Shown: one piece after another, positions 1-32,000 of the stretch
Position numbering within the stretch: the first letter of the stretch is position 1
Layout: every line of letters starts with the position of its first letter
Assembly: GCA_030606485.1 (NCBI GenBank)
Contig: JAUWGH010000005.1
Span: 30,001 to 62,000, forward strand
DNA: 32,000 nt
Direction of reading: 5' to 3'
Source of the DNA: Promethearchaeota archaeon
GTDB lineage: Archaea; Asgardarchaeota; Lokiarchaeia; Sigyniarchaeales; SOKP01
Translations under genes and position numbers: made by a program
Notes under the pieces: generated by a model
What the model was told of the DNA's origin: nothing
Seen by the model: only the letters and a program-made list of their open reading frames with translations
Databases searched by the model: none

Positions 1-1
1 T

Positions 2-247
2 GATGAATTATCGTTAGAGTTTAAAAATATCTGGGTTATCGGAAACAGATTTTCAGACGGAATTAAATCACTTTTAGAAGGAGAGGTCACAAAAATTCAC
101 AAAAAAAATGTTAATTTATTAGGTTTTATTCCCGAAGATGATGAGATTGGTGAATTTAATTTTATGGGAACGTCGATCTTGGAATTAAAAGAAAACAATA
201 AGGCATTTTTAGAATTTAGTAATATTATATCTAAAATTTTAAAATAA
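2..247 (+). CDS. C-terminal fragment of a CooC-like nickel-insertion ATPase (5' end outside window)
   Basis: Frame 2 is open from the window edge to TAA at 245-247: DELSLEFKNIWVIGNRF...LLGFIPEDDEIGEFNFMGTSILEL. This matches the C-terminal V(I/V)xNR and LGxIPxD pattern of CooC/MinD-like ATPases. Confidence 0.6.
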   Translation, partial: DELSLEFKNIWVIGNRFSDGIKSLLEGEVTKIHKKNVNLLGFIPEDDEIGEFNFMGTSILELKENNKAFLEFSNIISKILK

Positions 248-268
248 ATAAAACGTATAGGTTTTATT

Positions 269-1612
269 ATGACTGAAGAATCTATTCTTAATGAAATTGA
301 ATCTAATCGAGAGGAATATATAAAGTTTTTACAGCGATTAATTCAAATTAATACATATAATCCTCCAGGAAACGAAAAGGATTTGGCTGTTGAGATTGAA
401 AAATATTTGAAAGAAGCCGGTATTGAAAGTGAGATTTTTACTTTTGGAGATAATCGAGCTAATTTAATCGCCACATTAAATGATAATTTTGATGGCCCTA
501 ATCTTCTTTATAATGGGCATATGGATACGGTCCCTCCTTCCTCCTTGGATGATTGGAAATATGATCCTCTTTCTGGTTTCATTAAAAGAAACAAGATAAT
601 GTATGGGCGTGGAACTACGGATATGAAGTCAGGATTAGCAGGAATGATCATTGCTTTAAAAATACTCAAAAAATTAAATATAAATCTATCGGGCAATTTA
701 ATTTTAAATGCAGTTGCAGATGAGGAAGTCGGAGGTAAATTAGGAACTAAATGGTGCTTAGATAATAAATTAAAATCGATCAGATGTGATTTTGGAATTG
801 TTGGGGAATCAACAGGTTATAGTCCCTTACCAAAAGCGATCATTGTAGGGGAAAAAGGTATTTTACAAGTAAAAGTAGTCACAAATGGCGTTGCGTGTCA
901 TAGTTCAATATCTTTTCAGGGGAAAAATGCAATTTATATGATGTCAGAGATAATTCAAAATTTAGATAAGATCAAAATTCCTGAAGTTGCTCCTCCGATG
1001 CCAGAAAGTAAATTATTAAAACTCTTAAGTTCGGCTTTCCCAAATGAAGAGATTTTTAATAGAATTTATAATGAACAACCACAATTGGAAAGTATCGTGA
1101 AATCACTTTTGCAATCAACAAAAAGTATGAATATAATAAAAGGGGGGGTAAAAGAAAATGTTGTTCCAGATTATTGTGAATCAATTATAGATTTTAGGTT
1201 GTTACCAGGTCAAAAACCAGAAGTGATTATTAATGCATTAAAAAAATTGATTACAGATATTGGATATAAAATTAAAGATAGTCCTAAAGGAGATCCAAAC
1301 GAAGTTTTTGTTTATTTAGAAATTTTTAATATAGCAGAACCTTCATATTGGAAAGATTGGGAGGATTCTCAAGAAATAAAAGACTTTTTTAGTTTAGTAG
1401 AGAAAATCTATAGAAAAAAACCAATATACTTTTTATTTCCAGGAACAACAGATGCTCAATATTATCGTAATAGCAATTTTTGTCAAAAAGTAATAAATTT
1501 TGGTCCTGGAAATGCTGCAACAATGCACGCTATAAATGAAAATTTGGAGATTCAAGATTTTATTAATGCTATTAAAGTTTATACTCTATGGGCTTATAAT
1601 TTCCTAAAATAA
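269..1612 (+). CDS. M20 family metallopeptidase (ArgE/DapE-like)
   Basis: Motifs LYNGHMDTVP, GRGTTDMKSG, ADEEVGG, GE, GGVKENVVP and MHAINE; AGGT SD-like sequence before the ATG. Confidence 0.9.
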   Translation: MTEESILNEIESNREEYIKFLQRLIQINTYNPPGNEKDLAVEIEKYLKEAGIESEIFTFGDNRANLIATLNDNFDGPNLLYNGHMDTVPPSSLDDWKYDPLSGFIKRNKIMYGRGTTDMKSGLAGMIIALKILKKLNINLSGNLILNAVADEEVGGKLGTKWCLDNKLKSIRCDFGIVGESTGYSPLPKAIIVGEKGILQVKVVTNGVACHSSISFQGKNAIYMMSEIIQNLDKIKIPEVAPPMPESKLLKLLSSAFPNEEIFNRIYNEQPQLESIVKSLLQSTKSMNIIKGGVKENVVPDYCESIIDFRLLPGQKPEVIINALKKLITDIGYKIKDSPKGDPNEVFVYLEIFNIAEPSYWKDWEDSQEIKDFFSLVEKIYRKKPIYFLFPGTTDAQYYRNSNFCQKVINFGPGNAATMHAINENLEIQDFINAIKVYTLWAYNFLK

Positions 1613-1663
1613 AAATTATATTAGTAATTTATTTTGGATTTCAGAGTATTTTCCGAATATAAA

Positions 1664-3052
1664 TTAATTTGAATTTATGTAATTTACAATTTCTTTTCTT
1701 TTTTTAAGAGATTTTTTTGCAGCATTTTTAATCATAATTTCCATTTGTTCGTAGTCTTCCGGAGTTTTTTCTCCGATCTGCTTTTTTATTTTAGTGTAAG
1801 CAGATTCTCTAAATCTTGGAAGAATTGTTGCAGACTTTTTATCTGCAAATATAAATTTCACTTCATTTGATTCATCAACAAGACCAATCTCAGAACATTT
1901 AATGCCAATATCTTTTAAATCATTGATTATATTTTCGCTTATCTTTTCATCACAATATATCAGAAGTGAATCTAACGATATACCTAAATAATCTACTCCC
2001 GTTTTATTTAGAAGATCTAAGACTCTGGGATTCACTAATTCTTTTACTTTTTTCTCTTGAATTAATACCCCGCATTTTGCTTCATAATTAATCTCATATA
2101 GATCTCCTCTCAAACCTCCATTAGTCACATCACACATGCAATGGATCTTATCTGTGTAATCAGAAGACAACAATTTCTCACACGCTTTTAAGAATTTAAT
2201 ATTCAGAGTTTCCTTAACAACCTCATGATTACCTGAGTAAATCGCAGTAGTTGTGATCGTTCCACCTCCAGCTCCCTCAGTCATTAATATTTTATTGCCG
2301 GGAATTATATTTCGTCTAGCTAAAATTTTTTTACACACACCTACTGCAGCTATTCCCCCCACAAGCCGATCTCCAATTACCATATCACCCCCAATTCTTA
2401 AAGTAGACCCTGCAGTTATAGGAACATTAGTTAATTCGGAAATTGTCGAGATACCAGCCATAAAATCAAACAATTTGCTAATATCTGCGTCATCTCCTAG
2501 ATGAACATCTACCATAATTGAAATCGGTTTTGCTCCTTTAACGTATAAATCTCGAAGTGCAGCCCTTGTTACATGAAATCCGCAAATAAATGGAAAATCA
2601 CTTAATCGAGAGTGAATCCCTTCCATTTTCGAAACAATTAATACATCTGAACTGGTGAATTTTTTTCCTCTGAAATCACTATAATTCCCCAATTGAATTG
2701 CCCCAGCATCATCAAGAGAAGTGGGCGCTAAAAATGCCTTACTTTTCGTAATAGAAAGCTCAGCTATTAATTTATGCACAAAAAAATCTCCTAGACCCCT
2801 ACACCCAACTCCTTGTTTTCCAATTGAAACATTAGCTGTAGGAATTTCGAGTAGATTTTTAATAAATTTATTTCTTATCGAATTTGTATCACTCTTTACA
2901 CATTCTTCATAGATTGCATTTGATAATAATTCTGCATCTTGAGAAGATATATTTTTGTAATCAAGATATTCTTGCTTTAATCTTTCAATGATTTCAATTT
3001 TAGAATTTTGTTTTTTAAGTAAATTTCTTGTAAGACCTTCTAAATCACTCAT
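1664..3052 (-). CDS. AIR synthase-related (PurM/HypE-fold) protein, archaeal family of unknown function
   Basis: N-terminal DLEG, GVGCRGLGDFFVH, LDDAG, EGIHSRLSDFPF, GSTLRIGGDMVIGDR, DVTNGG and LGISLDSL. Confidence 0.8.
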   Translation of the reverse strand: MSDLEGLTRNLLKKQNSKIEIIERLKQEYLDYKNISSQDAELLSNAIYEECVKSDTNSIRNKFIKNLLEIPTANVSIGKQGVGCRGLGDFFVHKLIAELSITKSKAFLAPTSLDDAGAIQLGNYSDFRGKKFTSSDVLIVSKMEGIHSRLSDFPFICGFHVTRAALRDLYVKGAKPISIMVDVHLGDDADISKLFDFMAGISTISELTNVPITAGSTLRIGGDMVIGDRLVGGIAAVGVCKKILARRNIIPGNKILMTEGAGGGTITTTAIYSGNHEVVKETLNIKFLKACEKLLSSDYTDKIHCMCDVTNGGLRGDLYEINYEAKCGVLIQEKKVKELVNPRVLDLLNKTGVDYLGISLDSLLIYCDEKISENIINDLKDIGIKCSEIGLVDESNEVKFIFADKKSATILPRFRESAYTKIKKQIGEKTPEDYEQMEIMIKNAAKKSLKKRKEIVNYINSN

Positions 3053-3149
3053 TTTTGTTTCACAAATTTAATAAACTTAAAAATTAATGATATGCTAGAA
3101 TATTTGATAGTAGTTATTTATTTTTGTCAATTGCCTCGGTGAAGTTATA

Positions 3150-4157
3150 ATCAAAATCACTATAAAAACCCCGTGTAGGGTACACTTCTCTTTAATTGAT
3201 GAGAATGGGTATACTGGCAGAATTGATGGTGGAATTGGTCTTATGTTAGAATCCCCTAATATTGTGATAGAGGTTTCAGATAATTCTGATGGGTTAAAAA
3301 TTGAAATTGATGAACCTCATGATGGATTTTTAACAACCATTAAAGAAAAAACTGAGGCGATAACAAATGCTCTTAATGTTAAAAATAAGAATTACCATTT
3401 CATAATTAAGGAATATTATCCAGAACATTTAGGAATTGGATCAAAAACTCAATTAAGCTTAGCAATCGGTTTAGCAATAGCTAAATTAGAAGGGGCAAAT
3501 TTACCCATAGAAAAGATTACCAAAATAGTTGGGAGAGGAGGTACATCCGGAATTGGGTGGAGGGGTTTTGAACAAGGTGGTTTTATCTTAGATGCGGGGC
3601 ACGATTTCGGTAATGGAAAAGAGAAAGAAACTTACTTACCTTCTTCAGCCTCTTCATCAGCAAATCCAGCTTTAACTCTCATTAGATACCCTATTCCTGA
3701 GAATTGGAGGTTTGTAGTAATTCTTCCTAAAGTAAAACAAGGAGCTCATAACCAAGAAGAAGTAAATATTTTCCAAGAATTTGCGCCCATTAATCGAGAA
3801 GAAGTTAATGAAGTTTCCCATCAAATTATCATGAAAATTTTACCGGGATTAATAAAAAACGATTTAAATTGCTTTGGACAAGGAATAAAACGGATTCAAA
3901 AAATTGGTTTCAAGAAAATCGAAATAGAATTACAAGATCTAATCGTTAAAAAACTAATGAAATTTTTAGAAGCCGAAGGAGTAAAAGCTTATGGAATGTC
4001 CTCTTTTGGACCATGCATAGTTGCAATTACTGAAAATGATGAGTCTGCAAACATTTTAAAACCTAAATGTGAAGAATTTCTTAAAGACTTCGGAGGCACT
4101 GTGATAATTGCAAAACCTAATAATACTGGAGCAGAAATAAAAATTGAAGAAGAATAA
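3150..4157 (+). CDS. mptG: beta-ribofuranosylaminobenzene 5'-phosphate (RFAP) synthase, GHMP kinase family; probable ATC (3150) or ATA (3147) start
   Basis: The frame extends upstream of the ATG at 3243 as KITIKTPCRVHFSLIDENGYTGRIDGGIG, the family N-terminal PxRxH...GRxDGGxG motif. Also HLGIGSKTQL, GRGGTSGIG, GGFILDAGH and GMSSFGP. In-frame TAG at 3111; GGTGA at 3138-3142. Confidence 0.9.
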   Translation: MKITIKTPCRVHFSLIDENGYTGRIDGGIGLMLESPNIVIEVSDNSDGLKIEIDEPHDGFLTTIKEKTEAITNALNVKNKNYHFIIKEYYPEHLGIGSKTQLSLAIGLAIAKLEGANLPIEKITKIVGRGGTSGIGWRGFEQGGFILDAGHDFGNGKEKETYLPSSASSSANPALTLIRYPIPENWRFVVILPKVKQGAHNQEEVNIFQEFAPINREEVNEVSHQIIMKILPGLIKNDLNCFGQGIKRIQKIGFKKIEIELQDLIVKKLMKFLEAEGVKAYGMSSFGPCIVAITENDESANILKPKCEEFLKDFGGTVIIAKPNNTGAEIKIEEE

Positions 4158-4548
4158 CACTGAAGAAAAAATTAAAATTCATTTTGCAAAAGATCTTACG
4201 GATAAAGAAAGGGCAACATTTGAGACAGGTATTAAATTAGGTGCCCTTTATCACATTTTATGCGGAATTCCTATTAATACAAATGAAAATGTCATTAAAT
4301 CGATTGAAAATGGTATAGAACAAGCAATATCTTGTCAACCTTACGTAAAATCTGTAAAAATAAACCTCAGAAGAGAAAATTTAAAAGGAAAAAAAGAAAA
4401 TGAATTCGATTACGATGAAATCTCTGGTAAAACAATAGAAGCTGACCTAGTAGTTCAATTTAAGAAGGTTGAAGTTAAAGCAAAAATAAAATGGATAGAA
4501 GATTTTGAATACCCCTTGATGTATATTGCAGAACTAAATGAACTTTAA
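4144..4548 (+). CDS. mptD: Archaeal dihydroneopterin aldolase (MptD family)
   Basis: TDKERATFETGIKLGALYH, AISCQPYVKSV and WIEDFEYPLMYI; TTG start overlapping the mptG stop. Confidence 0.85.
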   Translation: MKKNNTEEKIKIHFAKDLTDKERATFETGIKLGALYHILCGIPINTNENVIKSIENGIEQAISCQPYVKSVKINLRRENLKGKKENEFDYDEISGKTIEADLVVQFKKVEVKAKIKWIEDFEYPLMYIAELNEL

Positions 4549-4553
4549 TTTCT

Positions 4554-5795
4554 TTAAGTATTTGATGAATATTTATCTAACACATAGACACGATCATTTT
4601 CCTTGACAGGAATATCAACTAATATTCCAATGGTTAATCGATTATCTTTTGATGCTACTGGAGTTTCTGTTACAACCTTTTTCTTAATTTGAAGTGATGA
4701 TATCTTTTGTCGAAGATAAGTATCGGTTTTTATTCCCATTATAATTATCTCATCTCCCACTTTTAATTGACCCCATGTAAGTAATATCTTTGCTGCTTTT
4801 TTCTTTCGAAAATAACTAAGAACACGCCCAATTTCCCTTTTTCTAAACTCTGAAACATTTCCAGATGTCTCGCGTTCAATTTCAGTGACTTGGGGTTGAC
4901 CGAAATAAAACCCCGTAGAAAACCCTCTATTATATACTTTATTCAATTCCTTTAACCAGTTTTTTACCTTTTCCTCTGTGAAAGTTCCAGCATAATGTGA
5001 GTCTATTGCTTCCCGATAACATTTTGAAGTTATCTCCACATAAAGTGCATCGCGCATTCTACCCTCAATCTTAAAAGCATCAATATTGGCCTCAATAAGC
5101 TGTGGAATATATTCAATCATGCATAAATCTTTTGTATTCAAAAAATAAACTCCATCGTAAATAAAACTTTTACCAGTATCATCAGTGACAATCCAACTCC
5201 TCCTACAAGGTTGTATACACTTTCCCCTATTAGCGGAGAATTCAGATGATTCTAAAACATCGGCTGAGAAATAACATCTTCCTGATATTGAAGTGCATTG
5301 TGCCCCATGTACAAAGGTCTCGATTTCTGCCTTCTTTAATTTCAGTTTAATTTCTTTTATTTGCTTAAGGGAGAGTTCTCTAGCAAGTATAAGCCTATTC
5401 GCCCCTAAACTTTCATAATATTTTGCAGATATAGAATTTGATATACTTGCTTGTGTTGAAATATGAAAATCAAGGTTTCTTTCTTTTGCTAATTCGATTG
5501 CACCTACATCATGAACAATAACCGCGTCAATTTCTGCGGCTGCAGCCTTATCTAAAACCTGCGCAAGTGTTTCTATTTCATTTTCGTAAATAATAATATT
5601 GGTTGTTAGATACGTTTGAATATTATTTTCATGGCAAAATTTAACAACCTTTGGTAATTCTTCCAATTTAAAATTGTCTGCCATCATTCGCATGTTTAAA
5701 ATTTCGATTCCGAAATAAACAGCATCAGCATTGCCCAGCATTGCTTTAAGAGATTTCCAATTCTTTGCGGGGCACATTAATTCTACTCTACTCAT
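4554..5795 (-). CDS. U32 peptidase-family Fe-S protein (TrhP/RlhA-like, probably RNA hydroxylation)
   Basis: ELMCPA, DAVYFG, HISTQAS, LARELSL, the Cys cluster HGAQCTSISGRCYFS...NRGKCIQPCR, and FKIEGR. Confidence 0.88.
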   Translation of the reverse strand: MSRVELMCPAKNWKSLKAMLGNADAVYFGIEILNMRMMADNFKLEELPKVVKFCHENNIQTYLTTNIIIYENEIETLAQVLDKAAAAEIDAVIVHDVGAIELAKERNLDFHISTQASISNSISAKYYESLGANRLILARELSLKQIKEIKLKLKKAEIETFVHGAQCTSISGRCYFSADVLESSEFSANRGKCIQPCRRSWIVTDDTGKSFIYDGVYFLNTKDLCMIEYIPQLIEANIDAFKIEGRMRDALYVEITSKCYREAIDSHYAGTFTEEKVKNWLKELNKVYNRGFSTGFYFGQPQVTEIERETSGNVSEFRKREIGRVLSYFRKKKAAKILLTWGQLKVGDEIIIMGIKTDTYLRQKISSLQIKKKVVTETPVASKDNRLTIGILVDIPVKENDRVYVLDKYSSNT

Positions 5796-5907
5796 TACTA
5801 CTCTAATTTATAATTATTTCCTCTCTAATTAAATATGTTGCTTTTATAATTCTTAAAAGATAATAATTTCAATTTTAAAATTGTAAAATTAGTATTATGG
5901 AATTTTT

Positions 5908-6597
5908 TCAATTAAATTTTATATTTTTTTCTATATAACTCACTATAAAATCCATAGTTTCTATTGCTTTATCATTTTTAGCAAAATTTTTAATTTGTTC
6001 ATTATAATACAATATCTTATCATAGATTTTTTCATACATTTCCTTATTTTCTTTTTTAACTGCAATTTTTAACCTTGTTGCGAGAATAATTGATTCAAGA
6101 GCAAGATTTTCAGCCCGGTTTTTAAGATGAAATGATTCTTGTATCTTTATAAAATCAATAATTTTAAAATTGGCTTGGAGAACATTATTTTCCCCAAGAT
6201 GAGTGGCTTTAGTTATTATTTTGTGCTCATTCAACTTCCCAAAAATTACTCCCCACGATTCCTTTAAGTAAGGAATTTCATCTTTAAAATCATAATAGGA
6301 ATCTGGAAATTCTCTTTTAGTTTGACCCAAATTCTCACCCAATAACGCGGCCTGTGCATAGAAATAAATATTATCAACAAAATTGATTGAAACATATGTA
6401 AATTTAATCAAATTCTTATATGTATCTGTCTCAAGATACGGAGTCATCTGAAATGTATTATTATCAAGGAATTTAACGCCCATACAAGCAGAATTGGGTA
6501 AAATAATTTTTTCCTTTTCTAATTTTGTAAGAGTTACAGCAATTGCTTCGTATAGACGATTAAAGTTAATTCCGAATAATTCTTTAATGCTGCTCAT
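5908..6597 (-). CDS. DUF447 family protein (split-barrel, possibly flavin-binding)
   Basis: Pattern YEAIAVT...PNSACMGV...TYKNL...INFVDN...PYL...NRAENLALESIILATRL, recalled for DUF447. Confidence 0.7.
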   Translation of the reverse strand: MSSIKELFGINFNRLYEAIAVTLTKLEKEKIILPNSACMGVKFLDNNTFQMTPYLETDTYKNLIKFTYVSINFVDNIYFYAQAALLGENLGQTKREFPDSYYDFKDEIPYLKESWGVIFGKLNEHKIITKATHLGENNVLQANFKIIDFIKIQESFHLKNRAENLALESIILATRLKIAVKKENKEMYEKIYDKILYYNEQIKNFAKNDKAIETMDFIVSYIEKNIKFN

Positions 6598-6651
6598 AGT
6601 TCAATTTATTTAAAAATGAAATATATAAAAAAGTTGTTTATTTAAAATTAT

Positions 6652-7977
6652 TTATTTTTTAATCAATGATTCGAGTCTTTTTGTAAATATTTTTTCTGTT
6701 GCATCCATTTCAGGTACAACATTTTTAAGCACGCCAATCCAAAAGAAGGGAATAAGAATCCAAAAGAAAATTGATATTAACATTCCATAAACAAAACCAA
6801 ATGTATCAGCAAAAATCGAACCGATCAAGGGGCCTATAGCTCTTCCAATAATATCAAAGAAATTAGAGGTTGCAAGCACTGTCCCACGATGTTCAGGAAG
6901 GTTTAAATCTACGACCGTTGCATACCAATTACCATTTACAGCGCCATTTATAAATATTCCAATCATGAACAATATTAACCAAATTAGAATTCCGGGCATT
7001 AAATCCGGAGCTCTAAATGGTATAATTAAAGCAATGAAGATAAATGGAATAGGAACTATATTTCCCAATAATGCAAGTTTTACACGTGCTTTTTTGCTGC
7101 CTTTTTTGAATTGTTTATCTCCAATAAAACCAAATACTATAGTCCCAATTAGTGTGGCAAGTAGAATGAGTATTAAATAAATCAAAGTTACATCAGAAGA
7201 AATCCCATGATAGTCTTCCATATAAGCAAAGAGCAAAAATAATATAATACCAGTGGGAATTGTATCAACGAAATTAATAATTAACCAAATATTGGCTTTC
7301 TTTTTAAAGATTACTTTCAGGTCAGAAAAATTTATCCTATATGTATATTCCAATGCATCTTTTTCAAGCATATATGAATAATCTCTGCCAGCTCGAGATG
7401 GTTCTCTGAAAAAAATAAAGAGTAGAGCACTAATAAACCCGGCAATGCCTATAATTGAATAAGAAATACGCCAATCAATATTACCTAGAAATGTTGCTAA
7501 ACCCGTTCCGACGACCATTCCTATTAACGATGATATTGAAAAGAAAGAGAAACCCTTAGATCGATCCTCTTTAGAGACAATATCACCAATCAATGAGAAG
7601 ATACACGGAATCAGAGCGCCATATCCAATTCCTGTCATGATAGTTAAGAAGAGAAACAAAAAATATCCATTCAAATCTGGCGGAATGAAGATAGTAATAA
7701 ATGAAAATATTGAAAAAATTATCGTTCCAATGAAAACAATCCATTTTCTTATTATTTTATCTGCTAAAAAGCCAAATATTAACATTGCTATTCCTGTTAA
7801 GATAGTAAATGAAAATGTGAGTATTCCTAAGGGAGTAGTATTTCCTCCAAATCCAAAATAGTTTGAAATAATGAGGAGATTTGGAGAAATCATATTTGAA
7901 ATGGATGAAATTAACGTAACGATCGTTATAAACAAAATTATTGATAAAATGGGGATATTTTTTGAATTAGCATTCAT
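6652..7977 (-). CDS. MFS transporter
   Basis: About 12 hydrophobic segments; motif A (FGFLADKIIRK; FGFIGDK); EDRSKG and EHRGT. Confidence 0.9.
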   Translation of the reverse strand: MNANSKNIPILSIILFITIVTLISSISNMISPNLLIISNYFGFGGNTTPLGILTFSFTILTGIAMLIFGFLADKIIRKWIVFIGTIIFSIFSFITIFIPPDLNGYFLFLFLTIMTGIGYGALIPCIFSLIGDIVSKEDRSKGFSFFSISSLIGMVVGTGLATFLGNIDWRISYSIIGIAGFISALLFIFFREPSRAGRDYSYMLEKDALEYTYRINFSDLKVIFKKKANIWLIINFVDTIPTGIILFLLFAYMEDYHGISSDVTLIYLILILLATLIGTIVFGFIGDKQFKKGSKKARVKLALLGNIVPIPFIFIALIIPFRAPDLMPGILIWLILFMIGIFINGAVNGNWYATVVDLNLPEHRGTVLATSNFFDIIGRAIGPLIGSIFADTFGFVYGMLISIFFWILIPFFWIGVLKNVVPEMDATEKIFTKRLESLIKK

Positions 7978-8055
7978 ACTATTAATTTAATTAGGATTGT
8001 ATAAAAAGATTCAATTTGATTAAAAACAAGTTCTAATTTCCAAATTTAAACTCTT

Positions 8056-8859
8056 TTAAAAAGGTCCTTTTATGAAACCTCCATCTACTTGAATAACCGT
8101 TCCGGTTATATAACTAGCCTTTTCGGACGCTAAAAATATGACTAAATTGGCAAGCTCTTCAGGTTTTCCCAATCGACCTAAGGGAATTTGGTTTGTCCAT
8201 GATTTTTTAACTTCTATTTCCGATTTTCCTGTTTCTTTAGCAGTTTTTTTAATTAATACTTTCATTCTATCGGTTAAATTTGGTCCAGGACATACGATAT
8301 TGACTAAAATATTATCTTTTGCATATTCGCTAGCGAGAGTTTTTGCATAACCAACAATCCCAAGGCGTGTTGTATTTGATAAAACCAAATTTTTTAAAGG
8401 TTGCTTTACTGAAACTGAAGTTATTGCTATAATCCTACCTGATTTTTGCTTCTGCATTATTGGCAATATCATTCGAGTAATCCAAATAAAAGAAAGTAAA
8501 TTCAAATCAATAGAATTTAACCACTCTTTTTTAGTAATTTTATTTGTTGGACCCGATGGTGGACCTCCAGCGTTATGCACTAAAATATCAATTCTCCCAA
8601 ATTCTTCTATGACTTTATCAACAAGATTCTTTATATCGCCTTCTTTCAATAAATCTGCAATTACCAAAATAACTTTATTTCCTTTCATTATGGATTTAAT
8701 TTGTTCAATTTCTTTTTTTGCTTTTTCTAAATTCTCCATTGATCTACTACAAATCACAACATTTACTCCTTCTTCATAAAGACCTTTAGCACAAGCTAAC
8801 CCTAACCCCTTACTTGATGCTAAAACTAAAGCAACCTTTCGTTCCAATCCTAAATTCAT
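8056..8859 (-). CDS. Short-chain dehydrogenase/reductase (3-oxoacyl-ACP reductase-like subfamily)
   Basis: ALVLASSKGLG, DILVHNAGGP, LSNTTR, NIVCPG, IPLGRLGKPEE and YITGTVIQVDGG. Confidence 0.9.
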   Translation of the reverse strand: MNLGLERKVALVLASSKGLGLACAKGLYEEGVNVVICSRSMENLEKAKKEIEQIKSIMKGNKVILVIADLLKEGDIKNLVDKVIEEFGRIDILVHNAGGPPSGPTNKITKKEWLNSIDLNLLSFIWITRMILPIMQKQKSGRIIAITSVSVKQPLKNLVLSNTTRLGIVGYAKTLASEYAKDNILVNIVCPGPNLTDRMKVLIKKTAKETGKSEIEVKKSWTNQIPLGRLGKPEELANLVIFLASEKASYITGTVIQVDGGFIKGPF

Positions 8860-9028
8860 AAATAATCTCTCATTTTCTATTACTAATTATGTCAGTTTTA
8901 TTACTTAAATTATTTTTTTATTAGAATTAAATTATTTCCCTATTTTTTTTATGAAATAACATATTTTTAATATATCATTTTCCAATATATCAATCTCCGA
9001 TATATTTAAATATCCTTTCTTCTATGAA

Positions 9029-9056
9029 TTATATATATCTAAACAGATATATATAA
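9029..9056. promoter_or_regulatory. Perfect 12-bp inverted repeat, candidate PadR operator
   Basis: TTATATATATCT-AAAC-AGATATATATAA about 60 bp upstream of the padR start. A related AATATATC-N7-GATATATT lies at 8984-9006. Confidence 0.5.
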
Positions 9057-9113
9057 AAAAATATATATTTTGAATAGATTAATAATTTGTTTAAATTGGT
9101 GAATTAAAAAAAA

Positions 9114-9761
9114 ATGTTTTTTGGCAAGAGATTCAGCGGATATCATGGCGGTCATTCATCAGGATTGGATATATTAGTATTATCAATGATAAAGAACAAT
9201 GATGGTATTTCTGGATATGAAATAATTCAAAAAATAAATAGAAAATTTAAAAATGTATGGAGAGCTTCATCCGGTACAATTTATCCACTCTTAAATCGAT
9301 TAGCAGAACAACAATTCGTTGATATTGAGGAAAAAACTGAAAATAATAGATTAAAAAAGATTTATAGGATCACCAAAAGGGGCATTGAAGGATTAAAAAA
9401 AGTGTTAGAAAATAATCTCCAACCAAATATAGATACGCTTGGTGATTATATACAAACAGTTTTAAAGGCAATACCAAGTAAAAAACATTTTGAACAAATG
9501 TTTGGCTGCTTTCCTTATACATTTCCAGAATACCCAAAACTTGATAAAAAAATTGACAAATCTGACTATTCTCCACGTAATATAGAACGAATTGAAAGTA
9601 TCATTCAGGAATTAGAAGAGAAAAAAATATACTTTACAGATAGAATTCACAAGCTTGATAATAGTTTAGAGGATTATAAAAAAATTCTCGAGAAACTCAA
9701 GAAAGAAAAAGAAAAACATACAAAAATTATTCCAATAATCGATGATGATGAAGAATTCTAG
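9114..9761 (+). CDS. PadR-family transcriptional regulator with C-terminal coiled coil
   Basis: ISGYEIIQKI...WRASSGTIYPLLNRL...KKIYRITKRG winged helix; GGTGA SD at about 9098. Confidence 0.9.
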   Translation: MFFGKRFSGYHGGHSSGLDILVLSMIKNNDGISGYEIIQKINRKFKNVWRASSGTIYPLLNRLAEQQFVDIEEKTENNRLKKIYRITKRGIEGLKKVLENNLQPNIDTLGDYIQTVLKAIPSKKHFEQMFGCFPYTFPEYPKLDKKIDKSDYSPRNIERIESIIQELEEKKIYFTDRIHKLDNSLEDYKKILEKLKKEKEKHTKIIPIIDDDEEF

Positions 9762-9821
9762 AAATTTAATCAAATTAAATGAATTTAATAAATAAGAATA
9801 ATAAAAAAGAGGAAAAAAAAA

Positions 9822-10322
9822 ATGTGTTTTGAAGGAAGCTTTAATCCACAATTTCGGCATAGCCATTTTCGATGTTCTCCACATGATATCGCAGCATTAA
9901 AGGGAATGATTTTTAAAGGTATGAAACACGGTATGAAATTTTTTGAAGGCTGGGTACCTTACGATATACAAGAACATGAGAATGAATATTTAATCACTAT
10001 TCCATTGCCAGGACTAACTAAAGACGATGTTAAAGTTTCAATTGTTGGGAGGAATTTAAATATCACTGCAAAAAGATCAAAATCTGATGAGAAAGAAGGT
10101 GTGAGTGATGAAAGTAAAAAATCTTATGGAGTATATGGAGCACCATTTTTCATGGATTTTTTCTCACGGATGAGTAAAAAGGATATTAATCTTGATATTC
10201 CCTTACAAATTGATGCAGATGAAAACATGGTTAAATCAAAAATGGCTAATGGGCTCTTAGAAATAAAAATTGGAAAAAAGCTAGCAAAAAATATTGACAT
10301 AAATACTGAAGGAAACGATTAA
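9822..10322 (+). CDS. Small heat shock protein (Hsp20/alpha-crystallin domain)
   Basis: YDIQEHENEYLITIPLPGLTKDDVKVSI...LNITA...KSKMANGLLEIKIGK, with a C-terminal I-D-I motif. Confidence 0.85.
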   Translation: MCFEGSFNPQFRHSHFRCSPHDIAALKGMIFKGMKHGMKFFEGWVPYDIQEHENEYLITIPLPGLTKDDVKVSIVGRNLNITAKRSKSDEKEGVSDESKKSYGVYGAPFFMDFFSRMSKKDINLDIPLQIDADENMVKSKMANGLLEIKIGKKLAKNIDINTEGND

Positions 10323-10557
10323 TAGAATCTTTAATAAAATTAATGGCGGAGCGCTTAAGAATAAATGATTTATCGCTTCAACGGGAATAGAATTGAAAAT
10401 TCATAATTCTGAAGCACCCTATTAATAATATTTTTTTTAATTATTATACTTTTTTCAAGATATTATATTAAGATTAAAATAAACAGTTGTTTGAATTTAA
10501 AATACAATTTCACACAAAAAAAGATACTAAAAAAATTAAATCAAATAATAAAAATTT

Positions 10558-10794
10558 TTATCTTCTAATTTTTCTTGCTTCTCGTTCAACTTCCCTTAAT
10601 AAAACGATATCATCTAAACGAACTGGTCCCTTAACGTTGCGAGTTAAAATTCTGTTTTTATCCGGCCCTTCTAAGATCCTGACCTTGACTTGCATTATCT
10701 CCCCTGTCATCCCAGTCTTTCCGACAACCTGAATGACCTGAGCCGGATAGGATCGATCTACATACCCTTCTTTACCCTTTTCTCTTTTACTCAA
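10558..10794 (-). CDS. rps28e: 30S ribosomal protein S28e
   Basis: [57 protein letters not shown]; TTG start. Confidence 0.97.
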
Positions 10795-10814
10795 TAAATC
10801 TCAACTTGATGTTT

Positions 10815-11183
10815 CTACTTTAATTTAACAACTTGGCTGATAATATCTTTAATTGCTGCTACATTATCTTCTCCAGGTATAATTATAGCAAGAGAGGATG
10901 TATCAATTTTTAAACCCACCGCTTTTCCCAAATCTTTTTTTGTGTTAACATAAATATATGGAATGTTCTTCTCATCACAGAGCAAGGGTAAATGGAAAAC
11001 AACTTCTGGTGGATCAACATCTTCGGCAATGATAACTAATTTAGCAATGCCGCGTTCAATGGATTTAGTAACTTCATTCATTCCCTTTTTAATTTTTGTT
11101 TCAGGAGTGCTCGAAATGTTTGAAATTGTATCAATTACTTTTTTTTTTAATTTATCAGGTATATTAATTTTAACATAACTCAT
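10815..11183 (-). CDS. rpl7ae: 50S ribosomal protein L7Ae
   Basis: [46 protein letters not shown]; GGAGG SD at 11200-11196. Confidence 0.97.
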
Positions 11184-11419
11184 TTTTTTAAAAAACCTCC
11201 TTCAAATATTCTATAATATTTTCATTAATCATAGGATAATTCCTTAAATAAATCATTTTAATTAAAATTTATTATAATTTCTTATTGGTTTTCACAAATA
11301 ATTTTTGTCTTATTTTCTTTAAAATAAAAACAGATTAATAATTTTTATGACTAAGAGATATGTTATGAAGAATATTTGACTTTTATTTAGAAGATGATTT
11401 TAAAATGAGAGGTAAAAAT

Positions 11420-12901
11420 ATGGATTGGCTGGAACAACCTAGAATTTATGAAATAAACACTTGGCTTTGGCTTCAAGCTTTATCAAATATTTATAAACAC
11501 GAAATTACGCTTAATAATATCCCTCCTGAGGTTTTCGGTCAAGAATTAAAATTTTTCGATGTTATTTGGCTTATGGGTGTCTGGGAACGCAGTCCTCAAA
11601 GTAGAGAAATTGCTCTTAACCACACTGGCTTACAACAGGAATATCATAAAGCTTTAAGTGATTTTAAGACAGAAGATGTTGTAGGCTCGCCCTATTCCAT
11701 CTTTGACTATCACGTAGATCCTCATCTTGGTGGTGAAGATGGTTTAAAAAACTTCCGTAAACAATTAACCGAACGAAATATGCATTTATTACTAGATTAC
11801 GTACCAAACCATGTAGCTGTTGATCACCCCTGGATTTTAGAAAAACCAGATATATTCATAAAAGGAAATATTAATGATTATAGAGCACATCCAATTGAAT
11901 TTTTTAGTACTAATGATCATATTTATGCACATGGAAAGGATCCTAATTTCTTTCCACCTTGGACGGATACAGTGCAAATAAACGCATTTTCATCGGTTGC
12001 CCGAAAGAAAGCAATAAATATTTTACTCAACATTGCTGAACAATGTGATGGTGTTCGTTGTGATATGGCAATGTTAATGATTAATCATGTTTTTAGTCGT
12101 ACTTGGGGTGAAAGAGCGGGACCTCGACCAGAGAAAGGCTTTTGGCGGGAAGTAATCCCTGAGATTTTGAAAAAATTTCCAGACTTTTTATTTATTGCAG
12201 AAGTATATTGGAATATGGAATGGGAATTACAGCAACAAGGATTTAATTTTTGCTATGATAAACGGTTGTATGATCGTATGCTGCACGAGAGAGCTGAAAC
12301 GATTTATATTCATCTCTGTGCAGAATGGGATTATCAAAGGAAACTTTTACGCTTTATTGAAAATCATGATGAACTTAGAGCAATAACGGTATTTGGTGAA
12401 GAACGTTCTCGAGCAGCTGCAATTATAAGTCTCACTTTACCTGGTGCAAAATTAGTCCATGAAGGACAAATGAAGGGGTATAAAGTAAAAATACCGGTTC
12501 AATTAGGAAGGCGTCCAGTTGAGGATAATAACCAAGATCTCTTAGAATTTTATCAAAAACTATTAAATGTTGCATCTGCAGAGGAATTAACCAAAGGTAA
12601 ATGGGCTCTCTGTAAGATTGAGCCTATAAATACTGAAAATTACACATATACTAATTTAATTTCTTATCAATGGATGTCCAAAGAACAGCATCATCTTATA
12701 GTTGTAAATTACAGTCCAAATCCTGCGCAAGGACATGTTAGAATTGAAGAATTAAATTACGATACTTATGATTGGATTTTTACTGATTTACTAACACAAA
12801 AAAGATTTATCTATAAGGGCAAAGATCTTGATACTTATGGTCTTTACGTCGATCTTTCTGCTTGGGGCGGTCACATATTTTATATAAAGCGAATTGATTA
12901 A
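11420..12901 (+). CDS. GH13 alpha-amylase family glycosyl hydrolase
   Basis: DYVPNH, DGVRCDMAM (Asp nucleophile), FIAEVYW (Glu) and FIENHDE (Asp). GAGGT at 11409-11413 favours the ATG at 11420 over 11405. Confidence 0.9.
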   Translation: MDWLEQPRIYEINTWLWLQALSNIYKHEITLNNIPPEVFGQELKFFDVIWLMGVWERSPQSREIALNHTGLQQEYHKALSDFKTEDVVGSPYSIFDYHVDPHLGGEDGLKNFRKQLTERNMHLLLDYVPNHVAVDHPWILEKPDIFIKGNINDYRAHPIEFFSTNDHIYAHGKDPNFFPPWTDTVQINAFSSVARKKAINILLNIAEQCDGVRCDMAMLMINHVFSRTWGERAGPRPEKGFWREVIPEILKKFPDFLFIAEVYWNMEWELQQQGFNFCYDKRLYDRMLHERAETIYIHLCAEWDYQRKLLRFIENHDELRAITVFGEERSRAAAIISLTLPGAKLVHEGQMKGYKVKIPVQLGRRPVEDNNQDLLEFYQKLLNVASAEELTKGKWALCKIEPINTENYTYTNLISYQWMSKEQHHLIVVNYSPNPAQGHVRIEELNYDTYDWIFTDLLTQKRFIYKGKDLDTYGLYVDLSAWGGHIFYIKRID

Positions 12902-12953
12902 ATTATTCAATGAATTGTTCCATAAGAAATAGATTGATTTAATCTATGTCTTA

Positions 12954-13802
12954 TTATTCTCTAAGGAATGATTGTATACTTGAATTAACTAATTCAGGAT
13001 CATCGTGCATAACCCAATGAGATGCGTTCTCAATTCTAACAATTTTAAGATCTTTAATAAAATCTTCTAATCCTTCGAGTACTTTAGGCAATACAAATAT
13101 ATCTTTCATACCGAATATAACTAAAGTTGGGACATTAATTATTCCAGACCATTCCTCATAGCTACGATTTGCCTTGTAATAATTTACTCCTCCAGTTAAT
13201 GCGCCTGGTTGGGACCATGCTTCTATATATTTTTCTTTATCAAATTCACTAAATGCTTTTTTATTTTTTGCTGTACCAAAAACAGACAATTGTAAAGCTT
13301 GAAAATTATTTTCAAAGAGAAAACTTTCACCTTCTTTTAAAAATCTGACGATATATCCACTGGCTTTCTTTTGGTCGTTATCTTTTGTAATTAACTTTCT
13401 AAATATTTTTGGATGGGGCGCATTTAATATTATTAATTTTTTTAATATTTCAGGGTATTTCTCGGCTAATGCCCACGATACCATTCCACCCCAATCATGT
13501 CCTGCAAGATTAAATTTAGTAAAACCTAATTTTTCGCTTAAACCTTTAATATCTTCTATTAAAATATCTAATTTATAATTTTCAATTCCATCCGGTTTAT
13601 CGGAAAGATTATAACCTCGCATATCAGGAACAATTAATTGAAACTTATCTTTTAACCCTAAAATTATATTTTTCCAACCATACCAAAAATCTGGAAATCC
13701 ATGTAGTAATATGAGAGGTTCTCCAGAACCAGTAATAATTGTATGAAGGGTAATTCCATTTATTTTAATATATTTTTCTTCGATTTCATTAAATATTTCC
13801 AT
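12954..13802 (-). CDS. Alpha/beta hydrolase, epoxide hydrolase-like
   Basis: LHGFPDFW, PDMRGYNLS, GHDWGG (Asp nucleophile) and SHWVMHDDP. Confidence 0.9.
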   Translation of the reverse strand: MEIFNEIEEKYIKINGITLHTIITGSGEPLILLHGFPDFWYGWKNIILGLKDKFQLIVPDMRGYNLSDKPDGIENYKLDILIEDIKGLSEKLGFTKFNLAGHDWGGMVSWALAEKYPEILKKLIILNAPHPKIFRKLITKDNDQKKASGYIVRFLKEGESFLFENNFQALQLSVFGTAKNKKAFSEFDKEKYIEAWSQPGALTGGVNYYKANRSYEEWSGIINVPTLVIFGMKDIFVLPKVLEGLEDFIKDLKIVRIENASHWVMHDDPELVNSSIQSFLRE

Positions 13803-13871
13803 AATATTTATTCACAATATTCATTAAAATAAAAACAATTTAAATCTAAATTAATAATTTAATTAATAGAA

Positions 13872-13975
13872 TGGGATGGGAGGGATTCGAACCCCCGACC
13901 TCTTGGCCCCCAGCCAAGAATTACGCTGTAAAGAATAAGTCTTTACAGAATCATACCAAGCTAGACCACCATCCC
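13872..13975 (-). tRNA. tRNA-Pro(GGG) with a 30-nt intron at non-canonical position 25/26 (intron 13920-13949)
   Basis: Minus strand: GGGATGG-TG-GTCT AGCTTGGTA TGAT-[intron]-T-CTTGG CTGGGGG CCAAG-AGGTC-GGGGG TTCGAAT CCCTC-CCATCCC-A. BHB motif: helix TATG/CGTA, two ATT bulges, 9-bp intron hairpin. No encoded CCA. Confidence 0.93.
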
Positions 13976-14103
13976 ATATTTAATAGAGGTTAATTCGCAA
14001 AGTAGGTTCTTTATTTCTATTAGTAAAACACAATATAAATTTTTTATAATATTTCAAAAAAAATATTTAAATTTTCCATCAATTTAAAAAATAGAGTATA
14101 ATA

Positions 14104-14394
14104 ATGAGAAAGAGAACGCCATATCTTATTTTTTGGCCCCAGTATTTTGATAAGAATCGAACAATCAATCAAGGTCGTAGATTACCTAAAAATCTTGCAA
14201 TTGAAAAGGTAACTTTAGATGATATAGAGAAGGCGGTGAAAGCATTAGGTTATGAATATAAAATTGAAAATACTTCAAGATATCCAAAGACATGGTGGGA
14301 TAACCCGGGGCGTATTCTCATTGATTCTAAAGGCAAAAAGAAAAGAAAAATATTATTTGAAATCGCAAAGCAAATCAGGAAAATAAAAAGTTAA
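14104..14394 (+). CDS. srp19: Signal recognition particle 19 kDa protein
   Basis: IFWPQYFDKNRTINQGRRLPK...YPKTWWDNPGRILI...KKRKILFEIA. Confidence 0.95.
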   Translation: MRKRTPYLIFWPQYFDKNRTINQGRRLPKNLAIEKVTLDDIEKAVKALGYEYKIENTSRYPKTWWDNPGRILIDSKGKKKRKILFEIAKQIRKIKS

Positions 14395-14414
14395 GTAATA
14401 GGGGAGAAAAAAAA

Positions 14415-14789
14415 ATACACGAGTTTGCTTTTGCATCACAAATTTATCAAACTGCCTTAAACACAGCTATAAAATATAATGCTATTAAAATTACAGAAGT
14501 ATTTTTAGAAATTGGAGAATTTACTCTTATTGTTCCTGAACTTTTAAAACAATCATTTAAAATGGCGACAACAGGAACTATTGCAGAAGGTGCTAAACTA
14601 AACATGCAAGTCACTCCTGGAGAAATTCAATGTAATAAGTGCGGTAAAATAACGACAATTAGCTTTAAAGAAACAGATGCTTTAACGGGGTTGCTGTTAT
14701 TTAAATGTAAGTTTTGTGATTCTACAGATACCAAAATTATTAAAGGAAAATCCGCAATTGTGAAAAATATAAAAATAGAAACAGACTGA
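14415..14789 (+). CDS. hypA: Hydrogenase maturation nickel chaperone HypA; ATA start inferred
   Basis: ATA-CAC-GAG gives (M)HE-FAFASQI...LEIGEFTLIVPELLKQSF. CNKC and CKFC zinc motifs; IIKGK. GGGGAG lies 8 nt upstream; no ATG/GTG/TTG in frame back to TGA at 14358. Confidence 0.9.
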   Translation: MHEFAFASQIYQTALNTAIKYNAIKITEVFLEIGEFTLIVPELLKQSFKMATTGTIAEGAKLNMQVTPGEIQCNKCGKITTISFKETDALTGLLLFKCKFCDSTDTKIIKGKSAIVKNIKIETD

Positions 14790-15173
14790 TTATTCTTTTA
14801 TAAGAACTGCGTTAATAATGCCGTCTTGACCAGGGCGACTTGTTATTTTCGCTAATCCTTTCTCAGTATGAATTATTGCTCCTTTAGTTATAATATGCCT
14901 TCGAGAAAGATCTTTAGAGGCGGGATTTTCCTCAAATCTGAGAATTTTAGTTTTTTCAGTTTTTTTACTTAATGGGTCTGTTAGATTGCAAAAGGAGTTT
15001 GAAAATAATTTTAATTTATAATTCCCACCAAGAACTCTTTGTTTTTTCTTTTTCTCTGTTCCAATTGTTGTTTCTATTGGAGGACTTGCAAGCTCTCTTT
15101 TTCTCTTTTTTCCAAAATGTTTATACTTTTTTCCAGTATATTTTCTTTTACTTCTTTTTTGCGACCTTGCCAT
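14790..15173 (-). CDS. rps8e: 30S ribosomal protein S8e
   Basis: MARSQKRSKRKYTGKKY...RVLGGNYK...ENPASKDLSRRHIITKGAII...ITSRPGQDGIINAVLI. The real start is the ATG at 15173, not the 15302 ORF-track start. Confidence 0.96.
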   Translation of the reverse strand: MARSQKRSKRKYTGKKYKHFGKKRKRELASPPIETTIGTEKKKKQRVLGGNYKLKLFSNSFCNLTDPLSKKTEKTKILRFEENPASKDLSRRHIITKGAIIHTEKGLAKITSRPGQDGIINAVLIKE

Positions 15174-15290
15174 ATTTCTTTTAATTTTTAAAATCTTTAA
15201 AATTTTATGATTTTTGGTATATAGAGAAAAAAAATAAATATTAAAGAACTCATTATTACTTAAATTATATAAAAGATTGTGTAAGCAATT

Positions 15291-15929
15291 ATGAACGAAC
15301 ACATTTTAAAGAATAAATTTGATACACAGACATTAGATAATGTTATCAAAACAGGTACAACTACGGTTGCAATTAAAATAAAAGATGGCGTGGTTGTAGG
15401 TACTGAATCTCAAGCAACAGCGGGATATTTTGTTGCAACAAAACAAGCCCAGAAATTGTTCAAAATAAACGATTTCTGTGCTGCCACGATTAGCGGTGGT
15501 GTAGCTGATTGTCAATATGTTGTGAATCAAGCCATTGCTTTATCTAATCTTAAGACTGTCGAAGAAGAAAAGATCCCTGAACCGAAATATGTTGCTAATA
15601 CCGTTAGGAATCTACTTTATCAGGGGCGTTCATATTTTCTTACCTTAATGATAATTGCAGGGTATTCAGAGAAAGAAGGCATAGGAATGCTATATGGGAT
15701 CGACCTTCTTGGAACTTTATATGAAGAAGAAAAGTTCATAAGTTTTGGTTCTGGTTCTCCCTACTCTCTCGGAGTTTTGGAAACAGAATGGAAAGAAAAT
15801 ATGACTGCTCCAGAGGGATTAAAATTGGTAGAAAAAGCAATAACTTCATCCCGAGCAAGAGATGCAGGTTCAGGTTATAAAATACAATTAGCGACCATAA
15901 CAAAAAGCGGATTTAAGCAAAAGAAATAA
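15291..15929 (+). CDS. psmB: Proteasome subunit beta
   Basis: Propeptide ending KTG|TTTV (Thr1), Glu17, Lys33, TISGGVADCQ, GSGSPY and RARDAGSG. Confidence 0.95.
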   Translation: MNEHILKNKFDTQTLDNVIKTGTTTVAIKIKDGVVVGTESQATAGYFVATKQAQKLFKINDFCAATISGGVADCQYVVNQAIALSNLKTVEEEKIPEPKYVANTVRNLLYQGRSYFLTLMIIAGYSEKEGIGMLYGIDLLGTLYEEEKFISFGSGSPYSLGVLETEWKENMTAPEGLKLVEKAITSSRARDAGSGYKIQLATITKSGFKQKK

Positions 15930-16409
15930 TTATTTTTGAATCTTTACATCTATTTGAATTATACCATCTTTTAAAAATAAGAATCCATTCAGTTTTTTCT
16001 TTTTTCCATCAATAATTGTCCAAATTTGATGTTTAAATCTTAGATCTCCCCAATCATAAAGCATTCTCATATAATTAGAATCAACTCCACTTGGCATTGC
16101 AGAACCTGGATGAGAATGAAAAATGCTAATTAATCTTAAATTAAATTTTTTTGCTGCTTCTTCAAAAATCTCGTTAAATTTTTCCAAATTATCCATTAAA
16201 AAAGCAACTGGAGAGGGTTTTGATGATTTTATACACTCAAATTTTTTCGCAGAATAGATGTATTGATATCCCTCTTCATTTTTTAACTCTTGAATATCTC
16301 CAAAAATCAAACCGCATGATTCATTAGGTGAAGCGTTCCTTGAACATTCCTGTAATTGAAAGAAAATCTTCTCTGGAATAATTATTTTAATATTTTTTTC
16401 GAATTTCAT
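15930..16409 (-). CDS. JAMM/MPN+ metalloprotease (Mov34 family)
   Basis: NESCGLIFG...FHSHPGSAMPSGVD, the complete E-x(n)-HxH-x7-S-x2-D motif. Confidence 0.9.
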   Translation of the reverse strand: MKFEKNIKIIIPEKIFFQLQECSRNASPNESCGLIFGDIQELKNEEGYQYIYSAKKFECIKSSKPSPVAFLMDNLEKFNEIFEEAAKKFNLRLISIFHSHPGSAMPSGVDSNYMRMLYDWGDLRFKHQIWTIIDGKKKKLNGFLFLKDGIIQIDVKIQK

Positions 16410-16434
16410 TTTATCTATATAATCTTAGTGTGAT

Positions 16435-17181
16435 TTAATCCATATTAAAAAAGCTTAATGCAGAATTTATTGCAACTAATCGTGCAATTCTTTCTTCTAT
16501 TATGCCTTTTTGATTTTTTTCGATATTTTCTTTAATATCTATGCTACTCCCTCCAATAATAATAGTATCTTTATTCTGAAGGCTTAATTCTTTATATAAA
16601 TAATCTTGAATATCTTCGGTAATAGAAAAATCATAGATAAAATTTGATTTATCTTTATATTCAGGTAATTTTAATTGTTTATCCTCATATATTAAACAAG
16701 TTGCACCAATATTATTCACTTTAATGGTGCATTCATTTTTTCCAATCTTAATTTTTAAATCATCTACTAAATCTTTAATTTTTATGGATGCATCTCTCTG
16801 CGCCATTCCATCAGTCAATTTATTGAACACATCTTTTATTTGAGCAATGTAAAAACTATGTCCGAATGCCATTTTTGATAAAATTATATTTCCTTTTCTA
16901 ATACTTACAATTTTTTCCTTTATTTTTTTTAAAATATCCTTTCCCTTGACACTTAAAGTATGACCTTTTCTCTGTGTTTCTTTTTTAATCATATTATTCT
17001 CTTTTAATTTATTAAAAATTGATTTGGCCATACCTGATGAGATTAATAATTCTTCTTGTAGTTTATACCTTCCAAATCCTTTAAGATGTTCTTCGAATAG
17101 AAACAAAGTGAGAACTAGATGAACATATTTAAAATTGGGTTTTAGTGTTTTACTTACATAAAATTTCTTAAATGATTCCAA
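16435..17181 (-). CDS. DUF4443-like winged-helix protein
   Basis: N-terminal HTH (GFGRYKLQEELLISSGMAKSI...KGHTLSVKG) and C-terminal G..QRDASIK...GATCLIY; TTG start with GGTG upstream. Confidence 0.65.
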   Translation of the reverse strand: MESFKKFYVSKTLKPNFKYVHLVLTLFLFEEHLKGFGRYKLQEELLISSGMAKSIFNKLKENNMIKKETQRKGHTLSVKGKDILKKIKEKIVSIRKGNIILSKMAFGHSFYIAQIKDVFNKLTDGMAQRDASIKIKDLVDDLKIKIGKNECTIKVNNIGATCLIYEDKQLKLPEYKDKSNFIYDFSITEDIQDYLYKELSLQNKDTIIIGGSSIDIKENIEKNQKGIIEERIARLVAINSALSFFNMD

Positions 17182-17225
17182 GGATTTTTACACCTAGAAT
17201 TATGAAGTATAATTATTTTTGATAT

Positions 17226-18530
17226 TCATAAAAACCTTATGAATTTGATTTTTTCTGCGTTTTCATATAAATCATTTGAAGGAGCTTTTGTTAATCTTTT
17301 TAATTTCATCATTCGAGAATTGCAAAAATAAATTGATTCAAATTCAGACTTTTCACTCTCTTTTTTGCCCGGAACTAGCATTAATCTTGCTGTCAATGGT
17401 TTTTCTAATGATAAACCTAAAGATGCAAGATCTAATAGTATGTAAAAAATCTCTCTCTCACTTACATCCCCTTGCAATGGTACGCAATCAAGTCCGGTTC
17501 CACAAGTTGCAGAATAAAGTAATAATGAATCAATTGTATATTTTCCTTCATCCAACCTTTTGGATAAAACAGAATCTTCAAGAATTGGTTGCATGAATCC
17601 TGAGAAACCAATTTTTTTAATATTTAAAGATTTTATAATATTCATTATCATTGAAACAGCAAAAAATGTACCTTGGGCACCAAAATATTCAATACCCATT
17701 TCTTCGATCACTTTACCGATACTTTTTAAATCTTCAGGAAATGGAGCAGGAGAAAAATCAATACCATGAAATAGAATATTGAATTTTTTCTCACAATTCT
17801 CACAAATATTTGAAATGTTCTTAAATATCTCTTCAAATTTGGATTTGAGCTTTTTCTGAAAATCATGCAAGCTATCTGAGTGCTGTAAGGTTGATACTAC
17901 TTCATCGGCCATTTCTAATGCTATTGAGAATTTTGGTTTATCTGATAAGTGATAAGAAGCAGGGAAAAATGGTGTATCTTCTGGTACATTAACATTTACA
18001 CAGAATTTATGAGAATAAAATGGTTTATTGACTGGGATTTGCTTTATTATACTCGCACAATCTTTTATTGAAAGAAGATTAATTCCATATTTTTGAGAAG
18101 CAACTTGAATGGAAGTAAAAAGATTTTCATAATCTTCAAGAATCCTTGGAACATTTTTGAGAAATTTTTGCTCTATTGAACCATAATTCTCAAACTCATC
18201 AGCCAAAATAGTTAGACAAGCGACTAAGTCAATATTGACCTTTTTACAATGGGAAATTAATAATTCTATTCCTTTTCTAAGATTGTTCAAATTTTCGTTA
18301 AAATTTGAGTTCTCTTTCAAAAAGGGATTTCCTTCTTTTTGATATAATGGTTGAGTACAAATCCTTGTAGTTTGTATTTCTATTCCAATTTTTTCGAATC
18401 TCTCTTTTAATTCATCTAATAATTCTTTAAAAGTCTGAAACTGAACATCTAAAACTGATTCTAAGCTTTTAATTCCTAGAGGCTGATAAAAGGGAAATTG
18501 TAATCCAATCGTAATAGCTCTTATTTTCAT
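17226..18530 (-). CDS. DUF711 family protein (PFL-like fold)
   Basis: MKIRAITIG, IQTTRI, TPFFPASYH, GIDFSPAP, GFSGFMQPILED, YSATCGTGLDCVPLQGD and PLTARL. Confidence 0.85.
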   Translation of the reverse strand: MKIRAITIGLQFPFYQPLGIKSLESVLDVQFQTFKELLDELKERFEKIGIEIQTTRICTQPLYQKEGNPFLKENSNFNENLNNLRKGIELLISHCKKVNIDLVACLTILADEFENYGSIEQKFLKNVPRILEDYENLFTSIQVASQKYGINLLSIKDCASIIKQIPVNKPFYSHKFCVNVNVPEDTPFFPASYHLSDKPKFSIALEMADEVVSTLQHSDSLHDFQKKLKSKFEEIFKNISNICENCEKKFNILFHGIDFSPAPFPEDLKSIGKVIEEMGIEYFGAQGTFFAVSMIMNIIKSLNIKKIGFSGFMQPILEDSVLSKRLDEGKYTIDSLLLYSATCGTGLDCVPLQGDVSEREIFYILLDLASLGLSLEKPLTARLMLVPGKKESEKSEFESIYFCNSRMMKLKRLTKAPSNDLYENAEKIKFIRFL

Positions 18531-18562
18531 CTATTTCTAAAACCAGTAAATGTTTTTTAAAT

Positions 18563-18823
18563 TTACTGCGCCAGATTTAAAAATACGATATTATCTCCTC
18601 TTATTACAATCCGGCCAAGATTTTCATTCTCTTCCCTTATATTCCCATCATCATCCTGATACTCAAATATCTGAGTTGCTTCCTCCAAAAAAAGGTTTAA
18701 GTGCTCATCATAACCCTTCAATTTTGCGCGAAAAAGTCTATTTTTTTTAACCTTTATTAGTATAACTTTATCAATACTACCTCTTAAAAAATCAAGGGGT
18801 TTATGTTGTTGGCGGCTGTGCAT
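18563..18823 (-). CDS. Sm-like (Lsm/SmAP) RNA-binding protein
   Basis: Sm1 motif PLDFL...LKGYDEHLNLFLEEA and Sm2 motif LGRIVIRGDNIVFL. Confidence 0.93.
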   Translation of the reverse strand: MHSRQQHKPLDFLRGSIDKVILIKVKKNRLFRAKLKGYDEHLNLFLEEATQIFEYQDDDGNIREENENLGRIVIRGDNIVFLNLAQ

Positions 18824-19147
18824 CCTTTTTAAATACCTATCTCTTTAAAAAAAATTTTAATCCTATTTTATTTTAAAATTATACTAATTAAAACCTTTTG
18901 TAAATTTATGGATCTTAAATAATATATAAAAAGAAGAATTGGTATAAAATTAGGTTTTAATAGAAAAAATTAACTTTTATAGTGACTATTGATAAAATTA
19001 GTAATATAAAATGATTTATTGCACTGTAAAAAATTTAAAGAAAAAAATTTTAGTAATAAGGCTATTAAAATTGACAGAAAATATTACTATAATATTTGCA
19101 ACTTAGTAAAGCCAAATTAATATTGAATTTATTTGGTGAATATAAAA

Positions 19148-19239
19148 GGACCCGTCGCGAAGCCCGGATCTCGCACCACCCTCCTAAGATGATCTTCGGG
19201 GTAAGGTGGTTTACGGGGGTTCAAATCCCTCCGGGTCCG
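19148..19239 (+). tRNA. tRNA-Arg(CCU) with a 17-nt canonical 37/38 intron (19187-19203)
   Basis: GGACCCG-TC-GCGA AGCCCGGATC TCGC-A-CCACC CTCCTA[AGATGATCTTCGGGGTA]A GGTGG-TTTAC-GGGGG TTCAAAT CCCTC-CGGGTCC-G. BHB helix CTCC/GGGG with TAA bulges; A20 Arg identity element present. Confidence 0.92.
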
Positions 19240-19801
19240 CTAAAAATCTTTTTTTTTCTTAAAAAATTTGTCGGATTCTTAAATAAAAATTTTAGAATAT
19301 GAAAAAAATCTGAGATTTTATTGCTATTTTTATAGTTAGCGCAAAAATAATAGAGTAATTAAAGTTTAATATTATTTAAAAATAAGATTGGGGTTCTTAT
19401 AGCTTTTCACTTTATAGAAAATCTATTATCTTATTAAATTTTAATGCTTATGCTGCTCATTTATCATAAGAAAGAATTATTATTGCATCGTATCACCTCC
19501 GAGGAGCTCCCTCAATTGTGGAAAAGAATTCCCAAATCGGGAAAATAAAATGGAAAGCATTCCCAAATACTCCTGTAGTGGATGGGATAGAGGCTATCGG
19601 ACTGTAGCCACAAGTAGTTTATCAAGATATAATTGATAATATTATTTGAAATAAAATGAGTACAGTTTTACTTGTTTTAATGGTCTAATTCCTTGTAAAT
19701 AAAAATAAAATTCCCATATTATAGAAATTTTAACTGAAATAGAATTTAAAAATAAAAAGTCTCGTAAAAAAATAGAGTAAAATCAAAGAGGAGATAAATA
19801 A

Positions 19802-21112
19802 ATGTTGGGACTTAGTATTATAATAACATTTATTTTAAGTGGACTTATTTTCTTTTTAATATATTTTTGTCGCAAAAAATGGTGTAAAAATAGCAATAGA
19901 GGTATTTGTACGGATTTAAAATTTATTGGAAAATTTGCTAAGGTAAAAAAAAATTTAGCAATTGTTTTAATTATATTTATTGGTGCAAGTATAATTTGCT
20001 GTTGTCATAATATTAGTAATCGCTTTGCTTTCTTAAGAATGGACATTTCTGGTCATTCAGAATGGCGTGATTCAAACGGACAAATGTATTTATATGTTGA
20101 AGCTGATAATCATTATGATTTGGGTTATCAAACAGGCTATGCTCTTTCATATAAAATCTTAGCTATGAAAGCTCTACTGTTAATATCTTCAAGTTCTTAT
20201 GGATTGTCTTATTTTGATATTGAAAAAATATGCAACGAGTATGATTCTTATATCCCAGAAAATTATAAACAAGAAATACTGGGAATGAGTGAGGGGGCTA
20301 CCGCAGGGTGTGGTTTTTTGATTTCCTATACGGATATATTAGTTCAATCAGTATTTATTGAAGCTTTATATGGTAGACACATTCCTTCTGAATTATCAAT
20401 TATGTCTGATTTCGGTTGCACAGCACTTGGAGCTATAAATAACGATGGAAGCATTCTTGTGGGTCAGAATATGGATCTTATTAAACCTATGGGCTCACTC
20501 CAATCATTTGTGTTACATAAGTTAGGAAACGACCCATTGGTTTTTACCCATCGTTTAGGGGGGGGAACTTCACCCATGGGAAAAAACGAATATGGATTAG
20601 TATTAACCGTTAATTTGGTGCAAACAAAAGAAGTTGCTCCCTATACGATTCCAACTTTTGTTTTAGTTCGGGAGGGTCTGGTAAAAGAAAAAAGTATTGA
20701 GGGGCTATATAATACCCTTTTTCCAAATAATTCAAGTTCATATAGTCATAATTTCATAATTGCAAACAGTAGTTCAATACTCGCAGTACAGTCTTTACCT
20801 CACAACCAAACAAAAACATATCCAACTAACACAATTGTATTTACTAATACCTTTTTAAATCCATTTTGGCAAGATACTCTATTAGATCCTCAATATTCAA
20901 AAGAAAGGCAATCATATGCAGAGGCACTACTATTAGAAGCTTATGAAGATAATAAATTAACAGAAGAGGAGCTAATTAAAATTTTAGGAGATGAACCCAT
21001 AATATGTCGAAATGAAAATGGATTTTTTTCTATGGGAACCATTAGTTTTATGACTTATAACTCATTTGGTATCGGAACACCCAATGGCAATAGGGGTTCA
21101 ATTCCAATTTAG
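19802..21112 (+). CDS. C45 family Ntn-hydrolase (cysteine nucleophile) with two N-terminal transmembrane segments
   Basis: HYDLGYQTG, YKQEILGMSEGA, FGCTALG...LVGQNMD, MGKNEYGL and REGL; hydrophobic residues 3-22 and about 52-68. Confidence 0.8.
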   Translation: MLGLSIIITFILSGLIFFLIYFCRKKWCKNSNRGICTDLKFIGKFAKVKKNLAIVLIIFIGASIICCCHNISNRFAFLRMDISGHSEWRDSNGQMYLYVEADNHYDLGYQTGYALSYKILAMKALLLISSSSYGLSYFDIEKICNEYDSYIPENYKQEILGMSEGATAGCGFLISYTDILVQSVFIEALYGRHIPSELSIMSDFGCTALGAINNDGSILVGQNMDLIKPMGSLQSFVLHKLGNDPLVFTHRLGGGTSPMGKNEYGLVLTVNLVQTKEVAPYTIPTFVLVREGLVKEKSIEGLYNTLFPNNSSSYSHNFIIANSSSILAVQSLPHNQTKTYPTNTIVFTNTFLNPFWQDTLLDPQYSKERQSYAEALLLEAYEDNKLTEEELIKILGDEPIICRNENGFFSMGTISFMTYNSFGIGTPNGNRGSIPI

Positions 21113-21207
21113 ATTGTACTTAATCTTTTTAATTTATTTAATCATAAAGTTGCAAAATCTTATTACAGTTTGCTTATATTTATAACGCTTATTTAAATTT
21201 AGATCCT

Positions 21208-21738
21208 ATGGATCTATGGAAAAATATTCCATCTGGAGATAGCCCTCCAGAAATTTTAAATGCTGTTATAGAAGTCATCAGTGGATCTCGAGACAAATAT
21301 GAATATAAAAATGAATGGGAAACCTTTGTTCTAGACAGAGTAATTCCATCATCAGTGGTTTTCCCTATTGAATATGGGTTTATACCTCAAACATGGTCTG
21401 AAGATAACGATCCGCTTGATATAATGGTATTAAGTTATGAACCGCTTGAAGTTGGATGTGTTGTTAGGGTAAAAGTTATCGGCGCTTTAATAATGGAAGA
21501 TGAGCATGGTGATGATCCCAAAATATTATCTGTTCTTGTAAATGATGCGAGATTTGAAGGTTTTATAGATATAAATGATGTCCATAAACATAAATTAAAA
21601 GAAATACAAGAGTTTTATGAAACTTACAAAAGACTAGAGCCACATAAATTTGTAAAATTTAAAGAATGGCGAAATGCCGCAGAAGCAAAAAGGATAGTAG
21701 ATTATTCAATTAAGCGATTTGAAGAATTAAATTTATAA
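21208..21738 (+). CDS. ppa: Soluble inorganic pyrophosphatase (family I)
   Basis: IEVISGSRDKYEY, LDRV, YGFIPQTWSEDNDPLDIMV, MEDEHGDDPKILSV and FYETYKRLE. Confidence 0.95.
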   Translation: MDLWKNIPSGDSPPEILNAVIEVISGSRDKYEYKNEWETFVLDRVIPSSVVFPIEYGFIPQTWSEDNDPLDIMVLSYEPLEVGCVVRVKVIGALIMEDEHGDDPKILSVLVNDARFEGFIDINDVHKHKLKEIQEFYETYKRLEPHKFVKFKEWRNAAEAKRIVDYSIKRFEELNL

Positions 21739-21758
21739 TAGGCATAAATATATCGAAA

Positions 21759-22616
21759 ATGGGAAAAAATAATAACTCAAAATATATATCAATAATTATA
21801 TTCTCTCCATTTGGAAATACATTAAAAATTGGAGAATATATACAAAAAATTCTTACTGAATCTAATCAGCAGTGTAAATTATTTAATTTAACTGGAAAAT
21901 CATGGCAGGAGATCTCATCTTTTAAATATTCTTTGATTGAAAAGAGTGATTTACTTGTAATTGGATCAGCAGTTTACGCCTGGAAAGTTGTAAAACCAAT
22001 TAAAATGTTTATTGATAATCTTCCAATAAATAAAAACGGAAAGGCAGTATTTTTTACAACTTATGGATTAATTACCGGCTATACTCTTTTCAATGGAGCC
22101 AATTTATTACGCAAAAAAGGTTATAAAGTTCTTGCTTGCTTAAAAGTTCCTGCTCGACATTCAATGATATTCAAGAAAGAAGATGATATTTATTTGAATC
22201 GACCAAATCAACAAGATATGAAAAAAATCTCGAAATTTTCAAAACTTATTATAAAATTATTAAATAAATTTCCAAATTGGGAATTATCTTTTAAAAAATT
22301 AGATTATCATTCATGGAAAGTTAAATTGTTGTATAAGTTTATGATAAAACGATTTGGTATGGCTCTCCTTCCAAGCACTTATTTCAATCATAAGAAATGC
22401 ATAAAGTGCGGTAAATGTGCAAAAGCTTGTTCTGTTCAAATTATTAAATTAGTCCCCTATCCTAAGAAATTCGGACATTGTATTAAATGTTATAATTGTG
22501 TGTGGTCTTGCCCCGTAGATGCCGTTAAATCTCGAACATTTTGGATTTTTCATTTTTTTCACAAATTTTTAGGATATATTTATCACGAGATTCCAGAAAC
22601 TAAGATATATGTATAA
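21759..22616 (+). CDS. Flavodoxin-ferredoxin fusion (EFR1-like)
   Basis: Flavodoxin FSPFGNT, GSAVYAW, FFTTYG plus two CxxCxxCxxxC motifs (CIKCGKCAKACS and CIKCYNCVWSCP). Confidence 0.85.
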   Translation: MGKNNNSKYISIIIFSPFGNTLKIGEYIQKILTESNQQCKLFNLTGKSWQEISSFKYSLIEKSDLLVIGSAVYAWKVVKPIKMFIDNLPINKNGKAVFFTTYGLITGYTLFNGANLLRKKGYKVLACLKVPARHSMIFKKEDDIYLNRPNQQDMKKISKFSKLIIKLLNKFPNWELSFKKLDYHSWKVKLLYKFMIKRFGMALLPSTYFNHKKCIKCGKCAKACSVQIIKLVPYPKKFGHCIKCYNCVWSCPVDAVKSRTFWIFHFFHKFLGYIYHEIPETKIYV

Positions 22617-22847
22617 ATATCGCATATTCATTCAAATCTAGAGTTTTTTAAAAAAAATCTGCAAAATTTTATTTTCATTTTTTTTATCTAATTATTTTAT
22701 TTAAAGCAACTTGGCTCTAATATGATTTCTTTTTAAATGTGCTATTTTTTAAATCAATTGGAAAAAATAGACAACTTAAAGATAATAAGACGAAAAATTT
22801 TAATAAAAAAAAAATTTTAAAAATAAAATTTTATAGAGAAATCATCA

Positions 22848-23177
22848 TTAGGGTGCCGTTAATCCAACTAATGGCATAGCTTCAACTAGATCATAAGCTA
22901 TATTGATTCGATAGCGAAATCCTTCGATGGGTGACATCATTAGCAGGCGATTAGAAGCTATATCCATAGCTTCTTTAACTTTTCCTGGTTGAACAGAATA
23001 TATGGTAATACTATGCATACCCTCTTGAACTGCCCATACCGCTGAGGGTACAACCGGCTTAGATATGGTTCTATCGTCAGGATATTTTTGCATTGCTTCG
23101 AGATATATTTTTCCGATTTCCTCTGATTTATTTGGAGGCCACCAATGTTCTGTTATAATTAATACCAACTTTCTCAA
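22848..23177 (-). CDS. Hypothetical 109-aa protein
   Basis: Clean ORF with TTG start after AAGGA and plausible composition (EHWWPP...KYPDD); no family recognised. Confidence 0.7.
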   Translation of the reverse strand: MRKLVLIITEHWWPPNKSEEIGKIYLEAMQKYPDDRTISKPVVPSAVWAVQEGMHSITIYSVQPGKVKEAMDIASNRLLMMSPIEGFRYRINIAYDLVEAMPLVGLTAP

Positions 23178-23280
23178 TTCCTTAATTTTTTTTTAAAAAT
23201 CTGGATTACAATGGTGATTAAAAAATATTATAATTAAATATTTATATTTTACTTACGTTTTGTATTTTTTTATAAAGTTT

Positions 23281-23448
23281 ATGCGTAATAAGAATATTAA
23301 AGTTAAAATTGAGCATGGACATGCCTCCCAGAGATCAGACGATTATTCTTCGACAGCGTATTGGTATCAGAAAGAACCACATAAAAAATTTAAGCAACTC
23401 TTACCAGTGATTGAGAGATTACCTAAAGATGAGCCAAAAGAGTTATAA
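23281..23448 (+). pseudogene. C-terminal remnant of a DUF2961/GH172 protein (copy 1, frame intact, 55 codons from ATG)
   Basis: IKVKIEHGHASQRSDDYSSTAYWYQKEPHKKF..LLP..ERLP matches the recalled DUF2961 C-terminus; the rest of the gene is absent. Confidence 0.7.
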
Positions 23449-23462
23449 TAATCAATATACTT

Positions 23463-24872
23463 TCAGATTTTATGAAAATAATACCTATCAAATGTTAGGT
23501 GTATTTTATCTGTTTTTTCATCAATAAAAAATTGAACCTTTATTTTTCGATTTGGATATGCAACTGGAACGTAAAATTTTAATTCTTCTAAATTTTCAGG
23601 AGCTAATGGTAAATTTCTTGGTTTAGGTTCAATAGGATCTTTAATTTTTGCAAAAAGAACACCATTATCAAGTGAAATATCCATAGTTTGCAATTCTTTG
23701 TAGATTTTATATTTTCCTGTTAATGACTTTAATTTTTTATGAATATTTATTAATGGAGCGGCTTCATCAAAATCTTTATCTAAAAGAATTGCGAGAAAAA
23801 TACGAGCAATTGACCCTAGAACAATTGATGCATCACTATTAGCTCCAATAATAACACCAATCTTTTGGTCTGGAATGATAGCTAAAAATGCAGTAGAAGT
23901 TCCTACATTTCCGCCATGTTGTAATAATTTATATCCAAGAAAGTTTTTTTCTATAATCCAACCATAGCCATACCAAGAATCTCCCACACCATAACTAGTT
24001 TCTTCCGGGATTTTTATATAAGGAGTCCACATTTTCTCTAATGAGGATTTTTGAATGATTTGTGATTGGTTAAATTTTCCTCCATTAATTAGAGCAATAA
24101 TATAATTTTGTATTTCTCTTACTGTGCTTAATAACCCTCCAGGTGCATACACAATCTTATCAAATGGATGCATAGCATCTTTAACGAGTTTATCATCATC
24201 AGAGGGGAGGTATCCAGTTAAAACATCATCTTCTTTTTCAAAATTCTGCTTTAAATAGGTTGATCTATTCATTTCAAGCGGTTTTAGAATATTTTCTTTA
24301 ATATAATCTTCGAATTTCATATTGGTAATTTTTTTAACAATCAATCCAAGGCATGTAAACATATCATTATTATAGAAGAAGTATTTTCCTGGCGAACCGA
24401 ATATTTCTGTATTTGCATTATTAATATGAAGCAAAAAATCATCCCAACTACTCATAGGAATGATTGGATCTAAAGATCCTAATTGTCGTATTAATGCAAC
24501 TACATTACCATCAAGTTCAGGAATTCCTGCAGAATGAGAAAATATATGAAAAATCTTTATGGGGTTGTTCTTTTTACCTAATTTGAAATTTAAATACTTA
24601 CCTACAGGATCTTGTATATCAATTTTCTCTTGTTCATAGAGTTGCATTACTGCCAAAGTTGTAAAAGATTTTGAAATAGACCCAATTCCAAATAGAGTAT
24701 CTGGAGTAAAAGGAAGGTTTTTTTCTAAGTTTCTTGCACCAAATCCTTTAGCATATATAGATTTTCCATCTTTTACAACTCCAATGGAAAGACCAGGAAT
24801 TTTAAATTCTCTCATTATCTCGACTATTATTTGTTCAACTTCCTCAAATTGAGTTTCGCTCATATTTCTCAC
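23463..24872 (-). CDS. Serine hydrolase, beta-lactamase class C / D-aminopeptidase-like (S12) with C-terminal domain
   Basis: FGIGSISKSFT (SxxK), FFYNND (YxN), APGGLLST and LQHGGN; GTG start at 24872 or ATG at 24863. Confidence 0.9.
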   Translation of the reverse strand: MRNMSETQFEEVEQIIVEIMREFKIPGLSIGVVKDGKSIYAKGFGARNLEKNLPFTPDTLFGIGSISKSFTTLAVMQLYEQEKIDIQDPVGKYLNFKLGKKNNPIKIFHIFSHSAGIPELDGNVVALIRQLGSLDPIIPMSSWDDFLLHINNANTEIFGSPGKYFFYNNDMFTCLGLIVKKITNMKFEDYIKENILKPLEMNRSTYLKQNFEKEDDVLTGYLPSDDDKLVKDAMHPFDKIVYAPGGLLSTVREIQNYIIALINGGKFNQSQIIQKSSLEKMWTPYIKIPEETSYGVGDSWYGYGWIIEKNFLGYKLLQHGGNVGTSTAFLAIIPDQKIGVIIGANSDASIVLGSIARIFLAILLDKDFDEAAPLINIHKKLKSLTGKYKIYKELQTMDISLDNGVLFAKIKDPIEPKPRNLPLAPENLEELKFYVPVAYPNRKIKVQFFIDEKTDKIHLTFDRYYFHKI

Positions 24873-24971
24873 ATTTAAAAAATAACCTACATAATAATAA
24901 GTCGAGAATATTTTTTTATTATTTGATTTTAATAGAAAAAAATTAAATTATTGTTAGAATTATTGTTAAAA

Positions 24972-26099
24972 ATGAATCCAAATAATTCTTTAAAAATAAA
25001 TAGTGTTGATCTCTTTAAACTCAATATTCCTATGAAATTTCCGTTCAAAATCTCATTAGGCACGAGTTATGAAGCAAATAATGTGTTAGTTCGAATTAAT
25101 ACAAATAAGGATATTTATGGACTTGGAGAAGCATGTTCCTCATTAAGAATTACTGGTGATACTCAAAACACTGTTTATGAAGCAGGAATATTGATAGCTA
25201 AAGTTATTAAGGGTAAAGATCCATTAGCAATAGATACTCGTATGAAAGAAATTAATCAAACTATTGTTAAACAAACTCAAATTAAATCAGCATTTAATAT
25301 TGCGCTTTATGATATTTTAGGTAAAGCAACAGGAGTTCCTCTTTATGTTATATTAGGTGGCGAAAAACGAGATATCTTCACAGATTACACAATCGGCATT
25401 CAAGAAAATCTGGAGACTGCCATTAATGAAGTTAAAAATAGTATTGATATGGGTTTTTCAGCGATAAAGTTGAAAGTTGGATTAAATAAAAGGATGGATA
25501 TAGAACTAATTAAGAAAATAAGAGAAGAAGTAAATAAAGATATTTCAATTCGAATTGATACAAACCAAGGTTGGGATTTAACAACGGCTATAGAGGTTCT
25601 TAAAGCAATGAAACCTTATAACCTAGAATATGCTGAGCAACCTCTTGCATACTGGGATTATGAAAATATGCGTCGATTAAGGGAAATGGAAATAGCTCCA
25701 ATTTGTGCAGATGAATCTGTATTCGATCACCATGATGCATTTAAATTAGCTTCAATGGGAGCATGCGACTACTTAAATATTAAGCTGGGCAAATCTGGAG
25801 GTATTACTACTGCTCTTAAAATAAATGCTATCGCAGAAAGTTGTGGAATGAAATGTATGATCGGATGTTTTGGTGAATCTCGATTGGGGTTAACTGCAGC
25901 GGCTCACTTTGTAAGCGCTAATCCTAATGTAATTTTTGTTGACTTAGATTCTGCTTTAATGCATAAAGAGGACCCTGTTATAGGGGGAATTGAGTATAAT
26001 GTAAAAGATAATGGTAAAATTATTATTCCTGATTCTCCTGGTCATGGAGCAGATATTAAAGAAGAATTTCTTAAAAATTTAGAGAAAACAACAATTTAA
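24972..26099 (+). CDS. Dipeptide epimerase (L-Ala-D/L-Glu epimerase-like), enolase superfamily MLE subgroup
   Basis: IKLKVG (KxK), RIDTNQGW, EQP, ADES, NIKLGKSGG and the epimerase-type DLD motif. Confidence 0.88.
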   Translation: MNPNNSLKINSVDLFKLNIPMKFPFKISLGTSYEANNVLVRINTNKDIYGLGEACSSLRITGDTQNTVYEAGILIAKVIKGKDPLAIDTRMKEINQTIVKQTQIKSAFNIALYDILGKATGVPLYVILGGEKRDIFTDYTIGIQENLETAINEVKNSIDMGFSAIKLKVGLNKRMDIELIKKIREEVNKDISIRIDTNQGWDLTTAIEVLKAMKPYNLEYAEQPLAYWDYENMRRLREMEIAPICADESVFDHHDAFKLASMGACDYLNIKLGKSGGITTALKINAIAESCGMKCMIGCFGESRLGLTAAAHFVSANPNVIFVDLDSALMHKEDPVIGGIEYNVKDNGKIIIPDSPGHGADIKEEFLKNLEKTTI

Positions 26100-26373
26100 T
26101 GGATACTTCATCTCATATTTACTAGTAGATTAATACAAATCAAAAAAAGTTAAGAAATCTATTAAATTTAAATCAAATATTACTTAGAATTTTCTTGATT
26201 TTGTTATTATAATTTGAGAAAATTTATTAATTTCAGAAATTTCTTTAATAATTTTAAGTTTTTTTATAGTTTACTTAATAATTATGATTCTAATGAATTA
26301 TTTAAATTTTTTAAAAAACAGAATAAGATTATACCAAAATTAAAAAAATTATAATCAAACAAATGGTACAAAA

Positions 26374-28200
26374 ATGACAGATCCTAATGCTATTGAAAAT
26401 AATCCTTTTAAGGAATTAGGTGAAATTCCAGAGAAAAAATATCACGATGGTTATAAAATTAGCTCAACTTATATCCCAATGAGAGACGGAATAAAAATTG
26501 CATCCACCATTTGCCTTCCTAAAGGTTTGTCTTCTAGTGAAAAATTACCTACGTTATTGGTGCAAACACGGTATTGGAGAGCAATGGAACTTCGAATTCC
26601 TTTTAGATGGATTTTGGATGATGTAATATCCTCTACACCTAATCCAGAAATTTATACAAGTCGAGGTTATGCAATAGTTTATACAGATGTGAGAGGAACT
26701 GGTGCATCAGAAGGTACAAGACCACATCCTTGGTATATTGATGAAATCAAAGATGGAGCTGATGTTGTTGATTGGATTATTTCTCAACCATGGTCAGATG
26801 GAAATGTAGTTTCTAATGGAATATCGTATTCAGGTATTTGCTCAGAATTTTTTGCTTTAAATAATCATCCTGCTGTTAAGGCTATTATGCCGGGACATGC
26901 TATGTGGGATGCATATATAGATATTGCTTTTCCTGGAGGGTGTTATGATTGGAAATTTATGGAAATATGGTCTTTCTTTGGAAAAAATTTGGATAAAAAT
27001 AATCCTAAAGTTTTCAAGCAATTACTTCCTGTAGTTTGGTTAATTGCAAAAGGAGTTGAACCTGTTGATTCGGATAAAGACCTAAAAATTTTAATTGGGG
27101 CTTTGAATCAACATAAATCTAATAAATATGTTTATGAAATGACGCTTGATAAAAACTATAGAGATGAACCTCTCCCTGATGGTACTAAAATCATTGATAC
27201 ATGTATTTATCCACATAAAGAAGAGCTTGAAAAAACAAGAGTTCCTATTCTTGCTTGGTGTTCATGGCTTGATTCTGGTTATGTAGATGTAATTATACAT
27301 CGATTTGCCAATTTAGATAATCCCCAGATCGCTATTTTAGGTGATTGGAATCATGGAGCTAGTTATCCCGCAAATCAATTTTTTCCTGAAAGAGTGAAAG
27401 TAACTCCTTCTCCAAAAGAACGTATTAATGCTTGGATTAATTTTTTTGATAAATGCGTGAAAGGTAATGGTATACAAGGAAAAACACTTTATTATTATAC
27501 TATGGTGGAAGAAAAATGGAAAAAAACTATTTTATGGCCACCAAAGGGACAAAAAATGCAAAGATGGTACCTTTCGGAAAACAATTCATTATCAAGAACT
27601 TTACCTCAAATCAAATCTGGTGCAGATTCCTATAAAATAAATTTCCGCGCTACTACAGGGAGAAATAATCGTTGGTGGACTTTATTAGGCTTACCAATAA
27701 TCTATGAAAATAGAATAAAAATGGATGAAAAATTGCTTACTTTTACAAGCGAACCATTAGAAGAGGATTTGGAAATTACTGGACATAGTATTGTTAATAT
27801 ATACATTTCTTCAACTCATGAAGATAATGCTATATATGTATATTTAGAAGATATTGATGAAAAAGGAAATGTAACTTACATTAGTGATGGTCAACTTCGT
27901 GTTATCCATCGAAAAATTTCGACAGATAAACCGCCATATAAAATATTCATACCATATCATACATATAATAAGGAAGATGCTCAACCACTTACTCCTGGTG
28001 AGATTGCAGAATTAAAATTTGGACTACATGCAACTTCTGTTGTTATTCGTAAAAACCACAGAATTAGAATTGCTATTGCTGGTCATGATAAAGATACTTT
28101 TTATCGTTATCCCTCAAAAGGTAGACCAACAATTAAAATTGAAAGAAATGAGAAGTTTGCTTCCTATATTGACCTTCCTATAATTAAAAAAGAAATTTAA
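26374..28200 (+). CDS. CocE/NonD family (S15) serine hydrolase
   Basis: IPMRDGIKI, TRYW, DVRGTGASEG, GISYSG (Ser nucleophile), GDWNHG, and a C-terminal jelly-roll region (EITGH...DGQLR...HRIRIAI). Confidence 0.9.
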   Translation: MTDPNAIENNPFKELGEIPEKKYHDGYKISSTYIPMRDGIKIASTICLPKGLSSSEKLPTLLVQTRYWRAMELRIPFRWILDDVISSTPNPEIYTSRGYAIVYTDVRGTGASEGTRPHPWYIDEIKDGADVVDWIISQPWSDGNVVSNGISYSGICSEFFALNNHPAVKAIMPGHAMWDAYIDIAFPGGCYDWKFMEIWSFFGKNLDKNNPKVFKQLLPVVWLIAKGVEPVDSDKDLKILIGALNQHKSNKYVYEMTLDKNYRDEPLPDGTKIIDTCIYPHKEELEKTRVPILAWCSWLDSGYVDVIIHRFANLDNPQIAILGDWNHGASYPANQFFPERVKVTPSPKERINAWINFFDKCVKGNGIQGKTLYYYTMVEEKWKKTILWPPKGQKMQRWYLSENNSLSRTLPQIKSGADSYKINFRATTGRNNRWWTLLGLPIIYENRIKMDEKLLTFTSEPLEEDLEITGHSIVNIYISSTHEDNAIYVYLEDIDEKGNVTYISDGQLRVIHRKISTDKPPYKIFIPYHTYNKEDAQPLTPGEIAELKFGLHATSVVIRKNHRIRIAIAGHDKDTFYRYPSKGRPTIKIERNEKFASYIDLPIIKKEI

Positions 28201-28231
28201 TAATATCATTATCAAATGAAGTGATAAAAAA

Positions 28232-28585
28232 ATGGAAGAAATAATTCCTTCTTTAAGAAATATATTAAAACAAGCCATTGAACATAAAGTTGATGAAAAT
28301 AACTTAAAAATTACTTTAATTGTTAAAAAAGAAGTAAAAGGACCTTTAGCAGAACCAGATGAAGTTATAACAATGTTTCAAATGTTAGGTGAATTAAAAG
28401 AAGAAATTCCTATGGAGATAAACATTGACAATAAAGCTCAAAAGATTAATATAAAATTTCAAACTAAAGAAGATTTAAATAAAATTAGAGCGATTATAAA
28501 TACCATTTGGGATAATACTGTTGATCTTTTGGAAGAATTTATTGCTGGAGATTTAACCCGATTGAAAGATATTCCTGATTATTGA
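28232..28585 (+). CDS. Hypothetical 117-aa protein
   Basis: ORF with GTGA SD-like sequence and ATG, probably co-transcribed with the CocE gene; no family recognised. Confidence 0.7.
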   Translation: MEEIIPSLRNILKQAIEHKVDENNLKITLIVKKEVKGPLAEPDEVITMFQMLGELKEEIPMEINIDNKAQKINIKFQTKEDLNKIRAIINTIWDNTVDLLEEFIAGDLTRLKDIPDY

Positions 28586-28629
28586 TAATTAAAATAATAA
28601 ATTGTCTTAATAAAAGAGAGAAATTGTAA

Positions 28630-28763
28630 AAGTTTGAACACAGACATATAGATTGCAGATCAGACGATTATTTCTCAACTGCGTATTGGTATCAAACAGA
28701 ACCCATAAAAAATTTAATTAACTCTTACCGGTGAATGAAAGATTACCCAGAGATGAACTATAA
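28630..28763 (+). pseudogene. C-terminal remnant of a DUF2961/GH172 protein (copy 2, frameshift and stop)
   Basis: KFEHRHIDCRSDDYFSTAYWYQTEP / HKKFN*LLPVNERLPRDEL*; about 87 of 101 positions are identical to 23332-23432 by manual alignment. Confidence 0.75.
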
Positions 28764-28801
28764 GAAATATATATTACCCAATAAAAAAAATTTTAATTTT
28801 A

Positions 28802-30193
28802 TTAATTTTTAAGAGCAGAAGTGAGTCTTTTCCTTTTTTGCTGATGAATTTCTTCTAATCTTACTTGAAGATCTTTTAATCTATCTCCATATAATGGATA
28901 AAAATATATAACAATTAAGCTGATTAATGAAGCAACAGCCGGAACTAAAAGAAACAATATTTTAATTCCAAATAATGCTTCAGGGGTCTGAATTATTTCA
29001 CCTTGTGCATAACCATAGGTAGTTAAAATTATTGTGGCAATTATTGGCCCAAGACTTTGTGCTGGCTTAGTAAAAAAAGCATTCATACCAAGAAACATCC
29101 CTTCTCTGCGAGTACCTTGATTTACTTCATCTTCATCCATGCTGAGACTCATGATCGGTACAGTAAACACACTATAACCTCCAAAAAACGTTGTCCAGAT
29201 AAAACCGAACCAAATTAATGATTCTGTTATCGGATTTAAAATTAAAATAAATGTAATGAAAGCTCCTATAACTTTTAATATTCCAAATCGCAAAATAATT
29301 TTTTTCATGCTCCATTTGGATCTCAATTTCATACAAAGATAATTTGAACCATAGCCAATAAATAGAAAAACGCAAAAAAATAAAGCTATTGCTAAACCTG
29401 GATCAATACCAAGTATAAAAATATATGTAAAAAGGTAACTAAATCCAATAGAGCTATTAAATACACTGCAAAAATTATATCCGATAAAAACCAAGAATGA
29501 TTTTAATTTAAGTGTTTTCTTGATGGATTTCCATAGAGGAAAAACTTCGTCTTTTTGAAATTCTGGCTTTTCTTCAGACGTTTTTACAACAATCCAATAA
29601 CAAATAATTGAAACAATTGCAATAATTGTATTTAAAATTTGAAACCATGGAAATCCTGCTACTTTAAAAATTGGCAAAATGAAAAAAAAAGGTAATACGC
29701 CAATTACAGCCCAAATTAAAACAAAAAAATTAATTTTATTACGTTCATCGATATCCGTGGTCATTTCTGGCATAAGAGCCATCCAACAGAGAACTACGAG
29801 GGTTAACATCGTATCATATGCACAAATACTCACTACAAAATGAATGAAAAGTAATATCTGATTTTCAGGACCTACAAATGGAAAAAATGTAAATATAAGA
29901 GTTAGCCCCCAGATTGGAGCACCCCATTTAATATAAGGTAATCTTCGACCTCCCCACTTTTTTCGATCTGTTCGGTCAGAAAGCTGACCAAGTAGAGGAT
30001 CGTTAATTGCATTAACAATTGCATATATTATTTGACCAACGATAAAATATATGGGTAACAGTTGTAAATCATCAAAGAAAAATTCAACATAATATAATGT
30101 GAAAACAAACCCAAGTAATGCCATAGGAATGCCACCAAATGAATATCCTAGCATTTGTTTATTGGTGAGTTTCTCGGATTTGTTATTTTCCAT
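28802..30193 (-). CDS. MFS transporter, glycoside-pentoside-hexuronide (GPH) family
   Basis: NAINDPLLGQLSDRT...GRRLPYI, WMALMPEMTTDIDER and GTRREGMFLG. Confidence 0.9.
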   Translation of the reverse strand: MENNKSEKLTNKQMLGYSFGGIPMALLGFVFTLYYVEFFFDDLQLLPIYFIVGQIIYAIVNAINDPLLGQLSDRTDRKKWGGRRLPYIKWGAPIWGLTLIFTFFPFVGPENQILLFIHFVVSICAYDTMLTLVVLCWMALMPEMTTDIDERNKINFFVLIWAVIGVLPFFFILPIFKVAGFPWFQILNTIIAIVSIICYWIVVKTSEEKPEFQKDEVFPLWKSIKKTLKLKSFLVFIGYNFCSVFNSSIGFSYLFTYIFILGIDPGLAIALFFCVFLFIGYGSNYLCMKLRSKWSMKKIILRFGILKVIGAFITFILILNPITESLIWFGFIWTTFFGGYSVFTVPIMSLSMDEDEVNQGTRREGMFLGMNAFFTKPAQSLGPIIATIILTTYGYAQGEIIQTPEALFGIKILFLLVPAVASLISLIVIYFYPLYGDRLKDLQVRLEEIHQQKRKRLTSALKN

Positions 30194-30285
30194 TAATTAT
30201 CATTTATTTATTTTTTAAATTAATATTTCTTATTCCATTTTGAACTATTTAATAATTATCAAGGAAAAAAATTTTAAAAAAAATT

Positions 30286-32000
30286 CTAAATATTAGTTTC
30301 CATTAAAATTTTTTTGCGTTTTCGAATAATTTTAAAAATTATCAACAACCCCACTGGTACACTGCAAGCAATAATTATTACAATTATAATAAATACAATA
30401 ACAGGGTTTTCAACATTTGCTTTTAATGATTCAATATCAACAGAACTTAATTGAACTAATACATTTTCATTGTATATTAAACTCACTTCAGTTGGATTAA
30501 TTGTCATTGGTATGGAAAAAGTCGTAGTACTATTTATCCAAACATTTTCATTGAATAAAATTTGTCCATTTGCGTCATATACCTGAAGTGGAATTTGTTG
30601 AGAATAAGGATAATTATTATTTGCTTCATTGAGGTCTTCAACAGTAATATATAGTATGCTCTGATACAAATCGTAAATAACACTCGTAAAAACATAGTTG
30701 GGGAGATATGGATTATCAAACCAAGGCAAAAAGAACCAATCCAATGATGTCCCAACGATATCCTCAAAACACTGCTGTAAATCTGATAATAAAGCAATTT
30801 TATATTGATATCGCTCAAAGTAGAGCTTTAATCCTATGAAAAAATTAACATCACCGATACTATTACGAAGTTTTTCTAAAATCAAGGGAGCTTTTTTATA
30901 TGCAATATACCAATAATCAGTATATTTTGTATAACACTCATATATCGATTGATTTATTCTATTTGGTAGTTCCTCTTCTGCGTAATAAGTCCTTACTTTA
31001 TCGATATATAATTCATCTTGAAAATATTTCCAATCAGAATGATATATCTCAGCATAATAGTCTGTCGACCAACAAGCGAGCATCTCATCTAAAAAACCCC
31101 AGTCTACTTCATCATTTCCCACAAGATTAAACCACCACTGATGACTAGTCTCATGTACGATAAACATCTCGAGAAACCATTGTGGATAATTCCAATAATC
31201 TATAGATTCTGTTATATAAACTTGATTTGGGTATTCCATGCCACCAAAAAATGAATACTCCTCAACAATGTTAAATGTAGAATAAGGATATATACCAAAG
31301 ATTTCATTATATAAGGTAAAAGCATTAATACCATAATCTAAGGCATAGTTCTTCCAAATAGATTGGGATTTTGGCAAGTAATAAGTGGAAATATTAACAC
31401 CATTTACTATCTTGGAATCAATCATAAAATATTTTGAAGCTGAAAATGTAACCTCTCGAACAGGATAAATCGTATCAAAATGATAGAGAGCATTTAATCC
31501 ATTAACCTTTTTTTCAACTAATTTACCTGTTGCAGCTACTACAAATCCAATAGGCACTTCAACAAACAAGTTATAATAAGCCATATCAAAATAGAATGGA
31601 TCTCCTACATCCAAATATGGATCTATATTCCAACCATCAAACTTATCATATACGCATGGCATAGGATAAAAACCTGAAAATTTATAAATTCGAGATTGGT
31701 TGGAATCTTCTCCGTGTGAATTTGCTCTATCAATACCCCCATCTGGTAGTGTAGCAATAAATCTAATAATAAATGAAACCCGCTGAAATGATTCTAAAGT
31801 GGTGTCTAAAGTCACCCACATAATTTGATCCCCTGAATCTACTTCAAATGTGAGAGCGATGTCGGAGTTATCTGCTTTTGTTACATTTAGAATTTCAATA
31901 TTACCTATTCTACTTTCAAACTCCATACCGGATAAATAGAGATGAAATGGAAGTTTTTCAAAACTTTCGGCATCATTATTATAAAAATCAACACTCAAAT
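30286..32000 (-). CDS. M1 family aminopeptidase with C-terminal membrane anchor (5' end outside window)
   Basis: GGMEYP, HETSHQWW...FLDE (HExxH-x18-E), YKKAPLIL, and a C-terminal hydrophobic helix followed by a basic tail. Confidence 0.9.
   Translation of the reverse strand, partial: LSVDFYNNDAESFEKLPFHLYLSGMEFESRIGNIEILNVTKADNSDIALTFEVDSGDQIMWVTLDTTLESFQRVSFIIRFIATLPDGGIDRANSHGEDSNQSRIYKFSGFYPMPCVYDKFDGWNIDPYLDVGDPFYFDMAYYNLFVEVPIGFVVAATGKLVEKKVNGLNALYHFDTIYPVREVTFSASKYFMIDSKIVNGVNISTYYLPKSQSIWKNYALDYGINAFTLYNEIFGIYPYSTFNIVEEYSFFGGMEYPNQVYITESIDYWNYPQWFLEMFIVHETSHQWWFNLVGNDEVDWGFLDEMLACWSTDYYAEIYHSDWKYFQDELYIDKVRTYYAEEELPNRINQSIYECYTKYTDYWYIAYKKAPLILEKLRNSIGDVNFFIGLKLYFERYQYKIALLSDLQQCFEDIVGTSLDWFFLPWFDNPYLPNYVFTSVIYDLYQSILYITVEDLNEANNNYPYSQQIPLQVYDANGQILFNENVWINSTTTFSIPMTINPTEVSLIYNENVLVQLSSVDIESLKANVENPVIVFIIIVIIIACSVPVGLLIIFKIIRKRKKILMETNI

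Follow-up and report, generated by a model that had tools for sequence, protein, structure and literature searches.

Probable initiation of mptG at an AUC codon behind a Shine-Dalgarno element, and probable SD-linked AUH starts, in a family of Asgard archaea

Gene arrangement and the mptG reading frame

The window (the whole stretch of 32,000 nucleotides analysed here, positions 30,001 to 62,000 of contig JAUWGH010000005.1) derives from a promethearchaeal genome, labelled G000, of 3.75 Mb and 29% GC in 13 contigs, and was compared with genomes of one order (3–5.5 Mb each). Near its beginning, mptG is transcribed divergently from a gene of the PurM/ThiL/HypE fold and is overlapped at its 3' end by an MptD-type gene, and both promoters as well as the ribosome binding site of mptG are placed in the short region between the divergent genes (Table 1). 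Among three congeners, this region carries five substitutions, none of which falls in the GGTGA element or in the ATC codon considered below. The MptD-type gene begins with TTG in the window, and its orthologue in G020, a genome of another genus of the same family, has an ATG start at nearly the same position.

Table 1 Features of the mptG locus in the window
Feature	Position	Strand	Remarks
PurM/ThiL/HypE-fold gene	1664..3052	-	ATG start; divergent from mptG
Intergenic region, 97 bp	3053..3149		separates mptG from the divergent PurM-fold gene
In-frame TAG	3111..3113	+	closes the mptG frame upstream; part of TGA TAG TAG, 3105–3113
ATT	3120..3122	+	start of two NCBI nr records (345 aa); rejected as shared start
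Shine-Dalgarno (SD) element GGTGA	3138..3142	+	complementary to the 16S rRNA 3' tail
ATA	3147..3149	+	neighbouring alternative start codon; possible minor site
ATC	3150..3152	+	proposed mptG initiation codon, predicted to be decoded as Met by the initiator tRNA
mptG CDS (beta-ribofuranosylaminobenzene 5'-phosphate synthase)	3150..4157	+	335 codons and TAA; putative start
First canonical in-frame ATG	3243..3245	+	start of the 304-aa product in public protein collections
Dihydroneopterin aldolase, archaeal (MptD-type, PF04038)	4144..4548	+	TTG start; 14-nt overlap with mptG

Downstream of the closing TAG, the frame reads TTA TTT ATT TTT GTC AAT TGC CTC GGT GAA GTT ATA and continues from 3150 with ATC AAA ATC ACT ATA AAA ACC CCG TGT AGG; in-frame ATG, GTG or TTG codons are absent from 3114 to 3242. 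In one congener (G001) and one metagenome contig (L180), AAG stands in place of the TAG at 3111, and the preceding TAG closes the frame instead. The sole open reading frame (ORF) with a canonical start is consequently that of 3243–4157 (304 aa), and the open stretch of 43 codons in front of its ATG lies at the 95th percentile of the ORFs of this genome. A second copy of mptG with a normal start was not found in the genome, which is scored 100% complete and holds the gene as a single copy. An earlier note on this DNA had reported that mptG lacks a canonical start, and the positions that it gave for the TAG, the GGTGA, the ATA, the ATC and the first ATG all proved exact.

Identity of the protein and its N-terminal segment

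The protein read from ATC 3150 scored 349.3 bits against the NCBIfam equivalog model of beta-RFAP synthase (NF040726; cut-off 328) and 306.9 bits against TIGR00144 (cut-off 113.5). All positions of the NF040726 profile (1–327 of 327) were covered by residues 3–330, counted from ATC 3150, and this full coverage, including the motif T-P-C-R-x-H-x-S-L-I-D...G-G-I-G, requires a start at or before 3156. As the profile begins at residue 3, a start at the first ATG (3243) would leave out 31 conserved residues, in agreement with the earlier note, which had located the RFAP-synthase motif upstream of that codon. Residues 4–301 aligned to solved chains of RFAP synthase and ForT (PDB 8aoz, 8ap0, 6yqq; E 1e-27), with residues 4–31 on the structured N-terminus of these chains. 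The overlapping MptD-type gene is consistent with the role predicted for MptG, i.e., the condensation of p-aminobenzoate with PRPP.

Given that the canonical ORF begins at 3243 and that most database entries hold the 304-aa form, mptG could also be read as a decaying pseudogene, or as a gene whose protein truly begins at Met3243 and lacks the N-terminal motif. This is extremely improbable: neither a frameshift nor a stop was present in any of the eight sequences of the clade (see next section), the copy is the only one in a genome scored as complete, and the segment that a start at Met3243 would remove is the one matching the structured N-terminus of the solved chains. Moreover, the six variable sites among the congeners in 3150–3242 are without exception third codon positions at which the change is synonymous (6/6), which argues that the segment is translated.

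Position of the start codon among relatives

The clade set consisted of eight sequences from independent assemblies (the window genome, its congeners G001–G003, and the metagenome contigs L179–L182) with protein identities of 76–98%. None of the eight had a canonical mptG start; the GGTGA was invariant and was followed by the arrangement N7-ATC in seven of them and by N7-ATT in L181, and position 3150 was the sole ATH position common to all. A sequencing or assembly error as the source of the missing start was rejected, since the same arrangement recurs in three other congeneric species and in four metagenome contigs.

Two further codons of the same frame were weighed against ATC 3150. Initiation at ATA 3147, whether in place of ATC 3150 or alongside it, would yield a product longer by one residue; this ATA lies in frame behind the same GGTGA and is present in 7/8 clade sequences, and ATA is frequent among the validated ATH starts of the genome (eS4, hypA). 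However, it is replaced by ACA in G002/L003, where the ATC is kept, it would put the GGTG at a less frequent distance (see below), and it is the ATC with which the ATG of the orthologues is aligned, so that a start at ATA 3147 is regarded as improbable. Initiation at ATT 3120, giving 345 residues with ten extra ones at the N-terminus, is considered highly improbable. This ATT is the first table-11 start codon of the open frame, it is the one used in two NCBI nr records, and the frame from it is open in most clade members; it has, however, no SD in front of it, its ten extra residues are matched in none of the orthologues, it may itself sit within the promoter, and in L181 an in-frame TAA occupies the place of the window's TGC at 3132–3134, between the ATT and the SD. 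The ACA at 3147 in G002/L003 and the TAA past the ATT in L181 together leave 3150 as the shared start.

Orthologues were taken from other genera of the same family (19 mptG genes, all with a canonical start). They begin M-K-[IV]-R-I-T-T-P-C-R. In 17 of them, an ATG or TTG stood either opposite ATC 3150 or one codon before it (TTG being the start in three of the other-genus genes), and the remaining two, both from one genus, had an upstream ATG and an extension of 10–11 residues. Among 80 metagenome mptG loci, ATG stood at the equivalent of 3150 in 36, one codon upstream in 38, and TTG was found in 2. In L236, which belongs to another lineage, the ATG of the sister sequences is replaced by ATA, and a clear SD is absent.

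Shine-Dalgarno pairing and spacing

Pairing was evaluated with the 3' end of the organism's own 16S rRNA (...GGAUCACCUCCU), using duplex energy and the occurrence of GGTG at a given spacing, as a score based on the longest 4-mer match gave too much background at this AT content, 48% of the ATG starts being positive. Genome-wide, GGTG in front of first ATGs peaked at -12 (26 counts), with 5 counts at -9 and 0 at -18. The GGTG of mptG lies at -12 from ATC 3150, which is the modal SD position of this genome before ATG starts, and at -9 from ATA 3147, a distance about five times rarer before ATG starts. The duplex of the mptG GGTGA with the 16S rRNA had a dG of -7.6 kcal/mol, and that of every AUC- or AUU-started mptG locus was -7.4 kcal/mol or lower, whereas the 88 mptG orthologues starting with ATG had a median SD dG of -0.5 kcal/mol and just one of them reached -6 or lower. 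This contrast between ATG orthologues without an SD and AUC/AUU loci with one indicates that the combination of a weak codon and an SD is the derived state.

A 16-codon upstream ORF (ATG 3092 to TGA 3140–3142) ends inside the GGTGA, 7 nt before the ATC, in the window and in L180 and L181, which would also allow for termination and reinitiation at mptG. In L182, no ATG, GTG or TTG is present in the frame of this upstream ORF and GGTGA-N7-ATC is still kept, and other ATH-start genes need no such ORF. Because the upstream ORF is absent in L182, reinitiation was rejected, its probability being next to negligible.

The alignment with the ATG or TTG of orthologues, the modal SD spacing and the conservation in the clade thus all favour AUC 3150, behind the SD, as the codon at which translation of mptG very probably begins. 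The suggestion of the earlier note that ATC would give a typical N-terminus of the family is upheld by this, and the ATC is preferred over the neighbouring ATA that the note had listed beside it.

ATA, ATT and ATC starts across the genome

For the homology test, stop-to-stop ORFs of the whole genome, from which antisense shadow ORFs had been removed, were compared with 1.18 Mb of G020, yielding 660 reciprocal-best pairs, of which 337 were kept, i.e., those in which the first canonical start of the orthologue falls within the alignment. The codon opposite the start of the G020 orthologue was ATG in 207, TTG in 24, GTG in 11, ATT in 16, ATA in 14, and ATC in 3 of the 337. Genes were termed ATH-only if an ATH codon stood opposite the orthologue's start and no canonical start was present upstream or within 8 codons, irrespective of any SD. 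This applied to 11/337 genes (~3%): mptG, eS4, hypA, Rpo4/F, aIF6, a Ras-family GTPase, an E2-like UBC protein, an M24 peptidase, an FtsX-like permease, a glycosyltransferase, and a coiled-coil protein. The reverse comparison likewise gave 11 ATH-only genes in G020, again ~3% of the genes checked, and these were different genes from those of G000. Where the orthologue started with ATG and no canonical start was available in G000, the aligned codon was ATH in 16/19 cases (binomial p 1.8e-7), the expectation being taken from the ATH share of ~26% among non-ATG codons opposite internal ATGs. An SD dG of -6 or lower was found for 10/11 ATH-only genes vs 26% of 163 ATG starts (Mann-Whitney p 1e-4; p 1.7e-5 when the ATH-only genes of G000 and G020 were pooled). 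TTG starts showed no SD enrichment over ATG starts in duplex energy.

In a frame test, GGTG at -14 to -10 before an ATH codon was counted in the open stretch upstream of the first canonical start, in frame and out of frame. In G000, 46/2467 in-frame and 15/3501 out-of-frame positions were positive (OR 4.4, p 6e-8), and in G020, of the same family, 25/788 and 7/1123 (OR 5.2, p 2e-5). In the neighbouring families, no ATH excess was detected in either G032 (800 kb; 3/472 and 3/639, OR 1.4, n.s.) or G030 (327 kb; 1/176 and 1/267, OR 1.5, n.s.), both of which are underpowered for low rates; the boundary of the ATH habit at the family is drawn from two genomes inside it and two partial genomes outside it. 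The number of affected genes in G000 ranges from ~35–67, according to the frame excess, which is a lower bound, to ~110, if 3.3% of ~3,400 genes are assumed. ATA, ATT and ATC starts were used in proportion to their abundance. Profile-supported ATC starts were also found for a Rag/Gtr-type GTPase (P-loop) and an XPD helicase (Walker A region), both of which lose their nucleotide-binding motifs when read from the first canonical codon.

The ATC start of mptG is, on these comparisons of sequences, very probably one of dozens of ATA-, ATT- or ATC-started genes in this archaeal family, in which SD-dependent AUH initiation would serve roughly 2–3% of the genes. The earlier note had gone further and suggested a relaxed AUH and UUG initiation throughout the lineage. 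Its AUH part holds for this family (11/337 ATH-only genes, 16/19 aligned ATH codons, OR 4.4 in the frame test). The TTG share of ~7% (24/337) is ordinary, and with respect to lineage, the AUH excess was found in the two genomes of the same family and not in the two from neighbouring families. A "relaxed fidelity" in this lineage is an inference.

The same data bear on the reading in which mptG is served by a leaderless mRNA, or one with a very short leader, the AUC or AUA being chosen near the 5' end without an SD and the GGTGA being merely promoter-proximal. An AT-rich run at 3114–3125 lies ~30 nt before the ATC, which is the peak distance of TATA-like motifs before non-SD ATG starts and would favour a short leader, although such geometry is ambiguous in a genome of 29% GC; in addition, the ATG-start orthologues of mptG are without an SD, and SD sequences are reportedly not widespread in a Lokiarchaeon in culture (PMC7531240). 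Against this stand the strong SD on nearly all ATH starts defined by homology, set against about a quarter of ATG starts, and the dependence of the in-frame ATH enrichment on SD spacing. Strong dependence on a 5' AUG is characteristic of leaderless initiation, and mptG has in its sequence an optimally spaced SD in front of a codon other than AUG. The leaderless reading is therefore held to be very improbable, and an SD-placed start at AUC 3150 is retained.

Database records

The exact 304-aa product from Met3243 (N-terminus MLESPNIVIEVSDNSDGLK) is present in a public protein collection, and 13 of the 15 members listed of the 37-member mptG protein cluster have this length, which indicates that gene callers truncate mptG, as the earlier note had predicted. 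Two NCBI nr records of 345 aa (N-terminus MFVNCLGEVIIK) correspond to a start at ATT 3120, i.e., the pipeline that rescues mptG uses a codon that is ruled out by L181. Standard gene callers (Prodigal, GeneMarkS-2) consider ATG, GTG and TTG only, so that ~2–3% of the proteins of these Asgard genomes would be stored truncated or missing. Among those affected are eukaryote-like signature proteins (small GTPases, the E2-like enzyme), whose database sequences serve as the source for cloning, structure prediction and phylogenetic trees. Constructs for the expression of RFAP synthase should be cloned from 3150 and not from 3243 or 3120.

Initiator tRNA, aIF1 and proposed mechanism

One initiator-type tRNA was found, with a CAU anticodon, A1:U72, a GGG/CCC anticodon stem, and an intron. 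Its CAU anticodon implies that AUH codons would be read with a third-base mismatch. A changed anticodon in the initiator was considered and rejected, as the single one found carries CAU; since only 38 tRNAs (ARAGORN) and 31 tRNAs (Rfam) were recovered, a second initiator may have escaped detection.

In 14 of 18 sampled genomes of the family, the gene for aIF1 (SUI1) has no canonical start before the CPxC zinc knuckle, and in these 14 genes a conserved AAGGTTGTGA element precedes the start, which is ATT, ATC or ATA. Of the five genomes sampled from the genus of the window, four (G000–G003) have ATA as this codon, with an in-frame GTG four codons upstream, within the SD-like element; this GTG is absent in G004. 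The aIF1 of Sulfolobus solfataricus rejects an AUU mRNA in vitro, and autoregulation via a weak start of their own has been shown for IF3 of bacteria, which starts with AUU, and for eIF1 of eukaryotes, which has a weak context (PMC4705826). In view of this published behaviour, a link between the concentration of aIF1 and the ATH-start gene set is plausible. The start of aIF1 alone does not explain the habit of the family, since G030 has an ATA-started aIF1 and yet no ATH excess. As a tentative and on balance unlikely extension, AUH starts with an SD could form a class of weak starts whose output is set by aIF1, itself AUH-started, in the manner of an archaeal "initiation-stringency regulon" of roughly 60–110 genes per genome, with mptG, hypA, eS4, Rpo4/F, aIF6, Ras- and Rag-like GTPases, the E2-like enzyme and XPD as proposed members; if it existed, it would resemble the eIF1-controlled near-cognate initiation of eukaryotes.

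In the mechanism proposed here, mptG would be an intact, expressed gene translated from AUC 3150. The GGUGA at 3138–3142, which is expected to lie within the mptG transcript, would pair with the 3' tail of the 16S rRNA and thereby set the P site of the small subunit 7 nt downstream, where the ordinary initiator Met-tRNA (CAU) would pair with the A and the U and tolerate the mismatch at the third base. Methionine would presumably be inserted at the AUC, yielding a product of 335 residues with the N-terminus M-K-I-T-I-K-T-P-C-R, at an efficiency that is probably below that of AUG and may be modulated by aIF1. The ancestral state of mptG in the family would be an ATG without an SD, from which the window's clade would have derived its SD and weak AUH start.

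Comparison with known systems

To our knowledge, AUH codons are generally held not to be used as starts in archaea, only AUG, GUG and UUG being accepted, and a systematic description of AUH starts in Archaea was not found in the literature searched. In ribosome profiling of Haloferax, near-cognate initiation sites were set aside (PMC7261190). One archaeal case is that of the tubulin gene AtubA of an Asgard archaeon (Kariarchaeaceae), for which a single "rare ATT start codon" with a ribosome binding site was described and justified by N-terminal homology and fold (PMC13394414). Like mptG, AtubA was truncated in GenBank, and its N-terminus is restored by an ATH codon further upstream that follows a likely ribosome binding site; it differs in being one anecdote in a Methods section, from another Asgard class, whereas mptG is accompanied by an eight-way comparison and genome-wide statistics. 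The GUG and UUG starts of archaea resemble the ATH starts in that the initiator tRNA reads a codon other than AUG, and they are common here, but their mismatch is that of the first base, every gene caller allows them, unlike ATH, and, as far as TTG in this genome is concerned, they lack the SD enrichment over ATG that the ATH starts have. Compared with the RFAP synthases MptG and ForT of known structure (8aoz, 8ap0, 6yqq), with which the protein of the window shares the GHMP-kinase fold including the N-terminal segment, mptG is unusual in its start codon only, no oddity having been noted in the protein itself.

The nearest match overall is bacterial: AUU and AUA starts are found behind strong or extended SDs in infC and pcnB of Escherichia coli and in infC, cvfC1, ccpN and citZ of Staphylococcus aureus (PMC13009471, PMC4705826), and reporters reach ~10% of the AUG level in S. 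aureus (PMC13009471). They have in common with mptG a near-cognate codon deviating at the third position, an optimal SD spacing, and conservation among relatives, and a low, tunable output would be expected for mptG as for them. In contrast to the bacterial cases, mptG is served by the archaeal machinery (aIF1, aIF1A, aIF2) without IF3, it would use AUC, the least common of the three codons, and it would be one of dozens of such genes per genome instead of one of three or four.

With the near-cognate starts of eukaryotes (CUG, GUG, ACG, AUU; stringency set by eIF1 and eIF5), mptG shares the tolerance of a mismatch by the initiator tRNA. In both, the homologous fidelity factor (aIF1/eIF1) is expected to set the efficiency, and the mRNA of the factor itself is weakly started. 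The mptG start differs in being placed by an SD instead of by scanning and a Kozak context, and in having its mismatch at the third position, where the eukaryotic ones are mostly at the first; unlike eukaryotic starts of uORFs or N-terminal extensions, the ATH codons are here the sole starts of main ORFs. Near relatives of eukaryotes that routinely use SD-linked near-cognates of the third position would offer a natural system for studying how aIF1/eIF1 tune initiation fidelity.

Start codons of aIF1/SUI1 and other genes

The gene encoding the archaeal initiation-fidelity factor aIF1/SUI1 lacked a canonical start codon (ATG, GTG or TTG) in 14 of the 18 sampled genomes of the family of G000, the Lokiarchaeial genome under study (loci L149–L178). 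The start codon in these genomes was ATT, ATC or ATA, located six codons 5' of the CPxC motif and downstream of a conserved AAGGTTGTGA element. For G000, this codon was ATA (L151, positions 1423–1425), with an in-frame GTG at 1411–1413 lying within the SD-like (Shine-Dalgarno-like) element, and the aIF1 open reading frames of genomes G013 and G017 contained no ATG, GTG or TTG along their entire length.

Further genes of G000 with starts, or likely starts, of this kind are included in the table below. The Pfam profile of the Rag/Gtr-type GTPase aligned with its position 1 on residue 3, the first canonical start being 17 codons further on, and the first canonical start of the XPD/Rad3 helicase was found 107 codons further on, beyond the Walker A region; ATC is the likely start of both genes. 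Five additional genes start at ATA or ATT opposite the ATG or TTG of the orthologue in G020 (another genus of the same family): eS4, aIF6, a Ras-family GTPase, an E2-like ubiquitin-conjugating-fold protein and RNA polymerase subunit F/Rpo4. Several of these belong to the translation or transcription machinery or to the eukaryote-like signature proteins.

Coordinates of features discussed in the text
Feature	Location	Strand	Start
aIF1 start region, G000	L151:1411-1425 = G000:C6:14403-14417		
Rag/Gtr-type small GTPase	L092 = G000:C10:129290-130246	-	likely ATC
XPD/Rad3 helicase	L099 = G000:C11:31261-33240	-	likely ATC
Five genes opposite G020 ATG/TTG	L104, L105, L106, L107, L108 (G000 contigs C2, C5, C10)		ATA/ATT
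Archaeal dihydroneopterin aldolase (PF04038, MptD type)	window 4144-4548		TTG

Genomic context and variation of mptG

The MptD-type gene overlaps the mptG stop by 14 nt, and the two genes therefore form a methanopterin operon, which lies opposite a PurM-fold gene. A close match (11/12) to the bacterial sigma-70 consensus (TTGTCA-N16-TATAAT; window 3124–3151) covers the SD as well as the ATA and ATC codons of mptG and is presumably due to chance in an AT-rich archaeal genome.

In locus L236 (metagenome contig Ga0114921_10000552), the mptG start was changed from ATG to ATA, at codon 8 before the P of the conserved T-P-C-R, and the sister loci L209 and L257 carry ATG at this position. This change is an independent event in another lineage of the family; a TAG is located two codons 5' of the ATA, and no clear SD precedes it. 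The mptG match in G036 (L030, G036:C83) was interrupted by one TAG and one TAA. Those in G030 and G034 (L026/L027) were split into two pieces (residues 2–46 and 58/85–332) inside a single open frame of 375–399 aa, a pattern suggestive of inserted sequence within the N-terminal domain.

Genome-wide initiation signals and tRNAs

At about one quarter of the G000 ATG starts, the energy of the SD duplex was −6 kcal/mol or lower. Across the whole genome, non-SD ATG starts showed a GC dip and mild TATA-like enrichment at −36 to −28, a sequence pattern suggesting that many mRNAs lack a leader or carry a very short one.

ARAGORN detected only 38 tRNAs in the whole genome, and the Rfam model RF00005 only 31 above its cut-off; ARAGORN calls of a tRNA-SeC(tca) and a 'tRNA-Stop(tta)' were also obtained. 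Given this low count and the detection of a single CAU-anticodon tRNA (initiator type, intron-containing) in a genome scored 100% complete, many G000 tRNAs probably contain non-canonical introns.

Follow-up and report, generated by a model that had tools for sequence, protein, structure and literature searches.

The hypA gene in the window (the whole 32,000-nt stretch of DNA analysed here) is in all likelihood functional, with its translation starting at the AUA codon at 14415-14417, assisted by a Shine-Dalgarno (SD) motif and read by the ordinary initiator tRNA. Judged from gene starts across the genome, the AUA start appears to be a genome-wide habit and not a special device of hypA. ATA, ATT or ATC starts (hereafter ATH, or AUH in the mRNA) are predicted for dozens of unrelated genes, so the hypA start can be explained without gene-specific regulation. 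The use of AUA, the insertion of Met there and an output lower than that from AUG are what we infer from the sequence.

The hypA gene and its start region

The features of the hypA region, with coordinates in the window, are listed below.

13872-13975, minus strand: intron-containing tRNA gene (Rfam RF00005, 42 bits, E 2e-7), the upstream boundary of the srp19-hypA unit
14104-14394, plus strand: srp19, the upstream gene (Pfam SRP19, 84 bits)
14358-14360, plus strand: in-frame TGA closing the hypA frame upstream (from the sequence)
14401-14406, plus strand: Shine-Dalgarno sequence GGGGAG, complementary to the 16S 3' end and at the preferred spacing
14407-14414, plus strand: A-only spacer of 8 nt between the SD and the ATA (from the sequence)
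14415-14417, plus strand: ATA, the proposed initiation codon (ATA in the genus, ATG at the aligned codon in most relatives)
14415-14789, plus strand: hypA coding sequence read from the ATA, 124 codons plus TGA (Pfam PF01155; orthologue alignment)
14418-14423, plus strand: CAC GAG, His2-Glu3 of the M-H-E nickel-binding motif (invariant in 23 orthologues)
14562-14564, plus strand: first in-frame ATG, codon 50, giving a 75-aa product (the start chosen by most gene callers)
14631-14717, plus strand: zinc-site CxxC pairs C73/C76 and C98/C101 of HypA (invariant columns)
14790-15173, minus strand: rps8e (ribosomal protein eS8), convergent and downstream, bounding the unit (Pfam Ribosomal_S8e, 120 bits)

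The open reading frame at 14415-14786 matched the Pfam HypA profile (PF01155) with 88.1 bits against a cut-off of 28.9, and profile positions 2-112 of 112 aligned with residues 2-121 of the protein, placing it in the HypA family. The translation, I-H-E-F-A-F-A-S...ETD, is 124 residues long and is followed by TGA. His2 and Glu3 together with the four cysteines C73, C76, C98 and C101 are unchanged in 23 of 23 aligned orthologues. The MHE motif has been described as the nickel site of HypA (PMC13202556); in the present protein His2 and Glu3 are in place, and Met1 would be there only if the initiator tRNA decodes AUA. The genome (3.75 Mb in 13 contigs, 29.2% G+C) contains a single copy of hypA, and clients for its product are present in the form of two [NiFe] hydrogenase large-subunit ORFs (C5:253382 and C8:256216-257409), as are the partner maturation genes for HypD (481 bits) and HypC (100 bits).

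The TAA stop of srp19 is separated from the hypA ATA by only 20 nt on the same strand, and srp19 and hypA therefore probably constitute one bicistronic unit with hypA as the second cistron. This gene order is kept in relatives. In relatives, rps8e seemed to start at ATC, TTC or TTA and srp19 at ATT, but an in-frame GTG lies three codons upstream and these cases were set aside. The rps8e gene is annotated as a 127-aa product in the GenBank MAGs, and the intron-containing tRNA gene at 13872-13975 was overlooked by ARAGORN.

The initial annotation of this DNA had proposed that hypA begins at ATA, and its description of the start region agreed with ours in each particular. The ATA at 14415-14417 directly precedes the His-Glu codons CAC GAG (14418-14423), and GGGGAG lies upstream of it (14401-14406) at a spacing of exactly 8 nt, all of them A. 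Scanning the 18 codons back to the TGA at 14358 gave zero in-frame ATG, GTG or TTG codons. The first ATG, at 14562, is codon 50, and a start there would cost 49 residues. This is the form that prevails in the public collection, where 10 of the 13 members of this HypA protein cluster are the 75-aa version from Met50. The peptide MHEFAFASQIYQTALNTAIK is expected from full-length HypA and not from the 75-aa form.

Support for the letter at 14417, a check that the annotation had recommended, was sought in assembled contigs and MAGs, which gave ATA everywhere. Logan contigs from three different studies covered 14415-14417 without any difference, at depths of about 5 (X5), 90 (X10) and 9 (X18), an agreement between assembled sequences in which minority variants at 14417 are invisible. 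Contig X18 comes from a variant strain that differs by six SNPs elsewhere in the stretch and keeps the ATA. The GenBank MAGs GCA_023128565.1 and GCA_023127985.1 also carry an identical ATA, and in both the gene is already annotated from this codon, as a 124-aa MHE... protein.

Comparison of the start codon among relatives, likewise recommended, showed that the congeners carry ATA, not ATG. The codon is ATA in five of five species-level genomes of the genus, which come from different samples and whose HypA proteins are 77-98% identical, with dS reaching saturation, a persistence beyond what chance would give. Across 95 distinct hypA genes of Promethearchaeota (Lokiarchaeia and relatives), the aligned codon is ATG in 87, ATA in five, ATT in one and ACG in two. 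The five ATA genes are those of this genus; the ATT species belongs to another genus, in which its congener has ATG, and the two ACG species form a third lineage.

The part of the gene ahead of the first ATG is constrained as strongly as the rest. Within the genus, dN/dS was 0.05-0.19 for codons 2-49 and 0.06-0.13 for codons 50-124, ranges that are indistinguishable, and the first canonical codon drifts between species, being found at codon 50, 36 or 29. In two sister species the reading frame is closed just ahead of the ATA, by a TAA two codons upstream in G002 and a TAG five codons upstream in G003, so that an upstream start is impossible in those species. In a third, G004, an in-frame ATG lies eight codons upstream of the ATA, with the SD located between the two, and this species could in principle produce an extended protein lacking a free Met1-His2 N-terminus. 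The assemblies, the conservation in the genus, the ATG of relatives, the selection on the leading codons, the SD spacing and the sister-species stops all argue for the initial proposal of AUA initiation on an intact gene.

The Shine-Dalgarno link and a proposed mechanism

The 3' end of the 16S rRNA reads ...GGATCACCTCCTT. Only about 12% of the ATG genes of this genome have an SD 5-mer, which begins 11-17 nt ahead of the start codon and most often 13-14 nt ahead. The GGGAG core of hypA begins 13 nt upstream of the ATA, within the genome peak. Its predicted SD/anti-SD duplex has an energy of -7.6 kcal/mol, compared with a mean of -4.0 kcal/mol for ATG-type hypA genes, and across the non-ATG hypA genes the predicted values range from -7.2 to -8.6 kcal/mol.

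An SD 5-mer at positions -17 to -6 was present in eight of eight non-ATG hypA genes and in none of the 87 ATG hypA genes. The eight genes represent only three independent evolutionary events, and nominal p-values therefore overstate the association; counted by lineage (3/3 versus 0/87), it is nevertheless hard to ascribe to chance. A near-cognate codon that is the real start and requires an SD would be expected to show just such co-occurrence. The spacer between the SD and the ATA varies in both length and sequence among sister species, which is consistent with an untranslated spacer and not with a slippery site.

In the mechanism we propose, the 30S subunit would be positioned through 5-6 bp of SD pairing with GGGGAG, 8 nt upstream of the start, and the ordinary initiator Met-tRNA (anticodon CAU) would be accepted on AUA despite the third-position C34-A mismatch. 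Initiation by this tRNA would put Met at position 1. HypA would thus begin Met-His-Glu, as its nickel site needs, and methionine aminopeptidase should leave Met1 in place because residue 2 is His. The nickel site formed by the Met1 amine, His2 and Glu3 would in this way be preserved.

The initiator tRNA gene is single-copy and encodes an A1:U72 pair, an anticodon stem with three G-C pairs (GGG/CCC), a CAU anticodon and a 21-nt intron; a paralogue was not found by BLAST of the genome. A special initiator tRNA is considered unlikely, ARAGORN giving one initiator-type gene among the only 38 tRNAs that it found in this intron-rich genome. Loss of aIF1 was discarded as a cause on account of the one SUI1 gene present, whose own start is apparently an ordinary GTG. 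A change of the genetic code to AUA = Met was rejected as well: inside hypA, ATA codons fall at positions where Ile or Leu is conserved, and those at conserved Ile indicate that the code is unchanged, while ATT and ATC also serve as predicted starts. Slippage on the A-run at 14407-14415, by which srp19 would be frameshifted into or fused with hypA, is likewise excluded: the run is unconserved and begins only after the srp19 stop, and in-frame stops separate the ATA from srp19 in G002 and G003.

ATH starts across the genome and competing explanations

The screen of the genome covered 3165 ORFs that do not overlap and are 100 codons or longer; a long leader, defined as at least 25 leading codons without a canonical start, was present in 177 of them. 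Within the first 10 codons of these 177 ORFs, 24 of 269 ATA, ATT or ATC codons (8.9%) were preceded by an SD, compared with 3.4% of other codons (Fisher p = 2e-4). ATT by itself reached 11.8%, on a par with genuine ATG starts (12%). Deeper in the same 177 ORFs an excess of SDs before ATH was not found. A cruder test on all codons ahead of the first canonical start gave a weak enrichment (3.5% for ATA versus 2.3%), and the signal appears only when long start-less leaders and their first 10 codons are considered.

An SD followed by ATH within the first ten codons was found in 21 genes. Ten of these candidates were tested against Pfam, and in nine the domain starts inside the start-less part. In the ribosomal protein eS4 the RS4NT domain occupies residues 5-38 and the first canonical codon is at 49; an SDR candidate would lose its Rossmann motif, and two Ras/Arf-type GTPases their P-loops, if the canonical start were used. 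Further Pfam-backed cases are a response regulator, ETF-alpha, a TetR regulator, a PfkB kinase and an E2-like protein. Of 20 further long-leader ORFs drawn at random, without selection for SD and ATH, 5-6 need a non-canonical start and about 8 are compatible with their canonical one. Among those needing a non-canonical start are an aldehyde:ferredoxin oxidoreductase with GGGTG and ATA, and a MinD/ParA ATPase with its P-loop upstream of the first canonical codon.

From these numbers we estimate, roughly, that some 50-60 of the 3165 long ORFs (about 1.5-2%) need an ATA, ATT or ATC start, a figure derived from a home-made ORF filter and 30 Pfam checks in this genome alone, and a lower bound for what the filter sees. 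This frequency is unusually high when judged against the literature (10.1101/063800), which served as the reference in place of a control genome.

The start codon of eS4 is ATA in three congeneric species; the fourth, like all other genera, has ATG, and this marks a separate and more recent ATG-to-ATA fixation. Its product must be well expressed and abundant. It appears that in this Lokiarchaeial genus, with its 29% G+C, changes from ATG to ATA, ATT or ATC would have become fixed in dozens of genes, eS4 included. The ATH starts mostly stand behind an SD, and the lineage would therefore tolerate AUH starts that are anchored in this way. A wider proposition, which we advance tentatively and hold to be somewhat short of probable, is that discrimination at the third position is relaxed in the genus and probably in more of the order; SD-anchored AUH, and sometimes ACG, would act as the main start even for the abundant eS4, and start codon and SD would co-evolve, ATG giving way only at genes that have or acquire an SD.

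A different explanation is that the weak start behind an SD is an adaptive throttle specific to this gene, keeping HypA low in the manner of pcnB- or ccpN-type attenuation, so that selection on dosage and not tolerance would maintain it. We regard this as unlikely, although less so than the other alternatives. Within one order, hypA has switched independently to a near-cognate start three times (ATA in five species, ATT in one and ACG in two), while of its neighbours across the same loci rps8e has done so in none and srp19 in at most one case. The ATA has moreover been kept over saturated synonymous divergence without reversion to ATG, and in S. aureus reporters non-canonical starts reduce output to about 10-30% (PMC13009471). 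However, some 50-60 unrelated genes of the genome, eS4 among them, are predicted to use ATH starts. The ATG-type hypA genes lack an SD, and a combination of ATA and SD may merely restore a similar output. Mutation bias towards AT is strong, so that non-reversion at a single site in five species is statistically unremarkable, and a test of rates would need more than three events. The suggestion in the initial annotation of possible translational control is thus not established, given ATH starts across dozens of unrelated genes including one for a ribosomal protein. Control specific to hypA is possible, and the three switches hint at it, leaving some room for a dosage argument.

We consider it improbable that the start depends on re-initiation, in which ribosomes ending on srp19, 20 nt upstream, restart locally with a relaxed codon need that allows AUA. 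The srp19-hypA order and the short spacer are conserved family-wide, and the ATG-type hypA genes have no SD, which suggests a dependence on coupling. Four other ATH-start genes, those for eS4, the response regulator, ETF-alpha and the SDR, are similarly placed 1-15 nt behind a same-strand upstream gene. Against this, SD+ATH genes as a group do not exceed canonical genes significantly in operon-internal position: 29% lie within 30 nt of a same-strand upstream gene, compared with 19% of canonical genes, and many stand first, their neighbours being divergent or far away. In addition, an SD was gained at every loss of ATG, and pure re-initiation would need none.

It is most improbable that the gene is decaying, or that its product is limited to the C-terminal zinc domain (75 aa, from the ATG at 14562) and the N-terminal part goes untranslated. 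The 75-aa version dominates automatic calls in public collections, and the full-length form has no canonical start. However, selection on codons 2-49 in the five species, together with the hydrogenase clients, makes a pseudogene or a zinc-domain-only product untenable. His2 and Glu3 are invariant, the first canonical codon shifts from species to species, and this is the sole hypA beside two [NiFe] hydrogenases and HypC and HypD. Least credible of all is an AUG created in the mRNA by A-to-I editing or another RNA change, or an ATA that is a sequencing or assembly artefact, for at least five independent assemblies and five species give ATA, the ATT, ATC and ACG starts elsewhere are not convertible to AUG by A-to-I, and internal ATA codons of hypA stand at conserved Ile.

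Significance and comparison with known systems

Direct initiation at an SD-anchored AUA, which we favour, bears first on annotation. Public calls of this hypA mostly consist of the 75-aa fragment without the nickel site, and dozens of other genes here are probably truncated alike, among them those for eS4, small GTPases, the E2-like protein and roadblock proteins, several of which belong to the 'eukaryotic signature' set central to Asgard genomics. Start-aware re-annotation would alter domain inventories and the choice of expression constructs; an Asgard tubulin provides a practical example of the truncated-start problem (PMC13394414). A lineage with SD-anchored AUH starts on 1-2% of its genes would also be a natural system for studying third-position proofreading by aIF1, aIF1A and aIF2, and would allow the trade-off between SD strength and codon strength to be addressed. 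For the organisms themselves, which are hydrogen-dependent syntrophs, the weak start suggests that HypA supply may be translationally set. If relaxed discrimination holds across the genus, archaea would here have their first example of near-cognate main starts on the scale of a genome.

A review of archaeal initiation lists AUG, GUG and UUG only, used with or without an SD (PMC7531240), and in ribosome profiling of Haloferax volcanii near-cognate codons made up about 30% of putative alternative sites and were set aside as possible false positives (PMC7261190). The hypA gene resembles canonical archaeal genes in being SD-led and operon-internal and in the presence of a standard archaeal initiator tRNA and aIF1. 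Its AUA, however, falls outside the list of the review, and the near-cognate sites of H. volcanii are not main starts of conserved genes.

Among Asgard archaea, a likely 'rare ATT start codon' has been inferred for the Kariarchaeaceae tubulin gene atubA (PMC13394414). As with hypA, the deposited protein was N-terminally truncated; the upstream ATT restores a conserved N-terminal strand and has a likely ribosome-binding site at a plausible distance. The atubA start is noted for one gene only, in the methods of the paper and with no analysis of conservation, selection or the whole genome, and concerns another gene in another Asgard class. In the literature that we searched, atubA is the only Asgard case, and a search for ATA and ATT starts in archaea yielded no others.

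In E. coli, infC and pcnB, both with AUU, are the only two confirmed non-canonical starts, and reporters with AUA, AUU, AUC or CUG gave 0.1-3% of AUG output (10.1101/063800). The two genes resemble hypA in being intact and conserved while having an AUH codon as their only start, from which a lower output is expected. They differ from the Lokiarchaeial case in number, two genes against the roughly 50-60 estimated here, and the infC product controls its own gene by discriminating against the start codon, whereas there is no reason to expect such feedback from HypA. HypA is not known to act in translation.

The closest mechanistic match to hypA is provided by S. aureus, in which ribosome profiling revealed conserved AUA and AUU starts in infC (AUA), ccpN (AUA), cvfC1 (AUU) and citZ (AUA), all with an extended SD and with the output of about 10-30% of AUG quoted above (PMC13009471). 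These Firmicutes starts share with hypA a third-position near-cognate codon conserved among related species, a strong SD at proper spacing, conserved N-terminal residues and a true start that gene callers missed. They are bacterial, involving IF3 proofreading and fMet-tRNA, and have been confirmed experimentally with reporters and with ribosome profiling under retapamulin, whereas the Lokiarchaeial case concerns the archaeal aIF1/aIF1A/aIF2 machinery, is a prediction from sequence and extends to dozens of genes as against four. The hypA start thus belongs to a class, that of SD-assisted AUH starts, which is known in bacteria and hardly documented in archaea, and the case is notable for its Asgard host, its genus-wide conservation and the clean co-variation of start codon and SD.

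Genes with probable non-canonical start codons elsewhere in the genome

An ATA start was found for the gene of ribosomal protein eS4 in the window's own genome (G000).

G000:C2:203574-204326 (L032:201-953), minus strand in G000: eS4 gene, ATA start

The ATA is preceded by AAGGAGTGA. The G000 gene has its first canonical codon (ATG, GTG or TTG) at position 49 and its RS4NT domain at residues 5-38. The ATA is common to G000 and two of its sister species (G002 and G003), with ATG in a further one (G001) and in all other genera.

Genome-wide, further cases were found in G000 in which a Pfam domain starts upstream of any canonical codon and an SD-like motif precedes ATA, ATT or ATC. Examples, by extracted stretch, are:

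L033: SDR
L034, L035: Ras/Arf GTPases
L036: response regulator
L037: ETF-alpha
L038: E2-like
L039: TetR
L041: PfkB
L161: aldehyde:ferredoxin oxidoreductase
L167: MinD/ParA

Gene callers would shorten several Asgard 'eukaryotic signature' types in this genome, namely small GTPases, E2-like and roadblock proteins.

Starts of hypA, its neighbours and aIF1

In another family of the same order, the hypA start position is occupied by ACG (L027 from G029 and L029 from G027). Both genes carry GGGTGA, 7 nt and then ACG, and their first in-frame canonical codon is GTG, at position 13 or 18; the TGA within GGGTGA, out of the hypA frame, may terminate the preceding gene.

The upstream neighbour, srp19, has TTT in MAG AMARA_1S (L065, SDNY01000024.1) where ATG stands in 85 relatives, with GAG GAG ATA AAA immediately 5' of the TTT and canonical codons absent nearby. 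Downstream lie two divergent genes:

14790-15302, minus strand: longest rps8e ORF, 170 aa from GTG 15302
15291-15929, plus strand: proteasome beta-subunit gene

The longest rps8e ORF runs into the start of the proteasome gene. Conserved eS8 sequence begins at ATG 15173 (127 aa), the same start as is called in GenBank MAGs.

L176:1372-1773 (G000:C6:14364-14765), plus strand in L176: aIF1 (SUI1) open frame, 133 codons

No ATG occurs among the 133 codons of this frame. Ahead of the zinc-knuckle CPKC motif the frame offers one canonical candidate only, GTG at L176:1411, directly preceded by AAGGT, and an ATA four codons after this GTG is an alternative candidate.

tRNA genes

13872-13975, minus strand: tRNA gene, 104 nt, Rfam 42 bits
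G000:C6:44349-44448, minus strand: initiator tRNA(CAU), with a 21-nt intron

The first of these, evidently intron-containing, was not found by ARAGORN, which, intron search included, reported only 38 tRNAs in the whole G000 genome; ARAGORN-based inventories for this lineage will be incomplete. The intron of the initiator tRNA directly follows the anticodon loop position on the 3' side (40/41, ARAGORN numbering).

A further frame in the window

3114-4157, plus strand: 347-codon ORF, leading 43 codons without a canonical start

Here ATA ATC stands 9-12 nt after GGTGA and is followed by KITIKTPCRVHFSLIDENG, probably marking a further ATA/ATC start within the window. We take KITIKTPCRVHFSLIDENG to resemble a GHMP-kinase-type N-terminus (beta-RFAP-synthase-like), in which it is presumably conserved.
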